DNA from: a virus
IMG/VR virus record: IMGVR_UViG_3300045988_103468
Coordinates: 1-45,912 of that record
Length of the DNA: 45,912 bases
Reading direction: 5' to 3' (one strand)
Positions 1-45,912 of this stretch are shown here, in pieces. Position numbers and translations under genes: made by a program. How positions within the stretch are numbered: the stretch's first letter is position 1; each line of letters starts with the position of its first letter. Under the pieces are notes generated by a model. It did not search any database and had not been told where the DNA came from. It saw only the letters and a list, made by a program, of their open reading frames with translations.

Positions 1-55
1 TTGTAGTCCCGACGGGACTATAGGTAATATTATCTCATGAAATCATTGGGATTGC
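1..55. repeat. attL: left copy of the att core direct repeat
   Basis: TTGTAGTCCCGACGGGACTATAGGTAATATTATCTCATGAAATCATTGGGATTGC is identical to 45858-45912. It contains the hairpin TAGTCCC-GAC-GGGACTA. The repeat touches both window edges, so its true length cannot be bounded. Confidence 0.85.
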
Positions 56-144
56 ATAAAGCAACAAAAATTGGCTGCAATGGTGTGTATCGGCATCTTT
101 ACGGATGTCATGAAACGACCGAAATATCACCAGATAAAGTATAA

Positions 145-166
145 GTCGCCAAAAAGTCGCCAAAAA
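145..166 (+). promoter_or_regulatory. Tandem GTCGCCAAAAA x2, candidate integrase arm-type binding sites (P' arm)
   Basis: GTCGCCAAAAA at 145-155 and 156-166. Related TCGCCAAAAA / AGCCAAAAA copies sit in the same orientation next to attR (45783-45803). Confidence 0.5.
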
Positions 167-190
167 TTATTGAAGTAATATATGGTTGTT

Positions 191-198
191 TATATTTG
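191..198 (+). promoter_or_regulatory. Bacteroidota-type -7 promoter box (TATATTTG) for int
   Basis: Perfect match to TAnnTTTG, 23 nt upstream of ATG 221. Confidence 0.5.
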
Positions 199-220
199 CA
201 TCCGTGCAAATATAACAATT

Positions 221-1552
221 ATGGCGACAATTTACTATTCACTCTCTGCCAAGGAAAATACATGCGGTTTACACGAGGTGCTGATTCGGTTTACTCACGG
301 ACGCCTTAACCAGCGTGCCAAGACTGGTATTTTCGTGCTGCCTGAATATTGGAGCGCCAAGACACAATCGGTTTCTGTTCCCCGTTACAGGATGATGTCT
401 CCTGCCCAACAAGAGATCGTCGAACAGGCAAACGAGGCACATTCTAAAATCTCGGCATTGACATCTTTTGTCATGCAATCGTTCATAGAGGCAGGAGCAG
501 GGAAGGTTAGCTTGCCTCCGAGTTGGCTCAGGGATGTTATTACGCCTTATTCTGTAGGATTGTCGCAAGACAGGGATATATGGGCACATTTTGAAAGTTA
601 CGTATCCAAGAAGGGGTTTTCTGAGCGCCGTAAGATGGCATTCAATGTTCTTATGAGGGCTCTCAAGCGCTACGAGTTGTACAAAAGGATTTTCGACCGC
701 ACCTTCACCCTTTCGCTGGGGATGCTAACGCCCGAGGTATTGGATGACTTTGAGGACTTTTATCGCCGGGAGCACGATATATGCGAGGAATATCCGCATA
801 TCTATGCTTTGGTGCAGGATTCGAGGATACCACACCAGCGTGGCCACAATACGGTTGTCAGCAAGATGATTCTCTTGCGGGCTTTCCTGAATTGGGCCGC
901 AAACAATGACCTGATCCAAACTAATCCTTTCCGGAAGAAGGAGATAAAACAAGCTGTATATGGTTCCCCGATCTATATCACAATCGCCGAGCGGAACAAG
1001 CTATACCATACAAACCTATCCAGGCATCAACGACTGGCGGTACAGCGGGATATATTCGTATTCCAATGTCTCATAGGGTGTCGCGTGGGGGATTTGATAG
1101 CCTTGAAACGGAGCAACGTAGTAAAAGGTGCTGTTGAGTATATCCCGCGCAAAACGAAGGAAGGCCATCCGGTGACGGTGCGTGTCCCGTTGAACAATCT
1201 TGCAAAGGAGATAATCAATAAATACGCATCCCCTGACAATGCACTACTGCTCCCCTTTATTTCGGAGCAAAAATATAACGAGGCAATTAAAAAATGCTTC
1301 CTTGCTGCCGGATTGAAACGCATGGTAAGTGTACTCAACCCCGTCACCAGGGAGCCTGAGCAAAAACCGCTCTACCAAGTTGCGTCATCCCATATGGCGC
1401 GTCGTACTTTTATCGGGAATCTGTATAAGCAGGTCAAAGACCCTAACCTTGTGGGATCTTTGTCGGGGCATACCGAAGGCAGCAAAGCATTTGCCCGCTA
1501 CCGCGACATAGACGAGGAGATGAAAACCGACCTGGTGAAACTTCTGGAATAA
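221..1552 (+). CDS. int: Tyrosine recombinase / phage integrase
   Basis: ORF 182-1552. Start moved to ATG 221 (MATIYYSL...) because the -7 box lies inside the longer ORF. Catalytic pattern visible: GCRVGDL (Arg), SSHMARRTF (HxxR), GHTEGSKAFARY (His..Tyr). Adjacent to attL. Confidence 0.9.
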   Translation: MATIYYSLSAKENTCGLHEVLIRFTHGRLNQRAKTGIFVLPEYWSAKTQSVSVPRYRMMSPAQQEIVEQANEAHSKISALTSFVMQSFIEAGAGKVSLPPSWLRDVITPYSVGLSQDRDIWAHFESYVSKKGFSERRKMAFNVLMRALKRYELYKRIFDRTFTLSLGMLTPEVLDDFEDFYRREHDICEEYPHIYALVQDSRIPHQRGHNTVVSKMILLRAFLNWAANNDLIQTNPFRKKEIKQAVYGSPIYITIAERNKLYHTNLSRHQRLAVQRDIFVFQCLIGCRVGDLIALKRSNVVKGAVEYIPRKTKEGHPVTVRVPLNNLAKEIINKYASPDNALLLPFISEQKYNEAIKKCFLAAGLKRMVSVLNPVTREPEQKPLYQVASSHMARRTFIGNLYKQVKDPNLVGSLSGHTEGSKAFARYRDIDEEMKTDLVKLLE

Positions 1553-1643
1553 TCAAATCGTATTCATCAACTCGCATACGACGGCAGCGAATATGGGTGC
1601 GCAGCATTCGCTCACTTCGAGCATCGCCATCCAGTATTGGGTG

Positions 1644-2063
1644 TCATCTTTTTCCATGTCCATTACATTTACAACAGGTGAATTGGTGCACATCTTCCCA
1701 TAGCGCCTGGTTTATTTCGCCGGTAAGGTATGCTACCTCTTCCCCGGCCATCGGCAGCCCGAGAGTAAGGGCTATATCGTCTACGAGGTGCCGCAGTTCG
1801 TGCTCAAAGCTGTTGAGAAATTCCCACGGCGAGGAGTGCATCCCTATTACGATGACACTTTGCCGATGCTCCTTGTTGGAGTAGGTGAATCCCGTATCCA
1901 TTTCGCACTTCACCATATTCCCCTGTACGCGATGAAGAACCGTATCAGGGCATCCGATGTCGGTAAGGGACTTGAGTATTTCGCCCGTATAGTAGCACGT
2001 CACGGCATAATATATGCGTAACGTCCAACCATACTTGTGAATACTCAAGTCCCGAATCTTCAT
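1644..2063 (-). CDS. Hypothetical small HExxH-motif protein (metallopeptidase-like motif only)
   Basis: 139-aa ORF with a FEHELRHLVDD motif and a Cys-rich C-terminus (FTCCKCNGHG). Its ATG overlaps the stop of the upstream small ORF (ATGA). Confidence 0.6.
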   Translation of the reverse strand: MKIRDLSIHKYGWTLRIYYAVTCYYTGEILKSLTDIGCPDTVLHRVQGNMVKCEMDTGFTYSNKEHRQSVIVIGMHSSPWEFLNSFEHELRHLVDDIALTLGLPMAGEEVAYLTGEINQALWEDVHQFTCCKCNGHGKR

Positions 2064-2221
2064 TTTTCCTCCCTTTTTCCGTACTTGCGCCAGTTTCGCG
2101 CCAGCCTTCTGCGTTGTGCCCGGTTGAAGCGCTTGTTCTCGAATACGTCGTTCACCGCCCCGGCAAGTTCCTGGTACTTGTCGGCAGGCAGGTTACGGAC
2201 GAGCGTTGCGATATTTTTCAT
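2060..2221 (-). CDS. Hypothetical small basic protein (53 aa)
   Basis: Below the ORF-track cutoff, so translated by hand: MKNIATLVRNLPADKYQELAGAVNDVFENKRFNRAQRRRLARNWRKYGKREEK. Its TGA overlaps the ATG of 1644-2063. Confidence 0.45.
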   Translation of the reverse strand: MKNIATLVRNLPADKYQELAGAVNDVFENKRFNRAQRRRLARNWRKYGKREEK

Positions 2222-2275
2222 CGATTTCGTCGTTGTCGTTTGTGAATTCGCTGATCTGGGGATATTCTTCCATGG

Positions 2276-2677
2276 CTACATCATCTCTTCCCACAGGATG
2301 GGTGTTCCCGAGCCGATGGTATCGGCATAGTAACGTGTAAATGGCAAGCCGTCGTAGCCGTCCTCGTCATTGATATAGTCACGTATGAACATCGCCAGGT
2401 ATTGTGGATTGGGTATCGACGACCCGAAATAGTCCGCCAATGCCATGTTGCAGACGTACACGCAGTCATAGCCCTTGTCCTTTTTGAGTTCGATGCCGTA
2501 CTGCTTGAGCAGCGCATCCACCTTATCCTTAGAATAGGGCTCGATCTTCTTGCCGTTCCTGTCCTTCATGCGGGATACGGCGAATTCGCACATCTTCTTT
2601 GAAAAGTGCCAACCGTAATTTTCGAGATATTCCCGGAACCCTGCCGGGAAGTTTTCATGTGTATCTAACCTGTCCAT
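2276..2677 (-). CDS. Hypothetical protein
   Basis: ORF 2276-2707 trimmed to Met11 (MDRLDTHENF...), because the first 10 codons translate a terminator hairpin and its T-tract. Composition is protein-like. Confidence 0.6.
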   Translation of the reverse strand: MDRLDTHENFPAGFREYLENYGWHFSKKMCEFAVSRMKDRNGKKIEPYSKDKVDALLKQYGIELKKDKGYDCVYVCNMALADYFGSSIPNPQYLAMFIRDYINDEDGYDGLPFTRYYADTIGSGTPILWEEMM

Positions 2678-2685
2678 ATTTTTCG

Positions 2686-2720
2686 ATTTAAAAATAGGAG
2701 AGGGCACTGCGGCCCCCTCC
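2686..2720 (-). terminator. Intrinsic terminator after the RGG/YG-rich gene
   Basis: Plus-strand GGAGAGGGC-ACTGCG-GCCCCCTCC hairpin (8 bp with one A.C mismatch). On the minus strand it is followed by TATTTTTAAAT. Confidence 0.55.
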
Positions 2721-2727
2721 CTCCGGT

Positions 2728-3000
2728 TTACCGCCTGCGATACCGCGAATAGGGGCCTGTACCCCTTACGCCACGGCGTTCGCCGTAGGCGTCGTCATAC
2801 TCATACCCGCCGCGGTCATACTCGCCACGTTCGCCGTAGCCGCCACCTTGTCCGTAGCTGCCACGCTCACCGTATCCGCCACGGCCTTCACGCCGGCCTT
2901 CTTCAAAGCCTTCTTCGTAGGCGCGTCGGAGCTCCCGCTCCATCTCCTCTTCGTGGCCGCCGAAGCCGCCACGGCCTTCACCTATGATTCTCCAACCCAT
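2728..3000 (-). CDS. Low-complexity Gly/Arg/Glu/Tyr-rich protein (RGG / GYGERG repeats)
   Basis: 90-aa ORF: ...GRGGYGERGSYGQGGGYGERGEYDRGGYEYDDAYGERRG...RYRRR. Separated by 2 nt from the upstream gene and followed by its own terminator. Confidence 0.6.
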   Translation of the reverse strand: MGWRIIGEGRGGFGGHEEEMERELRRAYEEGFEEGRREGRGGYGERGSYGQGGGYGERGEYDRGGYEYDDAYGERRGVRGTGPYSRYRRR

Positions 3001-3002
3001 AG

Positions 3003-3509
3003 TTACTTTGTTTTTGCAGGTGGTTCAGACTTGACAAGGCTCCTCAGTTCTTCCGCCGTCGGTATCTGGCTCAGCCGTTCGTTCATGTCAGCGAGCATCT
3101 TCCGCAACTCCCTGTTTTCGGCTTCGAGCTCCTTTGAACGCGCAGCTTCGGGGTCGAGCTGCATCAGGATCTCGTCGTAGACCTTCAGGTTGGCTTTGTG
3201 CCTGTCGAATGATTCCACGATGTCACGGCTTGCCTGCTGTGCCTCCATGATGGTCGGCTTCAACACTTCACGTGTCGTCGCTACGGTAAGGCCGTCTTTC
3301 GAAACGATGTCCGCTTGCATAGGGACGCCCCAGGGCTCGTTGCCCTCTATCGAGATGTTGATGAATTGCGGCATCGGCGAGAATTGCCCGGGCTTTTGGG
3401 GCGGGAAATACGGTGCCGATACATCTTTTACGTTGGCTGTATAAAACTTAGGCTGTTCCCTGTTGTCGAAAACGTAGACTAAGGAGCCTTTTCTCAAGTT
3501 CTGAAACAT
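3003..3509 (-). CDS. Hypothetical protein with a C-terminal coiled-coil-like segment
   Basis: 168-aa ORF with protein-like composition. The C-terminus (KELEAENRELRKMLADMNERL) is heptad-like. Confidence 0.65.
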   Translation of the reverse strand: MFQNLRKGSLVYVFDNREQPKFYTANVKDVSAPYFPPQKPGQFSPMPQFINISIEGNEPWGVPMQADIVSKDGLTVATTREVLKPTIMEAQQASRDIVESFDRHKANLKVYDEILMQLDPEAARSKELEAENRELRKMLADMNERLSQIPTAEELRSLVKSEPPAKTK

Positions 3510-3534
3510 CTTGGTTAATGATTTGTGAAAGATA

Positions 3535-3557
3535 GGGGAGAAGGAGCCCTCCTCCCC
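3535..3557 (-). terminator. Possible terminator hairpin
   Basis: GGGGAG...CTCCCC hairpin downstream of 3584-3925. Only a weak T-tract (TATCTTTC) follows on the minus strand. Confidence 0.35.
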
Positions 3558-3583
3558 GTCTTTCGGTTAATTGTTTTTTTAAT

Positions 3584-3925
3584 TCAGACGGCACCGGTCA
3601 TCAATTGCAAAGTATCGGTCTGCTTGTCATACCATATCTGGTATACCCCTGACCCCGGAATATCCGATACTGTAACATTTGCTCCGTTGTACGTCGTCAG
3701 ATTCTTATTTTGCCCGTTGGTTTCAAACAGCACGGGAAGTGTTCCCGTTGTGCCGGCAGGGATTTCCTGTACCAACTCAACCAGCACGAGTCCCCGGTAC
3801 CACGAATTTGCAAATGCGTGGTTGGGAAAGGAAAACACAACCCCTGTGGTCTCCACTGTCACGCCTGTAGTTTTTAGTACCGGTATGCCTCTGCGGTTAA
3901 CATACTGAAATGGGAATACTGCCAT
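3584..3925 (-). CDS. Hypothetical protein (113 aa)
   Basis: ORF 3584-4072 trimmed to Met50 (MAVFPFQYVN...). The longer form would run through the divergent HNH gene start region. Confidence 0.55.
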   Translation of the reverse strand: MAVFPFQYVNRRGIPVLKTTGVTVETTGVVFSFPNHAFANSWYRGLVLVELVQEIPAGTTGTLPVLFETNGQNKNLTTYNGANVTVSDIPGSGVYQIWYDKQTDTLQLMTGAV

Positions 3926-4052
3926 ATTTTTGTATTTTAAGTTATTATAACTAATTTTACATCGGGATAGGTTGGAGTCATGACCAACTGATAAGGGCTT
4001 GCCAAACGTCCTTCCCTCTTTTTCTCGTTTGGCACCACTAAATTGTTTGGCA

Positions 4053-4670
4053 ATGACAAATCGGGAATTCATAGAGAGTGTTGCTCTCGAAGGAGAAGAA
4101 TGGCGTATTATTGATGGTACGCTCGGCTATTTCGCGGTATCTGATTATGGTAGGGTTTCATCGCTATCCCATCGCGTGAGCGGAGGTAATAACAATAGTT
4201 GGACGACTAAACCTCGCATATTAACTCCTCGCCCAAATCGGGGAGGATATTTGAGAGTTAGACTTACATCCCTACACGGAGTAGATAAGACTGAATTAGT
4301 CCATAGGCTTGTTGCTAAAGCGTTCATCCCCAATCCTAATAACTATGCATATGTAGACCATATAGATGGGAACCGGACGAACAATGTGGCACGTAATCTT
4401 CGTTGGTGTACTCGTTCAATGAACATGCTTAACCCTGTCACAAGAGAGTGTGCAGCAAAAGCACGAAGAATACCCAACAAGAAAAACAGAAAGCCAATTG
4501 TCCAGATTAAAAATGGAATATTGGTTGCAAAATATAAAACAGCATCCGAAGCCCATCAATTACACGGATTTCACATCGGAGGAATATATGAATGCATTCG
4601 AAAACCAACTCGCACATTGAAAGGATTTCATTGGCGCTGGCTTTCGGATTGGGAAGCCTCTTATCAGTAA
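4053..4670 (+). CDS. HNH homing endonuclease (NUMOD4-like N-terminus plus HNH)
   Basis: EWRIIDG..YFAVSDYGRVSS, then GGYLRVRL..., then LVHRLVAKAFIPNP..YVDHIDGNRTNNVARNLRW. Start set to ATG 4053 (MTNREF). It is the only plus-strand gene inside the minus-strand left arm. Confidence 0.85.
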   Translation: MTNREFIESVALEGEEWRIIDGTLGYFAVSDYGRVSSLSHRVSGGNNNSWTTKPRILTPRPNRGGYLRVRLTSLHGVDKTELVHRLVAKAFIPNPNNYAYVDHIDGNRTNNVARNLRWCTRSMNMLNPVTRECAAKARRIPNKKNRKPIVQIKNGILVAKYKTASEAHQLHGFHIGGIYECIRKPTRTLKGFHWRWLSDWEASYQ

Positions 4671-4706
4671 GTCAAAGAACATTTCACCTATCGGCGAATA
4701 ATAGCA

Positions 4707-5651
4707 TTATCCCCAAAATCCGCCGCTCCCCCCAAAGCCAAACCCTGCACCATATCCGAGACCATATTGTGCGGCAATACACGTAGGCACACCGACAATA
4801 GGCGAATAGGGCACGGTAGCCGTTTCGGGCAGCTTGCACTTGATGCTATTCACGTCATTCTGCAAAGCCGCTACAGCGGCGTTCACGGGTGCTACAGCCT
4901 GTCCTACAACACCGGCCATGTAGGCGTTTTGGTGTTCGAGGTTGAGCTGCGTGGTCAGCGTGCTGTTCTTTTCGCGCAGGGCATCAATTTTATCCTGCAA
5001 TGCAGCTGCCTGCATTTGATCCAGTTTGGAAATTATCGCTGTAGTCCCGCTTTGAGAAGTTTCGCGAATTGTGTTTTGTAAATCACAGGTCTGACGTTGT
5101 GTTTCATAGGCAACGCTACTGAATCCGCGCTCCATGCCCACATTGACGCCATTGATGGCCTGCTTCATATCGCAGCAGCACGCGGCGATCTGGTTGCCGA
5201 TTTGGCATCCCATCGACTGTACAGCGTTGATGATCTGCTGGCTTGACATGCCGAGGGTGCCCTGGATGTTGCACAGCGTGTTCTGAATCTGCTGCGTAGA
5301 GCAGTTGAGCAACGATGCCAGCTGATTGATGGCTGCGCCGTTCCCTTGGATTGCGTTCATAAGAAGTTCCCGTCCGGCGTCACCGTTGAGCTGCGCAGGA
5401 AGGCCATTGGCGTTGTTACCGCCGAAGCCGTTGCCACCAAAGCCGCCCCAGCAGAAGAACAGCAGGATGATCCAGATCCACCAGCACCCGTCACCGCCCC
5501 ATGCACCACGGTTGTTGTTACCGTTCATGAGTGCCGCTACGAGGTTGGGATCCATGCCCTTGTTGCCCATCATTGACGAGACGAGAGCCGCGATGTCAAG
5601 GCCGCCACCCGAGCCGCCTCCATCGAAAATATAAGTTTTATCCGAACCCAT
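4707..5651 (-). CDS. Gly-rich, Cys-rich single-pass membrane protein, function unknown
   Basis: 314 aa. N-terminal GGGSGGG. Hydrophobic CWWIWIILLFFCWGGF segment. Q/N-rich helical region with many Cys, including AACCCD. C-terminus YGLGYGAGFGFGGSGGFWG. Confidence 0.7.
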   Translation of the reverse strand: MGSDKTYIFDGGGSGGGLDIAALVSSMMGNKGMDPNLVAALMNGNNNRGAWGGDGCWWIWIILLFFCWGGFGGNGFGGNNANGLPAQLNGDAGRELLMNAIQGNGAAINQLASLLNCSTQQIQNTLCNIQGTLGMSSQQIINAVQSMGCQIGNQIAACCCDMKQAINGVNVGMERGFSSVAYETQRQTCDLQNTIRETSQSGTTAIISKLDQMQAAALQDKIDALREKNSTLTTQLNLEHQNAYMAGVVGQAVAPVNAAVAALQNDVNSIKCKLPETATVPYSPIVGVPTCIAAQYGLGYGAGFGFGGSGGFWG

Positions 5652-5742
5652 TTTTAATAATTATTGAATGATTGCCGCCCCTGTCAAGGCCGGGCGTTCA
5701 CCTGTTGCAACATTGCAAAGGTGGCTGCGGGCGGCAGGCATA

Positions 5743-6054
5743 TCAATTCATTGGGGCGCAGATGGGAGGCAACTTCTTCGCAATAAGTTCGCACTGTATT
5801 TCGAATATAGGGTGGCTGTATCGCTTGCGTTCATCGAACCCGGCGACCATCTTCTCTATGGCGCGTCGGGAGAACCGCATCATCCGGGCGATGTCGGTGG
5901 TGTACATGCCGTTTTTATGGCAGAAGTGTACGAGCATGTAGCGCGCATCGACCACATCTTGAAATTTATCCTTCGAAAGGATTTGTTCCTTAGCTATTTC
6001 AGTTTCAAATGCAACACATTCGAGTATTTGTGCAAAAAGCTCTGATTTACGCAT
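5743..6054 (-). CDS. Small HTH protein resembling the DnaA C-terminal DNA-binding domain
   Basis: 103 aa. The pattern ILSKDKFQDVVDARYMLVHFCHKNGMYTTDIARMMRFSRRAIEKM resembles the DnaA domain IV fold pattern, judged by eye. Confidence 0.55.
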   Translation of the reverse strand: MRKSELFAQILECVAFETEIAKEQILSKDKFQDVVDARYMLVHFCHKNGMYTTDIARMMRFSRRAIEKMVAGFDERKRYSHPIFEIQCELIAKKLPPICAPMN

Positions 6055-6085
6055 ATACTTTCCCGATTTTTTATTATAAATTTGT

Positions 6086-6169
6086 TATACCACTATACAA
6101 AAAGCCAACACACCGATTCAAGGAATAAGTCCTCAATGTGGTGCGTTGGCACAATCGTATAGTGGTATA
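6086..6169. other. Long imperfect hairpin in an intergenic region (possible sRNA, terminator or regulatory element)
   Basis: Perfect 13-bp arms TATACCACTATAC (6086-6098) and GTATAGTGGTATA (6157-6169). Inner arms GCCAACACACC / GGTGCGTTGGC. A plus-strand TAAATTTG box sits at 6077-6084. Confidence 0.5.
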
Positions 6170-6260
6170 TGCGGGAAAGCGTTGGGGACTTTTTTATGCC
6201 CGTACCCCAAGGCCCGTTATTCGGTTACAACCGATGGGAAGTCATCCCAGTATATGTAAA

Positions 6261-6581
6261 TCATCTCTTCCATTGCGCGTAGTGTTTTCGTATTTCAAGG
6301 TATTCAGGGTTATCTTCATGGGCATATGCTTCCTGTTCGAAAGTTATCCTTCGGTACTTGAAGCCGTGAAATACCCAATCCAATAGGTAGACGATGTAGA
6401 AGGGCACATATAACAGTTCTCTCATCTGTGCGGTGTGTATCGCTTCGTGGTTTTTATTTTTATCCGACAACGGGCGGGCGGACTTGCGGGCAAATACGAT
6501 CCCGAACAGATTGATAGCCTTGTATCCCTTGAAGGGGATGATGTCGTTATAAATTATCTTCATACCTGTCAGAATTGCCAT
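6261..6581 (-). CDS. Small membrane protein with an HExxH motif, last gene of the lysis cassette
   Basis: 106 aa with NHEAIHTAQ and a hydrophobic LLYVPFYIVYLLDWVF segment. Overlaps the upstream gene by 13 nt. Confidence 0.6.
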   Translation of the reverse strand: MAILTGMKIIYNDIIPFKGYKAINLFGIVFARKSARPLSDKNKNHEAIHTAQMRELLYVPFYIVYLLDWVFHGFKYRRITFEQEAYAHEDNPEYLEIRKHYAQWKR

Positions 6582-7075
6582 AAAATAACACCTACTCCTA
6601 CGCCGACCGTAGGCTGGAACCCTTGCGGCGTGTACGCCGCCCCGATCCCGGCAGTCAGGGCGAAGCGGCTCCGCCGGGTGACTACCTGCTGTCGGGTGGT
6701 AGTGCAGTTGTATGTTTCTATCCAGTCGAGCGTCGGCCGCAGGTTGCCGATCCGGGGCCCGCTGACCTGTGCCCGGTAGGTGCTGTCCGAGTAGGGGCGT
6801 GTTTCCATTGCCACCTTCATCTGCACGCTGTCTGCCCCGACTTTCACAACGACGGTCTCCGTTACCGTGTCGGGCGGCGCGAAGAGCAGCACCGGCACCG
6901 AGATGTCGGCGAAGCGGTACGTGCCGGGCAGCGGTTCCGGTCTCGGGTAGAACACCGTGTCGATACGCGTCGTTTCTTCGACAACCACCGACGCGGCGCC
7001 CCTGCGGTATCCCCAGCCGAAGAGCAGGGCCCCGGCCGAAAGGGTGGCGAGCAGGTAGAGAATCAGGCGTTTCAT
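6569..7075 (-). CDS. Lysis-cassette membrane/secreted protein (spanin-like role is a guess from position)
   Basis: Start set to MKRLILYLLATLSAGALLF (N-terminal signal or TM). The ATGA overlaps the endolysin-candidate stop. C-terminus is hydrophobic and Gly-rich, ending in ILWQF. Confidence 0.6.
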   Translation of the reverse strand: MKRLILYLLATLSAGALLFGWGYRRGAASVVVEETTRIDTVFYPRPEPLPGTYRFADISVPVLLFAPPDTVTETVVVKVGADSVQMKVAMETRPYSDSTYRAQVSGPRIGNLRPTLDWIETYNCTTTRQQVVTRRSRFALTAGIGAAYTPQGFQPTVGVGVGVILWQF

Positions 7076-7482
7076 GCTTTTACAAACAACTCCCACCCGG
7101 CCTGCACGTCGAGCATCTTGGCCTCGACGCCGTTCTCTACGAACGACATGGCCGCAACGATGGGAACCATCACGTCGCGGTTGGTCGTGGTGATCCGGCT
7201 GTCGGCGGGCACCCCCGATCTTTCCGCCACGGTGCGGACATAGGCGTCCGTGTGGTTCTCCTCCGACGGGGCCCAGCGGCCGATCATCTTGCGGATCGTG
7301 TCCAGCCCGTAGTTACGCTGGTAGTTGTTCAACAGCTTGAAGGCAGCTCGATAGCCGTATGCCACCGTCGTAAACTGCGCGAAACGCTTGTCTTTCGACG
7401 GCACGACCTCGCCCTGCCAGGGATTGCCGCCCCGTGTCTTCTCGATGTTGAGCGGGTTGTTGTTTCTGAGCCCTCGTGTCAT
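7072..7482 (-). CDS. Putative endolysin / peptidoglycan hydrolase (RNNNPxNI family, often annotated structural protein P5-like)
   Basis: 136 aa starting MTRGLRNNNPLNIEKTRGGNPWQGEV. Lies between a holin and membrane proteins, with ATGA overlaps on both sides. Confidence 0.6.
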   Translation of the reverse strand: MTRGLRNNNPLNIEKTRGGNPWQGEVVPSKDKRFAQFTTVAYGYRAAFKLLNNYQRNYGLDTIRKMIGRWAPSEENHTDAYVRTVAERSGVPADSRITTTNRDVMVPIVAAMSFVENGVEAKMLDVQAGWELFVKA

Positions 7483-7628
7483 TGCGCGATGTGTTTAGTG
7501 TACAGGATATGCCCGACCCATCCGGCCATAGCACAAACAACCCCCACGAGGATGTAACGCGGGAATACGATTCCGAGCACTACGGCCACGGCCGCAACGA
7601 TGCTCCATACGATCCATTTCTTTTTCAT
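7479..7628 (-). CDS. 49-aa two-TM-like peptide (holin/antiholin-like accessory)
   Basis: Translated by hand: MKKKWIVWSIVAAVAVVLGIVFPRYILVGVVCAMAGWVGHILYTKHIAQ. ATGA overlaps with both neighbours. Confidence 0.55.
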   Translation of the reverse strand: MKKKWIVWSIVAAVAVVLGIVFPRYILVGVVCAMAGWVGHILYTKHIAQ

Positions 7629-8104
7629 TTGTCCTTTTGTTTTTGTTTGTAGTTTTCCAAATAGGGAATCTTTTTAATCATCTCGAACGAGAGCACATAG
7701 TACAGGAAGTCGATGTATCGGTTCTTCGGGAATATGCGGTTCAGGTTCTTGAGGATGTTGACCCCGTAGAAATATATCAGGGCATATACTGCGAGCGAGA
7801 TCGCCGACATCGCCCCGTCGTGGTTGTCGATGTTGTCCCCGACGAGCAGTATCATGGCCATCAGTCCCGATATTACCGCAGCCTCGGATATGCACTTGAA
7901 AGCCTTGCGGAATATGAATCCTTCGTGCTGCACGAGCACGCCGGCGAACAGGCCCGTGAAAAAGTTCGCGGCGAATATAATCATGCAGGCCGTCAGTATG
8001 TCGTGTATCGGGGCTATGGCGTTAAACATGTACACCAGGGCGCCTATCGACACCTGCCATACTTTCTCGCATAACCTTTCTATAAACCTCCACAATTCCT
8101 CCAT
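7625..8104 (-). CDS. Holin (multi-TM phage holin family)
   Basis: 159 aa with about four hydrophobic segments and a charged C-terminal tail (KQKQKDK). First gene of the coupled lysis cassette. Confidence 0.7.
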   Translation of the reverse strand: MEELWRFIERLCEKVWQVSIGALVYMFNAIAPIHDILTACMIIFAANFFTGLFAGVLVQHEGFIFRKAFKCISEAAVISGLMAMILLVGDNIDNHDGAMSAISLAVYALIYFYGVNILKNLNRIFPKNRYIDFLYYVLSFEMIKKIPYLENYKQKQKDK

Positions 8105-8114
8105 AGGATATATT

Positions 8115-8303
8115 CTATTGTTCGGTCAGCACGTCTGCCTGCGCCTCGGGCGCCGCTTCCGACTTCTCCAATTCTGCGATCCTCTGTTCAAGCCGTTGCA
8201 GCACCGCGGCTAAAGTTTCCCCTTCGGAAACAAGCACGGCTTCGGCTACGGTTACGGGATAGAACGGCTCGCCGTTGGGCTTGTTGGTCATATACATCTT
8301 CAT
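8115..8303 (-). CDS. Hypothetical small protein
   Basis: 62-aa ORF with an ATGA overlap to the upstream gene. Confidence 0.5.
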   Translation of the reverse strand: MKMYMTNKPNGEPFYPVTVAEAVLVSEGETLAAVLQRLEQRIAELEKSEAAPEAQADVLTEQ

Positions 8304-8566
8304 TGCTCAATATTTTGAAAGTCCATAACCGTTTCTTCGGCGGCCAGCTCTTCGGCACGCCGGGCCCTCAGCTCCGCAAGGGTCTTTTCGTTCGCGTTGT
8401 ACTCCGCGTTGGCCGCTTCGTACTCCTCATAATCCAGGGGATAGGTAGCCCGGAAGTCAAGGCCGGACTTGATGCATTTGGCCGCCCTATCGTCGGACTT
8501 GGCCATGACTGCCCGTAATTCGAGCTGCCGTGATTCGAGGGTGTCGATCTGTCGTTGTGTTTCCAT
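8300..8566 (-). CDS. Hypothetical small coiled-coil-like protein
   Basis: 88-aa ORF, acidic and helical-looking. Confidence 0.55.
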   Translation of the reverse strand: METQRQIDTLESRQLELRAVMAKSDDRAAKCIKSGLDFRATYPLDYEEYEAANAEYNANEKTLAELRARRAEELAAEETVMDFQNIEQ

Positions 8567-8577
8567 GGTTCAGATAA

Positions 8578-9897
8578 TTATAAGGCGCAGACCGGGCGGG
8601 ACGAGAATTTATAACACTTGCCTGTATAGCCCAGAGAGCCGGCCCTTCCGTTATAAATGTAGATGTAACTCTCCTGCATCTCGCATGAAGTATGGACATA
8701 ATAATAATAACCATAGCACGTGGTAGCTTTCAAGCGTAAGAGCGTACGGTTTACAGGGTCTTTTTCCACGTCAGCGGCGAAACACACCCTGTCGTGCATC
8801 AGCAGGTAGACCTCTTCCGACGACGGCAGCCACCATGCCCCCGCCTCCAGCCCCGTCGTCATTCCGTCCACGGTGATGCCGAAGTCGAGGGCTGCGGCGG
8901 CAGCCGGGTAGCGGTACTGTGTTTTGCCGTAAATATCCTCGAAGGTAAGCCGCCCGATCAGGTTCGTGTTGGTCTTGCCATCCTGCAACATCGTCCCGAA
9001 CTCCGTAGGATATTGTGCCATGTGCTCGGCGAACAGGTAGTCCTTGTAGGTGGGATACACGGCAACCAGATCGGGGTTGTCGGCCTCGGTGAAAACGCTC
9101 TCCCGAATGACTATGCCGCTTCCCGGCTTTTGTCCTGTGGCTGCCTGGCCTCTCTCCGAATAATATTCCGCGAACTGGTCGAGGACACCACCTGCCATAT
9201 TTGAATTCACACCATTCTTGCGGCGAATTTCTTCTCTGGTTCCTTTGATAAGTATCCCCGTGAGTGTTGTCTGATAGCTCACGTTCTCCCGAGGATAGGT
9301 GATTTGGCAGCCATTCGTAACGTTGATAAGCACATAATTGGGCGACCATGTGTTTATCGACATGACAATTCGTGCCCCTGCTTCATCGACAGAGGCTGTC
9401 CAGCCATAAGTGTTTTTGATCTTCTCGTCCGCATTGATCTGCGCGGCGATATCCGCGAGCGTCGCACCCGGGGCATAAGTGAATGCGTGGTCGGTATTAT
9501 AGATACGAAGCGTGAAGGTTCCCCCCGCAGACAGTTCGAAGCCAGATAGGGCGACCTCGTAAGAGTACGCCCAGCAAACGCTGCTTGCCGCATTGCGAAG
9601 CGACACGATCAGCACCCGCTCGCCCTGCCGGGCATAGACCACGGCCACGGGAATCAGTTGGGGAGGTATCTTTTCTGTAACCAGCGTATCGCCTTTGATA
9701 AATTTCAACGTACTATCCGTCTTGTCAAAGACGACGAGATCACCGACACCGGCGGCCGATTTGCGGATCACGGTATTCACACCGTCATAGATCAGCACGC
9801 CGTCGTCTTCGACGTATGACACCGCCGACTGTGTGTCCTTGCGGTTCTTGTCGGCCGTGTAACCCGCCTTGTCGGCGTATTTGTTGACTTGTGACAT
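8578..9897 (-). CDS. Tail-associated protein downstream of the tail fibre (function unknown)
   Basis: 439-aa ORF with protein-like composition. The call rests on position only. Confidence 0.65.
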   Translation of the reverse strand: MSQVNKYADKAGYTADKNRKDTQSAVSYVEDDGVLIYDGVNTVIRKSAAGVGDLVVFDKTDSTLKFIKGDTLVTEKIPPQLIPVAVVYARQGERVLIVSLRNAASSVCWAYSYEVALSGFELSAGGTFTLRIYNTDHAFTYAPGATLADIAAQINADEKIKNTYGWTASVDEAGARIVMSINTWSPNYVLINVTNGCQITYPRENVSYQTTLTGILIKGTREEIRRKNGVNSNMAGGVLDQFAEYYSERGQAATGQKPGSGIVIRESVFTEADNPDLVAVYPTYKDYLFAEHMAQYPTEFGTMLQDGKTNTNLIGRLTFEDIYGKTQYRYPAAAAALDFGITVDGMTTGLEAGAWWLPSSEEVYLLMHDRVCFAADVEKDPVNRTLLRLKATTCYGYYYYVHTSCEMQESYIYIYNGRAGSLGYTGKCYKFSSRPVCAL

Positions 9898-9909
9898 GTT
9901 GTATGCAGT

Positions 9910-12876
9910 TTAAGCGTTCTTCCAGTCCGACACCGCGCCGTTGCCCACGGAGTGGTAGACCGCGTTGTTCTTCGTATCGACATAGAACTGCCCCGCGCGG
10001 TCGGGGGCTTTCGTCGGCGCACCCTCGCCCGTGACGACGAGGTTGTTGTCGCCCCAGACGCCCAGCTTCTTCACCTGCAATTCCGGGATCAGCACTTTGC
10101 CCGAGAGCACTCCCACGAGTAGCCCTTCGAGGTGCGTCACGCGCGCTTCGAGCGTGCAGTCCGAGTGCGCGATAACCGAAATTTCGCTGAACGAAGCATC
10201 CGACCACGGCGTGAGCTTGTGCCTGGACAAGAAGTCGGCATCGGTGATCTCCGGCCCCGTCGTGTAGTAGGTGTTGCCCAGCAGCGTGACGTCGACCTGT
10301 GTGAAGGGAGCGCCGCCCTCCACGTCGGGCATGTAGAGCGATTTGGTTCCGTCGAGCGACAGCAGGCGGCAGCCGATGATCTCGACGGCCATATTTTTCG
10401 CCGCAGCATCGGTGCTTGCGTGGATGGTGGCCGCGCCCGTCGAAGTGCCTACGTGCGTGTCGCTGACGCACTCGCAGCCGTCTAACCGAATGGTCTGGTT
10501 GTCGGCAAGGCCCGCGCCGACGGGTGAATGGCACGTACTGAAGAGTTTGCAGTTCCGTACCGTCGTGAAATATCGCTCAGATGCGGCAAAGACCGAATCG
10601 ATATGTATGCAGTAGCAGACTTGGTGACCGCCGGCGCTGGCGTCCGTATAACTCTCGTCGTTCAGGCAGTTGACGGTCATGTTGGCGATGGTGCATTCGC
10701 CGCCCGCCTCGATGATCTTGGCGCGGTTCACGGAGTTGTTCTCATACGAGACGATGACGCCGTCGCGGCTCTCGCCGATAAGCGATATGCGGTTCGCCCC
10801 CTTGTTGATGATCGCATACGGGTAACCCATCGCCACATTCTTCGGGGCCTCGTGATCGTAAAGGCCGTTGCGGATAAACACCGTAACCGCGTTGTTCACG
10901 ACATCGAAGGCGTCCCTTGCGAAGTCGCACGCCTGCGCGACCGAGAAGAAATGCCCCGTCCCGCCCTCGTCCACGGTGAAGGAGTCCGTGTCGAAGTTTT
11001 TCAGCGTGGCCCGGCTCTCGGCATCGCACCATGCGTCATAGTTATTGAGCGTGACGATCAAATCCTCGATGGTGACCTTCTGGCCGATATTGGTGGCTGC
11101 GGATATGCTGGTGCCCACATTCAGCCCTCCCGCTACCGACGCCGCCTTGCCGCGGTAGTAGATTTCGTAGGTGCGGTCTGCCTTGAGGACGAACCAGCGG
11201 CCCCGCTGGTCGAGATTGTCCGAATAGGTAATGATCCGCAAAGAGCACTCTTTGTCCACGCGCAGCTTCATGCGCACGAAAATAAAGTCCGAAGCTGCGA
11301 CCGGGATGCGGCTGGTCAGGGAGAAGTTCGACGTCACGCCTGACTGCGTAGGCGTAACGACCATGCTCCGATCCGTGATGTCCGAGCCCGTATTGTTATA
11401 ATAGCTCTTCGTAAAGTCCTTGAGGATGTAGGCTACGTGGTCTTTGTAGCCTAATTCAGTATTCAATTCTTCCGAAGTCACATATCCGGAATCATTTTCC
11501 AGTTCGGACAGTTTCGAGGGAAGCTCCGTGCGGTCGGCCTTGCCCTGAATCATCTCCTGCAATGCAAGTGTCAACTTGTCCCAGGATACGGTGTTGTTGA
11601 GCAGGGAGGCGCGGATTTCGGAGCCTTCGACCGTAACCTGTATCTCGGAACCGATAGAGCCGACATATACTTTCACGAAGTCAGAAACCGGGATGGAGGA
11701 TATGGAGCCGTCGGCATTTACGAACTCGATAGATTGGGTATCCTCGTTGTAATGCAGCCCCATCATCTCGATAGGCAGGTCGATGATGAACTTCGCACCG
11801 CCCTTTGTCGTGAAGGTCAGCTCGTAGGTTTTGTCGTTGAACTCCGGCAGTCCTACGCAGGTGTTGAGCAGTTCCCGGATGTCGGGATGCGCCGTGGGGG
11901 AGGTGTTGTGCCGCTCGATCTGCCCGCTGACGTCCGGGGTGGGAATTTCAGAGATCGCCTTGTCTGTATAGTTTTTGGCTTCGGTCAGTGTCCGCGCATC
12001 CCCGCCGGATATGTTGCTATTGAGCTCCTCGGACATAGCGTCAAACGTATCGCCGACATTATTCCATAGTTCTGTCGCCTTTGTGTCCGTATACGACTTT
12101 GCCTCAGTCAGCGTGCCCGCTGCAGCCTCCGTCAGCTCCTTCTTGGACACCTTGTCGGATAACTCCTTCCTTATCTCCGTGTCGTCGTAGTTGGAGAGCC
12201 CGGCCAGCTTCTCCTTCTCCTGGTCGGTGTAGTCGTTCGTCGAAAGCCCTTTCCCTTCTTCCTTGTCGACTTTTTCGGCAAGGGCTTTTGTTGTAGCATC
12301 CTGCGACATGGCAATATACTGGCTGTCGCCAGTACTTTGTGCCAAATTCAGCGAAGCCAGCAGGTTCGGGGTGAGATATGACCCAGTTTCGTTTGTTATC
12401 CGCAGGATATAACTGTCGTCACTGTTCTCCTCGACTTCGATAGAGGGGGAAAACCCTTTGAGCATCTGCAACAGCGCCACAATAATTTCTGCGGGGAGTT
12501 CCGTTTCATCGCTTTTCCCCGGCCATAATTCTACAGTCTCGACACCCGGGATTTCAATATCCATTTTCCCGTCAGGAAATTCGTTATCGGGAATATCCAT
12601 GTCGAGAATGTAACCCAATGTCCCGCACCCGAGCCTATGATGATCGAAAAACACTATTGCCGCACCCGGGAGCGTGTCGACGGGCTTGCAATTGATGTAA
12701 TTTTCTCCATCGAATGACGCTACGTATTTGTCGACTGTATGTGTCGACGGGGTACTGAATGTAATACGCCACGGATAATCGGGCAGTTTATCCGAGTTGA
12801 AGCGGATAATAAGCCTGAAATCACTATGGTAATTTATGTGTGTAACATTCTCCACGTTACAGGTGTTTGGCGTCAT
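9910..12876 (-). CDS. Tail fibre / tailspike with a right-handed beta-helix (pectate-lyase-like) depolymerase-type domain
   Basis: Start set to MTPNTCNV (the TAATG overlaps the upstream stop). Tail-fibre repeat LSTNDYTDQEKEKLAGL and HNTSPTAHPDIR are present. The C-terminal half carries beta-helix-like repeats (CTIANMTVNC, TVRNCKLFS, IRLDGCECVS, VEIIGCRLLS). Confidence 0.8.
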   Translation of the reverse strand: MTPNTCNVENVTHINYHSDFRLIIRFNSDKLPDYPWRITFSTPSTHTVDKYVASFDGENYINCKPVDTLPGAAIVFFDHHRLGCGTLGYILDMDIPDNEFPDGKMDIEIPGVETVELWPGKSDETELPAEIIVALLQMLKGFSPSIEVEENSDDSYILRITNETGSYLTPNLLASLNLAQSTGDSQYIAMSQDATTKALAEKVDKEEGKGLSTNDYTDQEKEKLAGLSNYDDTEIRKELSDKVSKKELTEAAAGTLTEAKSYTDTKATELWNNVGDTFDAMSEELNSNISGGDARTLTEAKNYTDKAISEIPTPDVSGQIERHNTSPTAHPDIRELLNTCVGLPEFNDKTYELTFTTKGGAKFIIDLPIEMMGLHYNEDTQSIEFVNADGSISSIPVSDFVKVYVGSIGSEIQVTVEGSEIRASLLNNTVSWDKLTLALQEMIQGKADRTELPSKLSELENDSGYVTSEELNTELGYKDHVAYILKDFTKSYYNNTGSDITDRSMVVTPTQSGVTSNFSLTSRIPVAASDFIFVRMKLRVDKECSLRIITYSDNLDQRGRWFVLKADRTYEIYYRGKAASVAGGLNVGTSISAATNIGQKVTIEDLIVTLNNYDAWCDAESRATLKNFDTDSFTVDEGGTGHFFSVAQACDFARDAFDVVNNAVTVFIRNGLYDHEAPKNVAMGYPYAIINKGANRISLIGESRDGVIVSYENNSVNRAKIIEAGGECTIANMTVNCLNDESYTDASAGGHQVCYCIHIDSVFAASERYFTTVRNCKLFSTCHSPVGAGLADNQTIRLDGCECVSDTHVGTSTGAATIHASTDAAAKNMAVEIIGCRLLSLDGTKSLYMPDVEGGAPFTQVDVTLLGNTYYTTGPEITDADFLSRHKLTPWSDASFSEISVIAHSDCTLEARVTHLEGLLVGVLSGKVLIPELQVKKLGVWGDNNLVVTGEGAPTKAPDRAGQFYVDTKNNAVYHSVGNGAVSDWKNA

Positions 12877-13262
12877 TATTCTTTTGCGGGAATCATTGCC
12901 GACGTGGTGGCATAGCTGTCGTAATCCTTGCCCAAGCTCGCAAATTGGTCTCTGTTGTCCAGGTTCTGATGGATCCACCATTCTGCCGCTTCTGCGGTCA
13001 TGTTCGCATTGGTTATGACCTTACCTTTGTAGCGAAATGCTCCTTGTTTGAGGACATATCCGCCATTATCCGTGTTGTCCTGTTTCATCTTGATTAAAAT
13101 GTGCGTTATCGCGTCTTTGTACTTGTTGGGGCAGTTTTGGGAAAAACTGCCAGCGAACGATTTCCCGGTTACCATCTCGTAATGGGATTCTATCGTCCGC
13201 TTATCCGAAGCGGAGAGAGAGGCATTCAACCTCTCCCTGTACCATACTTCGGGATTCATCAC
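12876..13262 (-). CDS. Hypothetical tail-module protein
   Basis: 128-aa ORF with an ATGA overlap to the upstream gene. Confidence 0.6.
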   Translation of the reverse strand: MMNPEVWYRERLNASLSASDKRTIESHYEMVTGKSFAGSFSQNCPNKYKDAITHILIKMKQDNTDNGGYVLKQGAFRYKGKVITNANMTAEAAEWWIHQNLDNRDQFASLGKDYDSYATTSAMIPAKE

Positions 13263-13849
13263 GAGGCGGGCGACAAAAGCGAATCAAGTGCCGCCTTCGT
13301 AGTCTCGTAGTCCGTCGAGAAGAAGAATATTTGCGGGGTTTTGGCACCTTCTTCGATCATGTCGACAGTCCAGCCTCCCTGCGTGTCGTCACTGTACTTG
13401 TCAAGGGTTGCGTTCTGCCCGACGGCGCCCTGCTCCCAGCCTATGACGGCGAATGCTTGTTCGCCATTCGCACCCTTGTTGTTGTTCTCGTAGATGATGA
13501 CGTACTTGTTCTGCTTGAGTGCGGATACATTGAGGGCGTTCGTCGGAGAATCCGCCAGCATGACGATAGGGATGGTCTTGTTAAAGGACATTCCGATTGT
13601 GGCGTTCTGATCCTCGTATGTGAGGCCGCTGAAAGGTGTGTTTGAGGGAGCCGAAGCAGTGTATGCCTTCTTTCCGGTTCTGAGGACGAGGGTGCTGATT
13701 ACGTTTCCCGCAATCTTCGATGCCTTACGGTCGATGTCCTCTTTTTTGATGATGTAAACGATCTTCTCGACACCCTTGCCGTAATCGTCGTTACAGTCAT
13801 TCAGGATGTTCGCGCCAAGGTTCTCGGCGCATGCGTTTTGTCCTGCCAT
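13259..13849 (-). CDS. Virion structural protein, possibly a major tail (tube)-like protein
   Basis: 196-aa ORF preceded by its own copy of the conserved promoter-like motif. The function is a guess from size and expression context. Confidence 0.6.
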   Translation of the reverse strand: MAGQNACAENLGANILNDCNDDYGKGVEKIVYIIKKEDIDRKASKIAGNVISTLVLRTGKKAYTASAPSNTPFSGLTYEDQNATIGMSFNKTIPIVMLADSPTNALNVSALKQNKYVIIYENNNKGANGEQAFAVIGWEQGAVGQNATLDKYSDDTQGGWTVDMIEEGAKTPQIFFFSTDYETTKAALDSLLSPAS

Positions 13850-13969
13850 TTTTCAGCCTATTTAGTTTTACAAAAAGTCACTAATAGAGCTTTATGGCCG
13901 CCGACAGATATGTTGGATGTACGCGTCATTTCGTTTTGTCGTCTGTTGCTTACCTCACCATAAGCTCTG

Positions 13970-14005
13970 ATGCAAATATGCCTGTGTGCATTTAAATAAC
14001 AATGG
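13970..14005 (-). promoter_or_regulatory. Conserved 36-nt motif, copy 2 (candidate late promoter/activator site)
   Basis: ATGCAAATATGCCTGTGTGCATTTAAATAACAATGG matches 26906-26941 at 27 of 36 positions, including a 16-nt identical block. Lies 120 nt upstream of ATG 13849 on the minus strand. Confidence 0.5.
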
Positions 14006-14011
14006 GGCACA

Positions 14012-16429
14012 CTATTTTTTTCTACCCAATTTTGCAAGATTGGCTGCTACCTTCACCCGTCTCTGTCCGTTGTCAATGTCTTTTACGAGGACGATAGGAG
14101 ACGGGAGGTTGAGCAGCACCCGTTCCATCATTTGTTCCATGCCCCTCATTCCGTCTCCGCGTTGGGGTAAATTGGATACCTGGATGGCATTACCCCCACT
14201 GGAAACATTCATAGCCGACAATACGGCTCCCCAATCATTCACGGCCTGGGCGGTCATAATGGCCTCGCCATTCGATACCCGGGCAACAATGCTATCAGAG
14301 GTACCAGTACCGGGCCCTGTAATAAGACCGCCGGATGCGTATTTAGGAACTTCCGTAGACTTAGTAGAGGATAATGCACTGGCCATCGCTGCGACAATTG
14401 CAGCAACGCTTGCTGCGGTGGCTATTATATTTGCCGGGAATGGAAGAGCGGCATTCCCTTCCCATGCTTTTGCTATAGCTACAGATTCAGATAACACAAC
14501 TTGCATGACAGCCATAGCCTTGGCAAATGCAGCATATTTTTCACTTTCCCCACCAAGTTGTTCGAATACATTGGCAAGGTTTCCTGCTGTTTGTGCGGCG
14601 AGGCTTAAACTTTTGTGTGTCGTTTCTATCTGAATGTTTGCTACATTTTCCTCCGCTTTTTGAAGATCCATACGTGCTTTAATTCGTATTGCCTGTATTT
14701 CTGCGTCGGTCTTGCCTGCAGCCCGATAAACACTTTCCAATTTCTCTATTTGTGCAATTTGCTCTTTGTAGATGTTTACCATCTCCATCGCTGCACCTAA
14801 ATCATTGTCGATCAGACGGGCTTCGTTGATTCTATTTCTATACTCCAGCTCTTGTTCTTCAAGTTGTTTCCTCAAGTTGTCGGATATTTCACTATCCGTT
14901 TTTTGTAATTCCTTATTTAATTCAGCCTCCATCTTAGACACCTCCCTGCTCAAGGCAACTCGCCAGTCAGCCAGTAGTTTCGTACGCTTTTTTGCCATTT
15001 TACTGTAAAATTCATCAATCCATCTTGCAGATTGTTCGATTGATGTTTCTGACGATTCATCCACCCCTTTTTGAGTATTCTGGAAGGTCAGAAGGTTGTC
15101 AGTAGCGACTTTAACCAGCTTGTTGTTTGCTGCATCGAGGTTGTCTATGTATTCTTGGTAACTATTGCTATTGTCACGAACTTCGTTATATAAATCTTCG
15201 TTCATTTTCTTTAACTCGGAATCGACCTCCTTACGCAGCGTGTATGCCGCCTTGGCATAACTTTCGAGCATTTTATCGTCGGCGCCCTCTGCTTTAAGTC
15301 TGTTATAATCCGCCATTACACGGGTCAGATTTTGATACGCCTGGATCTGCTCTATGGTATTCTTCTTCTCCAGGTTAGTCACGATTTGGTTTTGCGCGGC
15401 TTCTGCTTGCGCTTTTGCCATGATATTTCGGACGAGCATTTCGTAGGTTTTGCTCAGTTCTCCGGCTAATATCTTCTCCTGAGACATATTCCCGAAGTAG
15501 GCAGGATATTGTTTCTGCAACTCTTTTACGGCATTTAGCCTGTCTTTGTAGGCCAATGCCGTATTCTGGGTCGCATTGTAGAGTATTTGTAAGTTCACCA
15601 CCTCTGCCTGAGCAGCATTTCTACCTTCCAATTGGGCTGCATTTAGTTGCCTTTGCGCATATTCGGTTGCTGCGATAGCCTCTTTGGCTGAGAATAGACT
15701 TTTAACCCACGACCCTATCTCCTTGCCATATGCTGTAAGCAATGTGATGATTAAAACGAGAGCTGTTTGCCACGAGAAGACAGATGATATTACTTGTCTG
15801 AATACAGGTATTGTCGCCTTTCCTTCGGAGCGTAATGCTTTGTTTGCTGCAGTAGCGCGTTTCAGTTCATCAACGAACATCGGCACGTTGTTGGATATGG
15901 CCAAGAAAAACTGCTGCAAAGACACGGTAAGCGACGGCATTTCTCTTGCGAGTTGTTGCACTTGAAAGGTAAGAGGAGAGAATCCTTTAGCAGCACTTGC
16001 ATAGTTACCGACGTTGTCCCGGAAGTTAAGTAATGCCGTATTTGCCTCGTTAAGCTCCGTTTGTAGTCCGGCTATCTTTTTGGCGAGATCGGTGCCCTTG
16101 GCGGCATTGCGCTCCTCGCGGCTCATTTTGTTATATGCTGCCGTTAGCTTGGCGATGCTGCCTCTGAGTTGTTCGATGCTTCCTTCTTGCTTAACTTCCT
16201 CTTTGATATTGGCCTGCATTTCTCGGGTATATGCGGCCATTTCTGTGCGCAAGGCTTTGATAATCTGCGTCTGTTTGGCAATGCCTGTGGCATTCCCCTC
16301 TTTTTTGAATTCTTGCAGTTTGGTTTTTGCATCATCAATAGCATCGGATGCTGCCGCCCATCCCTGCACCAGCTCTCTGTAGTTGAACTGGATGTTAATA
16401 ATTTTGTCTATCGTATCTTGCTGTGCCAT
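14012..16429 (-). CDS. Tail tape measure protein
   Basis: 805 aa of long coiled-coil sequence with central hydrophobic segments. The C-terminal motif GGLITGPGTGTSDSIVARVSNGEAIMT is typical of tape measure proteins. Confidence 0.75.
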   Translation of the reverse strand: MAQQDTIDKIINIQFNYRELVQGWAAASDAIDDAKTKLQEFKKEGNATGIAKQTQIIKALRTEMAAYTREMQANIKEEVKQEGSIEQLRGSIAKLTAAYNKMSREERNAAKGTDLAKKIAGLQTELNEANTALLNFRDNVGNYASAAKGFSPLTFQVQQLAREMPSLTVSLQQFFLAISNNVPMFVDELKRATAANKALRSEGKATIPVFRQVISSVFSWQTALVLIITLLTAYGKEIGSWVKSLFSAKEAIAATEYAQRQLNAAQLEGRNAAQAEVVNLQILYNATQNTALAYKDRLNAVKELQKQYPAYFGNMSQEKILAGELSKTYEMLVRNIMAKAQAEAAQNQIVTNLEKKNTIEQIQAYQNLTRVMADYNRLKAEGADDKMLESYAKAAYTLRKEVDSELKKMNEDLYNEVRDNSNSYQEYIDNLDAANNKLVKVATDNLLTFQNTQKGVDESSETSIEQSARWIDEFYSKMAKKRTKLLADWRVALSREVSKMEAELNKELQKTDSEISDNLRKQLEEQELEYRNRINEARLIDNDLGAAMEMVNIYKEQIAQIEKLESVYRAAGKTDAEIQAIRIKARMDLQKAEENVANIQIETTHKSLSLAAQTAGNLANVFEQLGGESEKYAAFAKAMAVMQVVLSESVAIAKAWEGNAALPFPANIIATAASVAAIVAAMASALSSTKSTEVPKYASGGLITGPGTGTSDSIVARVSNGEAIMTAQAVNDWGAVLSAMNVSSGGNAIQVSNLPQRGDGMRGMEQMMERVLLNLPSPIVLVKDIDNGQRRVKVAANLAKLGRKK

Positions 16430-16462
16430 ATGCCTCTATATGGTTAAATGGTTAATGAAATA

Positions 16463-18589
16463 TTATGGTTCCTGCGAGACCTCGACATCGTAGGCCGTGG
16501 TCTCGCTCGCTTCTATGTTGTGCCACTGCATCGAGATCGTCCCCTTGCGCAAGTCACCCGTCTCGTTCTTCGAGACGGCCAGGGCACGTCCCTCGCCCAC
16601 CGCCACCGTGCCCGGGATGTCCCCGGTGATGGTGCTGCTGCCCACAGCCCGACTGATGTCCGAAGCCGAACCGTTGATGGTCAGATAATAGTCCGGGACA
16701 ACAACTTCTTTTATAGCCTGCAACTGGATCAGCTGGCACTCGCATATGCCGTTTTCGCCTGTTTCTACCGAATACAGGCCATATGTCTGCCCGAATTGAC
16801 CTATGTATATGGGTTTTGTATAATCAAGGTTATGCAGATCTATGGCTGTTAACTTGGCCTTTACTGTTATGAGCCGAAGTTTGTCCACGGCTTTCTGGTA
16901 CCCGCTGTATTTCTTTGCGACGATCCCGTTCTCACCACCAAAGCGCATATTTTCTCCGAAATATCCGAACCAGTATAACCCCGTGCTCGTATCGTCAATG
17001 ATGGCTTGCAGGATTCGCGCCGAGGGTTCGTTGTAGTCCACTGTTTTCCCGTCGTCGGATGTCGTATACATAGGAATGCGGGCACACAGCGCATTGGCAT
17101 CCGATGCAAGTGGGGCATTTTCGGACGCTGAGAATGGAAGCTCCACGAGTTCGTTCTCCTTGTCGATGTTAACATTCTCGATCCGTATTTCCCCGGCGGT
17201 GTCCGTGATCACATCGTCGTCGTTGTCATAATCGAGCGTGTTTTTCTGTGCCAGGTCATCGAGCGAAAATATGGAAGATTCCGGGCGGCTGACATCATGC
17301 CGATCATTAAGGATGACTTTGCGGCTCCAGTCTATTGTGCCTCCGTTTGTGAGTTTGGCGTAAATGTCATCTACGCTTATGAGTTTGATTGTATCCGGGG
17401 CGTCCTTATCCGGGTATGCGAACAGTCCGGCCATAGACATCAAGGCCGAGAGGAAATCTCCCTGCGAAATATCGGGTAGATTTACAGCAATTGGGAAAAT
17501 AGAGGGAAAATTCACTTCTTCGCGAGGGTAGGCATAAAAAGATATATCTCCGCTAAAATCGACAGGCTTTGTGTGTTTTACTACAATTACAATATACCCA
17601 CTCTTCGGAACCTTGTCTTGCGGGATATCAATATTAGTGTCGCAATATATATATATTCGGTCGCTTTCCTGCATTCCACTAAAACCTATATTTGCAATGC
17701 TGGTGTTATAATCGTCAGAAGATGCAATGTATATCTTTAGACCGCGCATGTCTTCAATATTTGAGGAACGAAGGAACCCGGAGATTTGTATTACCATACT
17801 GACGCCTTGGGCATTCTTAACATCAAAATATTCTCCGCTCACATATTCGGGATGCTGAGTAGGTGCAGCGCCTTTTAAGATAGTATGCCCATTGAATGTT
17901 GTTTGCGACAGTTTGCATATTGTTGTTTCCGCTTTTCCACTTTCCTCATTTCCGTTTTTTGACACCAAAGGAAGCAATAAAGGATGCGTAAGTCCTCCAT
18001 ACAGTCTTTCTTTGCCGTCGATGGTGATGCCATTGTACCGCTCAATAGCCGTAAGTACATCTTGCACTTCGATAGACGGATGCATGTATTCGGAGTTGGC
18101 GATACCTTGCCCGAAATCAATGCCGAAGAATCCCATCTGCGGCCTCTCATATCCATACTCCAAGAGTGCCGATGCGCTGTTCCATGGTATCGACCCTATG
18201 TTCATGGAATAGAGCGTTTGTGCCAGGTCGCGCAAATTTGCATCGAACAAGGGCTGGAAGTTGTCGACATTTCCCCACGTAAGAACCACACTTATTACGT
18301 CCGAAATCTCCGTAATAACGGCGTATCCGGATGTGAACAACGGTACTCCTTCCTGATACAATCTTGCCGGAAGCTTCACATAGGGTGCATCCGTATAGAT
18401 GTCGGTGCGTTCCGCATAGCCTATGGCCTTGCGGTTCTTCGGCGTCAGCGGTAAGTCTATATTGTACGACCTATTGGACTGTATGATGTCCAGTCCTGAA
18501 AATATCGGGCTTTGATATACCAAGGATATATAGTTGTCGCTGGACAGATCGCACAGGATGTCGTTTATGTATAGTTCGTAGTAGGTCAT
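16463..18589 (-). CDS. Large virion structural protein (tail/baseplate-associated by position)
   Basis: 708-aa ORF. No motif recognised. Confidence 0.65.
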   Translation of the reverse strand: MTYYELYINDILCDLSSDNYISLVYQSPIFSGLDIIQSNRSYNIDLPLTPKNRKAIGYAERTDIYTDAPYVKLPARLYQEGVPLFTSGYAVITEISDVISVVLTWGNVDNFQPLFDANLRDLAQTLYSMNIGSIPWNSASALLEYGYERPQMGFFGIDFGQGIANSEYMHPSIEVQDVLTAIERYNGITIDGKERLYGGLTHPLLLPLVSKNGNEESGKAETTICKLSQTTFNGHTILKGAAPTQHPEYVSGEYFDVKNAQGVSMVIQISGFLRSSNIEDMRGLKIYIASSDDYNTSIANIGFSGMQESDRIYIYCDTNIDIPQDKVPKSGYIVIVVKHTKPVDFSGDISFYAYPREEVNFPSIFPIAVNLPDISQGDFLSALMSMAGLFAYPDKDAPDTIKLISVDDIYAKLTNGGTIDWSRKVILNDRHDVSRPESSIFSLDDLAQKNTLDYDNDDDVITDTAGEIRIENVNIDKENELVELPFSASENAPLASDANALCARIPMYTTSDDGKTVDYNEPSARILQAIIDDTSTGLYWFGYFGENMRFGGENGIVAKKYSGYQKAVDKLRLITVKAKLTAIDLHNLDYTKPIYIGQFGQTYGLYSVETGENGICECQLIQLQAIKEVVVPDYYLTINGSASDISRAVGSSTITGDIPGTVAVGEGRALAVSKNETGDLRKGTISMQWHNIEASETTAYDVEVSQEP

Positions 18590-19608
18590 ACGTTATAGGT
18601 CTTATCGGTAATTTCTACGACTAAATCTTTAAAATAAGCGCCGTTATCTTCGGCTTCTCCCTCCTCTATACTACACCGGCGCCATTGCTCCGTTGCGCTG
18701 TCGTAGTAGCTTATGTCGCGCCCGGCGAGGATGGATTTACACAGGTCGTATATATCCTGATCTACAAGGCGACTATGCAGCGTGTATGTCTTTGTGAGTA
18801 TCTTACTTTGGGCTTCATACGGTTGCAGGTTCTCATTCAGTAGTGAATAGGCATCCTGGATAGATATTTCGTCCCTCGCCGTCTCTATACTCCACCGATA
18901 TATGTAAGGGATGCCGCCTTTATCCGTCCATTTGACAAGCATCCCATCGGTACACCTATCTATCTCGATGGGAAATTGAAAGGTGTTGGCAAGGTTGGGG
19001 TTATAGACGCTTATCTCAACATACGTATCCCCATCCCATCTTACCGTCGATGGATTGAACTCCGCAAACGGTTTCGAGGACATGCCACTGGTGACGATGA
19101 CCCCATTCTCTGTTTCCACCTCTATTTGCTCTGTCGTGAGCTTGGGGATAAAGATGGATTGGGTTATGTTGAACCCGGGGTATACCACGATTTTCCTGGC
19201 GGAAGGGTAGTTGGTTACATCTCCCGCGGCGGCATTCTGTGCCCAGATAGGGATTATTTCTTTTTCACAGGTGCCGATAAGAATAGTATTGAGCGTGTGA
19301 GTGGCTGATCCATCGCCAAACTCAACTATGAGCACCACATTGTTTATGAATGTTGCCGAATAGTCCGCGGCCAGCGATTCCAATATTGCCGTCAAGGGGA
19401 AAACAACGGATTTTCCTACTCCCGATACATTTCTGGATAGGACTATTGATGTTGCTCCATATGATATTCGCAGCTTCACTTCTGTGCCGTAGTCCGGATC
19501 TATGGCTGTGGCTGTAAATCGCACGAAGGTGGATTTCTCCCGTGTGAAGCATATATCATTGGGAAAATCTGCGGTGCCTCCTGTACCGGACAATGTATAT
19601 CGGATCAT
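18586..19608 (-). CDS. Virion structural protein (position only)
   Basis: 340-aa ORF with an ATGA overlap at both ends. Confidence 0.65.
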   Translation of the reverse strand: MIRYTLSGTGGTADFPNDICFTREKSTFVRFTATAIDPDYGTEVKLRISYGATSIVLSRNVSGVGKSVVFPLTAILESLAADYSATFINNVVLIVEFGDGSATHTLNTILIGTCEKEIIPIWAQNAAAGDVTNYPSARKIVVYPGFNITQSIFIPKLTTEQIEVETENGVIVTSGMSSKPFAEFNPSTVRWDGDTYVEISVYNPNLANTFQFPIEIDRCTDGMLVKWTDKGGIPYIYRWSIETARDEISIQDAYSLLNENLQPYEAQSKILTKTYTLHSRLVDQDIYDLCKSILAGRDISYYDSATEQWRRCSIEEGEAEDNGAYFKDLVVEITDKTYNV

Positions 19609-20171
19609 AGTTCTATTGTTGTTTCGAGCATTTCGTATATGGATGTGTCGATCACTTCCGTAATTCTTTTGTCGATGTTATCCACGGTTTGCGGCAACAG
19701 GTCTTTGATAATCTCGGTGCCCCCTCCCGAGCGGTACAAGATGCTGCCTTCCTCCCACAGCTTCTTGGCCGCCCAATATGCGTCGATGCTTTTGAATTCC
19801 AATCCATAGCGTGCCTCTTTGTCGCGTGCCCATTGCTTTATGTTCTGATAGAAACTTTCGAAGCTTCCGAATTCTTCTTGTGCATCCTGCGGAGAGTTAC
19901 CCTCGTCTATATTCTTGATGTTATGCCGTCCCACAAACGAGACCGTGAACCCTCTGGCATTGCTTTCCACTTGCGACGCCATACTATCTGCCGTAGCGCC
20001 GGTAGTCTCTTCCGGGACATTCAGGGAGTTCACATTTTTACCGCTGTTTGTGCGTTTTGTTTGCAGATTTATTGTCACCTGCTCTTTAAGGGTGCTGAAT
20101 TCCTCGTTACAGATGGCAACCAGCTTTTCAGGGCTGAAAAAGTTCTCTATCTTCGATATGTCCATCAGCAA
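19605..20171 (-). CDS. Hypothetical structural-module protein
   Basis: 188-aa ORF coupled to its neighbours. Confidence 0.6.
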   Translation of the reverse strand: MLMDISKIENFFSPEKLVAICNEEFSTLKEQVTINLQTKRTNSGKNVNSLNVPEETTGATADSMASQVESNARGFTVSFVGRHNIKNIDEGNSPQDAQEEFGSFESFYQNIKQWARDKEARYGLEFKSIDAYWAAKKLWEEGSILYRSGGGTEIIKDLLPQTVDNIDKRITEVIDTSIYEMLETTIEL

Positions 20172-20578
20172 ACATTGTATGTAAGGACGAGTTTTGCCTC
20201 TACACCCGCGGCCAGGGCATCCAGTTTTTCAACCACTCCTTGCAGGCTTTCAACCTGCACCTCTATCCCATTTCGACGCAGGTTGTCGATTAATGAAAAC
20301 GCCATTTGCTCCATGCGATCCGCAATGGGGGCTGCTTCAGTCTGTGTATCCGGCTCTGGCTTCCCGAGTGCATCGAGAAAGTAAAGCGTTGTCCTACGAC
20401 GACGCCTGTTTGTCAGGTTAGTTTCGTATATCGGCTCCTGGAACAGCCGCAGCATTACGGGGTACTCTTTGACGTAATCCAGCAGGTAATTCGCCTCTTT
20501 GATCCTGGCATATAGGCATGTGTTGACGCCGCACTCTTTGGCAGCATCTTCGAATATTTTACTGAGGCTCTTTCTCAT
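20165..20578 (-). CDS. Hypothetical structural-module protein
   Basis: 137-aa ORF coupled to its neighbours. Confidence 0.6.
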   Translation of the reverse strand: MRKSLSKIFEDAAKECGVNTCLYARIKEANYLLDYVKEYPVMLRLFQEPIYETNLTNRRRRRTTLYFLDALGKPEPDTQTEAAPIADRMEQMAFSLIDNLRRNGIEVQVESLQGVVEKLDALAAGVEAKLVLTYNVC

Positions 20579-21240
20579 CGTCTGCGACTTTTGGATGGTT
20601 TGGGCTTGTTCATCTGAGCGAGCTTGCGTTGTGCCATGTTTTTGTCCCTCTCGGCTTCATATGCAAGGTATACGGTCGACCACCTCAGGTGCCATACATC
20701 GCTTGGCTGAATAGCACCCCCTACAAGCTGGCAGTATCCTAAGCATATTGTACTCATGCCCCGGTTCTTGCGTTGTACTTGTGCGTTTGCTTCTTGTGGC
20801 GTCAGGGGCATTTCGAGCTTTTTCCACGCCTTTGCTACGCCTTTGAGTTCGTTTTGTATTTCAATGAAATAGCGATAAGCGCGAATGAATTGTAGTTCGA
20901 GCACCTTTTCTCGGGCAATATCGTATCCTGCTCCCTCCCAGTCAATGCGTTTTGATCCTTTCCCCTTTGGGCTTATTAAACCCAGCATGACGGCCAGAAC
21001 CTTTACGAAATACTCGTCGGTGGCCTCGATCCTTTCTATGGCGTTCAATTCACCCATCGTTATACCTGCGACGCTTCGGGCCTCGTGCTTCTTCCATCCG
21101 AATATGCGACGTTTTTCCTTAACATAGTCAGGCTTGGGTAATGCCGCAATAGATTCGTATATTCGTTTATTGCCGATACCGAATAAGGTGCCGTTCTTTA
21201 TAATTACTTTCCTGATGGTATCGTTGGGTGATATTTTCAT
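20575..21240 (-). CDS. Hypothetical structural-module protein
   Basis: 221-aa ORF with a basic C-terminus (KPKPSKSRRR). Confidence 0.6.
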   Translation of the reverse strand: MKISPNDTIRKVIIKNGTLFGIGNKRIYESIAALPKPDYVKEKRRIFGWKKHEARSVAGITMGELNAIERIEATDEYFVKVLAVMLGLISPKGKGSKRIDWEGAGYDIAREKVLELQFIRAYRYFIEIQNELKGVAKAWKKLEMPLTPQEANAQVQRKNRGMSTICLGYCQLVGGAIQPSDVWHLRWSTVYLAYEAERDKNMAQRKLAQMNKPKPSKSRRR

Positions 21241-21719
21241 AATCCAAACCTGTTTATCTTTTCAAAAATATCCGACGAATAATCCGGCTTTACGTCTGTT
21301 TCGCCGCATAGCGAGCCTGCCAGTTGATGACACTCGTCGACCATCTCGTTCCATAGGGGCACAAGTCTGTACCACGGGGAGGCGGCACGGCTGTTGTCAG
21401 TCATTTTGATTTTCTCGCCAGCCATCGTATTGAAGGCAACATGTTCTCGCAGGTAATAGAAATAGACATACTTAGCGATGGGAGACTGTTTTGTGTCTGT
21501 ATTTGCTATTTTTGCGGCTATTTCAGGATATTTGTCGATATTCTCAGCCACATATATTCCAAGGAGCATCCGAAGGAATTTAGGCTCATACCTGCGTATG
21601 CAACTCTCGACATTCCGTACAATCTCCTGTGCGGCGCCAGTCGGGGTGCATCCGCTTTTGACGTCTATTCCCGCAATATATGTGGGATCCTGTTCGAAGT
21701 ATGTATAGTCTATAAGCAT
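21237..21719 (-). CDS. Head-tail joining / head completion candidate (position only)
   Basis: 160-aa ORF, the first gene after the capsid terminator. Confidence 0.55.
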   Translation of the reverse strand: MLIDYTYFEQDPTYIAGIDVKSGCTPTGAAQEIVRNVESCIRRYEPKFLRMLLGIYVAENIDKYPEIAAKIANTDTKQSPIAKYVYFYYLREHVAFNTMAGEKIKMTDNSRAASPWYRLVPLWNEMVDECHQLAGSLCGETDVKPDYSSDIFEKINRFGL

Positions 21720-21721
21720 AA

Positions 21722-21754
21722 GAAAAAAGGGGAGACGCTTTCCGGCGCCTCCCC
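21722..21754 (-). terminator. Intrinsic terminator after the capsid gene pair
   Basis: Minus strand GGGGAGGCGC-CGGAAA-GCGTCTCCCC (10 bp with one mismatch), followed by TTTTTTCT. Confidence 0.75.
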
Positions 21755-21760
21755 GCCTTG

Positions 21761-21928
21761 TTAGTTGGCAACTTTGGTCTTGTACGTGGCTTTGCCCGAT
21801 TTCACAAGCGTTTCGGCATGCAAGGGCGACACGTTGTACTCTTTGCCTTTCTCGGGCATATAGATAGACTTGCCTGTGCTTACGATAGTTACCCTCTTGG
21901 TGAGGTCGATCTTCTTCATATCTTCCAT
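21761..21928 (-). CDS. 55-aa protein immediately after the major capsid gene
   Basis: Translated by hand: MEDMKKIDLTKRVTIVSTGKSIYMPEKGKEYNVSPLHAETLVKSGKATYKTKVAN. Followed directly by the terminator. Confidence 0.5.
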   Translation of the reverse strand: MEDMKKIDLTKRVTIVSTGKSIYMPEKGKEYNVSPLHAETLVKSGKATYKTKVAN

Positions 21929-21952
21929 GTTGTTGTTCGTTTAAGTTAATGA

Positions 21953-23158
21953 CTATGCTGCTGCCTCGGCGGTTTTCTCCAGGGCGGCCTGTACGGTTGC
22001 GAAGTCGTCGTAGATGACAGACCCGGCGTCGATGGAGTTCTGGTATGAGTGAAGGCGCATTTCGGCGATCACCGTCACCATGTTGTGGCTGAAATCGTCG
22101 CCGTCACGGCCCCATTCCAGTCGCAGAGCGCGGTAGGGACGAACTTTCCAGCGCGAGGAATCCATCAGCAGGAACTTACCTGCGGGAATGTTGGTGGTTT
22201 CTACAACGGAGATGTTGCCGATGATCTTGCGCATCTCGTCAGTCAGGTAATGCCCGGCGGTATCTTTCGTTACGTCGAAGATCGCCTTGTCGGTCGGATG
22301 AAGGAAGAGAACGTCGGGAGAGAAATGCAGCAGGCGAAGTTGCAGAACGCCAGCGCGCACAACGTCGGCAATGTTGGGCATGGAGATTTTCCCGTTGAGC
22401 TCCGTAATGGTATAGCCAGGGGCTTTTGTTGTTACGCCGAGGATCTCGTTTCCGGTGCCGGTTCCTGCGATAACCTTCTCTTCCACGGTCTGCATCAAGT
22501 CTTGACGCAGCAGGGTGTTCACCTCCCCGCGGATGAAATCCGCATCTTCGAGGATTTCCGTCGAGAGCTTTGCGCGAACGGCAACCTTCTTTGCCGTAGA
22601 CGTCTCCTCCTCGTATCCCCAGCTCATAAGGGGCTTGAGAGTTCCTTCGGCGATGAATGCCGAGCCGCCGTCGGGGTCTTTACGGTTGATCCACTTAATG
22701 GTGGAGGAGCTTGTGGTGCCTTTCTGCAAGCGGGGCAGGATCGCATTCGGCTCGGTAGCCGCTGCTGCAATGCCCGGCACGACTTCGGTGTTGAATGCCG
22801 CGATGGGGACAGCGGCCGTCGTGGTCGTCATGGCTGCTGCCTCGGCCTTCATCTCGATCTCGATACTTACCGTGCGGCCGCCCTTTACGGCGTCGATGTT
22901 CTCTTTCCCTGAGAAGAATGCCTTGATCTTCTCCTGCGCTTCATTCTCGGATGAAACGGTGGATTTCTGCATGAGGCTGATGGTGCGCCCTTGCTCTTTG
23001 ATTATCTCCCGGATCTCGTCGATGGATTTCGTTTGATCGAGAGCGTCTACTTTGTCTTCGATAGCCTTCATTTTGGCCTCGAAGTCTGCTTTGCCGATAA
23101 GCCCCGACTTGTATTCATCGAGTATTCCTTTCAGCTCTTTCTTGATGTCGTCGTTCAT
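21953..23158 (-). CDS. Major capsid protein (HK97-fold family)
   Basis: 401 aa with an N-terminal coiled-coil delta-domain-like region. Follows a prohead protease. Size and order are typical of this family. Confidence 0.85.
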   Translation of the reverse strand: MNDDIKKELKGILDEYKSGLIGKADFEAKMKAIEDKVDALDQTKSIDEIREIIKEQGRTISLMQKSTVSSENEAQEKIKAFFSGKENIDAVKGGRTVSIEIEMKAEAAAMTTTTAAVPIAAFNTEVVPGIAAAATEPNAILPRLQKGTTSSSTIKWINRKDPDGGSAFIAEGTLKPLMSWGYEEETSTAKKVAVRAKLSTEILEDADFIRGEVNTLLRQDLMQTVEEKVIAGTGTGNEILGVTTKAPGYTITELNGKISMPNIADVVRAGVLQLRLLHFSPDVLFLHPTDKAIFDVTKDTAGHYLTDEMRKIIGNISVVETTNIPAGKFLLMDSSRWKVRPYRALRLEWGRDGDDFSHNMVTVIAEMRLHSYQNSIDAGSVIYDDFATVQAALEKTAEAAA

Positions 23159-23170
23159 GTGTGAATTGGT

Positions 23171-23848
23171 TTAGTTAAACAATGTTTTTCTGACTATTTC
23201 GATGATTTCAGTGTCATCCGAAGATTTGTTGCCCAGGATGTTTAGGGCGCTTTTGAGGCTGTTGCAAAGTGCTTCAATCCTGTTTCCTCCTGCTTCCGAA
23301 AGGTCGCATTTGCGCAGGATGTTGTTGAGCTCTTCTTGATAGGCAATGATGTCCTCTACGCTTTGCAAGCCCTTGACGTCAAGAGCTGGGGTGAAGGGAT
23401 TGCAGCCTGCGAACACGGTGCTGTACTCATACTTGAGCTGCAGCTCCGCGATGTCATCTCCCGCAATAGCATCGTTGTGGTTCTTGTTGAGAACCCGGTA
23501 GCAGTAGGAGTGTTCGACATCTCGTTTCTCGTCTGCGCAATGCTTATAGTACTCGAATATATCATGCCCAGCGGCCTTACCGAGTATGAGTTTGCTCTCG
23601 ACGAGGGCATATTCATCTGTTTCCCATGCTTTTCGAGGCGTCCCAACAACATGATCCAAGTCTTGTTTGTGGTCGATGCAGTGTTTGATCCGGGACATAT
23701 CTGCAAACGACTTAGTAAACGCCCCTTTGCGCACAATGTCTTCTGCATGATCCTCTTCGTTGAACTTTGATATGGCAATGACAACAACGCCCTGATCGCG
23801 TTTGATGTCGTCTATACTTCCCTTGAATGATTTTATTCTGTCTTCCAT
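23171..23848 (-). CDS. Prohead (HK97-family) maturation protease
   Basis: 225 aa. The N-terminal pattern GVVVIAISKFNEEDHAEDIVRKGAFTKSF is typical of the S78 family. Lies between the portal and capsid genes. Confidence 0.8.
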   Translation of the reverse strand: MEDRIKSFKGSIDDIKRDQGVVVIAISKFNEEDHAEDIVRKGAFTKSFADMSRIKHCIDHKQDLDHVVGTPRKAWETDEYALVESKLILGKAAGHDIFEYYKHCADEKRDVEHSYCYRVLNKNHNDAIAGDDIAELQLKYEYSTVFAGCNPFTPALDVKGLQSVEDIIAYQEELNNILRKCDLSEAGGNRIEALCNSLKSALNILGNKSSDDTEIIEIVRKTLFN

Positions 23849-23849
23849 A

Positions 23850-25082
23850 TTAGATTTGATATTTTAATAGTTCGCTTCTACCTTCCTCTGGTGTCATTAT
23901 CCCTAATTGTATGGCGGCTCCGATATAATTTACGGCGCTGTTCATACATTCCGCCTGGTCTTTCTTCGAGGGCTGGAACATTTCCAGATGGTCGAAGAAC
24001 GGCATGAATCCGAATCCTGTGAAGCCGTATATCTTGTTGAGCACGCGCATTATATTTTGTGCAGAAGGAATAATGTCATTCACGTAGAATTCGATCTTGG
24101 CCTCTCCGAAATTGCTGTAGGTGCTACCTTCTACGTCGAGCAGAATGCTGGGCACCTGATATGTATAAGCGATGTCTTTCTTGCAGTTGCGCTGAATGTC
24201 TGTAAGTCCGAGGTCGGAAATAGTGGACGACACAGGGACAAAGGATGCCTTGTATGACGTAATGGCGATCTTGCATTTGTTGCGCATGATCCCGTATTTG
24301 TCCAATTGCTCACGGAGCGCTTCCTTGTCCTCTTTGGTGGCTGGCACGATATTATCGACCATCGGATCATCTGACATGAGGGAGAGAATGCCGAGCATAC
24401 CTCGGTTGACAAGCAATTCGTTTACGGCTTGGTAGGAGGCCAGGAAAGTGTTGACAGGGTACTTGAGGGCGACAAGCCGTGAAGTAGCGCCCCCAATCTT
24501 GTTAAGCGCGTAAGTTACGTCGTTTACAACGAACATCTCCTCTTTGGGGATCGTCAGGTTTATCCCACCCCCAAGGTTTATGGTGTAATCACGGATGTCG
24601 GAGTTGGGTGCAAACGAAGATATGGAGGATGGCGCCTCGTTTTCCGTAACCATGAGGTTAGGTATTACATACAATTCGAAATCACCCTTAATACCTACCA
24701 AAGGCACCTTCACTATGTAAGCCTTGCCGAATATCTGAGAAAAGAACTCGATCATGCAAACGAATTCCGAAAGGGTTTGGTAGGGATTGGGGTGGTTAAT
24801 CCGCTCGAACTCACGCGGCTTTTCAATATCTTCCCCTTTGTCGTCTTTCGCCCAATACCGGGCGTCCGATATGGCAGATACTTTCTTCGTGATGATAGAA
24901 GCTAAAATAGAGCATGACGCGAATGCGCGCGCCTGCCCGTCCGGTGTGGAGGTGTCGATAAACTCATCCTTCGTCCCGAGCAGATTTTGCCAGTCCCGCA
25001 GGTCTATGTATAGGCTTTGCTGTGGGTCTCCGGTCTTTTCGGAACATTTAGACATCTTTATTTCGTATCCAAGGAGTTTCAT
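23850..25082 (-). CDS. Portal protein
   Basis: Start set to MKLLGYEI (ATGA overlap with the terminase stop). About 410 aa, between the terminase and the protease. Confidence 0.8.
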   Translation of the reverse strand: MKLLGYEIKMSKCSEKTGDPQQSLYIDLRDWQNLLGTKDEFIDTSTPDGQARAFASCSILASIITKKVSAISDARYWAKDDKGEDIEKPREFERINHPNPYQTLSEFVCMIEFFSQIFGKAYIVKVPLVGIKGDFELYVIPNLMVTENEAPSSISSFAPNSDIRDYTINLGGGINLTIPKEEMFVVNDVTYALNKIGGATSRLVALKYPVNTFLASYQAVNELLVNRGMLGILSLMSDDPMVDNIVPATKEDKEALREQLDKYGIMRNKCKIAITSYKASFVPVSSTISDLGLTDIQRNCKKDIAYTYQVPSILLDVEGSTYSNFGEAKIEFYVNDIIPSAQNIMRVLNKIYGFTGFGFMPFFDHLEMFQPSKKDQAECMNSAVNYIGAAIQLGIMTPEEGRSELLKYQI

Positions 25083-26308
25083 GCGGCAATATGATTGCGG
25101 AATGCAGTCATCACGACGTATCGGGCTGCATCCCAAAGGTGATTATTCTTGTCTACGGGTTTATTTATCGCCAGCCCGTTTATAGAATCCCACACATAGG
25201 TATTGGCTTCGTTTTTCATGTTCTTGGTCTTGACGCAGTGGATGCGGAAGTTTTTCATGTAGGATATACCGATGGTTATACTATCCTGGAATTTCTTGGC
25301 CTTGATTACATTCAACCCCCGAAGTTGAAGGGAACGCACCATGCCTTCCGGATTCTTGGCGTATTTATCCGCGCTATCTGCTATGGCATATCCGTGTTTA
25401 CCGAGAATTGGGGCCACGATGTTATACAATACCTCGGGATCGTCTACGGGCGAATAAAAGCGTTCATGCAGATATAAGTCACGCCCTCGCACTCCGACAT
25501 GAATAATAGCCGTCGGATCATTTGTGAAGCCGAAGTCGATGCCATAGGCTGTATATTCCAAATCGTCCGGGAAACTGTCGATCCAGTCTATATTGGGGAA
25601 TATTAATCCTTCCTGCGCCGCGCGCTCCCCGAGACCGTATACCTTCCATCTGAATTCGTCGGCGGTTCCTGCTGCGATATTTTCCGGCGTGGGCTCGTAA
25701 CTTTCGATAGTCCTGCGTACGCTGTCAGGGCAGAAAGGATTGTCCTTGTAGGTTGTTTTGGTGAATATGGTATCCGGCTGCCCTTCAAGCTCAAAAACCC
25801 AGTGTTCCGTATATTTGGGGTTCCAGTCGCCAATAATCATGGTTGTACAACGCATCGTGATATTATTGAACTGCGCCGGCGATATGTCGTCCAACATTTC
25901 GTTGAAGTATATGATGTCGCAGTCGTGCCCCTCCTTCACATCCATCTTATCAAGCCCACGGAACCGGATGATGCTGTCGCCTATGTGGTATTCGGGGAGT
26001 ATCTTCTCGCTATACATGCTGTCGGGATCATATATCCCGCGGCATTGTAGTTTCTTCTTGAAGTCTCCCAATGCCTTTTCCTTGCAGTCTTGCAATGTGG
26101 AGCGGTAGACATAGATTTTATATGCACCATCACCCGCAGCACAGATGTCATACAGGAAGTCGAAGGTGTCGAAAGTCTTCCCCGAACGGGAACTCCCCTC
26201 GTTGAATATGCGTAGTACGACGCCTTTATTGCGGTACTTGCGGAAGAAGTACAGCATGATCTTGTAGACCTTGCCCCGATATGTGCGTGCATCAAGCTCC
26301 ATTTTCAT
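25079..26308 (-). CDS. terL: Terminase large subunit
   Basis: Walker A-like GSSRSGKT and a C-terminal nuclease-like region. The start is ambiguous: Met1 26359, Met18 26308 or Met20 26302. Confidence 0.85.
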   Translation of the reverse strand: MKMELDARTYRGKVYKIMLYFFRKYRNKGVVLRIFNEGSSRSGKTFDTFDFLYDICAAGDGAYKIYVYRSTLQDCKEKALGDFKKKLQCRGIYDPDSMYSEKILPEYHIGDSIIRFRGLDKMDVKEGHDCDIIYFNEMLDDISPAQFNNITMRCTTMIIGDWNPKYTEHWVFELEGQPDTIFTKTTYKDNPFCPDSVRRTIESYEPTPENIAAGTADEFRWKVYGLGERAAQEGLIFPNIDWIDSFPDDLEYTAYGIDFGFTNDPTAIIHVGVRGRDLYLHERFYSPVDDPEVLYNIVAPILGKHGYAIADSADKYAKNPEGMVRSLQLRGLNVIKAKKFQDSITIGISYMKNFRIHCVKTKNMKNEANTYVWDSINGLAINKPVDKNNHLWDAARYVVMTAFRNHIAA

Positions 26309-26807
26309 TCGTGCTTTGTTTGCCGATGGACTGGATGATAGATGCAGCTTCCGGATCAAGTATGACTTGTACCGTCTCCCGAGGCTTGTTGATGCTCTCG
26401 CCGTTGGTGGTTATATCCTGTTTGTCGGCGAGTTTGAGAACACGTGTAATGACGCCGGAATCGTATATGCCAGCTATTGCGCCCGACAATTGATCGGCTT
26501 CAATTTCTTCGCGCACGCGCGCAATGATGTGGAAAAACTCCTCCCTTTTGCCGTAATCAAAAAATGTGTCACGGAGTATTCCCGCATATACACAGAACCC
26601 AACAATAGTTTTAGGACGTTGGAGTTCGAGGTCTACAAGGCCATGTTTTGTGGGCACTTGTTTTATGATTGGATTGTTCTTTGTCCAATTGGCATATTCC
26701 TCAAACTTGACTTCGAGAGCTTCAGGTGTATATACGCAAGGACGGCCCACTTTGCGGGTGGGCTTGATGGTGTCGTTCGCCTTTGTGTCTTTTACACTCT
26801 TTGCCAT
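26292..26807 (-). CDS. terS: Terminase small subunit
   Basis: 171 aa. The N-terminal KVGRPCVYTPEALEVKFEEY pattern is typical of small terminases. Overlaps terL. Confidence 0.75.
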   Translation of the reverse strand: MAKSVKDTKANDTIKPTRKVGRPCVYTPEALEVKFEEYANWTKNNPIIKQVPTKHGLVDLELQRPKTIVGFCVYAGILRDTFFDYGKREEFFHIIARVREEIEADQLSGAIAGIYDSGVITRVLKLADKQDITTNGESINKPRETVQVILDPEAASIIQSIGKQSTNENGA

Positions 26808-26905
26808 AAATGAAGGTCTGCCGACGGATGCGCCAACAGACCTTCTGCTACGATAGCAATGTACTTTCGATGTTCGGCCGTTGCCTGCATCCTCACAGGC
26901 TTACA

Positions 26906-26941
26906 ATGCAAAGATTTCGACGGATATTTAAATAACAATGG
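26906..26941 (-). promoter_or_regulatory. Conserved 36-nt motif, copy 1 (candidate late promoter/activator site)
   Basis: ATGCAAAGATTTCGACGGATATTTAAATAACAATGG, 98 nt upstream of the terS ATG on the minus strand. See copy 2 at 13970-14005. Confidence 0.5.
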
Positions 26942-27050
26942 AAAATGATGAAATTTTTTGAAAAAAATATTCTTGGGCGGATTGTTCTAAAGGTTTGTCT
27001 TTCCCCTATGATGAAACCTTATTTTGGCGGCCTTCATTGTCCTAAAGGTA

Positions 27051-27080
27051 CAAAAAAGCCCCGGTCATACGGCCGGGGCT
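27051..27080 (-). terminator. Intrinsic terminator of the moron gene
   Basis: AGCCCCGG-N8-CCGGGGCT hairpin (8 bp), followed by TTTTTTG on the minus strand. Confidence 0.75.
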
Positions 27081-27097
27081 GAAAGGTAGGGGAGGGA

Positions 27098-27769
27098 TTA
27101 AAACTTCTTTGTCAAGCTGATTCCTGCGCCATAATCTGATACGGTTAAATTATGTCCGATTTCTATTCCTTGGGCGTACTCCTTATGCAACCCCGTTAAA
27201 ACCACTACAATTCCGATTACGGATGTGCCTGCACATACAAATCCGACCGTGCGCTTTGTCTTGGCAAGAGACGATATTTTTTCTACATCAGATTCATTAG
27301 CTATCTTATTGTCGATTATTGAGCTGGTAAGCATATATGTTGCAGCGGATGCGCCTATCATTGACGACCCGATAACAGTATTCAAAGGTGTTAATTTCCA
27401 TTTAAATGATCTTCCTTTATTGTCAAACTTAGATATGTATGCATTGCGGTTTCCAAAACTTTTTGCAAGGAAAGGGCTTGACACATTGTCATTTTGCTTA
27501 TTAAGAATATTGCTTACATACCATTGGTCAAGCATTTTTACCGTTTTTTGTCCGTATTTTTTGACTATTTGCTCCTCACTTACATACTGCATTATTTTCG
27601 GATCAAAATATACACGGCGTCCATGCGATGTTGTTACTAATCCTGGAATCCTGTTTATTTCTGCTATTTCCTGCGCTTCTTTTATGTCGTATTTCTTTGG
27701 TGCTTTATCTTGGGCAAATGCCACTCCTGAGAATAAAAGAATAATGAGTGCAAGTAAAATTTTTTTCAT
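27098..27769 (-). CDS. Secreted / membrane-anchored moron protein, function unknown
   Basis: 223 aa. Signal peptide MKKILLALIILLFSGVAFA-QD and a C-terminal hydrophobic VGFVCAGTSVIGIVVVLTGL. AT-rich with its own terminator. Lies downstream of the repressor in the same orientation. Confidence 0.75.
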   Translation of the reverse strand: MKKILLALIILLFSGVAFAQDKAPKKYDIKEAQEIAEINRIPGLVTTSHGRRVYFDPKIMQYVSEEQIVKKYGQKTVKMLDQWYVSNILNKQNDNVSSPFLAKSFGNRNAYISKFDNKGRSFKWKLTPLNTVIGSSMIGASAATYMLTSSIIDNKIANESDVEKISSLAKTKRTVGFVCAGTSVIGIVVVLTGLHKEYAQGIEIGHNLTVSDYGAGISLTKKF

Positions 27770-27799
27770 AGTGTTTAAATTTTTGGCCTATATAACTTA

Positions 27800-27808
27800 C
27801 CCCCCCCC
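27800..27808. repeat. C9 homopolymer tract
   Basis: Nine consecutive C in the region upstream of the moron. Confidence 0.9.
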
Positions 27809-27883
27809 GAAAACTCGGAGAGGGGCATTATTTACTTTGTTATGGGGGTGAATGTCCGTATCTGTTATTCTCTATCCAAAAAT

Positions 27884-27892
27884 CCCCCCCCC
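27884..27892. repeat. C9 homopolymer tract
   Basis: Nine consecutive C, 84 nt from the first tract. Confidence 0.9.
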
Positions 27893-27983
27893 TCGTCTTT
27901 TTGTGCTATAATGAGCTGATGCACAAAATATTAATATATCTGAAAAGAACATTTTTTAGCCCATCGCAAAATTGCCCATTTTG

Positions 27984-28006
27984 AAAGGAGGGTGTTCGCC
28001 TCCTTT
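27984..28006 (-). terminator. Terminator hairpin after the repressor gene
   Basis: AAAGGAGG-GTGTTCG-CCTCCTTT, flanked by A/T runs on both sides (possibly bidirectional). Confidence 0.6.
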
Positions 28007-28031
28007 CGGGTGCAATCTGCACGATGACGCG

Positions 28032-28460
28032 TCACAGGTTTTCCGTTAATTCATCTTGCTTTTTTTCGACTGCACCCATTCTTCGAGAGAGGACTTCACC
28101 ATCACCCTTCTGAGTTAATCGTTCAATGATTGCAGTTTGGTTCGCCACTACTGCAGTCACTTTTGCGAGCTGCTCTTTCAGGGTGTTGATGTAGTCCTGT
28201 GTAAGTGGATCCATCTCCTGAATTTTTGTTGAGTTAGTAATAGGGTTATCTTTTGGGGTTTCCCCGGTTTGGTTTTGAATGATATATCTTGATATTATAT
28301 CGCCATATTTAACCTTTAGCCTTTCTATATGCTCCTCTTTTATTTCTCGTTTCCCATTCATCATTGCTGATATCTGCGATTGAGCTACACCTATAACTTC
28401 GCTTAAATCTTGTTGTTTAAGCTGCATGTCAAAGGCAAACTTCTTAATATCTAATAACAT
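28032..28460 (-). CDS. CI-like repressor (XRE-family HTH)
   Basis: ORF 28032-28916 trimmed to MLLDIKKFAFDMQLKQQDLSEVIGVAQSQISAMMNGKREI (XRE HTH), with a C-terminal coiled-coil-like part. Divergent from the early operon. Confidence 0.8.
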   Translation of the reverse strand: MLLDIKKFAFDMQLKQQDLSEVIGVAQSQISAMMNGKREIKEEHIERLKVKYGDIISRYIIQNQTGETPKDNPITNSTKIQEMDPLTQDYINTLKEQLAKVTAVVANQTAIIERLTQKGDGEVLSRRMGAVEKKQDELTENL

Positions 28461-28510
28461 ATGGAAATTGACAATATTATAATAATTATTTATACAAAAT
28501 ATCTTTATAA

Positions 28511-28529
28511 ATCTTGATAATATCAAGAT
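28511..28529. promoter_or_regulatory. Operator: perfect palindrome ATCTTGATA-A-TATCAAGAT
   Basis: 9-bp arms, flanked by direct AAAATATCT repeats (28496-28504 and 28530-28538). Immediately upstream of the early -7 box. Confidence 0.6.
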
Positions 28530-28537
28530 AAAATATC

Positions 28538-28545
28538 TATATTTG
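28538..28545 (+). promoter_or_regulatory. Early rightward promoter -7 box (TATATTTG)
   Basis: Perfect TAnnTTTG, about 115 nt upstream of ATG 28662. Confidence 0.5.
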
Positions 28546-28661
28546 CAATGTGAAACCCACAAAGCTGATACAAATATACGATTTAAGATGAAAAACGCAA
28601 GCGTGGGGACTGAATATTTGACGATTGTACCTTTTTGAAGGTAATAAAAACGGACAACGCG

Positions 28662-28904
28662 ATGAAAGCAACTTACGACAAATCGAAGATCATGAAGAAC
28701 GCCTGGTACCTTAAAAAGGTACAGCCGGGCAAGAGTTTGGGGGATTGCCTGCGCAAGGCTTGGCGCAACGAGAAGTTGGCGATGCTGACCGCGAAGATCG
28801 AGAACCGCCCGACGGAGCAGCCGAAGGCCACGGAGTACCGCCCCGAACTGCTGAAAGTGCCGACAGGTTTCTATGGTGTCCGAGGAATGTACTATGGTGA
28901 CTAA
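28662..28904 (+). CDS. First early-operon protein (Cro/antirepressor position), function unknown
   Basis: ORF 28635-28904 begins at TTG. The first ATG is at 28662 (MKATYDKSKIMKNAWYLKK...). Confidence 0.55.
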   Translation: MKATYDKSKIMKNAWYLKKVQPGKSLGDCLRKAWRNEKLAMLTAKIENRPTEQPKATEYRPELLKVPTGFYGVRGMYYGD

Positions 28905-28917
28905 AGCACGATGCAAT

Positions 28918-29013
28918 ATGAACGAAGTAATTCAATCGACTGACCGCTTGACGGCACTACTCGAGGAGCAGGCCGCCTGCATTGAGCGGATCATGGCAAT
29001 ACTGGACAAATAA
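28918..29013 (+). CDS. Possible 31-aa ORF
   Basis: Translated by hand: MNEVIQSTDRLTALLEEQAACIERIMAILDK. Fills the gap between neighbouring genes. Confidence 0.3.
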   Translation: MNEVIQSTDRLTALLEEQAACIERIMAILDK

Positions 29014-29014
29014 T

Positions 29015-29302
29015 ATGAATATGAATACTGCAAATCAGCGCGCTGTAAAGTTGCCGTTCCAAGAATATGTTTCTACACTTGGGAAGACTCGCAAAAGTAA
29101 GTTGTGGGCAGAAATTCGTCTTGTGACAGGAAAGGACAGGACAACAATATGGCGATGGGCGCACGGACACACCCGTCCTGACAAGTCAGACAGGGATAAC
29201 ATAGCATTCTGTGTATATAAATTCTCTGAAAATAGGTTACCCGGCGACGCATTATTCCCAGAAGATTATCCATACAAAGGTACCCATGCAAAGGTTAAAT
29301 AA
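29015..29302 (+). CDS. Small DNA-binding-like protein
   Basis: Start at MNMNTANQ. The TGKDRTTIWRWAHGHTRP segment resembles an HTH recognition helix. Confidence 0.5.
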   Translation: MNMNTANQRAVKLPFQEYVSTLGKTRKSKLWAEIRLVTGKDRTTIWRWAHGHTRPDKSDRDNIAFCVYKFSENRLPGDALFPEDYPYKGTHAKVK

Positions 29303-29837
29303 CGTAGAGTTTTTTAACTCACCCGAAGGAGAGGTGCAGATTCGCGACGAAAAGGGTGTCCGCACATATATGGAAGAAGAAAAGGAGCTCACCGACGCAT
29401 TATTCTCGGTAATTGAGATTGACTACCCGCAGGCATTCAAGGCGCTGTCGGAGATTTACAATAAGAGCAAGGTGAATGCCCCCTATTTCAAATACAGGTG
29501 CGCACACCGGTTTATCCGCTGCAACTTCGGGATGTACGACAAAGTGCCCGATGTGGACGAATTAGGCCGGTTCAACTTCGAGAATGTTGCTTGTCCGCTG
29601 GTGGGGGAGTGCAAATACTATAAAGTAATCTGTAACCCAGAGTTTAATACTAACCTGACAATGCGGGAGAAAGAGATTGTCCGCCTCTATAAAGAGGGGT
29701 ATAAGACTGAAAAGATTGCCGAAATACTATCACTTTCCCAGTTGACGGTCGAAACACACAAACGAAACGCTATGCGTCGCACAGGGTCGACAACGCTTGC
29801 CGAACTCGTGATATGGGCTAACAACCACGGACTTTAA
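29286..29837 (+). CDS. LuxR/GerE-type HTH transcriptional regulator
   Basis: Start at MQRLNNVEFF. C-terminal LTMREKEIVRLYKEGYKTEKIAEILSLSQLTVETHKRNAMRRTG. N-terminal domain is Cys-containing. Confidence 0.75.
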   Translation: MQRLNNVEFFNSPEGEVQIRDEKGVRTYMEEEKELTDALFSVIEIDYPQAFKALSEIYNKSKVNAPYFKYRCAHRFIRCNFGMYDKVPDVDELGRFNFENVACPLVGECKYYKVICNPEFNTNLTMREKEIVRLYKEGYKTEKIAEILSLSQLTVETHKRNAMRRTGSTTLAELVIWANNHGL

Positions 29838-30237
29838 ACACAAAATATAACCAACCATGAAAACAATTTATCTCTGGGTTTCAGGCAAAGGCTGGACACC
29901 CTTTCAGTACAATGAACTTTCTGAATTAGCCGCCGAATTTGAGGCGCGCAATATCAAACTGGGCGACGGGTGCGAACTGGGCGACGGGTGCAAACTGGGC
30001 GACGGGTGCGAACTGGGCGACGGGTGCGATGTTCCGAAATCGCTATTTATCAGCGCATCTCGTCATACAGTATCCTATTGGGGTGAGGATGTTATTCAAA
30101 TAGGCTGCAAACGCTACACCATTTCCGAGTGGCAGAAGCATTTCCGAAAAATTGGCGAGGCCGAAGGCTATAGTCCCGAGCAGATGGAGGAATACAAAGG
30201 GTATATAGACCTGATCGCCACCATGCACAAGACGTGG
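29834..30237 (+). repeat. 404-bp direct repeat, copy A
   Basis: Aligned by hand to 41938-42341 (offset 12104) with 8 mismatches. Starts at the stop codon of the upstream gene. Confidence 0.9.
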
Positions 30238-30264
30238 AAGGTTGAGAAGGTAAAGGACAAATAA
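29857..30264 (+). CDS. Hypothetical protein with four LGDGC(E/K/D) hexapeptide repeats, paralogue A
   Basis: 135 aa, near-identical to 41961-42353 except for the last ~10 residues. Confidence 0.75.
   Translation: MKTIYLWVSGKGWTPFQYNELSELAAEFEARNIKLGDGCELGDGCKLGDGCELGDGCDVPKSLFISASRHTVSYWGEDVIQIGCKRYTISEWQKHFRKIGEAEGYSPEQMEEYKGYIDLIATMHKTWKVEKVKDK
29959..30030 (+). repeat. 4 x 18-bp tandem repeat (CTGGGCGACGGGTGCGAA-like)
   Basis: Encodes LGDGCE LGDGCK LGDGCE LGDGCD. The same array occurs at 42063-42134. Confidence 0.9.
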
Positions 30265-30271
30265 CAGCACG

Positions 30272-30382
30272 AGGTGTGTAGCTCAAAGGTAGAGCGGTGC
30301 AGGGATGCGAAATAGAAGCACAGAGGTTGAAAGACCTTGCATTTCCGGGCGCAGGTTGCAGGTTCGAATCCTGCCGCACTTC
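30272..30382 (+). ncRNA. Non-canonical 111-nt tRNA-like element
   Basis: Acceptor AGGTGTG/CGCACTT (two G-U pairs), D-arm GCTC-AAAGGTA-GAGC and T-arm GCAGG-TTCGAAT-CCTGC. No 5-bp stem with a 7-nt anticodon loop could be drawn in the central ~60 nt. Confidence 0.45.
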
Positions 30383-30795
30383 CAAGATAGCCACCGCATA
30401 GGTGAGGGGTTTGATTGCTGGCACTAACCCCGCCGCAAGGCAAAAGCAATTTCTGTGTTCTTTGACACATTGATACACGAGAACCATCCGAGCGGATGTA
30501 AAACCCGGCGAGCGACTTGGCGCAGAAGGGCTGGCAACAGATAAATACCAATGAACGAGCGATGACCCGGAGTAATCCGGAGAGCCGTATTGATTATTAC
30601 GCCTGGTGTGGCTTGACTGCCTATCCAGGCTCTATGGCAGACCTTGCGCACCGTTCTTTCAGCAGTGGGTTATTTCATTTTAGGCGTGAGGTCTGCATCT
30701 TGCCCGCGTGCGTTTTTCGGTGGCGCAGTTTTGAAATGGAGTTTAAAGTTACAGTGCGCGCGGGCTTATTTGCAACACCTTAAAACAATTATACT
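30383..30795 (+). ncRNA. Candidate structured non-coding RNA region
   Basis: No ORF with protein-like composition. Multiple hairpins, including the GNRA-capped CCGGA-GTAA-TCCGG (30567-30580). Confidence 0.3.
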
Positions 30796-30886
30796 ATGGA
30801 GAAGAACACTTTGAGGAAGAGGAGATTTCTATGCTTCGACCTGACGCCCAGGTGGAAAATGTGGAACCAGGATCGAAGACCTGGAG

Positions 30887-31093
30887 GTGCGGCTTGCTAC
30901 ATGCCTTTGCGAGCGCAATGAAGCGGATGGACGCCTTATCGAGCGGGAACACGAGGTATTGGCGCTCACTCAAGCACGTGATACCCTGTACAAGCGCATC
31001 GACGAACTGGAAGGCAGGCTCAGGAAATTCGACCGTACCCGTGGGAAAAGCGGCAAATACATCAAGGGCTATGACGTACGAACCGCAAAGTAA
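30887..31093 (+). CDS. Possible small coiled-coil protein (GTG start)
   Basis: 68 codons with coiled-coil-like EREHEVLALTQARDTLYKRIDELEGRLRKF. There is no in-frame ATG, so the start is uncertain. Confidence 0.4.
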   Translation: MRLATCLCERNEADGRLIEREHEVLALTQARDTLYKRIDELEGRLRKFDRTRGKSGKYIKGYDVRTAK

Positions 31094-31304
31094 GATTCTG
31101 GCCTATCTCAAGGCCGGCGGCAGGCTGACTGTTCGCAAGGCTGAGAGGCTGTACCACACAACGGAGCTGCGCCGGATCATCAGTCGGCTCCGGAAAATGG
31201 GATATTCCATTTGCTCGAACAAACAGAAGGCCGTTACGGAAGACGGGCGGCCGACACAGTTTAACGAGTACTATATGCCACAGGTCGCGGATTCCTGCCA
31301 ATAA
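31071..31304 (+). CDS. Small winged-helix / HTH-like protein
   Basis: Start at MTYEPQSKILAYLKAGGRLTVRKAERLYHTTELRRIISRLRKMGYSI. Confidence 0.6.
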   Translation: MTYEPQSKILAYLKAGGRLTVRKAERLYHTTELRRIISRLRKMGYSICSNKQKAVTEDGRPTQFNEYYMPQVADSCQ

Positions 31305-31320
31305 TCCGCAAATCGCATTT

Positions 31321-31328
31321 TAAGTTTG
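31321..31328 (+). promoter_or_regulatory. -7 promoter box TAAGTTTG upstream of the tRNA unit
   Basis: Perfect TAnnTTTG, about 100 nt upstream of tRNA-Gln. Confidence 0.45.
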
Positions 31329-31429
31329 GTATTTGCCATTGGCCAGTTGTGAAGCCCGCGGATGGTGTGCCGCCGAGATCGAAGCCCTGCGCGGTGGCGC
31401 GGGTGAGTGGAGATTCAGGCGGCTTTTAT

Positions 31430-31501
31430 TGAGCTATGGTGTAATGGTTAACACACCGCCCTTTGGAGGCGGTACTCCCGGTTCGAATCCGGGTAGCTCA
31501 A
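31430..31501 (+). tRNA. tRNA-Gln (anticodon UUG)
   Basis: Hand-folded 72-nt cloverleaf. Acceptor TGAGCTA/TAGCTCA (U1-A72). D-arm GTGT-AATGGTTA-ACAC. Anticodon arm CCGCC-CTTTGGA-GGCGG. T-arm CCCGG-TTCGAAT-CCGGG. CCA is not encoded. Confidence 0.9.
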
Positions 31502-31694
31502 CGGGGTTCTAACCCTAATGTTGTGAGTTTGATCGGGCGCTTGGGCGTCTGTCACAACGGAAGCTGACAGAGGGTATATCCCTCGACAATCCGAGGCTGC
31601 GTGAAGGAAGTAGCAAGGCCGAGGCGGGCTAAGCCCACGAAACGGGAGATAAAGAACGCAAATCGGCGGCGCGAAGCACAGTAACGCCGCCACC

Positions 31695-31725
31695 GCGGGG
31701 GCAGTCAGAAGCCCCCGCTTCTTTT
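31695..31725 (+). terminator. Intrinsic terminator closing the tRNA-Gln unit
   Basis: GCGGGGGC-AGTCAGAA-GCCCCCGC followed by TTCTTTT. Confidence 0.8.
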
Positions 31726-31743
31726 GGATACAATCAAACGACC

Positions 31744-31908
31744 ATGAATAAATATCTTCAAGAGCTCAAAGACAAAGGACTGGTGCCTTTACGGCTCGAC
31801 AACAACACGGTGCTTTGGGTTACACCCGACAAGGCCAATGAGAAGTACAAAACACGCTACCTCAAGAATGCCGAGAGGTCGCGGAGGATGGCATTGAATT
31901 TAGATTAG
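31744..31908 (+). CDS. Hypothetical 54-aa protein
   Basis: Translated by hand: MNKYLQELKDKGLVPLRLDNNTVLWVTPDKANEKYKTRYLKNAERSRRMALNLD. Ends 2 nt before the MTase ATG. Confidence 0.45.
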   Translation: MNKYLQELKDKGLVPLRLDNNTVLWVTPDKANEKYKTRYLKNAERSRRMALNLD

Positions 31909-31910
31909 TT

Positions 31911-33131
31911 ATGAATTACGGATTACCTTATAAGGGTTCTAAGAATAGTATTGCGAAATGGGTTATTTCGAATCTTCCCGCGTCGCATACGTTCGTGGAT
32001 TTGTTCGCCGGAGGATGTGCGGTAACTCACGCTGCCATATTGTCTGGTAAATTCGGACGTTTCATTGCAAACGATATTACGGAATATCCCCAAGTCTTCC
32101 GTGATGCCATCGATGGGAAATACCGGAATGAATGTCGATGGATCAGTCGGGAGGATTTCCTCCGTCTCAAAGATGACGACCCCTACGTGCGTCTTTGCTG
32201 GAGCTTTGGGAACGATATGAATACATATATGTATGCTCCGGAGGTTGAGCGGTTCAAAAAACACATGCACGCGATATTTTCCGCGGGAACGCCCACGAGC
32301 GCGCGGTTGGCATGGAAAGGATTTGTCCGGGAATTTGCAAAAGTCCGTGATAAAATAGGAGAGCTGACGCAAAAGGTGCTGAAGTTGTGCGCAGCGTGCG
32401 ACGTGGCACCTCAATACAATGCGGACGGCACATTGAATACAAAGGCGATACATACAGATGTTTTTCGGGTTAAATCAGCGTATTTGCGAAAATATTTACA
32501 GAACGCCCTGAAATTATCCGGTCTTACGCAAAAAGATGTCGACCGACGCCTTGGGAATTATATGGGTAGGCATTATTTTAGCGAATCTCAATGGATGTTG
32601 CCATCCTCTGAACAATACGAGAAGTTGCAAGAAATTTTACCGGCGTTAACTATTCCGTGGGCGCCCTTAAACGAAAGTCTGCAAAGTCTGGAAAGACTGG
32701 AAAGTCTGGAAAGTCTGGAAAGTCTGCAAAGTCTGCAAAGTCTGGAAAGACTGGAAAGACTGCAAAGTCTGGAAAGACTGGAAAGTCTGCAAAGTCTGGA
32801 AAGACTGAAACTGTCCCGAAAGGATTACAGCGATGTTGCTATACCGCCGGGCGCGACGGTATACTGCGACCCGCCGTATGCTAACACGTCGGGGTATATC
32901 GACGATTTCGACCATGAACGATTTTATAGATGGCTGCGCAGCATGGAATTCCCGGTGTTCGTTTCGGAATATTCCATGCCGGACGACTTTATATGCTTTG
33001 CGAGTATTGACAAAGCATGCACCTATTCATCATCAAAAACGATAAAACGCGTAGAAAAGATGTTCGTACACGAGCGGTGGGCGGATGCTGTGAGGCGTCC
33101 GGATGATAATGTTCAGGGGCGGCTGTTCTAA
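31911..33131 (+). CDS. dam: Dam-like (D12-class) N6-adenine DNA methyltransferase with an inserted tripeptide-repeat segment
   Basis: N-terminal LPYKGSKNSIAKW and FVDLFAGGCAV (motif I). C-terminal VYCDPPYANTSGY (motif IV). 406 aa, longer than typical Dam because of an HTH-like segment plus 15 tripeptide repeats between the motifs. Confidence 0.8.
   Translation: MNYGLPYKGSKNSIAKWVISNLPASHTFVDLFAGGCAVTHAAILSGKFGRFIANDITEYPQVFRDAIDGKYRNECRWISREDFLRLKDDDPYVRLCWSFGNDMNTYMYAPEVERFKKHMHAIFSAGTPTSARLAWKGFVREFAKVRDKIGELTQKVLKLCAACDVAPQYNADGTLNTKAIHTDVFRVKSAYLRKYLQNALKLSGLTQKDVDRRLGNYMGRHYFSESQWMLPSSEQYEKLQEILPALTIPWAPLNESLQSLERLESLESLESLQSLQSLERLERLQSLERLESLQSLERLKLSRKDYSDVAIPPGATVYCDPPYANTSGYIDDFDHERFYRWLRSMEFPVFVSEYSMPDDFICFASIDKACTYSSSKTIKRVEKMFVHERWADAVRRPDDNVQGRLF
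32676..32810 (+). repeat. 15 x 9-bp in-frame tandem repeat (AGTCTGGAA / AGACTGGAA / AGTCTGCAA variants)
   Basis: Counted unit by unit. Encodes SLQ SLE RLE SLE SLE SLQ SLQ SLE RLE RLQ SLE RLE SLQ SLE RLK. Confidence 0.95.
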
Positions 33132-33218
33132 TCCTCCCTGCGTCGCAATAGTATTACCGCCATAGTAGTATTGTCGGCTGGCGTCCTATCTACGAATAAC
33201 CCCTAAAAGTAAGAAATT

Positions 33219-33722
33219 ATGGATGACATTACCCGCGTCTGCCGCAAATGCGGGCAGGAAAAGCCGTTGGAAGAGTTTGTAAAAGATAAGACCCGCGAAT
33301 TAGGTTATAGTTATACTTGCAAACATTGCAGACGAGAACACGCCTGTAAGTATCGTGCTGATAACCACGAAAAGGTACTGGAACGCACCCGCAAGTGGCG
33401 AGTTGATAATCCCGAAAAGGTGCGGGAGTATGACCGCAAGTATCGTGCTGATAACCACGAAAAAATATTGGAATATGGCCGTAAGCATTATGCTGAGAAT
33501 TCCGAAAGGTACAATAAATATTCCCGCAAGTGGCAGGCCGCTAATCCCGAAAAGGTGCGGGAAACACGCCGATATCTGCGCGAGATATTGTCTGACGGTT
33601 ATTTAAGGCGTCAACTAAAACGACGCAACCTCCCCGTAACCCCAGAAACAATCGACTACAAACGTATTCAACTAAAGTTATACCGAGAAATCAAAAAACA
33701 ACAAAACGATGAAAGAGATTAA
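33219..33722 (+). CDS. Zinc-ribbon protein with internal KYRADNHEK / NPEKVRE repeats
   Basis: N-terminal CRKCG..17..CKHC. Two near-identical nucleotide segments (GTATCGTGCTGATAACCACGAAAA and CCCGCAAGTGGC..TAATCCCGAAAAGGTGCGGGA) each occur twice. Confidence 0.65.
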   Translation: MDDITRVCRKCGQEKPLEEFVKDKTRELGYSYTCKHCRREHACKYRADNHEKVLERTRKWRVDNPEKVREYDRKYRADNHEKILEYGRKHYAENSERYNKYSRKWQAANPEKVRETRRYLREILSDGYLRRQLKRRNLPVTPETIDYKRIQLKLYREIKKQQNDERD

Positions 33723-33918
33723 GAACATCCGGGAATTGACGGCCGATTTGGGCCGCGTGTATGCAGAGCTTCGGGCACGAGAGATCGAGATCAAAGAGGC
33801 ATCGGAGATTGCTAACATTGCGGGTAAGATCATCAACGGCGCAAAGGCTGAAATGATGTACCGAATCGCCCGTAAGGAGACGCCGTCGATACCTTTTTTC
33901 GATGCCGATGGCAAATAA
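33709..33918 (+). CDS. Hypothetical small protein
   Basis: 69-aa ORF overlapping the upstream gene by 14 nt. Confidence 0.55.
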   Translation: MKEIKNIRELTADLGRVYAELRAREIEIKEASEIANIAGKIINGAKAEMMYRIARKETPSIPFFDADGK

Positions 33919-33963
33919 TTTTGCAGATTCGAAATGATTTTCTACCTTTGCTGTCGCGAGATC

Positions 33964-34012
33964 GATACCTTTGGTATCAACAAAGAACATATCTAACGCT
34001 TTATAAAGCGTT
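33964..34012. promoter_or_regulatory. Two palindromes in an ORF-poor intergenic region
   Basis: GATACC-TTT-GGTATC (33964-33978) and the perfect 18-bp AACGCTTTATAAAGCGTT (33995-34012). TACCTTTG boxes at 33943-33950 and 33966-33973. Confidence 0.5.
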
Positions 34013-34120
34013 GTCCCTTGTCCACTTTCGGTTATACCGAGGGTGTCGGTCTCGCAAACTTGACTGGGGCAACGCCTTTTTTATTGCCCTTTACATATTA
34101 ATTTAAACTTTTAACTGACA

Positions 34121-34399
34121 ATGCGAGACCAAGTTAAAAGTGGTACCCGGGTAAATAACACCCAGACCACACCGCGCGCAAAGAAAAGCCGCACCGCATT
34201 CTATCGTTGCCACCTCAAGGCAACACGACCGATGTTCTCTTCGGACAAAGTCGATTACACTGATGTTATCCGCGCTGCCTGCGAGGAACACGCCCTTGGC
34301 TGTTTCCTGGCTCGGTTCCGCATTATGTATCCGGCCTATACTGTCGTTGTCGGCACCATACTCGTAAGCCGGGTATTCCCCTCCAAGTCCAACCGTTAA
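34121..34399 (+). CDS. Hypothetical protein
   Basis: 92-aa ORF with moderate coding appearance and no recognised motif. Confidence 0.4.
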   Translation: MRDQVKSGTRVNNTQTTPRAKKSRTAFYRCHLKATRPMFSSDKVDYTDVIRAACEEHALGCFLARFRIMYPAYTVVVGTILVSRVFPSKSNR

Positions 34400-34410
34400 A
34401 ACAGGCCGCT

Positions 34411-34539
34411 ATGGCACATCTTATCACCTTGTTGGCGTTCATCGCGCCGATTGCCGTGGTATTCGGCTGGGTGCTATCCAATCAGCACCGCGCAAAGGAG
34501 ATTGGAAAATTGCTAACCTCAATATTCGAAAGCCATGAA
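34411..34539 (+). CDS. Possible 42-aa membrane peptide
   Basis: Translated by hand: MAHLITLLAFIAPIAVVFGWVLSNQHRAKEIGKLLTSIFESHE. Overlaps the next ORF start. Confidence 0.35.
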
Positions 34540-34708
34540 TGAGTTTACGGAAATCACGGTTAAATGCGTGTGGACGACGATAAAGGGGCGCATTTGGCGA
34601 GCCCAATACCGCCTGCGGTCAAAGGCTGTCCGGATACAATCCAAGGCCATCTACCGAGCATTGAAGAACGAGAACAAGCCCCGTATTTACCGGGTTGAAA
34701 TACGATAG
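34535..34708 (+). CDS. Possible 57-aa basic protein
   Basis: Translated by hand: MNEFTEITVKCVWTTIKGRIWRAQYRLRSKAVRIQSKAIYRALKNENKPRIYRVEIR. Confidence 0.35.
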   Translation: MNEFTEITVKCVWTTIKGRIWRAQYRLRSKAVRIQSKAIYRALKNENKPRIYRVEIR

Positions 34709-34711
34709 CTC

Positions 34712-35134
34712 ATGGACACGCAATATTACACGACTACCACGTCCCCGGTGCTGACGTTCGAAGAGTATTATGATATTCCGAGCGAACATATAACGGGTCA
34801 GCGGACGCCATTCTCCCAGAGGGCCAGAACGCTGATGGAGGTAGACCTAAAGTTGATTTATCGGGCTATCCGCGAAGCCATTCAGAAGGATATGCGCGGT
34901 GACGAAGACAAGCGGGTCTATACGGTGGCCTACAAAATATACGACATCAAAGCGATCCATCACTACGAAGTCCACGAAGAACAAGGTGGTGACAGCTATA
35001 TGGATATTTGCGAGACCTATTTCAAAGTAGACCGCGATACCATCGAAATCATCGAGGTCAAGGATATCGACGGTGGCATGCACGCCGGGCAGTTGCACCG
35101 GCTAAAAGAATACGGAGAACAAAACAACTTATAA
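34712..35134 (+). CDS. Hypothetical protein
   Basis: 140-aa ORF, acidic, first gene of the recombination module. Confidence 0.6.
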   Translation: MDTQYYTTTTSPVLTFEEYYDIPSEHITGQRTPFSQRARTLMEVDLKLIYRAIREAIQKDMRGDEDKRVYTVAYKIYDIKAIHHYEVHEEQGGDSYMDICETYFKVDRDTIEIIEVKDIDGGMHAGQLHRLKEYGEQNNL

Positions 35135-35136
35135 CC

Positions 35137-35784
35137 ATGGGAATCTATAGCAAACTGCTGGAAATCCAGAGGAGCGTCAGGGCGTTGCTTCCGAATGCTG
35201 ATGGAAATAATTACAAGTACATCAGCGGTTCGAAAGTACTTGGCATCGTCCGTCCCAAGATGGACGAACTCGGTGTGATCCTCAAAACGGAGGTTCTCGA
35301 CATCACAAATATCCGTCAGGATTATACCGTAGGCCGGGATCAGCGACCTAAATCCGAAATCCTATCGAGTGTAAAGATGCGTTTCACTTGGATTGACGTG
35401 GAATCCGGAGAGAAGGATGTATGCGAATGGAGCGCCAACGGGCAGAATGATTGGGACAAAGGTGTAGGCTCGGCAATGACCTACGGGGAGCGTTATTTCA
35501 TTCTCAAATACTTTCATATAGCCACTGATGAAGATGACGTAGACCGGCTGCCTCGGCATGAGGATGTCGGCCCGGCTTCCAAGCCTACGCTTACTGACGA
35601 ATTGCTGACTTTGGACTTGTTCGAAGAGATAATCAAGGCTAAGGAAAACGCCAAAGGAGCCAATAAGCGATTCTCATTAGTCGGATTCTTGGAGTCCAAG
35701 TATATCGTCGATCAAGAAATGCTTCCGAAAGTCAATGTCAAAGTTACCGAATATTACAATTTAACGAGGGAAAATAAAGCATGA
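35137..35784 (+). CDS. erf: ERF-family single-strand annealing recombinase
   Basis: Start at MGIYSKLLEIQRSV. YKYISGSKVLGIVRPKMDELGVIL and GSAMTYGERYFILKYF are typical ERF patterns. Followed by ssb. Confidence 0.75.
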   Translation: MGIYSKLLEIQRSVRALLPNADGNNYKYISGSKVLGIVRPKMDELGVILKTEVLDITNIRQDYTVGRDQRPKSEILSSVKMRFTWIDVESGEKDVCEWSANGQNDWDKGVGSAMTYGERYFILKYFHIATDEDDVDRLPRHEDVGPASKPTLTDELLTLDLFEEIIKAKENAKGANKRFSLVGFLESKYIVDQEMLPKVNVKVTEYYNLTRENKA

Positions 35785-36245
35785 ATCAGCAGATAACACT
35801 ATTCGGAGATACGGCATCCATTGCCGATCTCGCGGGCAGGGCCATCAGCGCCGTCGTAAATGGCGACATCAGCCCTATCGAGGCGCATATCCAGATCAGC
35901 CGCATGGAGAATGCGATCAAGCAATTCAAGGACGATACGCAGGTGCGTGATATCACACTCCGCGAACTGTCTAAATATGGCAAATCGCACCAGTTCGGGG
36001 ACTGCCGGCTGGAGGAGGCCGAATCGGGCGTAAAATACGACTATTCTATGTGCGGCGACAGCAAACTGCGAGATATGTATGAAACGCTTGAAGCTTTAAA
36101 AGTGGACATCAAAGAGCGGGAGATGATGCTGCGCAGTATGCCTGCATCGGGCTTGGCGGATCCGGAGACGGGGGAAGTGTTGTTCCCGCCCGCCAGGTCG
36201 AGCAAGACTATTATCAAGACTACTTTTAAAAAACCACTGCAATGA
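35781..36245 (+). CDS. Hypothetical protein
   Basis: 154-aa ORF with an ATGA overlap to erf. Confidence 0.6.
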   Translation: MNQQITLFGDTASIADLAGRAISAVVNGDISPIEAHIQISRMENAIKQFKDDTQVRDITLRELSKYGKSHQFGDCRLEEAESGVKYDYSMCGDSKLRDMYETLEALKVDIKEREMMLRSMPASGLADPETGEVLFPPARSSKTIIKTTFKKPLQ

Positions 36246-36418
36246 ATGTATCCAATTCCGATATGCGCAGGGTGATTCGGGCGATTGATATGCTTCGTCC
36301 GCTCCCTGAACAATCCACGCGCGAGTGGGATGCCATCCGCAGGTTAAAAATATTCGCCAAAAAACAACAACGAAAATATGGTAAACAAGGTCATCATCAT
36401 CGGGAATGTAGGTTCTGA
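36242..36418 (+). CDS. Possible 58-aa ORF
   Basis: Translated by hand: MNVSNSDMRRVIRAIDMLRPLPEQSTREWDAIRRLKIFAKKQQRKYGKQGHHHRECRF. Overlaps the ssb start by 41 nt. Confidence 0.35.
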   Translation: MNVSNSDMRRVIRAIDMLRPLPEQSTREWDAIRRLKIFAKKQQRKYGKQGHHHRECRF

Positions 36419-36773
36419 TCCCGAAGTTCGTGTATTGGACGGGGGCGCCAAGGTTGCCAGCCTGAGTGTGGCGACGACCGACCGTTACACCGACAGGCAA
36501 ACAAAAACCGTAAAGGAGATAACGGAGTGGCATCATGTGGTGGCGTGGCGCAATACCGCGGATATCGTGGATAAATACGTGAAGAAGGGGGCGCAGATTT
36601 ACGTCGAAGGTCGGTTGCGAACCCGCGACTATACCGACCGAGATAGCATCAAACGATACATCACGGAGATCATGGCCGATACGGTCAGGATTTTGGGGCG
36701 CAGGGAATCCCAGGCTTCATGCACCTCTACTACCTCCCAAATGCAATCTGACCCCGACGATCTTCCCTTCTAA
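36378..36773 (+). CDS. ssb: Single-stranded DNA-binding protein
   Basis: MVNKVIIIGNVGSDPEVR...WHHVVAWR...IYVEGRLRTR (OB fold) and an acidic C-terminal tail DPDDLPF. Confidence 0.9.
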   Translation: MVNKVIIIGNVGSDPEVRVLDGGAKVASLSVATTDRYTDRQTKTVKEITEWHHVVAWRNTADIVDKYVKKGAQIYVEGRLRTRDYTDRDSIKRYITEIMADTVRILGRRESQASCTSTTSQMQSDPDDLPF

Positions 36774-36776
36774 GCC

Positions 36777-37148
36777 ATGGATACATCTGAACTTAAAGAG
36801 ATCGAGGAAATGCAGCTCTTCATTGAAGCAGAACCGCCTACTGAGCCGCAGGCAATTTCACAGCGCATGTCAGAACTGAGTGTGCGTATGGCGCGTAGCG
36901 GCTATCTCCTGTCGAAGGCGAAATACGAACAGGAGTTGGCGATGCTGAAAGCCTCCCGGCTGAAAGACCTGATACCTCTGGCGCCGAGTATCCAAAAAGA
37001 AATACTTCGGGCGTCCTGTGCCGAGGAGAACAAGGTCGTTAACATGCTCGACAGGATCAACCGCACGTGTGTCCATCAAGTAGACATACTACGTACGCAA
37101 CTGAGTTTCGAGAAGGAGCAGATGCGCCAAATAGGCTATAACGCATGA
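36777..37148 (+). CDS. Hypothetical protein
   Basis: 123-aa ORF. Confidence 0.6.
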   Translation: MDTSELKEIEEMQLFIEAEPPTEPQAISQRMSELSVRMARSGYLLSKAKYEQELAMLKASRLKDLIPLAPSIQKEILRASCAEENKVVNMLDRINRTCVHQVDILRTQLSFEKEQMRQIGYNA

Positions 37149-37516
37149 CAGATTTAGAACGGGAATACGACCGTGTTTTCAGCCTTTTTATACGTCATCG
37201 AGACTGTCCGGGTGGGCGAGGTTTCTGCATCACCTGCGGGGCGCCCATAGCGCCTGAAACATGCGATTGCGGGCACTATATAGACCGAGCTCACAGGTCT
37301 ACGAGATGGGACGAAAGGAATTGTCACGCCCAATGCAGGGTTTGCAACAGGCATTCTGCTGGTCGCATTGGAGTTTACCGCCAAGTACTGATCCGAAAAT
37401 ACGGACTTGCAGTCGTTGAAGAACTTGAACGCAGTAAGCACAGCGTATTCAAAATGTCGAGGTCGGAGATGTCCGATAAGATCAATTATTACAAACGATT
37501 AATTCGCAATGTGTAA
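37145..37516 (+). CDS. ninG: NinG/Rap-like recombination endonuclease
   Basis: CITCG..CDCGHYIDRAHRSTRWDERNCHAQCRVCN pattern, typical of lambda NinG. Confidence 0.7.
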   Translation: MTDLEREYDRVFSLFIRHRDCPGGRGFCITCGAPIAPETCDCGHYIDRAHRSTRWDERNCHAQCRVCNRHSAGRIGVYRQVLIRKYGLAVVEELERSKHSVFKMSRSEMSDKINYYKRLIRNV

Positions 37517-38396
37517 CACTTCAAATAACAGTTGGATTAAGATGTACCGCAGCTTCCTCGATTGGGAGTGGTATCCGGATACGAACTGCGTACGGCTGGC
37601 ATTGCATTTCATTTTGAAGGCAAATTACCGGGCCAAGAAGTGGAAGGGTTTAATCATTGACCGCGGACAATTGGTAACCAGCAGAGGACAGCTGTCCGAA
37701 GAGACAGGACTTTCGGAGATGCAAATACGCACCGCAATAGACAAGCTGGATAATTGCGGGTTTATAACCAAGTCGGGAACACGCAAATATACTATCATAA
37801 CTGTCTGTAATTATGACTTATACCAACAAGCACAGGATGGTTTTGATAATGGTTGTCAACCAACAGATAACCAACAAACAACCAGCAAACAACCAACAGA
37901 TAACCAACAAATAACCACAACTAAAGAATATAAGAAAGAAAGAATAGAAGAATATACACACACACTGGTAGATACTAAAAAGGGGGTTGTAGGGGGAAAA
38001 GAGACGGAGGCCGTGGAACTCATAGAATGGATCGCCACGAACGCGCCATGTATTGCTTCGATGCCCGAGCCCATAACTGCGGGACAGGCCGTGTGGCTGT
38101 TGCAGGACTACAACGTGAAAGATATTCGCCGATTGATAGCCACCATGCAAAGCAAGCAGGCATACCTCAAACACACGAATGCCTATACGGCTTTTGTCAG
38201 TTACGCAAACCTCGACAAGGCGCTTAAAGATGGCCGGCCGCCAAGTGTGCAATCTGGGAAAAAGTATTATACACGGGATGAAGCAATGGCCTATATTCGA
38301 TTCCGTCGTTTGGGCGGCTCTCTTAAAGATAATTTCACTCTTGAGCGTGTGAATGGGCAGCATTTGTGGTGCTTGAAAGCCCCAGTTAACCTTTAA
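37509..38396 (+). CDS. Putative replication initiator / replisome organiser (winged-helix N-terminal domain)
   Basis: WIKMYRSFLDWEWYPDTN...RGQLVTSRGQLSEETGLSEMQIRTAIDKL, a central repeat/low-complexity linker and a C-terminal domain. Position follows the recombination genes. Confidence 0.6.
   Translation: MCNTSNNSWIKMYRSFLDWEWYPDTNCVRLALHFILKANYRAKKWKGLIIDRGQLVTSRGQLSEETGLSEMQIRTAIDKLDNCGFITKSGTRKYTIITVCNYDLYQQAQDGFDNGCQPTDNQQTTSKQPTDNQQITTTKEYKKERIEEYTHTLVDTKKGVVGGKETEAVELIEWIATNAPCIASMPEPITAGQAVWLLQDYNVKDIRRLIATMQSKQAYLKHTNAYTAFVSYANLDKALKDGRPPSVQSGKKYYTRDEAMAYIRFRRLGGSLKDNFTLERVNGQHLWCLKAPVNL
37857..37922 (+). repeat. 2 x 33-bp tandem repeat inside the initiator gene, followed by an AT/purine-rich tract (37921-37966)
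   Basis: CAACCAACAGATAACCAACAA begins at 37857 and again at 37890. Encodes QPTDNQQTTSK QPTDNQQITT. Confidence 0.85.
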
Positions 38397-38407
38397 CGAA
38401 CGATAAA

Positions 38408-38470
38408 ATGAAAGTCATAGTCACCTTTTCGGGTGGGAAAGACAGCTGCATGAGTTATTACGGATTATGA
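38408..38470 (+). pseudogene. 20-codon in-frame internal-deletion ghost of the PAPS-reductase-like gene
   Basis: MKVIVTFSGGKDS|CMSYYGL* joins the first 13 codons and the last ~7 codons of 40569-41465. The flanking 65 nt (38383-38447) match 40544-40608 with 3 mismatches. Confidence 0.7.
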
Positions 38471-39627
38471 CTATGAAATTACGAGTATTCACAAGTTTTT
38501 CCGGCTATGACAGTCAGTTGATGGCTCTTCGGGACATCGGCGCGGACTACGAGTGCGTGGGCTGGTCGGAGATTGACAAATGGGCGATTAAGGCTCACGA
38601 TGCAGTATTCCCGGAGCTGGCAGACCGAAATTACGGCGACATCACGAAAATCGATTGGGACGTCGTTTCGGACTTCGATCTGTTCACCTACTCGTTTCCG
38701 TGTACCGACATCAGCAGCGCCGGAGAGCAGAAGGGTTTCGAAGAAGATTCGGGCACCCGTTCATCCCTGTTATGGGAATGCCGTCGGCCGATCGCGGCCA
38801 AGCATCCTAAATTCCTGCTGATGGAGAATGTGAAAGCCCTCATATCGGAGAAATACCGTCCGCTGTTTCTCAAATGGGAATCGTGGCTTCGCTCGCTCGG
38901 TTATGTCAATTATACGGAAATACTCAACGCCAAAGATTACGGCGTCCCGCAGAACCGGGAACGTGTATTTATGCTCTCCATTCTTAACGGCTGCTGGTAT
39001 GAATTCCCGCATCCGGTCAGGCTGGAAAAGCGGCTGAAAGACGTATTGGAATTGGAGGTAGACGAGAAGTATTATCTGAGCGAAACAATGCTGAAATTTC
39101 TGCAAAAGCAGACAGGCCGAAATGAACCGTTTAAGCCTGCAAAAATAGCCGATCTTAATGGTGTTGCCATGACGATAAATGCAAGAGCACACAAAATAAG
39201 CAAACAGGATAATTATGTGATGCAGATCGGCGCAACGAAGCAAACGGACTGGAACCGACAGCAATACCGGGTATACGATCCGACTGGCACCAGCCCGACG
39301 ATAACGACGAAATCGGGCAGCGGACTTGAACCGAAAATCCTGATGCGGGGACGCGGCTTCAACAAAGGCGGCGAAGCGGATCTTCCCGGAACGATTACAG
39401 GCAGCGCGTGGGAACAAAACAATCTGCTGGACTATGCCGGCTGCATCCGCCGCCTTACGCCCCGCGAGTGTTTGCGGCTGATGGATGTTTCGGATAGTGA
39501 CATTAACAAGATACAAGCTGCGGGAATCAGCGATACACAGCAGTACAAGCTGGCCGGAAACAGTATCGTAAAGGCCCCGATGATGGGGATATTTGAAAAC
39601 ATGTTGAGATACGGATTATGCGAATAG
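38467..39627 (+). CDS. DNA (cytosine-5)-methyltransferase
   Basis: Motif I FSGYDS, motif IV FPCTDIS, motif VI LMENVKAL, motif VIII QNRERVF, motif X AGNSI. Confidence 0.9.
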   Translation: MTMKLRVFTSFSGYDSQLMALRDIGADYECVGWSEIDKWAIKAHDAVFPELADRNYGDITKIDWDVVSDFDLFTYSFPCTDISSAGEQKGFEEDSGTRSSLLWECRRPIAAKHPKFLLMENVKALISEKYRPLFLKWESWLRSLGYVNYTEILNAKDYGVPQNRERVFMLSILNGCWYEFPHPVRLEKRLKDVLELEVDEKYYLSETMLKFLQKQTGRNEPFKPAKIADLNGVAMTINARAHKISKQDNYVMQIGATKQTDWNRQQYRVYDPTGTSPTITTKSGSGLEPKILMRGRGFNKGGEADLPGTITGSAWEQNNLLDYAGCIRRLTPRECLRLMDVSDSDINKIQAAGISDTQQYKLAGNSIVKAPMMGIFENMLRYGLCE

Positions 39628-40496
39628 GTTTGGTTGACATAGACGGTCACCACTTCCCGAACCTCGCGCTGATGAAACTGTCAACTTGGCATAAAGCGCA
39701 GGGTGATTCGGTAGAGTTCGCCGACCCGATGTTCGGTCGCTACGACCGGGTTTATATGTCGAAGGTTTTCACTTTCACGCCCGATTGTCCGGACATCTAC
39801 CATTGCGAGGTGATCCGGGGCGGGACGGGATTCCGGGACTATACGACGGTATTGCCCGGTGAGATCGAGCATATTTGCCCGGATTATTCGCTGTACGGAG
39901 TAAATGAAGCCTACGGATTCCTTACCCGCGGCTGTCCGAACCGCTGCCCGTGGTGCATTGTTCCGCACAAAGAAGGAGCCATCCGGCCCGCGTCTCCGCT
40001 ACGGGAGTTTATCGGCGACAAGCGCCGGGCTGTATTGCTCGATAACAACGTGCTGGCATCGGACTTTGGGCTGGAACAGATCGAGGAAATAATCCGCATG
40101 GGCATCGCGGTTGATTTCAACCAAGGGCTGGATGCCCGGAGGGCGTGCGATGATCCCTACATCCTCGACCTGCTGGCGCGGGTGAAGTGGATTCAGCATA
40201 TTCGGTTCGCCTGCGACCGGATGTCCCAACTGGAGGCGGTTACAAAGTGTGTCAAAGAGTTGGGACGCCGAGGTATCAAGCCATATCGCATTTTCGTCTA
40301 CTGCCTGATACAAGATGTCGATGAATCATTGGAGCGGATCAACGCCCTGCGTAAATTGAAAGTCTGCCCGTTTGCCCAGCCTTACCGGGATTTCGATAAT
40401 AACATTGAGCCGACGAAGGAGCAAAAACGGCTGGCGCGTTGGTGTAACCATAAGGCTATTTTCAAGAGTGTTGAATTCAAAAACTACAAATTATGA
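39618..40496 (+). CDS. Radical SAM enzyme, substrate unknown
   Basis: TRGCPNRCPWC is CX3CX2C. 292 aa. The ATG is embedded in the 16-nt junction and overlaps the MTase end by 10 nt. Confidence 0.75.
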   Translation: MRIGLVDIDGHHFPNLALMKLSTWHKAQGDSVEFADPMFGRYDRVYMSKVFTFTPDCPDIYHCEVIRGGTGFRDYTTVLPGEIEHICPDYSLYGVNEAYGFLTRGCPNRCPWCIVPHKEGAIRPASPLREFIGDKRRAVLLDNNVLASDFGLEQIEEIIRMGIAVDFNQGLDARRACDDPYILDLLARVKWIQHIRFACDRMSQLEAVTKCVKELGRRGIKPYRIFVYCLIQDVDESLERINALRKLKVCPFAQPYRDFDNNIEPTKEQKRLARWCNHKAIFKSVEFKNYKL

Positions 40497-40568
40497 CAGA
40501 CCAAGTAACGAGCATCGAGCAGTCGAAGAAGCCCCAGTCCCCTCAGTTAACCTTTAACGAACGATAAA

Positions 40569-41465
40569 ATGAAAGTCATAATCACCTTTTCGGGTGGCAA
40601 GGACAGCCTTGCATCGCTTCTTTGGACGCGCGAACATATCACCAAGAACTTTACGACCGTGTTTTGCGACACGGGGTGGGAGCATCCGTTGACCTACGAG
40701 TACATCAACCGGATCGCGGATAAGCTCCACTTGGATTTGGTGACGCTCAAGTCGAAGAAATACGACGGGATGGTCGATCTTGCCCGGCAGAAAAAGCGTT
40801 GGCCCTCGACGCGGGCGCGGTTCTGCACGCAGGAATTGAAGACGAAGCCCTGTATCGACTACGTGCTGGACGAGGTGCAGGACAATATGCTGATGATACA
40901 GGGCATCCGGGCAGCAGAATCGGCCAGCCGGGCGAAGATGTCGGCGCAATGTACGTACTTCAAGTACTATTTCGAGCCTTACGGTTACGACAAAAACGGC
41001 AAGCCGAAAAAGCACACTTATCGGGGCAAGGAGGTACGGGCATTCCGGGAGAAGTTCGCCGACGATTTGCTTCGGCCCGTGTTTGACTGGTCGGCGCAGC
41101 AGGTAATCGACTACATCCTCGACGCAGGATTGGAGCCGAACCCGCTCTACAAAATGGGCTACAAACGTGTCGGCTGCTGGCCGTGCGTGATGGCGAATCA
41201 GCGGGACATCCTCAATATTGCCCAGCAGGCCCCGGAGCGGATAGACTACATTGCCAAGATTGAGCAGGAATTACAATGCGGCGACCGGTTGCGTTCAGAA
41301 TTTTTCGGCCCGGACAAAATACCTGCCCACGCAATCACCAGCGGAGAGAAATATCCGACGATTCATGATGTCGTGCGCTACGTCCAATGGCAGAATGCGA
41401 CGGGCAGCCTATTCGACGACGATACAGCGACCAGTTGCATGAGCTTTTACGGATTATGCGAATGA
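40569..41465 (+). CDS. PP-loop ATPase of the PAPS-reductase-like family
   Basis: N-terminal MKVIITFSGGKDS (SGGxDS PP-loop) and later RVGCWPC. 298 aa. Confidence 0.8.
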   Translation: MKVIITFSGGKDSLASLLWTREHITKNFTTVFCDTGWEHPLTYEYINRIADKLHLDLVTLKSKKYDGMVDLARQKKRWPSTRARFCTQELKTKPCIDYVLDEVQDNMLMIQGIRAAESASRAKMSAQCTYFKYYFEPYGYDKNGKPKKHTYRGKEVRAFREKFADDLLRPVFDWSAQQVIDYILDAGLEPNPLYKMGYKRVGCWPCVMANQRDILNIAQQAPERIDYIAKIEQELQCGDRLRSEFFGPDKIPAHAITSGEKYPTIHDVVRYVQWQNATGSLFDDDTATSCMSFYGLCE

Positions 41466-41941
41466 ATATGAAAACGGACAAACTGATCTTGGATGCCTGC
41501 TGCGGCCCACGTATGATGTGGTTCGACAAGCGGAACCCGCAGGCTGTGTTCATGGATATTCGGGACGAAGAGCATATACTCTGCGATGGCCGGAGTTTAG
41601 AGGTGCATCCGGATGTAATCGGAGACTTTCGACGTATACCGTTCGAGGATGCAACATTTCGGCTTGTTGTGTTCGATCCTCCACACCTTGTCCGTCTTGG
41701 CGACAATAGCTACATGGCGCACAAATACGGCAGATTGTTCCCCACATGGGAAACCGATCTAAAGCAGGGGTTCGACGAATGTATGCGAGTATTGAAACCG
41801 GAAGGGGTTTTAATCTTCAAGTGGTGCGAAGAGCAAATACCCGCAAGCCGAATCATCGAAATTTTCGGAGTGGAGCCGCTGTTCGGCCACAAGAGCGGCA
41901 AGAACTCCAAAACGCAGTGGATGTGTTTTATGAAAAATTAA
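41456..41941 (+). CDS. SAM-dependent methyltransferase, probably DNA N6-adenine/N4-cytosine type (DPPH motif)
   Basis: LILDACCGPRMMW (motif I-like) and LVVFDPPHL (motif IV-like). The start is either ATG 41456 or ATG 41462 (ATGA overlap). Confidence 0.65.
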   Translation: MRMNMKTDKLILDACCGPRMMWFDKRNPQAVFMDIRDEEHILCDGRSLEVHPDVIGDFRRIPFEDATFRLVVFDPPHLVRLGDNSYMAHKYGRLFPTWETDLKQGFDECMRVLKPEGVLIFKWCEEQIPASRIIEIFGVEPLFGHKSGKNSKTQWMCFMKN

Positions 41942-42341
41942 ACACAAAAGATAACCAACCATGAAAACACTTTATCTCTGGGTTTCAGACAAAGGCTGGA
42001 CACCCTTTCAGTACAATGAACTTTCTGAATTATCCCCCGAATTTGAGGCGCGCAATATCAAACTGGGCGACGGGTGCGAACTGGGCGACGGGTGCAAACT
42101 GGGCGACGGGTGCGAACTGGGCGACGGGTGCGATGTTCCGAAATCGCTATTTATCAGCGCATCTCGTCATACAGTATCCTATTGGGGTGAGGATGTTATT
42201 CAAATAGGCTGCAAACGCTACACCATTTCCGAGTGGCAGAAGCATTTCCGAAAAATTGGCGAGGCCGAAGGCTATAGTCCCGAGCAGATGGAGGAATACA
42301 AAGGGTATATAGACCTGATCGCTGCAATGCACAAGACGTGG
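41938..42341 (+). repeat. 404-bp direct repeat, copy B
   Basis: See 29834-30237. Confidence 0.9.
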
Positions 42342-42353
42342 GCGTTACACTAA
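41961..42353 (+). CDS. Hypothetical protein with LGDGC hexapeptide repeats, paralogue B
   Basis: 130 aa, near-identical to 29857-30264. Confidence 0.75.
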   Translation: MKTLYLWVSDKGWTPFQYNELSELSPEFEARNIKLGDGCELGDGCKLGDGCELGDGCDVPKSLFISASRHTVSYWGEDVIQIGCKRYTISEWQKHFRKIGEAEGYSPEQMEEYKGYIDLIAAMHKTWALH

Positions 42354-42365
42354 AACATCCTAACC

Positions 42366-42857
42366 ATGAGCAAGGGAATTTATCGACGGGTGCATAAACA
42401 ACCTTACAGTGATATGCCTGACCACGTTGAGACGATTTTAATGAAACTTACACGCGAGGAACTGAGACTAAGTTACAACGCGGTTTGCAACGCCTATCTG
42501 GCCGCTTTCTGCGAAAAGCACGGCTACGATTATGAGCCGGATGCGTGGGTAGGCGACGACCCCGGAGGAATTGCAGAGGTCGGCGATCTATTCGTGAGCA
42601 TGGCCGATATGCTGACGGACATCGACCGAGACGCTCCGAAGGAGGAATACATCAAGTACTACGACTACTGTATGCGTGTCGGAGGGATTTGTGACGGCAA
42701 ACTGAACACCCCGAATTACGACAGCTGGCTGCGGGGATGCCCGCGGATGGACGAGGAGCAAATAGCTCGGCTGGAGGAATTGCAACGGGATGTGCGTAGT
42801 GCAGAGATGAATTTGAAGGTCGAGATCGACAGAATTAACAACCTCAAACAAGAATAG
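42366..42857 (+). CDS. Hypothetical protein
   Basis: 163-aa ORF. Confidence 0.6.
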   Translation: MSKGIYRRVHKQPYSDMPDHVETILMKLTREELRLSYNAVCNAYLAAFCEKHGYDYEPDAWVGDDPGGIAEVGDLFVSMADMLTDIDRDAPKEEYIKYYDYCMRVGGICDGKLNTPNYDSWLRGCPRMDEEQIARLEELQRDVRSAEMNLKVEIDRINNLKQE

Positions 42858-42859
42858 TT

Positions 42860-43285
42860 ATGCGAGAGATTAAATTCCGAGGCAAGCGCCTCGACAATGG
42901 GGAATGGATATATGGCGACCTGCAAATTGGGGATGACGACCATATTCCAATGATTGGTACTGTCGGGCCGGGGCGTTGGGTAGAATATATACAGGTTGAT
43001 AAAAATACAATCGGGCAGTTTACCGAACTCAAAGACAAGAACGGAAATGATATTTGGGAGGGAGATATATTCAAAGAAGACGGTAGCGGAATTGTGCGAT
43101 CCGTCTTCCGAGTTCCCGGCGGTCTCGCTTTTGAGGATAATCCCGTATCGTTCGGCTATGACCATAGGTCGCCGTTATATCCGTATTCTCCTATTGCCGA
43201 AGCACAAAGCGTATCATGGATGGCTCAATGTTGCGAAGTAATTGGCAATATTCACGACAACCCGGAATTACTTAAAACTGAATAA
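42860..43285 (+). CDS. YopX-family protein
   Basis: MREIKFRGKRLDNGEWIYG...IGQFTELKDKNGNDIWEGDI...VIGNIHDNPELL, the hallmark YopX pattern. Confidence 0.8.
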   Translation: MREIKFRGKRLDNGEWIYGDLQIGDDDHIPMIGTVGPGRWVEYIQVDKNTIGQFTELKDKNGNDIWEGDIFKEDGSGIVRSVFRVPGGLAFEDNPVSFGYDHRSPLYPYSPIAEAQSVSWMAQCCEVIGNIHDNPELLKTE

Positions 43286-43287
43286 CC

Positions 43288-43860
43288 ATGCAGAAGATAA
43301 TGTTTAACGACCGATACCATCATACAAACGCGGTTATCGAGGAACGCAAGACCAGGGCGACGCAAATTATGGCTGGGATCGACTTTCCGGTCAACATGGT
43401 TATGGGGCGCGTCCTCCCCGACAAAGATGGGAAGATATATGCAGTTGCCAATGGGGAGAATATCATCGTGAAATTGCGCTACAAGGTCGGCGAGGTCGTG
43501 GCCGTGGCGCAATGCTACAACGATGTGGTGCGGGAATTTACGGATTTGGCGTTTGTGCCCGGAAGTACTAACAAAATGTTCGTCCGTGCTGACCTAATGC
43601 CCCACCAAATCCGCATCATCGGAATCCGCTGCGAGCGGTTGCGGGATATTTCGGACGAGGAGTGCATAAAGGAAGGAGTGTATGCAGGTTCGCAAGCATT
43701 AGAATACCCATACTATTTTATAGACACAAAACAATTCCTGATCTGTGATTATAAATCACCCAGAGAAGCCTTTGCCGCTCTTATCGACAAGGTGTCCGGC
43801 CGTGGAACATGGGATCGGAACCCGTGGGTGGTGGTTTACGAATTTGAATTGGTGAAATAG
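43288..43860 (+). CDS. Hypothetical protein (ASCH-like N-terminal pattern)
   Basis: KIMFNDRYHHTNAVIEERKTRATQI resembles ASCH-domain phage proteins. Weak, judged by eye. Confidence 0.55.
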   Translation: MQKIMFNDRYHHTNAVIEERKTRATQIMAGIDFPVNMVMGRVLPDKDGKIYAVANGENIIVKLRYKVGEVVAVAQCYNDVVREFTDLAFVPGSTNKMFVRADLMPHQIRIIGIRCERLRDISDEECIKEGVYAGSQALEYPYYFIDTKQFLICDYKSPREAFAALIDKVSGRGTWDRNPWVVVYEFELVK

Positions 43861-43861
43861 T

Positions 43862-44053
43862 ATGAAATTAGCAATTACAATATGCAGACCGTGTAAACCT
43901 AAGTGTCTGTATGAATTTACTGGTGATATAGAGACAGTACGTGAAACTTATGTAGTTGATGTGCCTAATATGCCGAATGCGGTTGTCGAGGCTGCGAATG
44001 AGGGTAATGCCGAAGGCTGTGTTGTAGGTATATCGTTTATAAAGGAGCCATGA
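43862..44053 (+). CDS. Hypothetical small protein
   Basis: 63-aa ORF coupled to its neighbours. Confidence 0.5.
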   Translation: MKLAITICRPCKPKCLYEFTGDIETVRETYVVDVPNMPNAVVEAANEGNAEGCVVGISFIKEP

Positions 44054-44535
44054 AATTCACAACCCCATGCTTTGTCCGTGTCGAGGATGCGGAAAAGCGA
44101 AAGGAGCTGACTGAATGGTTGGAAGGAATCGGGTATTATGTATGCTCCTGCTGCTTGTTTGGAGGCTGTAACACCCTGCATTGCTGTGGGATTGATCGGC
44201 TTAAAATCGCTTACGAGGTGCACGGGATCTGCGACTACGACGAGGAAACCCGATATTCCATCGACCAGTTCAAGGCTGAAAATGTTGCCAAAGGACACCC
44301 TGCCATAGACTGCGGCGAGAATATCGAGCTGTTTAAGGCACTGGCGGCGATGAACGACGAGAACGACCGCGAGCAGTGGTTTATCGCGGAGGAAGCGAAG
44401 GCATGGGTAAACCAAGGGCTGTATGCACCCATTGGGAGCTTCGAAAAATGCTTGCTGGAGCATCGGGTCGGTATCCCCGCCCGTAAGGCCACGGTTGAGG
44501 AGATTATCGAACATTTCAAAAAGAGGGAGAAATGA
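44050..44535 (+). CDS. Hypothetical Cys-rich protein
   Basis: 161-aa ORF with an ATGA overlap. Confidence 0.6.
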   Translation: MKFTTPCFVRVEDAEKRKELTEWLEGIGYYVCSCCLFGGCNTLHCCGIDRLKIAYEVHGICDYDEETRYSIDQFKAENVAKGHPAIDCGENIELFKALAAMNDENDREQWFIAEEAKAWVNQGLYAPIGSFEKCLLEHRVGIPARKATVEEIIEHFKKREK

Positions 44536-44792
44536 TACGAGCAAGATTCTATATCAAATTCAAAGATTGCGGTAACGATTATCGGCCAGTTAAATGGCCG
44601 ATCAAGTATCCGTATTGGTGTACGGGCGAAAGCGTCGACGCTTTCGTTATTGTCGCCTATGCCGAAAATGTCGAGCAAATAAAGGGGCTATGGCCGGAGG
44701 CTTATATGATCGAATGCGAGGAAGTGAATGAAATAACCTTCACTACAAGATTCCCAAAACCGAAGTGGTACAATTCGAGTTCGAATTGTTGA
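44532..44792 (+). CDS. Hypothetical protein
   Basis: 86-aa ORF with an ATGA overlap. Confidence 0.55.
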   Translation: MIRARFYIKFKDCGNDYRPVKWPIKYPYWCTGESVDAFVIVAYAENVEQIKGLWPEAYMIECEEVNEITFTTRFPKPKWYNSSSNC

Positions 44793-44823
44793 AATATCGA
44801 GATTCTCGCAAAATCAAGATAAA

Positions 44824-44931
44824 ATGCAGAAAAATGAGAACCTTACAGTATTCGAAGCTGTAGCAGCCGATGCCGTATCATACGCTGATGCCGTCCTTGA
44901 AGAGCTGGAGAAAACGGAGAAGAAATTATGA
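44824..44931 (+). CDS. Possible 35-aa ORF
   Basis: Translated by hand: MQKNENLTVFEAVAADAVSYADAVLEELEKTEKKL. ATGA overlap with the next ORF. Confidence 0.3.
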   Translation: MQKNENLTVFEAVAADAVSYADAVLEELEKTEKKL

Positions 44932-45035
44932 AAAAGCAATATAATGAAAGGCCTACAACCATAATAGTTTGGCTGGTCGTAATACTGGCAATAATAGTTA
45001 TGATCGCCTTTACCGGAATCAAGCCGGCAATGTAA
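44928..45035 (+). CDS. Possible 35-aa hydrophobic peptide
   Basis: Translated by hand: MKKQYNERPTTIIVWLVVILAIIVMIAFTGIKPAM. Followed within 2 nt by a terminator. Confidence 0.4.
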   Translation: MKKQYNERPTTIIVWLVVILAIIVMIAFTGIKPAM

Positions 45036-45036
45036 A

Positions 45037-45061
45037 GGGCTCCCTGATCCGGAGCCCTTTG
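45037..45061 (+). terminator. Intrinsic terminator
   Basis: GGGCTCC-CTGATCC-GGAGCCC followed by TTTG. Confidence 0.65.
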
Positions 45062-45133
45062 CGTTTGTGGCGCTCTCAAGCCCCACCTTTGACACATCAC
45101 TCCAAAGGTAGCAACTTATTTCGATTAAAGCAA

Positions 45134-45415
45134 ATGGGGAGAAGGGCGGAAGGGCGGCCAACTATCGCCGACTATACGGTATGGACAAATGAACTGAGCC
45201 GGGAAGAACTGATGATAATTATACATGGCATATGCAATCATCGGATCAACCAAGCGAAGAGGAAGCTCCAGTTTTTGCGGGCGCAGCGCGACAGGCGCCG
45301 AGCCACGCGGGGTAAATACAGGGAACCGAATACGCCTATTTCGTGGCGGAGGTTTAAAACAAAGGAAAGAGATCATATTGACGGACGGCAACAGGAGTTG
45401 CCACTATTTTTATAG
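45134..45415 (+). CDS. Hypothetical basic protein upstream of xis
   Basis: ORF 44969-45415 trimmed to MGRRAEGRPT, downstream of the terminator. 93 aa, Arg/Lys-rich. Confidence 0.5.
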   Translation: MGRRAEGRPTIADYTVWTNELSREELMIIIHGICNHRINQAKRKLQFLRAQRDRRRATRGKYREPNTPISWRRFKTKERDHIDGRQQELPLFL

Positions 45416-45418
45416 AAC

Positions 45419-45763
45419 ATGGATAGTTTGCTCATGCAAGTTATGCGGGATCGCCAATCCGACGCGATGCTATTGATTAGCGCTTCAGATTTGCGTACCT
45501 TTGCAAATGTGCTCATTCAGGAGACAGGGGATAGCGTTGCTGAAAAAACATTCAGCGCCGTGAAAGCAGCTATGGGTGATAAGATAAAGTATTGTACCCG
45601 TGGAGAGGCGTCCGAGATTTTAGGAGTGTCCTATCCGACATTGCATCGGTGGGAGAAAGAAAAGTGTCTAATCCCAGTAAGAATAGGACGAAAAGTGCTA
45701 TATTTGCGTAATGAAGTGGACGCATTCAAAGCACGAGGACGCACACGAAGTTTGGGAAAATGA
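45419..45763 (+). CDS. xis: Excisionase / MerR-AlpA-like HTH protein
   Basis: CTRGEASEILGVSYPTLHRWEKEKCLIPVRIGRKVLYLRNEV is the typical excisionase-type HTH. It is the last gene before attR. Confidence 0.75.
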   Translation: MDSLLMQVMRDRQSDAMLLISASDLRTFANVLIQETGDSVAEKTFSAVKAAMGDKIKYCTRGEASEILGVSYPTLHRWEKEKCLIPVRIGRKVLYLRNEVDAFKARGRTRSLGK

Positions 45764-45782
45764 AGTGAAAACCTGTATTATA

Positions 45783-45803
45783 TCGCCAAAAATAAGCCAA
45801 AAA
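45783..45803 (+). promoter_or_regulatory. TCGCCAAAAA / AGCCAAAAA repeats, candidate arm-type sites (P arm)
   Basis: Same motif and orientation as 145-166. Confidence 0.45.
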
Positions 45804-45815
45804 CATGAATAATAA

Positions 45816-45856
45816 AAATAGCAACCATCAGATTGTCAGATGATTGCTATTTTGAA
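45816..45856 (+). terminator. Terminator hairpin after xis, abutting attR
   Basis: AATAGCAACCATCAGA-TTG-TCAGATGATTGCTATT imperfect hairpin followed by TTTGAAA. Confidence 0.6.
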
Positions 45857-45857
45857 A

Positions 45858-45912
45858 TTGTAGTCCCGACGGGACTATAGGTAATATTATCTCATGAAAT
45901 CATTGGGATTGC
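45858..45912. repeat. attR: right copy of the att core direct repeat
   Basis: Identical to 1-55. Confidence 0.85.

What the first reader, a model, noticed from the sequence alone, without database searches (positions are those of the whole stretch)
30265..30886. Non-canonical 111-nt tRNA-like element followed by ~0.5 kb of ORF-poor, hairpin-dense sequence: candidate large phage ncRNA
Eight nt after the stop of the 135-aa gene lies an element (30272-30382) with three canonical tRNA parts. These are a 7-bp acceptor stem (AGGTGTG/CGCACTT, two G-U pairs), a D-arm (GCTC-AAAGGTA-GAGC) and a T-arm (GCAGG-TTCGAAT-CCTGC). Where a 17-nt anticodon arm should be there are about 60 nt. I could not draw any 5-bp stem with a 7-nt loop in that stretch. 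It can instead form an 8-bp stem (30297-30304 with 30335-30342) or a GNRA-capped hairpin GAGGTT-GAAA-GACCTT (30323-30338). The next ~500 nt contain no ORF with protein-like composition, but they are dense in hairpins. Examples are GGGGTT..AACCCC (30406-30431), CATCC-GAGC-GGATG (30485-30498) and a second GNRA hairpin CCGGA-GTAA-TCCGG (30567-30580). Further examples are GCCTGG..CCAGGC (30601-30630) and a bulged long-range helix GCGCACCG/CGGTGGCGC (30646-30653 with 30718-30726). Large ornate phage RNAs such as GOLLD and ROOL are known to sit next to tRNA genes. I do not know of an equivalent described for Bacteroidota prophages. The element could also be a degraded tRNA, an intron-bearing tRNA, or a tRNA mimic.
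Basis: partly seen in the sequence, partly recalled or inferred. Interest (0 to 1): 0.78.

Follow-up and report, generated by a model that had tools for sequence, protein, structure and literature searches.

The report
tRNA-headed large structured phage RNA
A temperate gut phage carries a conserved, non-coding, roughly 500-base RNA made of a tRNA-shaped head without a normal anticodon arm joined to a roughly 390-base folded tail, and this RNA matches no described family and has no known function.

Summary
Window 30272-30382 scores as a tRNA (Rfam 43.5 bits, cut-off 29). Its acceptor, D and T arms are intact, but a 56-nt GNRA-capped arm sits where the anticodon arm should be.

The next ~390 nt (30383-~30775) are non-coding. 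The same tail occurs in 99 viral contigs and at least 119 human-gut metagenome contigs. Every + frame carries 4-12 stops, and most indels are not multiples of 3. Ten proposed helices, two of them pseudoknots, are 91% paired, against 30-47% when partners are slid. Eighteen pairs show compensatory changes.

The stretch 30796-30886 is not RNA. It is the start of a conserved 98-aa gene that an extra A at 30869 breaks in this window.

In 189 of 200 loci the tail follows a tRNA-shaped head of one of at least six kinds. In 11 it follows a plain hairpin. An HTH_39 gene follows on the same strand in 176 of 178 loci, and true tRNAs follow in the window and all ten loci checked. No Rfam family matches the tail.

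My reading is a new family of large phage RNA, comparable to GOLLD and ROOL in kind. It is probably cut from the early transcript at the tRNA-like head. That processing step and the function are inferred, not shown.

The parts
30272..30382 (+). tRNA-shaped head. Acceptor stem 30272-30278 with 30375-30381, and discriminator C at 30382. D-arm 30281-30295 and T-arm 30358-30374 with loop UUCGAAU. There is no 5-bp/7-nt anticodon arm.
   Evidence: Rfam tRNA model, 43.5 bits against a cut-off of 29. The minimum-energy fold reproduces the cloverleaf. The acceptor stem covaries across head types: AGGUGUG/CGCACUU, GAGUGCG/CGCACUC, GGGUGCG/CGCACCU and GGGUGAU/AUCACCC.
30297..30352 (+). Extended arm in place of the anticodon arm. 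Helix I is 30297-30300 with 30349-30352. Helix II is GGGA/UUCC, 30302-30305 with 30343-30346. Helix III is 30306-30308 with 30339-30341. A 14-nt A-rich bulge GAAAUAGAAGCACA lies at 30309-30322. The arm ends in the GNRA hairpin 30323-30338.
   Evidence: Fold. Helix II changes from GGGA/UUCC to GGAA/UUCC (L065 copy) and to GGGA/UUUC (3 loci). The hairpin changes from GAGGUU-GAAA-GACCUU to GGGGGUU-GCGA-GACCCC and to GGGGGUU-GAGA-UACCCC.
30383..30391 (+). Conserved linker CAAGAUAGC between the head and the tail.
   Evidence: Nearly invariant in alignment A1. 'CAA' also follows the discriminator base in the stand-alone head copies.
30392..30404 (+). Hairpin H1, CACC-GCAUA-GGUG.
   Evidence: Two of its 4 pairs change on both sides (C-G to A-U; A-U, G-U and G-C). 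98.5% of cells are paired.
30406..30451 (+). Core pseudoknot. Hairpin H2 is GGGGUU..AACCCC, 30406-30411 with 30426-30431. Its loop GAUUGCU (30413-30419) pairs with AGCAAUU (30445-30451). The hairpin GCC-GCAA-GGC (30432-30441) is nested between them.
   Evidence: 100% of cells are paired. The one loop position left free by the search pattern covaries: C-G 35, U-G 21, U-A 12. H2 itself was fixed by the search pattern, so its invariance says nothing.
30452..30596 (+). Central domain, which exists in at least three sequence-divergent versions among phages. The window version has hairpins at 30485-30498 and 30567-30580 and a helix UUGG/CCAA at 30517-30520 with 30548-30551.
   Evidence: Segment swapping is seen. 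UUGG/CCAA in the window version corresponds to UAGC/GCUG in the other versions, with 2 compensatory pairs.
30601..30630 (+). Hairpin Hx, GCCUGG..CCAGGC.
   Evidence: Three of its 6 pairs change on both sides (U-A to C-G, G-C to U-A). 97.7% of cells are paired.
30637..30696 (+). Helix Hy, 13 bp, 30637-30649 with 30684-30696. It encloses the loop sequence CGUUCUUUC (30652-30660), which varies only in L072. UCUUUC (30655-30660) can pair with GAAGGG at 30525-30530.
   Evidence: Five of its 13 pairs are compensatory and 92.4% of cells are paired. The loop pairing is 98% paired but changes on one side only.
30702..30772 (+). Terminal long stem GCCCGCGUGCG/UGCGCGCGGGC (30702-30712 with 30755-30765), followed by the U-rich UUAUUUG. 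This is the likely 3' end of the RNA.
   Evidence: The U-tract is strong in L005 (9 U) and L072 (8 U), weak in the window, and absent in the L027 and L051 types.
30796..31093 (+). Conserved 98-aa coiled-coil-like gene, broken in this window by an extra A at 30869. It is not part of the RNA.
31074..31304 (+). HTH_39 winged-helix gene, the constant downstream partner of the RNA.
   Evidence: Pfam PF14090, E = 3.4e-10. Present on the same strand in 176 of 178 loci.
31430..31502 (+). Canonical tRNA-Gln(UUG). A true tRNA lies within about 1 kb downstream of the RNA in the window and in all ten related loci checked.

Best explanation
The locus holds two adjacent RNA modules on the + strand. They lie inside the rightward early operon of a temperate gut phage, probably one that infects Bacteroidota.

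**Module 1: the head (30272-30382).** It is a tRNA-shaped RNA with its acceptor stem, D/T elbow and T-loop intact. Its anticodon arm is replaced by a long GNRA-capped arm. It therefore cannot decode, but it can still be recognised by enzymes that read tRNA shape.

**Module 2: the tail (30383-~30775).** It is a multi-helix RNA of about 390 nt with at least one pseudoknot, a swappable central domain, and a terminal stem that acts as a terminator in some lineages.

**Likely working (inferred, not shown).**
- The operon transcript is cut by host RNase P at the 5' side of the head.
- It is cut by RNase Z after the discriminator base, because no CCA is encoded.
- These cuts would release a stable tRNA-like RNA and give the tail a defined 5' end.
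- The tail would then act in trans as a folded RNA, possibly together with the HTH_39 protein that always follows it. This would be in the manner of the large phage RNAs GOLLD and ROOL, whose functions are also unknown.

**Shown versus inferred.** Non-coding status, conservation, strand, helices and modular make-up are shown. Processing, stability and trans action are inferred.
For: **Head**
- It is tRNA-like: Rfam 43.5 bits, and the fold gives a cloverleaf.
- Its acceptor stem shows compensatory changes at four positions across head types.
- Stand-alone copies exist in L065/L112 and L234. Their acceptor stems, and in L065/L112 also the D and T arms, have changed in a compensatory way, while the insert keeps the same architecture.

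**Tail: how widespread it is**
- Its core motif is in 99 IMG/VR contigs and at least 119 human-gut metagenome contigs.
- These give 74 unique tail sequences, 72 of them true homologues in 14 clusters.

**Tail: non-coding**
- Every + frame has 4-12 stops in every lineage, and most indels are not multiples of three.

**Tail: structured**
- 66 proposed pairs are 90.8% paired, against 30-47% when the partners are slid.
- 18 pairs show compensatory change, against 10.1 +/- 1.4 in shuffles (0 of 500 shuffles reach 18).
- G-U pairs sit on the + strand. The + strand folds to -130 kcal/mol and the - strand to -115.

**Modular make-up and setting**
- 189 of 200 loci have a T-arm-bearing head directly before the tail, and 11 have a plain hairpin.
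- An HTH_39 gene follows in 176 of 178 loci.
- True tRNAs follow in all ten related loci checked and in the window.
- The RNA starts 7-9 nt after the stop codon of whichever gene lies upstream. This fits co-transcription followed by processing.

**Precedent**
- GOLLD and ROOL lie near tRNA islands in phages, and GOLLD sometimes carries covalently linked tRNAs (PMC12286853).
Against: - There are no expression or end-mapping data.
- Folding energies are not better than shuffled sequence.
- The sequences fall into only about 12-14 lineages. An unguided scan for covarying columns also returns many spurious 3-bp stacks, so short helices and the UCUUUC pseudoknot are not secure.
- Every homologue was found through one fixed 26-nt motif, so the true range of the family is unknown and H2 is uninformative.
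- In the L005/L027 lineage the acceptor stem has one or two mismatches.
- 11 loci do without a tRNA-like head, so the head is not essential to the tail.
- The terminal U-tract is absent in some lineages. There the RNA may simply be a 5' leader.
Confidence: 0.6

Rival explanations
1. The roughly 390-nt tail is a cis-acting 5' leader, either an attenuator or a sensor. It would control read-through or translation of the downstream HTH_39 operon rather than act as a free RNA.
For: - An HTH_39 gene follows on the same strand in 176 of 178 loci, either directly or after the 98-aa gene.
- The RNA ends in a GC-rich stem with a U-tract just before the gene in the window, L005 and L072 lineages.
- Upstream genes vary while the RNA-HTH_39 pair stays together.
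Against: - The U-tract is missing in the L027, L051 and L053 lineages.
- I did not identify an alternative antiterminator pairing.
- The most conserved part, the 70-nt pseudoknot core, lies about 350 nt from the gene start.
- In most loci another gene separates the RNA from HTH_39.
- The conserved CCUUAAAA before the start codon resembles the leaders of many other genes in this phage, so it is not specific to this RNA.
Confidence: 0.2
2. [quoted passage not shown] Theta (HDV-like) ribozymes do this for tRNAs of gut Bacteroidota phages.
For: - Its position is right: it sits directly at the 3' end of a tRNA-shaped RNA.
- It has a hairpin whose loop forms a pseudoknot around a nested GNRA hairpin. 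The strand order P1-5', P2-5', P1-3', P4, A-rich junction, P2-3' matches an HDV-like fold.
- There is precedent: 1753 tRNA-associated theta ribozymes, about 90% of them in phages with Bacteroidota hosts (PMC10879173).
Against: - Only 6 nt (30420-30425) lie between the would-be P2-5' and P1-3' strands, so P3, L3 and P1.1 cannot form.
- The first pair is G-C rather than the usual G-U.
- The candidate catalytic C (30441) is a U in the L005-type lineage.
- The would-be cleavage site at 30406 is 24 nt from the head's 3' end, not within 5 nt.
- No HDV, hatchet, pistol or twister family matches, even at E up to 10.
Confidence: 0.08
3. The head is a real tRNA-Gly(UCC) gene interrupted by a 41-45-nt intron. 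The intron would be removed to give a decoding tRNA.
For: - ARAGORN in intron mode calls tRNA-Gly(tcc) in the window, in the L065 stand-alone copy and in L234, with the insert in nearly the same place.
- UUUCCGG and its flanks are conserved in those copies while the other arms have changed.
- The stand-alone copy in L065 sits among true tRNA genes.
- As in archaeal and eukaryal pre-tRNAs, the insert pairs with the would-be anticodon.
Against: - There is no bulge-helix-bulge motif. The 4-bp helix is flanked by 1-nt and 2-nt loops on one end and a 1-nt bulge on the other.
- 41 nt is far too short for a group I intron, and Rfam finds no intron or ribozyme.
- From general knowledge, bacteria have no tRNA splicing endonuclease.
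- The insert lies before position 32, and positions 37-38 would be G G.
- Three loci carry UUUUCGG, which would change the anticodon from Gly to Glu but keeps the pairing as G-U.
- The other head types carry unrelated inserts of about 30-140 nt, with arbitrary 'anticodons'.
Confidence: 0.06
4. The locus is a decayed tRNA pseudogene followed by spacer DNA or an unrecognised small protein gene such as ORF 30517-30783.
For: - Default ARAGORN does not call the element.
- Folding energies are no better than shuffled sequence.
- The window has an 88-aa ORF at 30517-30783.
Against: - Compensatory changes keep the acceptor, the T-arm and the inner hairpin of the head.
- The 88-aa ORF is not conserved. 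Other lineages have 4-12 stops in every + frame and many 1-2-nt indels.
- The core is 82-89% identical across lineages whose neighbouring protein has dropped to as low as 42% identity.
Confidence: 0.02

Closest known systems
GOLLD (RF01998) and ROOL (RF03087), large ornate RNAs of phages and prophages
   Same: - They are several hundred nucleotides long, with many helices and pseudoknots.
- They are encoded by phages and prophages, next to tRNA genes.
- GOLLD sometimes has tRNAs covalently linked in its variable region (PMC12286853; PMC5737381).
- Like GOLLD, this RNA has a conserved part and a variable part.
- Their functions are also unknown.
   Different: - Neither Rfam model matches, at E up to 10 in the window or at E up to 1 in four other lineages.
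- This RNA is smaller: about 390 nt for the tail and about 500-600 nt with the head.
- The linked element is not a true tRNA but a tRNA shape whose anticodon arm has been replaced.
- The hosts appear to be gut Bacteroidota. From memory, GOLLD and ROOL are known mainly from Lactobacillales, Actinomycetota and rumen or marine samples.
- Whether this RNA forms oligomers has not been tested.
Theta (minimal HDV-like) ribozymes at the 3' ends of tRNAs of gut phages (PMC10879173)
   Same: - They are structured RNA elements placed directly at the 3' end of a tRNA-shaped RNA in gut phages.
- About 90% of the predicted hosts are Bacteroidota.
- The fold involves a pseudoknot.
- The tRNAs lack an encoded CCA.
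   Different: - The HDV fold cannot be drawn here: there is no room for P3/L3, no G-U at the cleavage site, and the candidate catalytic C is not conserved.
- The element continues for about 390 nt rather than about 60 nt.
tRNA-shaped non-decoding RNAs: the tmRNA tRNA-like domain, bacterial Y RNA YrlA, MALAT1 mascRNA, and T4 RNAC/RNAD from the T4 tRNA cluster
   Same: - They keep the acceptor/T-arm and elbow of a tRNA but lack a working anticodon arm.
- mascRNA is, from memory, released by RNase P and RNase Z from a longer transcript, which also defines the end of the neighbouring long RNA.
[quoted passage not shown]
   Different: - ARAGORN finds no tmRNA, and Rfam gives no YrlA or tmRNA match.
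- In YrlA, from memory, the ends of the RNA lie on the anticodon side. Here they are at the acceptor stem, as in a true tRNA.
- No homology to the T4 RNAs was tested.
Processed regulatory RNAs of temperate phages: P4 CI RNA and P1/P7 C4 RNA
   Same: They are small folded RNAs cut out of the untranslated part of an early or immunity operon by RNase P.
   Different: - Those RNAs are about 70 nt long and act by base-pairing with sites in the same operon.
- I did not look for complementary target sites here, and this RNA is five to seven times larger.

Membership tests
tRNA (Rfam RF00005) | Score at or above the family's gathering cut-off | tested here: met
   43.5 bits against a cut-off of 29, E = 4.4e-06.
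tRNA (Rfam RF00005) | 7-bp acceptor stem, D-arm with GG in the loop, and T-arm with a UUCRANY loop | tested here: met
   AGGUGUG/CGCACUU, GCUC-AAAGGUA-GAGC and GCAGG-UUCGAAU-CCUGC. The acceptor stem covaries across head types.
tRNA (Rfam RF00005) | 5-bp anticodon stem with a 7-nt loop that presents an anticodon | tested here: not met
   48 nt occupy the place of 9 model positions. The would-be anticodon is paired within a 4-bp helix. Default ARAGORN gives no call.
Intron-containing tRNA (archaeal/eukaryal bulge-helix-bulge type, or bacterial group I type) | Either a bulge-helix-bulge motif (two 3-nt bulges separated by 4 bp) at the exon-intron junctions, or a group I core of at least about 200 nt | tested here: not met
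   The loops flanking the 4-bp helix are 1, 2 and 1 nt. The insert is 41 nt, and no Rfam intron family matches.
Intron-containing tRNA | Anticodon conserved among copies | tested here: inconclusive
   UCC is kept in the window, L065 and L234 copies, but three loci have UUC. Both variants keep the pairing to the insert.
GOLLD (RF01998) and ROOL (RF03087) | Match to the family covariance model | tested here: not met
   Neither model matches at E up to 10 in window 30200-31800, or at E up to 1 in L072, L027, L005 and L065.
GOLLD (RF01998) and ROOL (RF03087) | Large multi-helix RNA with pseudoknots, phage-encoded, next to tRNA genes | tested here: met
   Ten helices, two of them proposed pseudoknots. 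The phage setting is shown. tRNAs lie within about 1 kb.
GOLLD (RF01998) and ROOL (RF03087) | Assembly into homo-oligomeric cages | not testable with these tools
   This needs cryo-EM or sizing of the in vitro transcript.
Theta / HDV-like self-cleaving ribozyme | Nested double pseudoknot with P1, P1.1, P2, P3/L3 and P4 | tested here: not met
   P1, P2 and P4 analogues can be drawn, but only 6 nt (30420-30425) are available for P3, L3 and P1.1.
Theta / HDV-like self-cleaving ribozyme | Cleavage site (G1 in a G-U pair) within 5 nt of the tRNA 3' end, and a catalytic C at the start of J4/2 | tested here: not met
   The would-be G1 (30406) is 24 nt from the head's 3' end and pairs with C. The candidate C (30441) is U in 7 of 68 distinct tail sequences (the L005-type lineage). 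The criteria are taken from PMC10879173.
tmRNA | tRNA-like domain split around a tag reading frame | tested here: not met
   Default ARAGORN finds no tmRNA. At a relaxed threshold it gives only a spurious permuted call on the opposite strand, over the tRNA-Gln. Rfam gives no match.
Transcription-attenuating cis-regulatory leader | Terminator immediately upstream of the regulated gene, with a mutually exclusive antiterminator | tested here: inconclusive
   A terminal stem with a U-tract is present in some lineages and the U-tract is absent in others. I did not search systematically for alternative pairings.

The most novel reading that the evidence does not exclude
The tail would be a new class of large phage RNA machine that works with or on tRNAs, either as a ribozyme or as a self-assembling particle like the ROOL and GOLLD cages. 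Its interchangeable tRNA-shaped heads, whose anticodon arms are replaced by diverse inserts, would serve as handles that bring it to tRNA-binding enzymes or to the ribosome.
Probability: 0.12. Interest if true: 0.9.

Novelty: new variant of a known kind. Interest (0 to 1): 0.72.

Why it matters
- Large, intricately folded bacterial and phage RNAs are rare. The few known ones, such as group I and II introns, RNase P, OLE, GOLLD, ROOL and raiA, have each turned out to be catalytic or architecturally remarkable.
- This would be a further family, apparently from phages of gut Bacteroidota. It is common enough to be studied: more than 200 contigs carry it.
- It has an unusual feature. A tRNA-shaped head is fused to the RNA and has been exchanged repeatedly between lineages, while the tail and the partner HTH_39 gene stay constant.
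- That gives concrete experiments: cleavage by RNase P and RNase Z, binding by the HTH_39 protein, and tests for oligomer formation.
- It also adds a second kind of structured element placed at tRNA 3' ends in gut phages, besides theta ribozymes.
- The head family on its own, a tRNA shape with a 41-45-nt arm, is a candidate tRNA mimic that default tRNA finders miss.

Tried and rejected
**Known RNA families**
- Rfam at the gathering threshold and at E up to 10 found only tRNA and chance-level matches in 30200-31800.
- The same was true in four other lineages.

**Theta / HDV-like ribozyme**
- The fold was mapped by hand after reading PMC10879173 and rejected, because there is no room for P3/L3.

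**tmRNA**
- None is called at the default ARAGORN setting.
- A relaxed run gives only a spurious permuted call on the opposite strand.

**Attachment site**
- The integrase is at 182-1552, about 29 kb away.
- The element sits at the same internal position in phage contigs of 24-62 kb.

**Protein coding**: rejected.

**Host identification led nowhere**
- GenBank phages gave no match to 18.5 kb of structural genes.
- They gave only a partial match of the upstream gene, in an unannotated faecal phage.
- The scan of GTDB species-representative genomes gave two chance hits, in Aminobacter and Dehalococcoidia. The tail profile does not confirm either one.
- An exact look-up of the HTH_39 protein found one 1.6-kb contig.

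**HTH_39 protein**
- No solved structure is related by sequence.
- No paper describes its function.

**Structure methods with limits**
- An unguided scan for covarying column pairs returned many spurious 3-bp stacks, because the sequences fall into few lineages. I used it for only one extra helix.
- RNAalifold on the whole MAFFT alignment gave a fragmentary structure, because the central domain is not alignable between versions.

**RNase P RNA resemblance**
- I noticed from memory a 10-nt identity (GAUUGCUGGC) with E. coli RNase P RNA.
- I judged it to be chance, because Rfam's RNase P models do not match.

**Published catalogues**
- The published catalogue of about 10,000 viral structured-RNA candidates holds motifs of only 29-151 nt (PMC10690425).
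- Pieces of this RNA could be in it, but I could not check.
Full report
**1. What is at the coordinates**

The window is a temperate tailed phage.
- It has a tyrosine integrase at 182-1552, with Phage_int_SAM_5 and Arm-DNA-bind_5 domains.
- The major head protein and large terminase lie on the - strand.
- A rightward early block holds a LuxR-type regulator, ERF recombinase, SSB and two DNA methylases.
- None of 37 genes has a Shine-Dalgarno motif, and their leaders are 42% A. Together with the integrase type, this fits a Bacteroidota host. No direct host evidence was obtained.

The finding lies in the early block, between a 135-aa gene that ends at 30264 and the next genes.

**2. The tRNA-like element**

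- Rfam's tRNA model matches 30272-30382 at 43.5 bits (cut-off 29), with 48 nt in place of 9 model positions.
- Default ARAGORN misses it. In intron mode ARAGORN calls tRNA-Gly(tcc) with a 41-nt insert before position 32.
- The minimum-energy fold gives a cloverleaf whose fourth arm is long. It has helix GUGC/GCGC, then GGGA/UUCC, then UGC/GCA, then a 14-nt A-rich bulge, and ends in the hairpin GAGGUU-GAAA-GACCUU.
- The energy is no better than for shuffled sequence (z = -0.27). The single sequence proves nothing on its own.

**3. Relatives of the element and of the stretch behind it**

- A 38-nt piece of the element occurs in 40 IMG/VR contigs.
- Comparison of those contigs showed a mosaic.
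  - 30260-30450 is always kept.
  - 30450-30593 is replaced in many contigs by a different segment of similar length.
  - 30593-30816 is kept.
  - Genes upstream come and go.
- The alignment showed that the window has one extra base at 30869. Every other version carries an intact 98-aa ORF equal to 30796-31093.

**4. The tail is a widespread non-coding family**

- The motif GGGGUUUGAUNGCUGGCANUAACCCC (30406-31) is in 99 viral contigs.
- A looser form of it is in at least 119 human-gut metagenome contigs.
- In 185,579 species-representative genomes there were only two hits. The tail profile does not confirm either as a homologue.
- The 221 matched stretches give 74 unique tail sequences. Of these, 72 are true homologues in 14 clusters, and their tails are 368-484 nt long.
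- In twelve representative sequences from these clusters every + frame has 4-12 stops, and most indels are not multiples of three.
- Rfam has no match for the tail, in the window at E up to 10 or in four other lineages at E up to 1.

**5. Structure of the tail**

The structure was worked out from alignment A1, folds of single sequences and inspection. The elements, in order:
- a conserved linker, CAAGAUAGC;
- hairpin H1;
- hairpin H2, whose loop pairs with a strand downstream of a nested GCC-GCAA-GGC hairpin, forming a pseudoknot;
- a central domain that exists in at least three non-alignable versions;
- hairpin Hx;
- a 13-bp helix Hy that encloses the loop sequence CGUUCUUUC, which varies only in L072;
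- a long terminal stem.

Pair counts on 68 distinct sequences:
- The 66 pairs are 90.8% paired, against 30-47% when the partners are slid by 1-3 columns.
- 18 pairs change on both sides, against 10.1 +/- 1.4 in shuffles (0 of 500 shuffles reach 18).
- H1, the pseudoknot, Hx and Hy each carry compensatory changes.
- A further helix is UUGG/CCAA in the window version and UAGC/GCUG in the other versions.

Caveats:
- H2 was fixed by the search pattern.
- The sequences form few lineages, so short stacks can covary by descent alone.
- The pairing of UCUUUC with GAARGR changes on one side only.
- Many G-U pairs lie on the + strand, which folds 15 kcal/mol better than the - strand. This points to transcription in the direction of the flanking genes.
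It shows no compensation and overlaps Hy.

**6. Head and tail are separate modules**

In 189 of 200 loci the tail directly follows a T-arm and acceptor strand. In most of these a matching 5' acceptor strand and a D-arm lie upstream. The heads, however, differ.

| Head type | Length | Notes |
|---|---|---|
| Window type | 110 nt | 41-nt insert |
| L051 type | 94 nt | |
| L072 type | 97-98 nt | different acceptor (GGGUGAU/AUCACCC) and T-arm (CCGGG/CCCGG) |
| L050 type | 119 nt | |
| L065 type | 196 nt | D-arm like that of tRNA-Leu |
| L049 type | 207 nt | D-arm like that of tRNA-Leu |

These types are described.
- Acceptor pairs 1:72, 2:71, 6:67 and 7:66 change in a compensatory way.
- Eleven loci have only a 9-10-bp hairpin in place of the head.
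- Conversely, the window-type head also occurs on its own.
  - In L065/L112 it sits beside tRNA-Gln. In L234 it sits directly before a gene.
  - The acceptor stem differs in both copies, and in L065/L112 the D and T arms differ as well.
  - The insert architecture is the same, and the inner hairpin covaries: GAAA, GCGA and GAGA loops.
- So the head is a gene family of its own and is under selection for tRNA shape.

**7. Neighbourhood**

- An HTH_39 winged-helix gene follows the RNA on the same strand in 176 of 178 loci, at 42-100% identity. It comes either directly or after the 98-aa gene.
- True tRNA genes follow within about 1 kb in all ten related loci checked and in the window.
- The upstream gene varies, but the RNA always starts within 7-9 nt of its stop codon.
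- The U-tract after the terminal stem is strong in L005 and L072, weak in the window, and absent in the L027 and L051 types.

**8. Interpretation**

- The head keeps what RNase P, RNase Z and other shape-reading enzymes need, and it lacks what decoding needs.
- No CCA is encoded. 'CAA' follows the discriminator base in all copies.
- The simplest working model is that the early transcript is cut at both sides of the head. This would release a tRNA mimic and a tail of about 390 nt with defined ends.
- This is the arrangement known, from memory, for MALAT1 and mascRNA. It is close to GOLLD RNAs with linked tRNAs (PMC12286853).
- What the tail does is unknown. The constant HTH_39 partner suggests either a ribonucleoprotein or a leader role.

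Rivals considered:
- **Intron reading.** I rate it low. There is no splicing motif, a UCC-to-UUC variant keeps the pairing rather than the identity, and the other head types carry unrelated inserts.
- **Theta-ribozyme reading.** It is attractive because of the position and the published precedent (PMC10879173). It fails because there is no room for P3/L3 and the catalytic C is not conserved.

**9. Novelty**

- No Rfam family matches the tail.
- No paper in the searchable library describes it.
- A catalogue of viral structured-RNA candidates holds only motifs of 29-151 nt (PMC10690425). It might contain fragments of this RNA.
- I therefore class it as a new family of a known kind, the large structured phage RNAs found next to tRNA genes. 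Its new feature is the exchangeable tRNA-shaped head.

Noticed in passing
window 30869 (within 30796-31093): An extra A, absent from all 25 other versions of the region, splits a conserved 98-aa coiled-coil-like ORF into two overlapping ORFs (30796-30921 and 30887-31093). It could be a sequencing or assembly error, or a recent pseudogene.
   Followed up: yes
window 29955-30029 (inside gene 29857-30264): There is an 18-nt tandem repeat that encodes LGDGC(E/K), with 4 copies in the window. Blast matches against related contigs suggest many more copies in some of them, for example L011, L006 and L010, but exact numbers were not counted. Pfam sees a weak hexapeptide-repeat match, below its cut-off. 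This is a length-variable repeat protein directly upstream of the RNA.
   Followed up: partly
window 32728-32810 (inside the D12 methylase gene 31911-33131): A second length-variable repeat encodes SLESLESLQSLQSLERLE... in the middle of the N6-adenine methyltransferase. Related contigs differ here in length and register.
   Followed up: no
L065:3824-3937 (+), the same element in L112, and L234 (- strand): These are stand-alone copies of the window-type tRNA-like RNA, with a 43-45-nt insert. The acceptor stem differs in each, and in L065/L112 the D and T arms differ too. They are not fused to the tail. The L065 copy lies next to tRNA-Gln, 1094 nt downstream of that phage's own tail RNA.
   Followed up: partly
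L042:6987-7094 and L045:990-1082: Two unrelated viral contigs carry other tRNA-shaped elements with the same D-arm and T-loop sequences. One has a 42-nt stretch and the other a 27-nt stretch, the latter with a UUCG hairpin, where the anticodon loop should be. Neither is followed by the tail RNA. ARAGORN calls the L045 element a 93-nt tRNA-Gly(ccc).
   Followed up: partly
window 31503-31743: A 240-nt non-coding stretch lies after tRNA-Gln. It is GC-rich, has several hairpins, and ends in a clean intrinsic terminator (31695-31718 plus a U-tract). In some related contigs about 400 nt are inserted just upstream of tRNA-Gln (L003, L029, L012, L040). This may be further tRNA or tRNA-like genes.
   Followed up: no
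L225:~900-1000: This is a truncated window-type head. The sequence follows the window up to GGUGCAGGGAUGCAAAAUAGAAG and then breaks into unrelated sequence. It shows that rearrangements happen inside the insert.
   Followed up: no
window, whole: None of 37 genes has a Shine-Dalgarno motif. Many start codons are preceded by YUAAAAC-like A-rich leaders. These include the CCUUAAAAC after the RNA, so that conserved motif is probably a general translation-start feature of this phage and not part of the RNA.
   Followed up: partly
window 28032-28916 (-) and 28635-29302 (+): A divergent regulatory region lies about 1.5 kb upstream of the RNA. It has an XRE-type repressor-like ORF on the - strand, facing small rightward ORFs. 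This places the RNA in the rightward early operon. The domain assignment is by eye only.
   Followed up: no

Follow-up and report, generated by a model that had tools for sequence, protein, structure and literature searches.

The methyltransferase gene carried by a temperate Alistipes gut phage contained a hypervariable minisatellite with a 9-bp unit and a 27-bp higher-order period, and turnover of this tract was faster than point substitution in the surrounding gene. The leucine-triplet array that the tract encodes was previously undescribed, and sequence comparison showed that it is an ancient hallmark conserved across D12-class methyltransferases of phages, in a very large subfamily where changes in its length outpace single substitutions. 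Phage methyltransferases are usually viewed as fixed anti-restriction devices. We consider that the tract is probably a length-tolerant helical arm, in preference to a specificity ruler of the EcoR124 kind. The analysis was performed on the window, which was the whole stretch of 45,912 nt of IMG/VR record IMGVR_UViG_3300045988_103468.

The methyltransferase and its conserved parts

The coding sequence (positions 31,911–33,131, plus strand) was an open reading frame for a protein of 406 aa, predicted to be a D12-class (alpha-order) N6-adenine DNA methyltransferase. The protein passed the gathering score of Pfam PF02086 (MethyltransfD12; 55.6 bits, cut-off 22, E = 8e-15), matched phrog_56 (DNA methyltransferase; E = 1.7e-32), and showed the motif order of the alpha class: YKGSK (aa 7–11), DLFAGG (aa 30–35), an insert, and DPPY (aa 320–323). 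A Foldseek search with the AF2 model of the protein (mean pLDDT 80.3) gave E. coli Dam, T4 Dam, and Mcbe1 as the top matches (E = 4e-5 to 2e-4), indicating a Dam-like fold; for E. coli Dam and T4 Dam, the E-value was 4e-5 and the TM-score was about 0.47–0.5 on the target. The Pfam and Foldseek matches and the HMMER alignments given below agreed with the original prediction, made from the sequence alone, of an alpha-order D12-class adenine methyltransferase with YKGSK, FAGG, and DPPY motifs. The score for TIGR00571 (dam) was 34.9 bits, below the cut-off of 114.85, with the match confined to aa 5–57, and the protein is a divergent, non-canonical relative of Dam. Outside the tract, dN/dS of the gene was 0.12–0.27, which indicated purifying selection. 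This selection suggests that the gene is functional, with N6-adenine transfer as its predicted activity.

The N-terminal AdoMet-binding region, from YKGSK through motif I DLFAGG, was encoded by positions 31,929–32,015 (plus strand). Gly9, Lys11, Gly34, and Gly35 were invariant across the 49 relatives in alignment A1, and HMMER aligned the N-terminal region (aa 5–89) to residues 5–93 of T4 Dam. Alignment A1 also defined a conserved block, CWSFGNDMNTYMY (aa 96–108, CWSFGN...Y; positions 32,196–32,234, plus strand), in which Ser98, Phe99, and Tyr106 were invariant. By the Dam-family consensus, this block is a putative counterpart of the Dam-family recognition hairpin; it was located within the N-terminal 125 residues, approximately 150 residues upstream of the tract. 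An optional HTH-like module, LRKYLQNALKLSGLTQKDVDRRLGNYMGRHYFSESQWMLPSSEQYEKLQEIL (aa ~190–245; positions 32,478–32,645, plus strand), was present in long relatives and missing from short ones in alignment A1, and its H-Y-F..S-Q-W signature was found in 36 of 145 representatives. The module had no Pfam match, and phrog_6952 (DNA methyltransferase) matched aa 204–243 within it. Positions 32,805–32,879 (plus strand) encoded strand KLSR (aa 299–302), strand TVYC (aa 316–319), and the catalytic motif IV, DPPY (positions 32,868–32,879). Both strands were predicted by AF2 directly downstream of the tract with a pLDDT of 96; Tyr318, Asp320, Pro322, and Tyr323 were invariant among the 49 relatives, and HMMER aligned aa 294–331, DPPY included, to residues 145–182 of T4 Dam. 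The insert separating motifs I and IV had the tract at its C-terminal edge, immediately before the strand preceding the DPPY strand. The original prediction had placed the tract where the target-recognition region is expected, and this assignment was unsupported, as the putative recognition block was about 150 residues away on the N-terminal side.

The fold and motif order of the window protein were common to T4 Dam and E. coli Dam (PDB IDs: 1q0s, 1yf3, 2g1p, and 4rts). However, the two halves of the window protein were separated by some 150 additional residues, among them long helices, the leucine-triplet array, and the HTH-like module found in part of the family, and these elements were unmatched in alignments to Dam sequences. 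The neighbours examined were a 54-aa ORF that matched no PHROG, a zinc-ribbon protein (positions 33,219–33,722) whose matches were endonuclease VII/HNH-like, and Erf; none of them looked like a type II restriction enzyme.

The repeat tract and its copy-number variation

The leucine-triplet repeat consisted of fifteen in-frame 9-bp units in codon phase at positions 32,676–32,810 (plus strand), corresponding to aa 256–300 and exactly to the coordinates originally predicted. Tandem Repeats Finder, run on the window, called positions 32,673–32,807 with a period of 9, 15.0 copies, 88% matches, and a score of 200, and made a second call at the tract with a period of 27, 5 copies, 92% matches, and a score of 242. 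Unit matching gave 14 contiguous exact matches to AGWCTGSAA at positions 32,676–32,801, followed by AGACTGAAA; the window contained 15 matches to AGWCTGSAA, whereas 100 shuffles gave an expectation of 1.1 ± 1.0 and a maximum of 4. The translation of the tract was SLQSLERLESLESLESLQSLQSLERLERLQSLERLESLQSLERLK, or fifteen (S/R)L(E/Q/K) triplets. The repeat was as first described, but the accompanying list of unit variants was incomplete, since AGACTGCAA (RLQ) and AGACTGAAA (RLK) were also present. ORFs in alternative frames over the tract (KSGKTGK..., positions 32,657–32,884, plus strand; FQSFQT..., positions 32,667–32,915, minus strand) were rejected as by-products of the stop-free repeat.

In close relatives, the tract contained 5–27 units in steps of 9 bp, although some copy numbers may be wrong because most of the sequences had been assembled from short reads, and inside the tract four contigs of IMG/VR (L069, L077, L083, and L084) came to an end. 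Unit counts at the IMG/VR loci covered 5–27 with gaps only at 11, 13, and 22, and these three counts were found among the close proteins. There were 97 distinct tract alleles in 120 close proteins. In a group of 23 proteins, the 361 non-tract residues were 100% identical, yet all 23 tracts were different, with 10–18 units. The 46 colinear loci gave 53 pairs with no difference in 1083 nt of flanking coding sequence; the tract differed in 47 of these pairs, and its length differed in 34. Over about 9 kb, contig L012 shared 99.5–99.9% identity with the window; the sole gap in its 6.7-kb block over the gene was 27 bp, and the L012 protein (P0078) had exactly three tract units fewer than that of the window. 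Copy number was therefore not invariant among relatives, and these 9-bp steps between near-identical sequences bore out the original prediction of copy-number variation that keeps the frame. The reading frame was intact in the close relatives among the matches listed, and in all distant tract-bearing relatives examined. Alleles with 10, 11, 12, 14, 15, and 16 units were each found on 12–180 independent contigs, and this recurrence indicated that the tract alleles are real.

In the close clade, five 9-mers accounted for 749 of 767 units. The three strand-adjacent units were nearly invariant (0.14, 0.28, and 0.92 bits), and further upstream the variability was about 2 bits. The length distribution of the clade peaked at 14–15 units, which could reflect stabilising selection on length, so that length may matter. 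Targeting by a diversity-generating retroelement was rejected, because the variation was unit-based and not adenine-specific, and a non-exhaustive scan of ORFs contained no reverse transcriptase.

Conservation and predicted structure of the array

The original prediction had treated the repeat as peculiar to one prophage. Instead, among distant representatives of 50%-identity clusters, 113 of 149 had at least four xLx units 17–30 aa upstream of DPPY, and the hydrophobic period was 2.9–3.1 in 114 of 144. The array was found in loci of Fibrobacter, Erysipelotrichaceae, Oscillospiraceae, Lachnospiraceae, Treponema, and Bacteroidaceae, that is, in several phyla, as well as in two cultured phages. 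The subfamily comprised 3962 cluster representatives at E ≤ 1e-3 and 728 at E ≤ 1e-30. Literature searches with peptide strings, for tandem repeats in Alistipes or prophage methyltransferases, and for repeats in orphan phage methyltransferases found no earlier description of the array. A database search with the tract alone as the query returned 8 short fragments owing to composition filtering, and was uninformative on other protein families.

The codons of the array differed by lineage: AGT or AGC for Ser; AGA, AGG, or CGC for Arg; CTG, CTC, or TTG for Leu; and GAA/GAG or CAA/CAG for Glu/Gln. That synonymous codons changed between lineages while the peptide alphabet stayed the same suggested that selection acts on the protein, and on the same ground a DNA-level role of the repeat, for instance in presenting multiple sites for binding or methylation, was rejected. 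Within each lineage the repeat units were homogeneous, which would indicate repeated slippage or unequal recombination. Positions 1 and 3 of the unit were Gly, Asn, and occasionally Pro in some lineages, and non-repetitive versions of the array were found in Lau218, P0233, P0190, and P0219. Also considered was a conserved RNA or DNA hairpin in which Ser units (AGTCT) would pair with the reverse-complementary Arg units (AGACT). The window tract folded better than shuffles (z = −2.7); however, folding was lineage-specific because of AGN-CTN codon choice (z = −2.8 in L003, −2.0 in L004, −1.9 in L001, +1.9 in L002, and 0.06 in L008), and the hairpin was rejected. Self-folding of the tract may aid slippage in some lineages, but it is not the conserved feature.

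The nearest members from cultured or named phages were a protein of Lacticaseibacillus phage R24.1 (OP869849, CDS 3482–4462) and gp31 of Podophage Lau218 (NC_024329). Their N-terminal domains showed 31–35% identity with that of the window protein, and in all of them an hxx array directly preceded the DPPY region. However, their middle regions were unlike that of the window protein, and both were without the HTH-like module. The R24.1 array had 18 units of (Q/R/N)L(Q/E), and the Lau218 array had 13 degenerate units that were non-repetitive at the sequence level. The R24.1 protein was annotated as a hypothetical protein, and the repeat was unannotated in both phages.

Structure prediction with AF2 gave a helix running into the strand for the 15-unit and 25-unit alleles alike. 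The helix of the original prediction was thus reproduced, but with low confidence in the tract (pLDDT 46–64), and its geometry differed between the models: the 15-unit tract was a helix-break-helix with a break at aa 274–282 in mid-tract, and the 25-unit tract was a single helix of 78 residues. A helical hairpin prompted by the break was rejected, as the helix of the 25-unit model was continuous. We therefore describe the tract as helical by low-confidence prediction, and leave its geometry unspecified. The hydrophobic period of the array was 3.0, with leucine at every third residue and no heptad, and the spacer was heptad-free as had been noted at the outset. An amphipathic or coiled-coil alpha-helix has a hydrophobic period of 3.5–3.6. 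The period of 3.0 is unlike that of such helices, so that the true conformation may differ from the prediction, or an oligomer may bury the arm; in a straight helix with this period, a spiral of leucines would be exposed. The net charge per unit was −0.03 ± 0.24. Pairs of Glu followed by Arg were enriched at i+1 (OR 2.8, p = 3e-8) and i+4 (OR 1.7, p = 0.007), and not at i+7. This composition fits a helix.

A probable length-tolerant arm and alternative explanations

In the length-tolerant arm that we consider probable, the array would be an N-terminal extension of the helix leading to the strand before the motif IV (DPPY) strand. The array is charge-balanced, and its units would require a hydrophobic residue at position 2 and polar residues, mostly S/R and E/Q, at positions 1 and 3. 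Since the array is a conserved structural hallmark of the subfamily, selection on the protein would retain it. Possible roles of the arm are oligomerisation, partner binding, or spacing. Units of 9 or 27 bp that undergo slipped-strand mispairing or recombine unequally would add or remove residues in steps of three and, because all units would be structurally equivalent, gain or loss of a unit would break neither the frame nor the periodic pattern. The enzyme would stay intact while the length of the arm drifts over roughly 5–27 units, with little effect of length on target specificity, and the same turnover of units would keep the DNA repeat homogeneous within a lineage by concerted evolution. 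If length has no effect on activity or specificity, nature would have supplied, in the array, a clean case of a periodic element in a protein in which three-residue indels are tolerated without limit, and the tract could in addition be used to type strains of Alistipes phages as a very fast marker.

The closest precedent for an effect on specificity is HsdS, the type I specificity subunit of EcoR124I/II, in which a four-residue TAEL unit, present in 2 or 3 copies, forms a coiled coil between two recognition domains, and one TAEL unit shifts the spacer from N6 to N7. The array resembled it as an in-frame repeat of variable copy number (9-bp units, 5–27 copies) in a spacer predicted, with low confidence, to be helical. 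In EcoR124I/II, the in-frame tandem repeat in the helical spacer shifts in copy number without a frameshift and alters specificity (PMC7383803). By analogy, the tract could be a rigid helical spacer that sets the distance or orientation between a recognition module and the catalytic pocket, so that a change in units alters which sequence is recognised or how far apart the halves of a bipartite site lie; we regard this as unlikely. The repeat was in frame, predicted to be helical, and variable in length, the peak at 14–15 units hints that length may matter, and the HTH-like module lay immediately upstream of the tract in the window protein, where the continuous helix of the 25-unit model would hold it far from the catalytic domain. 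However, the AF2 geometry is unreliable for the tract, and tract length was the same whether the HTH-like module was absent (109 representatives) or present (36). In EcoR124I/II the spacer separates two recognition domains; in the methyltransferase family, one Dam-like recognition block was conserved, in the N-terminal 125 residues, and the HTH-like module was present in 36 of 145 representatives. The array also differed from that of EcoR124I/II in its three-residue unit, its period of 3.0, and its 5–27 copies in a single-chain Dam-like enzyme. These counts showed no phase preference, and if helical they would span a range of about 100 Å, far above an adjustment by one base pair. A step of three residues (4.5 Å, −60°) would also mismatch the geometry of DNA, unlike the four-residue TAEL unit.

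A second alternative, to which we give about as little weight as to the ruler, is that the rapid change in length is itself adaptive, through enzyme level, stability, oligomeric state, timing, or escape from a host factor that senses the arm; we know of no host factor that interacts with the arm. The difference in tract between 47 of 53 pairs with identical flanks, faster than point substitution, is consistent with such a contingency locus, as are the independent maintenance or regeneration of DNA repetitiveness in many lineages with different codons and the presence of the phage's own Erf recombinase. However, the non-repetitive arrays suggest that variability is not needed for function, and high turnover is the neutral expectation for any tolerated in-frame minisatellite. 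In phasevarion mod and hsd genes, too, methyltransferase genes contain a repeat tract whose number of copies changes from strain to strain by slippage. The lengths of their units are not multiples of three, and a frameshift turns the gene ON or OFF, whereas the 9-bp unit of the window tract never shifts the frame and hence gives no ON/OFF switching. Repeats divisible by three were deliberately left out of the survey in PMC7383803, so that tracts like the leucine-triplet repeat were uncatalogued there. In a broader reading, which we find unlikely, the array would be a protein-length rheostat: a widespread in-frame, rather than ON/OFF, contingency locus through which gut and rumen phages keep producing methyltransferase variants with differing specificity, target spacing, activity, or oligomeric state, with the strict period of 3.0 representing a structural element or mode of self-association new to DNA methyltransferases. 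If length does affect activity or specificity, the gut virome would have in the tract a common and hitherto unrecognised source of epigenetic diversity.

An invariant tract that was collapsed or expanded in short-read de Bruijn assemblies could be suspected from its 135–240 bp of low-complexity repeat, the many length differences that were multiples of the 27-bp higher-order unit, and the four IMG/VR contigs ending inside it, but such an artefact is very improbable: identical alleles occurred on many independent contigs (180 for P0025, 144 for P0060, 82 for P0020, 35 for P0080, and 23 for P0110), alleles of equal length differed in unit order, tract lengths differed across distant lineages, the complete genome of a cultured phage also contained the tract, and the window tract was shorter than a 150-nt read.

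The repeat tract and the methyltransferase carrying it

Tandem Repeats Finder detected an array with a period of 9 (15.0 copies, 88% matches, score 200) at 32673–32807 and a higher-order period of 27 in the same array (5 copies, 92%, score 242). In the gene frame the units occupied 32676–32810, exactly the position of the fifteen in-frame units in the original prediction. The tract was located within an ORF on the plus strand (31911–33131, 406 aa) and encoded the peptide SLQSLERLESLESLESLQSLQSLERLERLQSLERLESLQSLERLK at aa 256–300. Fourteen contiguous units matched AGWCTGSAA exactly and were followed by AGACTGAAA; the window had 15 matches, compared with 1.1 ± 1.0 expected from shuffles. Unit variation was confined to two nucleotide positions, position 3 (T/A, giving Ser/Arg) and position 7 (G/C and once A, giving Glu/Gln/Lys), and there was no synonymous variation within the window tract. 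The repeat observation itself is solid. The AGTCT of the Ser units is the reverse complement of the AGACT of the Arg units, and therefore the tract can be folded as stacked imperfect hairpins (32670–32815, −40.2 kcal/mol, z −2.7). This property was seen in lineages with AGY/AGR and CTG codons and was absent in others; where present, hairpin folding might promote slippage.

The protein matched PF02086 (D12-class N6-adenine methyltransferase) in Pfam with 55.6 bits against a cut-off of 22, and phrog_56 (DNA methyltransferase) in PHROG. An alignment with T4 Dam covered aa 5–89 and aa 294–331, the second segment including DPPY (motif IV). The AlphaFold2 model, with an alignment of 49 relatives as input, had a mean pLDDT of 80.3, and its top structural matches were E. 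coli Dam, T4 Dam, and Mcbe1 (E 4e-5 to 2e-4). The Pfam score, the motif order, and the Dam-like fold bore out the assignment to the D12 class, and the protein is an alpha-order methyltransferase by fold and motifs. Canonical Dam identity was ruled out by the TIGR00571 score of 34.9 bits, which was under the cut-off of 114.85. Outside the tract, dN/dS was 0.12–0.27 (against relatives with dS 0.25–1.16), and the catalytic and AdoMet motifs were invariant in the alignment; therefore, the gene looks functional.

The architecture was read from this alignment and the AlphaFold2 model. A conserved N-terminal part (aa 1–125), with motif I (DLFAGG) and then a CWSFGN...Y block that is probably the Dam-type recognition region, was followed by long helices (aa 128–162 and 177–203), an HTH-like module missing from many relatives (aa ~190–245), the tract (aa 256–300), a strand (aa 299–302), and a second strand (aa 316–319) leading to DPPY (aa 320–323). 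The tract therefore lies at the C-terminal end of the insert between motifs I and IV, outside the recognition hairpin region, and not in the target-recognition region where it had been placed; the putative recognition block lies ~150 residues upstream.

Conservation and copy number of the tract among relatives

An exhaustive HMMER search over 1.84 billion cluster representatives yielded 3962 relatives with E ≤ 1e-3, of which 728 had E ≤ 1e-30. Among the best 149 representatives, each belonging to its own 50%-identity cluster, an array of four or more xLx units was found 17–30 residues upstream of DPPY in 113. Over the 45-residue stretch that ends 17 aa upstream of DPPY, 114 of 144 representatives had a dominant hydrophobic period of 2.9–3.1 and only 2 had one of 3.4–3.8; the period of about 3 was also kept in non-repetitive arrays such as VEHLERLGRVQHLERLGRVKKLGEMQHLEALGRVQHLE (database relative P0233) and LEGFESLDGLQSIGTLQNIEGLQRLEGLQNLERLQ (P0219). 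Genome loci of Fibrobacter, Erysipelotrichaceae, Anaerovoracaceae, Oscillospiraceae, Bacteroidaceae, Lachnospiraceae, and Treponema (34–48% identity) had 7–17 units in the same place. Two named phages also carried arrays: Lacticaseibacillus phage R24.1 with 18 units of (Q/R/N)L(Q/E), and Podophage Lau218 with 13 degenerate units. These sequence comparisons mark the tract as an ancient, characteristic feature of the methyltransferase family. ORFs of 67–95 aa with SLESLERLESLESLE arrays were found on short ENA contigs outside the window (P0273–P0277); no methyltransferase flanks were recognisable beside these arrays. The ORFs may represent fragments or be spurious, or the array may occur in a second context.

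The best 120 database relatives showed 87–100% identity and had 391–436 aa, and in nearly all of them the length offset from the 406-aa query was a multiple of 3 aa; the exceptions (398, 401, and 407 aa) had one additional residue in the C-terminal flank. The multiples-of-3 differences were located in the tract, which had 10–25 units and 97 distinct alleles in these 120 proteins. In a group of 23 proteins, the 361 non-tract residues were 100% identical and the tracts were all different (10–18 units); further groups with identical non-tract residues had 12–21 and 15–25 units. In IMG/VR, the tract was recognisable at 70 loci, located on viral contigs of ~4–62 kb, and ranged from 5 to 27 units. 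Among 53 locus pairs with zero differences across 1083 nt of flanking coding sequence, the tract differed in 47 and its length in 34; tracts were different in 108 of 112 pairs with 1–2 flank differences. The IMG/VR contig L012 had 99.5–99.9% identity with the window over ~9 kb, the sole gap in the 6.7-kb block covering the gene was 27 bp, and its protein (P0078) had exactly three tract units fewer than that of the window. The predicted copy-number variation was thus present among the relatives, and tract copy number varies fast, although most relatives come from short-read assemblies and individual unit counts may be wrong. Four of 74 viral contigs (L069, L077, L083, and L084) terminated exactly inside the tract, which suggests assembly breakage from repeat complexity, within-sample mixed copy numbers, or both. 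In the close clade, the three units adjoining the strand were nearly invariant (0.14, 0.28, and 0.92 bits), and those further N-terminal reached ~2 bits. This family-wide conservation together with hypermutability was unexpected.

Selection, predicted structure, and proposed basis of the length variation

Across lineages, the codons in the tract were AGT and AGC for Ser; AGA, AGG, and CGC for Arg; CTG, CTC, and TTG for Leu; GAA and GAG for Glu; and CAA and CAG for Gln. The same residue alphabet was encoded by different synonymous codons between lineages, each lineage being homogeneous in itself; in the close clade, five 9-mers made up 749 of the 767 units. This pattern places selection on the tract peptide and excludes a DNA-level function; it also suggests that slippage or unequal exchange has repeatedly homogenised the tract DNA within each lineage (concerted evolution). 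The net charge per unit was −0.03 ± 0.24 over 82 independent tracts, and Glu→Arg pairs exceeded expectation at i+1 (OR 2.8, p 3e-8) and i+4 (OR 1.7, p 0.007), p-values that are optimistic because the units of one tract are not independent; there was no excess at i+7 in these tracts. The charge pattern fits a helix having intrahelical salt bridges.

AlphaFold2 predicted a helical tract in both alleles tried. The 15-unit allele had a helix at 250–273, a break at 274–282, and a helix at 283–293 before the strand (299–302), and the 25-unit allele had a single helix at 250–327 before the strand (329–332). Of the proposed helical spacer, the helix was recovered in both models; the tract pLDDT was 46–64, however, and the two geometries conflicted. 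The models justify no more than a predicted helical extension of the helix that enters the strand preceding the DPPY strand. The period of an amphipathic or coiled-coil helix differs from 3.0. Leucines on a straight helix would form a spiral; they may be buried within an oligomer or packed against other helices.

We consider it reasonably probable that the array serves this methyltransferase subfamily as a structural arm, conserved at the protein level, and that the arm length drifts widely while the enzyme stays intact. All units would be equivalent, so that three-residue steps gained or lost by 9- or 27-bp slippage or unequal recombination would harm neither frame nor pattern, and therefore the arm length could drift over a wide range with an intact enzyme. 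The phage-encoded Erf may contribute to tract turnover.

The originally proposed EcoR124-type ruler, in which tract length changes specificity, is improbable. The TAEL repeat of EcoR124I/II, likewise in-frame, forms part of a helical stretch in a restriction-modification protein (PMC7383803), and the likeness seen here is limited to these features, the helix being predicted. EcoR124I/II is defined by a spacer between two recognition domains; in the present family, one putative Dam-like recognition block was conserved. In favour of length tolerance over a ruler, the IMG/VR counts spanned 5–27 units with only 11, 13, and 22 unseen, all three of which were found among the close proteins; tract length was equal in representatives lacking the HTH-like module (109) and those having it (36); and the conserved recognition-like block is 150 residues upstream. 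A selected contingency locus appears equally doubtful; as such, the tract would tune the stability, activity, or oligomeric state of the enzyme or help it to evade a host factor. The main hint that length might matter is the peak of unit counts at 14–15 in the close clade. A pure assembly artefact is very unlikely, since, although the sequences are mostly short-read assemblies, some contigs end inside the tract, and many length steps are multiples of the 27-bp unit, alleles of 10, 11, 12, 14, 15, and 16 units each occurred on 12–180 independent contigs and equal-length alleles had different unit order. A phasevarion-type switch is excluded for the tract, because a 9-bp unit never shifts the frame. 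In surveys of hsd genes with repeats, those divisible by three were left out on purpose (PMC7383803), and no published description of the leucine-triplet array was found in the literature using peptide strings and related topics.

Phage genome surroundings

The window represents the genome of a temperate phage. Its minus strand encodes an integrase (182–1552), the tape-measure and major head proteins, the portal, and the large terminase. The early region contained a repressor-like gene (28032–28916), a regulator, tRNA-Gln (31430–31502), the methyltransferase, a zinc-ribbon endonuclease VII/HNH-like gene, and Erf, among others. No restriction enzyme was recognisable among the examined neighbours of the methyltransferase, which were a 54-aa ORF with no PHROG match, the zinc-ribbon gene, and Erf. 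Near-identical proteins were labelled DNA adenine methylase in Alistipes onderdonkii, A. putredinis, A. indistinctus, and A. shahii, and their presence on contigs up to 834 kb indicates integrated prophages.

The gene directly 3' of the methyltransferase (33219–33722, plus strand) encoded an N-terminal CxxC...CxxC zinc ribbon preceding four diverged 45-bp (15-aa) tandem repeats (33333–33552) with motifs including KYRADNHEK and NPEKVRE; its PHROG matches were to endonuclease VII, HNH, and Lar-like families. The phage-borne tRNA-Gln (anticodon TTG) was ~400 bp upstream of the methyltransferase, and a 113-bp stretch just downstream of the tRNA (31584–31696) was absent in L012. An 11-bp tandem repeat at 37858–37917 (AACCAACAAAT, 5.5 copies, 85% matches) lay within an ORF (37509–38396) that had no match in Pfam. 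Because the unit is not a multiple of three, a length change would shift the frame of this ORF. A 300-nt direct duplicate (29834–30133 and 41938–42237, 98% identical, 12.1 kb apart) held in both copies an 18-bp tandem repeat of 4.1 units (AACTGGGCGACGGGTGCG; 29957–30029 and 42061–42133). The copies lay within paralogous small ORFs (29857–30264 and 41961–42353) with weak hexapeptide-repeat Pfam matches and matches to phrog_32789 and phrog_5353. A 2.1-kb segment (38447–40539) was also absent in the otherwise near-identical L012; it was flanked by 67-nt direct repeats (38380–38446 and 40541–40607) and appears to have been gained or lost via recombination between them. This segment contained a second DNA methyltransferase, a C5-cytosine enzyme (38467–39627, PF00145, E 5e-56), and an ORF with a weak radical-SAM match (39618–40496).

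Follow-up and report, generated by a model that had tools for sequence, protein, structure and literature searches.

Short conserved boundary sequences ('linkers') lie between the modules of lambdoid phages, in the modular theory as PMC3029335 refers to it (refs 21-22 therein). In mycobacteriophage Island3 the adjacent genes gp67 and gp68 share their C-terminal 18 residues (~50 bp), and recombination between these repeats has been put forward as the explanation (Pope et al. 2011, PMC3029335). The Rad52-like recombinases of phages include Red-beta, RecT, Erf and Sak, and those of the Erf family efficiently recombine short, diverged sequences (De Paepe et al. 2014, PMC3945230).

The DNA considered here (45,912 nucleotides, referred to as the window) is that of a siphovirus-type temperate phage or prophage whose hosts are gut Bacteroidales. 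Its DNA-modification genes form a hypervariable island, with the replication initiator on one side and the late genes on the other; the operon is tightly packed, with gene overlaps of 4-10 nt. Its features, and those of the recombination genes upstream, are as follows.

35008-35784, plus strand: Erf-like ssDNA annealing protein (SSAP; phrog_155 / phrog_2324, E 2e-24)
36378-36773, plus strand: SSB (PF00436, E 3e-34)
37145-37516, plus strand: NinG/Rap-like protein (PF05766, E 1e-22)
37509-38396, plus strand: Ini, DnaD-like replication initiator / helicase loader (phrog_2514, E 8e-27)
38380-38446, plus strand: repeat copy 1 (the 5' handle), running from the end of Ini through the spacer to codon 13 of PPL (67 nt, 94%)
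38408-38470, plus strand: ghost ORF of 20 codons, PPL codons 1-13 in frame with its last 7 codons
38443-38477, plus strand: 3' handle copy 1, PPL tail remnant and C5-MTase junction (35 nt, 83% to 41432-41466)
38459-38469, plus strand: junction copy 1, the 16-mer minus CGAATG (a 6-nt deletion)
38467-39627, plus strand: M5Ca, C5 cytosine DNA methyltransferase (C5-MTase; PF00145, E 5e-56), a cassette with junction copies 1 and 2 at its ends
39610-39625, plus strand: junction copy 2, exact 16-mer, where the C5-MTase tail overlaps the rSAM start
39618-40496, plus strand: radical SAM protein, rSAM (phrog_9298, E 4.5e-90, residues 1-290 to profile 1-291; CxxxCxxC seen)
40493-40567, plus strand: second ghost, a chimeric 24-codon ORF made of 12 codons of c0 (40493-40528) and the last ~27 nt of Ini with its stop (40529-40557)
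40541-40607, plus strand: repeat copy 2, the Ini 3' remnant followed by the spacer and codons 1-13 of the intact PPL (67 nt, 94%)
40569-41465, plus strand: PPL, the intact PAPS-reductase-like PP-loop protein and source of YGLCE (PF01507, E 1.7e-29; phrog_424, E 2.8e-57)
41448-41463, plus strand: junction copy 3, exact 16-mer, where the PPL tail overlaps the sMT ORF
41456-41941, plus strand: sMT, small SAM-dependent DNA methyltransferase (phrog_954, DNA methyltransferase, E 2e-77)

The PPL tail and the 5' handle are probably patches of identity at which recombination has moved, inserted and deleted neighbouring genes. As with lambdoid linkers, a short sequence recurs at the junctions of different gene pairs in related temperate phages, with a sharp change of identity, and the early region is nin-like, with NinG and overlapping genes. 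The assignment of this locus to linker-sequence mosaicism in the preliminary description stands in as far as the varied gene pairs and the sharp switch of identity are concerned, but not with regard to conservation of DNA beyond coding: the sequence here is an enzyme's coding C-terminal tail with ordinary synonymous variation, neither dedicated nor non-coding. It is, moreover, demonstrably needed as a crossover site at some junctions only, and the hosts are Bacteroidales instead of enterobacteria. The likeness to Island3 gp67/gp68 is that an unrelated gene bears the C-terminal codons of its upstream neighbour and that the gene between the copies is present or absent among relatives. The differences are that the repeat measures 16 nt, or 11 nt in the window, in place of ~50 bp, and that there are more than 100 contigs, many partners and a ghost allele of the donor gene.

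The 16-mer TACGGATTATGCGAAT occurs, as previously described, at 39610-39625 and at 41448-41463, with no further match in the window at up to 2 mismatches (chance expectation 0.04 against 2 observed; 0 of 100 shuffles reached 2 matches), and its shorter form TACGGATTATG is exact at 38459, 39610 and 41448. The full 16-mer stands at the ghost-to-MTase junction in four relatives (L041, L073, L080 and L118). It is present in at least 119 viral stretches, and in more than 100 related viral contigs it flanks varied gene pairs. The gene on its 5' side, at 125 sites, is a close PPL in 52 cases, the ghost in 28, M5Ca in 18 and a distant PPL in 11; the 113 non-chance sites have 3 kinds of upstream gene and at least 10 kinds of downstream gene, and the stop codon co-varies with the downstream partner. 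The further claim, that the downstream ATG lies inside the junction, holds for rSAM, the true start of which is the ATG within the 16-mer (residue 1 aligns with position 1 of phrog_9298), but not for the MTase genes, each of which has an ATG of its own 5-11 nt downstream.

What the 16-mer encodes is YGLCE and a stop, that is, the C-terminal tail of PPL. The tail motif of this protein (C-x-S-x-[YF]-x-G-L-C-E) is retained even by homologues with as little as 34% identity, its last four residues taking the form [GNS]-[LI]-C-E. The exact 16-mer is found in just 34 of 69 unbiased relatives, and there are five synonymous variant classes. Synonymous diversity is 0.31 in the last 5 codons of PPL, 0.36 in the first 13 and 0.30 in the whole gene, so that no DNA-level conservation of the 16-mer beyond coding was detected in these 69 relatives. 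The 16-mer is not a dedicated DNA linker, because it codes for a conserved PPL tail with synonymous variation. The preliminary description had set this very outcome against its own proposal, and it is what was found: selection at the level of the protein maintains YGLCE as the tail of the whole family, and synonymous sites in it vary freely.

In the PAPS reductase (CysH) superfamily the catalytic cysteine is carried by the C-terminal tail, in an ECGLH motif. PPL shares with PAPS reductase a PP-loop N-terminus (SGGKDS, residues 8-13), a PAPS_reduct domain (the PF01507 match spans residues 3-207) and a conserved cysteine-bearing extreme C-terminus. The relation is nevertheless remote (E 2e-6 to 1sur, with an alignment that ends at residue 202), the tail motif of PPL is not ECGLH, and against the NCBIfam named equivalogs CysH, DndC and CysD all scores are far under the cut-offs (for DndC, for example, 31.6 bits against 290).

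The C5-MTase and the PP-loop protein had been said to share the ending YGLCE*, and their C-termini indeed read NMLRYGLCE* and CMSFYGLCE*, respectively. Among relatives, M5Ca ends in FNS* (9), LNN* (4) or YGLCE* (~20), and the switch falls exactly after MLR. Since the native ends are FNS* and LNN*, YGLCE on the C5-MTase is a scar; comparison of the tails shows that this enzyme has exchanged its last three codons for the PPL tail. One relative, L042, corresponds to the window minus 38470-39609 (the C5-MTase only), with flanks that are 98.3% and 98.7% identical and alignments that overlap by 11 nt. As judged from these alignments, the breakpoints of the MTase absence are shown to fall in the repeat, in genomes that are otherwise 98% identical. 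When the M5Ca-to-rSAM junction is compared with an M5Ca-to-c0 junction, the left 150 nt are 100% and the right 150 nt 22% identical, with the break at the 16-mer; when it is compared with a ghost-to-rSAM junction, the left flank is 26% and the right 97% identical. The four-gamete set (M5Ca or PPL upstream, rSAM or c0 downstream) is complete, all of its members existing. On grounds of parsimony a crossover within the 16-mer would be required for the M5Ca::YGLCE junctions and for the presence or absence of the MTase, but not for the junctions of PPL with its various downstream partners. Crossover is possible anywhere in the 0.9-kb PPL gene, so that the 16-mer need not be the site, and at most of these junctions it may merely be where homology ends.

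These observations bear on a different reading, in which the 16-mer is a conserved gene end that plays no part in recombination: each joint would have arisen by an illegitimate event of its own, and selection (of the Hendrix type) in favour of junctions that are compact and spare the genes would put the breaks just past the stop. Persistence of the tail motif to 34% identity with synonymous variation, synonymous sites in the handles that are no more conserved than the rest of PPL, the compactness of the whole operon, and nearby joints that are illegitimate or located at plain ATGA overlaps (c0'::Ini at 40528/40529; 38400 and 40488 in L027) are all in accord with it. It is nonetheless unlikely: for each downstream partner an identical illegitimate break behind the MLR of the MTase has to be postulated independently, and it is left unexplained why the MTase, present or absent in genomes that are 98% identical, should have the repeat as its exact limits.

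It is also conceivable that nothing was gained or exchanged, and that an ancestral island with all of the genes has decayed by differential deletion between short direct repeats. Gene remnants occur often (the PPL ghost and c0', and those of rSAM in L005 and L013), and the MTase lies between direct repeats of 11-16 nt, so that its loss needs just slippage or single-strand annealing. The repeats of the window predict deletions of 1151, 1838, 2161 and 2989 bp, and the product of the last, with the order initiator-ghost-small MTase, exists in L012, L018 and L060. Decay of this kind is quite improbable as the whole explanation, however. The 3' ends of most partner genes do not carry the 16-mer, which means that repeat-mediated deletion cannot have put these genes after it. 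The order of genes also varies (g141/g190 is inverted in L046 relative to the window, and PPL follows rSAM in the window but precedes it in L007), and in L027 and L067 an unrelated tyrosine recombinase and an HNH endonuclease fill the same slot in place of ghost, MTase and rSAM, with swap boundaries in L027 at 38400 and 40488. The claim of exchangeable cassette content is borne out, L042, L027/L067 and L012/L018/L060 differing at the same site; a relative with the order initiator, intact PP-loop gene, small MTase was not found among the loci sampled.

The ghost (translation MKVIVTFSGGKDSCMSYYGL*) is, as had been claimed, the PP-loop gene minus its interior, and its deletion joint, GACAGC|TGCATG, is at 38446/38447. 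The accompanying 65-nt repeat (38383-38447 and 40544-40608) is real, but has 4 mismatches (38420, 38437, 38440 and 38447) in place of the 3 previously counted; with 3 mismatches the repeat is 64 nt, and it extends to 67 nt in the repeat search. The last ~27 nt of Ini and the spacer constitute the 5' boundary sequence, and the window allele of Ini has a 9-nt in-frame deletion (LKAPVNL* versus LKAPVPSVNL* in relatives). The ghost is found in about 43 viral contigs (44 sites, 15-16 haplotypes, 20-22 codons), always in frame and before seven different genes; it was inherited and not created in the window genome. These contigs show it as a widespread in-frame deletion allele that retains both handles. 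In pairs of ghost and PPL alleles the surrounding flanks are 96-99.7% identical. Ghost-specific codon changes are nonsynonymous in 5 of 5 cases, at residues that are invariant in PPL, a pattern in keeping with a scar and not with a functional peptide.

One can think of the ghost, rather doubtfully, as more than a scar, namely a maintained 'adaptor' mini-ORF, an empty docking site that keeps the PPL translation start, the coupling stop-start overlap and both recombination handles. This idea fits the near-absence of other truncations (104 full-length forms, 44 ghosts and 2 other truncations) and the reading frame being kept in 44 of 44 ghosts; a single old deletion that spread would fit both as well.

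The right-hand repeat has a different origin. The second ghost joins c0 (~135 aa in relatives) to the 3' end of Ini at 40528/40529, a joint that is common to L027 and L067, and its composition shows that the second repeat of the window derives from this illegitimate joint, which differs in kind from the 16-mer joints. The proposal that MTase and rSAM moved as a pair at the repeats is not supported: the MTase alone is bounded by 16-mer copies, and the two genes did not come in as one unit, the right-hand 67-nt repeat arising from an illegitimate joint.

Integron gene cassettes are recombined between attC and attI by IntI. The island resembles them in that copies of a short sequence stand on either side of single genes, in a variable array at a fixed position with upstream expression signals. 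Site-specific exchange with the 16-mer as the core site of a recombinase would draw on the tyrosine recombinase inside the island of L027 and L067, on the window's own integrase (182-1552) and on the MTase of L073 and L080, which is flanked by identical 16-nt direct repeats that resemble a target duplication. Against this, the 16-mer has no dyad symmetry on inspection of its sequence, the three junctions and the 5' boundary fold no better than shuffles (z 0.17-0.99), and no attC-like structured site is seen. A recombinase is present in the island in just 2 of about 120 loci, most genomes being without a dedicated integrase, and that of the window is located at the prophage end, at a distance of 37 kb. 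The repeat, moreover, encodes a protein tail and varies synonymously, and exchange boundaries are heterogeneous. This mechanism is largely refuted and very improbable; general or annealing recombination is the likeliest route of exchange here.

Short-read metagenome assemblies of mixed strains supply almost all of the relatives, and chimeric joining at common repeats might be suspected. That the junctions are artefacts of this kind is barely credible: 16 nt is below the usual assembly k-mer length, contigs of at least 16 different metagenome IDs, as well as GenBank MT835567.1, have identical architectures, and all three junctions are within the window itself.

The preferred reading, that the PPL tail serves as a recombination joint, would work as follows. 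Selection on the protein would keep the PPL tail constant, so that related phages have a short stretch of identical sequence in common, the 16-mer being the DNA of this tail where it overlaps the start of whichever gene comes next. Recombination in the tail patch, or in the first 13 codons and the upstream spacer, would then move, insert or delete genes, and the in-frame ghost would be kept since translation of the next gene remains coupled through it. The likeliest agent of short-homology recombination, by analogy, is the phage's own Erf-type annealing protein, which would act during co-infection or infection of lysogens. The genes of the Erf-like SSAP, SSB and NinG lie 1-3 kb upstream, and this gene set, with joints at short, slightly diverged homologies, is like that of the Rad52-like recombinase systems (PMC3945230); the published assays used longer substrates, whereas this Erf protein would be acting on homologies of 16-70 nt. 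Several points count against this reading: 16 nt is very short for homologous recombination, the variety of genes after the ghost could arise by repeated deletion in genomes with PPL before the same genes, and presence or absence of M5Ca can be explained by direct-repeat deletion alone.

The phage locus is a well-populated instance of an already known short-homology mosaicism. If the ghost were indeed an adaptor, the island would be an integrase-free cassette platform run by the phage Erf recombinase. The PPL tail marks sites at which modification genes would have been swapped or deleted in more than 100 related phage contigs.

The window encodes terminase, portal, major head and tape-measure proteins in addition to the genes listed below. 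In its rightward early operon, neighbouring genes have overlaps of 4-10 nt or gaps of 1-19 nt, and the junction region comes directly after Ini, the gene of a DnaD-like initiator.

182-1552, integrase
28032-28916, minus strand, repressor
31911, rightward early operon, DNA methyltransferase (MTase)
33219, rightward early operon, endonuclease VII/HNH protein
35008-35784, rightward early operon, Erf-like annealing protein
36378-36773, rightward early operon, SSB
37145-37516, rightward early operon, NinG
37509-38396, rightward early operon, DnaD-like initiator (Ini)

No annotated phage genome is matched at megablast level; the sole match, and closest GenBank record, is MT835567.1, a human-faecal phage scaffold without annotation. 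Related PP-loop genes are found in Bacteroidota prophages (Phocaeicola massiliensis, 70% identity; a Bacteroidaceae genome, 71%). Five iteron-like repeats with 11-nt spacing (CAACCAACAGATAACCAACAAA...) at 37857-37928, within Ini, are probably the replication origin. Relative to most relatives, the window's Ini has a 9-nt in-frame deletion (38380-38396) between short repeats (CCCCAGT...CCCTCAGT) and ends in LKAPVNL-stop rather than LKAPVPSVNL-stop. Further to the right, an 18-nt tandem repeat (CAAACTGGGCGACGGGTG; 42059-42148) whose copy number differs among relatives lies in a hexapeptide-repeat gene (41961-42353); the gene product is 130 aa long in the window as against 136-268 aa elsewhere, and L027, a related contig, has extra copies.

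The C5-MTase gene (M5Ca; 38467-39627) and the PAPS-reductase-like PP-loop gene (PPL; 40569-41465) share the ending YGLCE-stop, as the preliminary description had noticed. The DNA encoding this ending is a 16-mer that occurs exactly at 39610 and 41448, against a chance expectation of 0.04, with a shortened copy, an 11-mer, at 38459. In 69 PPL genes picked by protein similarity (85-100% identical) and independently of the 16-mer, the peptide YGLCE is present without variation. The exact 16-mer is found in only 34 of them; 23 have TACGGATTGTGTGAGT, which lacks the embedded ATG and is followed by one common downstream gene in 23/23, and 12 have further synonymous variants. (In a codon alignment of 50 unique PPL genes, synonymous diversity is 0.31 for the last five codons, 0.36 for the first 13 and 0.30 for the whole gene, and no nucleotide-level conservation of the short PPL-end and PPL-start sequences, the handles, is discernible.) The ending C-x-S-x-[YF]-x-[GNS]-[LI]-C-E-stop is kept in homologues down to 34% identity, in prophages of Bacteroidota and beyond (genome contigs L201-L249). 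Invariance of the peptide, synonymous variation of its DNA and retention of the tail in distant homologues together argue that the 16-mer encodes a tail which is a hallmark of the family, and is not a dedicated DNA linker. The linker-sequence model of phage mosaicism, to which these junctions had been likened, applies in its short conserved boundary mode, but the boundary is the tail of an enzyme, with synonymous variation. Retention of the motif to 34% identity also suggests that the C-terminal two-cysteine tail of PAPS-reductase-like homologues is functionally essential. PDB matches for the PP-loop and radical SAM (rSAM) proteins are distant and leave the tail uncovered, and NCBIfam matches, all below cut-off, provide no finer naming of either. 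The PPL-containing ORF is 377-482 aa long in L002, L006, L046, L070, L083, L096 and L107, which could reflect in-frame fusion with the upstream gene or merely an in-frame upstream ATG.

Native M5Ca ends in ...ENMLR-FNS-stop (9 copies) or -LNN-stop (4 copies). About 20 copies end in YGLCE instead, and the switch point lies exactly after MLR, implying that the tail is borrowed, the scar of a joint with a PPL end. L042 corresponds to the window minus 38470-39609 (flanks 98.3% and 98.7% identical, the alignments overlapping by the 11-mer), and in L073 and L080 the MTase has the full 16-mer at either side. As judged from these alignments, the MTase is a cassette bounded by copies of the 16-mer.

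The 16-mer, taken in the preliminary description as a mark of cassette exchange, recurs widely in relatives: an exact-match scan of viral contigs finds it in at least 119 stretches, with several types of gene upstream and at least 10 partners downstream. Sorted by upstream gene, the 125 sites listed comprise 52 of close PPL, 28 of the ghost (the 20-22-codon internal-deletion allele of PPL), 18 of M5Ca, 11 of distant PPL, four of other truncated PPL-like ORFs and 12 unclassified; of these last, eight look like chance matches and four are genuine junctions with an upstream gene that is cut short or disrupted. The downstream partners include rSAM (39618-40496), M5Ca, a second C5-MTase, the small MTase sMT (41456-41941), c0 (the gene that follows rSAM in relatives), k3, k9, k15, k25 and k45, and the stop codon at these sites co-varies with the partner. 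M5Ca and PPL are each found in combination with rSAM and with c0, all four pairings being represented. Identity breaks off sharply at the joints: M5Ca with the YGLCE end followed by rSAM, compared with the same gene followed by c0, is 100% identical over the left 150 nt and 22% identical on the right; compared with ghost followed by rSAM, it is 26% identical on the left and 97% on the right.

The island downstream of Ini is a methyltransferase shuffling hotspot. In L002-L120 it holds at least seven DNA methyltransferase families (two C5 types, phrog_954, three N6_N4 types and a Dam-like type), as well as a pentapeptide-repeat protein and a protein with N-terminus MTYIGIDT... that is RuvC-like by eye and has zero Pfam family matches. 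Directly after the 16-mer, L005 and L013 have internal-deletion remnants of rSAM, its first ~7-13 codons fused to later sequence, so that decay of the ghost type is not confined to the PP-loop gene.

The ghost of the window (38408-38470) had been correctly recognised; it reads MKVIVTFSGGKDSCMSYYGL followed by a stop, and its 3' part is the PPL end, with a 35-nt match. It is present at 44 sites (the window and 43 viral contigs, with at least 16 metagenome IDs) with a constant joint of GACAG(C/A) to TG(C/T), in frame at 44/44 and followed by seven different genes. The 20-codon form of the window, which lacks CGAATG of the 16-mer, is common to ten contigs and always has M5Ca next. Ghost-specific codon changes are nonsynonymous in 5/5 cases and affect residues invariant in full-length PPL, implying that the ghost peptide itself is unconstrained. 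Some 150 PPL 5' ends divide into 104 of full length, 44 ghosts and only 2 other truncations, and the flanks of ghost and full-length backgrounds are 96-99.7% identical. In-register microhomology at the joint is limited to CAGC. Handle haplotypes were compared with regard to a single origin followed by spread as against recurrent deletion; the handles are too short to separate these. The anticipated relative with a single intact junction (Ini, intact PPL, sMT) is absent among 258 loci, which include five with Ini-PPL and other partners and three with Ini-ghost-sMT.

The 65-nt repeat of the Ini end and PPL start is real and extends to 67 nt at 94%, but the span originally described holds four mismatches, not three. 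The right-hand repeat is another kind of joint than those at the 16-mer. In relatives, c0 specifies ~135 aa starting MxxQVTSIEQSK; in the window it ends after 12 codons at 40528, where a GAAG microhomology joins it to the final ~27 nt of Ini; the spacer and then the intact PPL gene come next. Colinearity with the window extends to 40528 in L097 and L011. L027 and L067 have the joint in common with the window and match it there, and over all sequence rightward, at 99.7-100% identity. In the latter two, the slot between Ini and the joint, occupied by ghost, M5Ca and rSAM in the window, holds a tyrosine recombinase (PF00589, 345 aa) and an HNH_3 endonuclease (217 aa), at 7079-9316 of L027 and the same region of L067, in a genome otherwise 99% identical. 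The swap boundaries are 38400 and the stop/start overlap AAATTATGA at 40488, and the insert may be a small mobile element. The Ini 3' end accompanies PPL or ghost as the 5' boundary sequence (CCAGTCCCCTCAGTTAACCTTTAACGAACGATAAA-ATG), and the genes that precede it include several unrelated ones.

The joints and their distribution, as read from sequence, constitute the demonstrated part of the mechanism. The phage's Erf-like protein would drive short-homology recombination at the joints; short, diverged homologies are substrates of Erf-family recombinases (PMC3945230). Occasional illegitimate joints and repeat-mediated deletions would contribute as well. The repeats of the window itself predict deletions of 1151, 1838, 2161 and 2989 bp. 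The 1151-bp deletion would remove the MTase and the 2161-bp one would yield Ini-PPL-sMT; Ini-ghost-sMT, the arrangement predicted from the 2989-bp deletion, is found in L012, L018 and L060. At ordinary junctions of PPL with other genes the 16-mer may be merely the end of homology. A site-specific system is disfavoured, because no hairpin, dyad, attC-like or other secondary structure beyond that of shuffles is found at the junctions. An assembly artefact is rejected, since assembly k-mers are longer than the repeat and many samples show the same architectures.

Phage genomes are mosaics whose joints seldom reveal the mode of their making. The locus described here, from abundant human-gut phages, is an unusually readable case of the 'short conserved boundary sequence' mode: an unrelated methyltransferase has acquired a copy of a short coding tail, copies of this tail enclose a methyltransferase cassette, a ghost persists in dozens of genomes, and illegitimate and homologous joints stand side by side. 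Island3 gp67/gp68 (PMC3029335) is a close parallel, from which, as from the boundary-sequence mode generally, this locus differs in that its boundary is a functionally constrained protein tail, and in its widespread ghost allele and unusually rich population support. The locus is a concrete system for gauging the minimum homology length usable by an Erf-type recombinase, and for asking whether mini-ORFs keep translational coupling in Bacteroidales phages. A protein tail under functional constraint may double as a recombination handle, which would aid phages in reshuffling their anti-restriction DNA-modification genes.

Follow-up and report, generated by a model that had tools for sequence, protein, structure and literature searches.

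The stretch of DNA analysed here (the window, 45,912 nucleotides, IMG/VR record IMGVR_UViG_3300045988_103468) derives from a temperate Bacteroidales siphovirus, a gut Bacteroidales prophage, which also carries a tRNA-Gln. It contains an island of four plus-strand open reading frames encoding a C5-cytosine methyltransferase (C5-MTase), a radical-SAM (rSAM) protein, a PAPS-reductase-like PP-loop protein (PAPS-like protein) and a small DPPH methyltransferase (Table 1). An earlier sequence-only reading had described these genes, and the four frames and every motif that it quoted could be located. It had also considered three of the genes to be joined by overlapping stop and start codons; such overlaps occur, however, at only two junctions, C5-MTase/rSAM (10 nt) and PAPS/small MTase (ATGA, extending to 10 nt for an MTase start at 41456), while the rSAM and PAPS genes stand 72 nt apart with gene remnants between them. 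The genes are thus linked as two coupled pairs and not as a chain of three. Similarly, the start at 41387 assigned to the fourth frame belongs to an out-of-frame run through the 3' end of the PAPS gene, the real start being 41456 or 41462. The count of three DNA MTases in the phage was correct, since the gene at 31911-33131 encodes a D12-class N6-adenine MTase. The absence of expected partners was also confirmed: the window ORFs scanned include no Dnd/Ssp/BREX-4 NTPase (DndD/SspC/BrxC), DndE/SspB or other Dnd component, no desulfurase, and no QueD/FolE, DpdA or other 7-deazaguanine partner gene. The view that the set matches no described pathway and consists of genes of modification or counter-defence type is supported.

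Table 1. Coordinates of the island, its scars and associated features in the window
Feature	Position	Strand	Evidence and remarks
D12-class (Dam-like) N6-adenine MTase, outside the island	31911..33131	+	PF02086 E=8e-15; DPPY at aa 320; phrog_56 E=1.7e-32
DnaD-like replication/helicase-loader gene	37509..38396	+	phrog_2514 E=8e-27; conserved gene bordering the variable island on the left
Internally deleted PAPS-reductase gene	38408..38470	+	20-codon mini-ORF, MKVIVTFSGGKDS joined to CMSYYGL-stop, just upstream of C5-MTase
Orphan C5-cytosine DNA methyltransferase, 386 aa	38467..39627	+	PF00145 E=5e-56; TIGR00675 E=3e-55
Common cassette junction	39611..39627	+	ACGGATTATGCGAATAG; upstream ...GLCE-stop plus downstream ATG CGA ('MR') start
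Radical-SAM protein, 292 aa	39618..40496	+	phrog_9298 E=4.5e-90
Remnant in rSAM-PAPS gap	40493..40567	+	5' end of 143-aa gene (MTDQVTSIEQSK...) plus duplicated spacer
PAPS-reductase-like PP-loop protein, 298 aa	40569..41465	+	PF01507 E=1.7e-29; SGGKDS at aa 8-13
Small SAM-dependent DNA MTase, 159-161 aa	41456 (or 41462)..41941	+	phrog_954 E=5.7e-79

The C5-MTase displays motifs I (FSGYD, aa 11), IV (PCTDIS, aa 78), VI (ENV, aa 120), VIII (QNRER, aa 162) and X (GNSI, aa 364), its nearest solved structures are M.MpeI-like (8c56/4dkj, E~4e-32) and M.HhaI, and its C terminus is a tail of the PAPS type, RYGLCE-stop. The small MTase, with LDACCG as motif I and DPPH as motif IV (nt 41675-41686, aa 72-75 counted from 41462), matches the PADLOC models MTase_II (PDLC03288, E=3.9e-67) and orphan MTase (PDLC03730, E=3e-51) and is too short for a separate target-recognition domain. 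It is translationally coupled to the PAPS gene in the window; across loci, a PAPS gene lies upstream of it in 3 of 24, and the small MTase is an independent cassette without general linkage to PAPS. Based on knowledge of their families, the C5, D12 and small MTases would methylate phage DNA during replication, allowing progeny to escape host restriction.

The rSAM protein consists of an N-terminal Rossmann-like domain (aa 1-~95) followed by a partial-barrel rSAM core with one cluster motif, CPNRCPWC (CX3CXWC; aa 106-113, nt 39933-39956), and its AF2 model has a pLDDT of 89.4. Across 29 homologues neither C106 nor C110 varies and at least 90% retain C113; the aromatic residue W112 is likewise invariant. 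The family is large (at least 7963 matches and at least 3103 50%-identity representatives), and no family model in Pfam or NCBIfam matched the protein, PF04055 scoring 20.8 bits, under its 29.5-bit cut-off. Foldseek retrieved viral rSAM/B12-binding-like proteins and, weakly, QueE/HemN, with nothing in the PDB at E<=1e-3. Homology to NrdG-type activases, which the earlier reading had named as evidence that would count against it, was looked for, and none to NrdG, QueE or QueC was seen at family thresholds. Known sulfur-inserting rSAM enzymes carry an auxiliary cluster. That the window protein has a single conserved Cys cluster, and no auxiliary one, argues against direct sulfur insertion by this enzyme.

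The PAPS-like protein contains, in addition to the PP-loop, a conserved Cys triad (C86/C203/C206) that probably constitutes an Fe-S site, and a C-terminal tail, SCMSFYGLCE, that is disordered and holds two invariant Cys (AF2 model pLDDT 80; residues 279-298 disordered). PADLOC aligned only its N-terminal half (~125 residues) with SspD (5e-22), BrxP (7e-21) and DndC (6.5e-11), and the DndC model TIGR03183 scored 31.6 bits, its cut-off being 290.

The sequence-only reading had proposed a possible multi-step module, and it could be argued that the four genes form one pathway in which an MTase methylates a base, the rSAM and PP-loop proteins elaborate it and the second MTase finishes a hypermodified base. 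The genes are indeed contiguous, co-directional and partly translationally coupled, and in other elements too the rSAM gene comes after MTases. The four-gene order, however, was not seen elsewhere among the loci examined (~180 around rSAM, PAPS or small-MTase relatives, and 21 places with the window rSAM or four homologues). Phages with a 96-99% identical rSAM miss the C5-MTase, PAPS and small-MTase genes in various combinations, such that near-identical phages have the rSAM gene alone (L002, rSAM 99% identical, and L007, 96%, are simply DnaD-like>scar>rSAM), or with the C5-MTase only (L017, C5-MTase>rSAM), or with PAPS only (L009 and L268, PAPS>rSAM), while L081-083 contain PAPS>small MTase without rSAM. 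The scars in the island, moreover, show that the genes were assembled recently by separate events, and the 72 nt between rSAM and PAPS are gene debris and no operon junction. A four-gene module is thus not supported, and the single pathway is the least probable of the alternatives weighed here. We favour, with slightly better than even confidence, the view that the region is an accessory slot of variable content in the early (replication) operon, filled with exchangeable DNA-modification and anti-restriction cassettes; the DnaD-like gene is 96-99% conserved among relatives whose island contents differ.

The scars show recent cassette shuffling. The remnant ahead of the C5-MTase preserves in its 5' 39 nt the beginning of the complete PAPS gene, with the PP-loop, and in its 3' part the PAPS tail, and its stop overlaps the C5-MTase ATG (ATGA); the same scar occurs in 12 further loci, ahead of three different downstream cassettes. 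The junction TACGGATTATGCGAAT is a common site at which cassettes are exchanged, joining PAPS to rSAM (L009, L088), to C5-MTase (L090, L107, L131, L146) and to small MTase (window 41449-41465, L102). Between rSAM and PAPS, positions 40544-40568 match 38383-38407, a duplication of the final bases of the DnaD-like gene and its spacer, and the truncated 143-aa gene is one that normally follows rSAM, being intact behind it in L085 and L001-L013; the gap is a non-functional remnant. Comparison of these loci demonstrates that recombination exchanges cassettes at short conserved stretches lying on gene boundaries, namely the PAPS 5' end, the ...YGLCE-stop/ATG-CGA junction and the DnaD-like 3' end with its spacer. 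The older order in the lineage was DnaD-like > PAPS > rSAM > 143-aa gene. In the window the first PAPS copy suffered an internal deletion and the C5-MTase was placed behind the scar, after which a second PAPS and small-MTase cassette was inserted behind rSAM.

Within the slot, the rSAM and PAPS genes form an association that recurs. The sequence-only reading had made its proposal depend on the two families occurring together elsewhere, and a PAPS-reductase-like gene proved to be the commonest immediate neighbour of rSAM. Among 88 non-redundant rSAM loci (clusters at 90% identity), a local HMM detected PAPS no further than 6 kb away in 23, in each case on the strand of rSAM, and none within that distance in the other 65. 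In 18 of the 88, and hence of the 23, the genes directly adjoin (<=300 nt), PAPS mostly preceding rSAM; independent gene calls confirmed this order with an ATGA or 10-nt overlap. A Pfam scan of immediate rSAM neighbours likewise placed PAPS_reduct as the top family (12/84 upstream, 2/81 downstream). Against random placement the adjacency has a binomial probability of 1e-13 to 2.5e-6, values that overstate independence because the loci counted are related. The paired cases are scattered over the rSAM tree, occur in phages and conjugative elements with hosts from several phyla (including Bacteroidales, Lentisphaerae, Oscillospiraceae and Desulfovibrio), and draw on three PAPS subfamilies with nothing in common but the PP-loop and Cys triad. 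Several near-identical phages have lost PAPS and kept rSAM, which indicates that rSAM is independent of an adjacent PAPS gene. We infer that the two genes are a facultative unit, usually translationally coupled as PAPS>rSAM, that recurs in the mobile elements of anaerobes, and that their products probably function together. That the island holds such a pair, hitherto undescribed, is our best reading, with confidence a little above even; in the literature searched we found no description of a role for these two proteins in islands of this kind.

Much of the virome literature treats PAPS-like genes as auxiliary metabolic genes (PMC13369170; 10.64898/2026.02.18.706556), and the window gene may simply be a true CysH of sulfate assimilation, with rSAM an unrelated moron brought alongside it by an accessory-gene hot spot. 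The closest structures found by Foldseek are CysH/APS reductases (E~1e-7), and the Cys-bearing tail is reminiscent of the CysH ECGLH tail. It should be emphasized, however, that every family-specific CysH/APS-reductase NCBIfam model is far under its cut-off, that no other sulfur-assimilation genes were found in the window, and that the gene lies in a replication/early operon, where its translation is coupled to that of DNA MTases or rSAM. The same pair in conjugative elements, an adjacency far above random placement and the experimentally shown anti-Dnd action of a phage PAPS domain (10.1101/2021.05.05.442762) also make this explanation distinctly unlikely.

The substrate of the rSAM enzyme is most likely DNA or a DNA-modification intermediate, as the gene otherwise comes directly behind DNA MTases, of the N6/N4 or C5 type; the order N6_N4 MTase>rSAM is found in conjugative/integrative elements. 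Neighbours include C5, N6_N4 and D12 MTases, ArdA and Tad3, and one homologue (P0152) is an rSAM-ParB_N-HTH fusion. Alternatively, a PP-loop thiolase-like enzyme and rSAM could act on tRNA, tuning translation or evading tRNA-targeting defences. Among the matches of the PP-loop fold are the tRNA thiolases MnmA and TtuA, the rSAM cluster loop is most like MiaB/RimO (E=0.04), one source gives a PAPS homologue (P0385) the unverified name 'tRNA methyl transferase', and the phage has its tRNA-Gln. RNA modification nevertheless appears very unlikely: the MiaB/RimO match is confined to the cluster loop, the auxiliary-cluster Cys triad and TRAM domain are missing, and the neighbours are DNA MTases, ArdA and ParB, with no RNA enzymes.

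If the pair acts on DNA, the PP-loop/Fe-S protein might, speculatively, activate a substrate or carry sulfur with ATP, like its relatives DndC, SspD and BrxP, and the rSAM enzyme might contribute 5'-deoxyadenosyl-radical chemistry; the pair could then either give the element's DNA a protective mark or neutralize phosphorothioate-based defences (Dnd/Ssp/BREX-4). These defences occur in 7.7% of gut microbiome genomes, where BREX type 4 is 2.3-fold enriched; the enzymes that insert sulfur in Dnd, Ssp and BREX-4 are PAPS-domain proteins, and gut Bacteroidota are enriched for BREX-4 (PMC12914056). For DndC, chemistry of the radical-SAM type has been claimed (PMC10853773). Against this proposal, all known phosphorothioation systems need an NTPase (PMC12914056), which the phage lacks, and the solved structures closest to the PAPS-like protein are assimilatory CysH/APS reductases and not DNA enzymes. 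The missing NTPase would suit another explanation, in which the PAPS-like protein, alone or with rSAM, inhibits defence instead of modifying DNA, either by serving as a decoy or dominant-negative of host DndC/SspD/BrxP or by removing or masking signals that depend on phosphorothioate. A phage PAPS-MTase fusion has an anti-Dnd phenotype (10.1101/2021.05.05.442762), the window protein resembles the N-terminal half of the host enzymes, and phosphorothioate systems occur in gut Bacteroidota (PMC12914056). The strict conservation of the PP-loop and Cys triad, however, implies catalysis rather than mimicry, and inhibition leaves the coupled rSAM enzyme unexplained; we regard it as unlikely.

Comparison with characterized systems places the island beside several of them. 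The PAPS-like protein shares with DndC/SspD/BrxP the PP-loop ATP-pyrophosphatase fold and conserved cysteines compatible with a 4Fe-4S site, but lacks a DUF4007 fusion and has a bona fide rSAM-superfamily protein as its partner. It resembles the assimilatory PAPS/APS reductases (CysH; 1SUR, 2O8V, 2GOY; TM ~0.6 on the target) in its flexible Cys-bearing tail, and its GCxxC is like the APS reductases' motif; in contrast, identity is only 16-20%, a C-terminal extension of ~80 residues is present, and the gene context is DNA modification, not sulfur assimilation. The rSAM protein has the domain order of COG1032-type (B12-binding-like domain) proteins, and its cluster loop RGCxNxCxWCIVP resembles the GCNNFCTYCIVP of MiaB, but it is much shorter than COG1032-type proteins or MiaB/RimO and is without a conserved N-terminal Cys triad or SPASM/twitch domain. 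The vibriophage PAPS-domain-Dam fusion of Piel et al. (10.1101/2021.05.05.442762) physically couples a PAPS-reductase domain to a small DNA MTase. In the window the two are likewise coupled, as separate genes linked in translation. The MTase, however, belongs to the phrog_954 family with no Pfam match to PF05869 Dam, and the host is a member of the Bacteroidales; no rSAM partner was reported for the fusion. Finally, like the orphan MTase/anti-restriction cassettes of temperate phage early regions and conjugative leading regions, the island combines several MTase classes (C5, D12, small N6/N4-type) in an early operon with gene-by-gene mosaicism at conserved boundaries, homologous loci having ArdA and Tad3 as neighbours, and it differs from those cassettes in adding an rSAM and a PAPS-reductase-like protein.

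In the window, a temperate phage or prophage, four consecutive ORFs follow the early operon (see table) and encode a C5-cytosine methyltransferase (C5-MTase), a 292-residue radical-SAM protein (rSAM), a 298-residue PAPS-reductase-like PP-loop protein (PAPS) and a small methyltransferase (MTase). This island is best viewed as a patchwork of interchangeable DNA-modification or anti-restriction cassettes, a known kind of region; the rSAM-PAPS unit that it contains is undescribed, widespread and facultative. Megablast against GenBank phages gave one match, the unannotated human faecal contig MT835567.1, with 35% of the region covered. The early region also contains a tRNA-Gln gene (anticodon TTG) just upstream of the D12 MTase gene. 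Two paralogous genes (95% identity, 122/129 aa), each encoding a protein of 130-135 aa with GDGCELGDGCKL hexapeptide-like repeats, form ~390-bp direct repeats 12 kb apart; since these bracket most of the early region, their recombination could delete it. In relatives, genes for related Cys-rich repeat proteins (CSFGEE repeats) rank second in frequency among those downstream of PAPS.

Features of the window that frame or make up the island
Feature	Position	Strand	Remarks
Integrase	182-1552
Structural arm		-	small and large terminase, portal, major head protein, tape measure
Repressor-like HTH gene	28032-28916	-
Paralogue, first copy	29857-30264
tRNA-Gln	31430-31502
Rightward early operon		+	D12 Dam-like MTase, Erf, SSB, NinG/Rap, DnaD-like loader
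D12-class N6-adenine MTase	31911-33131	+	PF02086 E = 8e-15, 55.6 bits (cut-off 22); DPPY motif IV at residue 320
DnaD-like loader	37509-38396	+	four island ORFs immediately 3'
PAPS gene with clean internal deletion (scar)	38408-38470		PP-loop start fused to C-terminal tail, MKVIVTFSGGKDS joined to CMSYYGL-stop
C5-MTase	38467-39627	+
TACGGATTATGCGAAT boundary	39611-39627; 41449-41465		also in comparison loci L009, L088, L090, L102, L107, L131, L146
rSAM	39618-40496	+
Duplicate in rSAM-PAPS gap	40544-40568		matches 38383-38407
PAPS	40569-41465	+
Small MTase	41456 or 41462 to 41941	+
Paralogue, second copy	41961-42353

The four ORFs and all the motifs quoted for them in the sequence-only reading were confirmed, with the motifs at the expected places and significant family assignments. 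In the C5-MTase motifs I (FxGxG), IV (PC), VI (ENV), VIII (QxRxR) and X (GNS) were all located (5/5), and these together with scores on PF00145 (E = 5e-56, 190.9 bits; cut-off 22) and TIGR00675 (188 bits; cut-off 100.65) place it among the C5-cytosine DNA methyltransferases. The small MTase, whose start had been set at 41387 and is corrected here, matches phrog_954 (E = 5.7e-79) and the PADLOC profile MTase_II PDLC03288 (E = 3.9e-67), and carries motif I (LDACCG) followed by motif IV (DPPH), as small amino-MTases do; at ~160 aa it has no room for a target-recognition domain. This enzyme was considered as an obligate partner of PAPS and ruled out, the two being linked in 3 of 24 loci.

The same reading had three of the genes chained by overlapping stop and start codons. 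Only two junctions are coupled, however, C5-MTase/rSAM by a 10-nt overlap and PAPS/small MTase by ATGA, while rSAM and PAPS are separated by 72 nt. The island was compared with 80 viral loci around rSAM relatives, 80 around close PAPS relatives, 24 around the small MTase, 80 from reference genomes, and contigs encoding the exact window rSAM protein; its four-gene arrangement was found in none of the fetched loci or exact-rSAM contigs. The concept of a single multi-step module of four genes is therefore not supported, as near-isogenic phages carry varying subsets and the junctions bear scars. The DnaD-like gene is followed by rSAM alone in L002, L007 and five of the six places carrying the exact window rSAM, and the C5-MTase by rSAM alone in L005, L006 and L017. 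PAPS precedes rSAM in L009, L088 and L268, the small MTase without rSAM in L081-083, and a C5-MTase in L131, L146 and L154.

A boundary sequence of ~16 nt, TACGGATTATGCGAAT(A/G), is common to many otherwise unrelated cassette pairs; it encodes both the YGLCE-stop end of the upstream gene and the ATG-CGA start of the downstream gene, and resembles a linker through which cassettes could be exchanged by recombination at gene borders. Indeed the C terminus of the window C5-MTase is a PAPS-type YGLCE tail. The internally deleted PAPS gene that precedes the C5-MTase recurs as the same scar ahead of rSAM, C5-MTase or small MTase in 12 other loci, and its mini-ORF of 20-22 codons is conserved (window, L001-L007, L017, L244-L247) and may be kept as a translational-coupling leader. 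Debris likewise fills the 72 nt between rSAM and PAPS: here the 5' end of a 143-aa gene, the usual successor of rSAM, is fused to a duplicate of the DnaD-like gene end and its spacer. The older order in the lineage was DnaD-like gene, PAPS, rSAM, 143-aa gene. Read in this way, the junctions and scars indicate that the island arose through two or more short-homology recombination events, and they illustrate clearly how cassettes are exchanged at gene boundaries.

Within this mosaic one association recurs. The 160 rSAM loci were reduced to 88 clusters at 90% identity and the immediate same-strand neighbours scanned against Pfam; the commonest neighbour family was PAPS_reduct (12/84 upstream, 2/81 downstream). 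With a local HMM, 23 of the 88 clusters had a PAPS-like gene no farther than 6 kb away, co-directional without exception, and directly adjacent to rSAM in 18 of the 23 (within 80 nt in 15), usually with PAPS first and the codons overlapping or nearly abutting. Were PAPS placed at random among the ~16-18 flanking genes, so many adjacent cases would have a binomial probability of 1e-13 (p = 0.11) or 2.5e-6 (p = 0.3), figures to be read in the light of the relatedness of the loci, which means that the events are not independent. The PAPS-linked cases are, however, dispersed over the rSAM tree and involve three PAPS subfamilies and hosts from several phyla, and PAPS_reduct followed by rSAM was confirmed in L268 and L280 by independent gene calls with precomputed Pfam. 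An initial tblastn survey with greedy ORF clustering, in which some genes were mis-called, had shown almost no PAPS linkage and was superseded by the profile-based scans; the first surveys lacked sensitivity, given that PAPS subfamilies share only ~25% identity. Co-occurrence of the two families elsewhere, a check named beforehand, is thus borne out by adjacency in 18 of 88 clusters. It should be emphasized that 65 of the 88 clusters have no PAPS within 6 kb, and that in several recent relatives PAPS is deleted beside an intact rSAM; the partnership is therefore facultative. The idea of a functional link between rSAM and the PP-loop protein survives, by co-occurrence, for the narrower pair, but not for a four-gene pathway.

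No conserved third partner was found around the 18 pairs, where SNF2 helicase giants occurred in six, mostly in one termite-gut clade, and the remaining genes were ordinary phage or conjugation genes. In Dysgonomonadaceae/termite-gut MAGs (L179, L181, L185, L186, L188) the gene immediately upstream of PAPS and rSAM is a giant ORF (>1200-1680 aa, truncated at the locus end) similar to the large polyvalent proteins found in conjugative elements; the SNF2/Helicase_C matches, reported by the scan for six neighbour proteins without naming the matching members, very likely belong to these giants. In L280 a 656-aa SMC-like ABC ATPase (5772-7742 of that locus; weak Pfam AAA_29 match, SMC head at E = 0.003 in a search of solved structures) is encoded two genes downstream of the pair. 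It may be an NTPase partner akin to DndD, or just an SbcC/Rad50-like protein of the kind ordinarily found in phages, and was seen for one rSAM protein only, P0118, in three contigs (L280-L282). One of the 18 pair loci has a 6-pyruvoyl-tetrahydropterin synthase gene (QueD-like, PF01242 E = 2.5e-31) near the pair, the only deazapurine-gene hint in the whole survey.

The rSAM protein belongs to a family (phrog_9298, 'radical SAM domain protein', E = 4.5e-90) that is very abundant but uncharacterised, its ~290-aa standalone members giving at least 7963 matches in a 90%-clustered database and 3103 representatives at 50% identity. The exact window protein is indexed in 237 assembly-collection blocks, with at least one carrying contig per block. 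In 80 reference-genome loci the hosts are anaerobes of several phyla, often with multiple copies per genome, and include Muribaculaceae (97% identical), Alistipes, Bacteroides, Prevotella, Dysgonomonadaceae, Oscillospiraceae, Lentisphaerae and Desulfovibrio. On PF04055 the protein scores 20.8 bits, below the gathering threshold of 29.5, with the cluster loop alone aligned, and so falls outside that profile; it is assigned to the radical-SAM proteins by its CX3CX(aromatic)C motif, CPNRCPWC, in which C106, C110 and W112 are invariant and C113 is present in at least 90% of 29 sequences. The same alignment contained no second conserved Cys cluster, and NCBIfam and PADLOC gave zero matches. The AlphaFold (AF2) model (pLDDT 89.4) has an N-terminal Rossmann-like domain and an alternating strand/helix core. 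Foldseek with this model, examined for likeness to the partial (beta/alpha)6 barrel of solved rSAM enzymes, found nothing in the PDB at E <= 1e-3 (weakly QueE, E = 0.026, HemN, E = 0.045, and generic TIM barrels), and in BFVD annotated rSAM proteins at 1e-3 to 1e-2 (radical SAM, B12-binding-like or COG1032) and two unnamed proteins at ~1e-9. The sole sequence likeness to a solved enzyme, in an rSAM profile search, was to the MiaB/RimO cluster loop (E~0.04), which is uninformative on function; membership of MiaB/RimO, which is defined by an N-terminal three-Cys auxiliary cluster and a C-terminal TRAM domain, was rejected, as residues 1-95 lack conserved Cys and no TRAM domain precedes the C terminus at residue 292. 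Homology to NrdG-type activases, which had been named as the outcome that would refute a DNA role, was not found in Pfam or NCBIfam; these activases are of ~150-250 aa with an N-terminal cluster motif, whereas that of rSAM begins at residue 106, behind a separate N-terminal domain.

After PAPS_reduct the next rSAM neighbours were RepA_N/DUF6017 (7), C5 MTases (4+3), N6_N4 MTases (2+1), D12 MTases (2) and ArdA (2), with Tad3, TraQ and TraG once each; DNA-modification-type genes made up ~29% of the immediate upstream neighbours (24/84). In Bacteroidales integrative/conjugative elements rSAM comes after an N6_N4 MTase gene, the two overlapping or lying 8 nt apart (P0082, P0075); in the window and several relatives the gene ahead of rSAM is a C5-MTase. 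Among distant homologues P0152 (812 aa) fuses rSAM to ParB_N and a ParB HTH, and is the sole informative fusion; P0147 (577 aa) joins rSAM to an ABC-transporter-type ATPase but may be a gene-calling artefact, and the other candidates had no recognisable extra domain. The MTase neighbours, the ParB fusion and the upstream share thus point, through guilt by association rather than proof, to DNA or a DNA-modification intermediate, rather than metabolism, as the rSAM substrate. It could be argued that rSAM is instead an anti-restriction device that depletes SAM; this was judged unlikely because its gene is coupled to those of SAM-dependent MTases.

The PAPS protein is a member of the PAPS reductase domain family (PF01507 E = 1.7e-29, 103.5 bits; cut-off 22.5), with SGGKDS at residues 8-13. 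Its PP-loop and C86, C203 and C206 are conserved across three divergent subfamilies, and the C-terminal tail SCMSxYGLCE, disordered in the predicted model, is invariant within the window subfamily. Structurally nearest in Foldseek are CysH/APS reductases (E~1e-7). The protein lies, however, under every NCBIfam equivalog cut-off, scoring 67 bits on PRK02090 (cut-off 154), 50 on TIGR02055 (235) and 48 on TIGR00434 (165); with these scores, and with SCMSFYGLCE in place of the CysH catalytic motif ECGLH, it appears not to be an assimilatory CysH/APS reductase. Phage PAPS reductases are common in gut and environmental viromes and are mostly counted as sulfur-metabolism auxiliary genes (PMC13369170; 10.64898/2026.02.18.706556). 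For the window family the genomic context argues against such a role: the translational coupling of PAPS to DNA methylases and, recurrently, to rSAM argues for one in DNA modification or counter-defence.

Literature searches for a PAPS-reductase and rSAM pair in mobile elements returned no relevant description. We consider it possible, if rather unlikely, that rSAM and the PAPS-like PP-loop/Fe-S protein constitute an undescribed two-enzyme nucleic-acid modification system of the phages and conjugative elements of anaerobes. The pair might be a minimal radical route, without need of an NTPase, to a DNA mark containing sulfur (phosphorothioate or thio-base), or an oxygen-independent counterpart of oxidative base hypermodification with methylated bases as its substrates. 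In both cases the element would be shielded from restriction or from phosphorothioate-sensing defences. If the pair does make a DNA mark, it would represent new modification chemistry in the human gut mobilome and would bear on phage evasion of phosphorothioate-based immunity, which is present in 7.7% of gut microbiome genomes, where BREX type 4 is enriched (PMC12914056).

With respect to known systems, the pair is not the QueE/QueC part of a 7-deazaguanine pathway, as rSAM had no NCBIfam match and PAPS scored 16.5 bits on QueC (PF06508; cut-off 22); FolE, QueD and DpdA were, as had been noted, absent from the scanned window ORFs. In all known phosphorothioation systems the PAPS-domain protein is accompanied by an NTPase, which is DndD, SspC or BrxC, and by a component for DNA recognition/nicking; in gut isolates, solo PAPS genes did not yield phosphorothioates (PMC12914056; PMC12707154). 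SspD and BrxP are recognized by a full-length match, SspBC or BrxCZL partners and, for BrxP, a DUF4007 fusion (PMC12914056). The PADLOC SspD, BrxP and DndC profiles match the N-terminal half of the window PAPS, those of SspD and BrxP over residues 3-127 only; SspBC and BrxCZL partners are absent from the window, and neither an SMC-like/ABC NTPase nor DndE was found among its scanned ORFs. On the DndC model TIGR03183 the protein scores 31.6 bits (cut-off 290.4). Thus the island, in a phage without the partner genes, falls outside the Dnd, Ssp and BREX-4 systems. A radical-SAM-type reaction has nevertheless been claimed for DndC, which is unrelated to the rSAM superfamily (PMC10853773), and a PP-loop protein beside a true rSAM is therefore a chemically suggestive, albeit unproven, pairing. 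Functionally, the closest precedent comes from a vibriophage in which a PAPS-domain-Dam fusion provides resistance to Dnd; this is the single experiment linking phage PAPS to counter-defence (10.1101/2021.05.05.442762).
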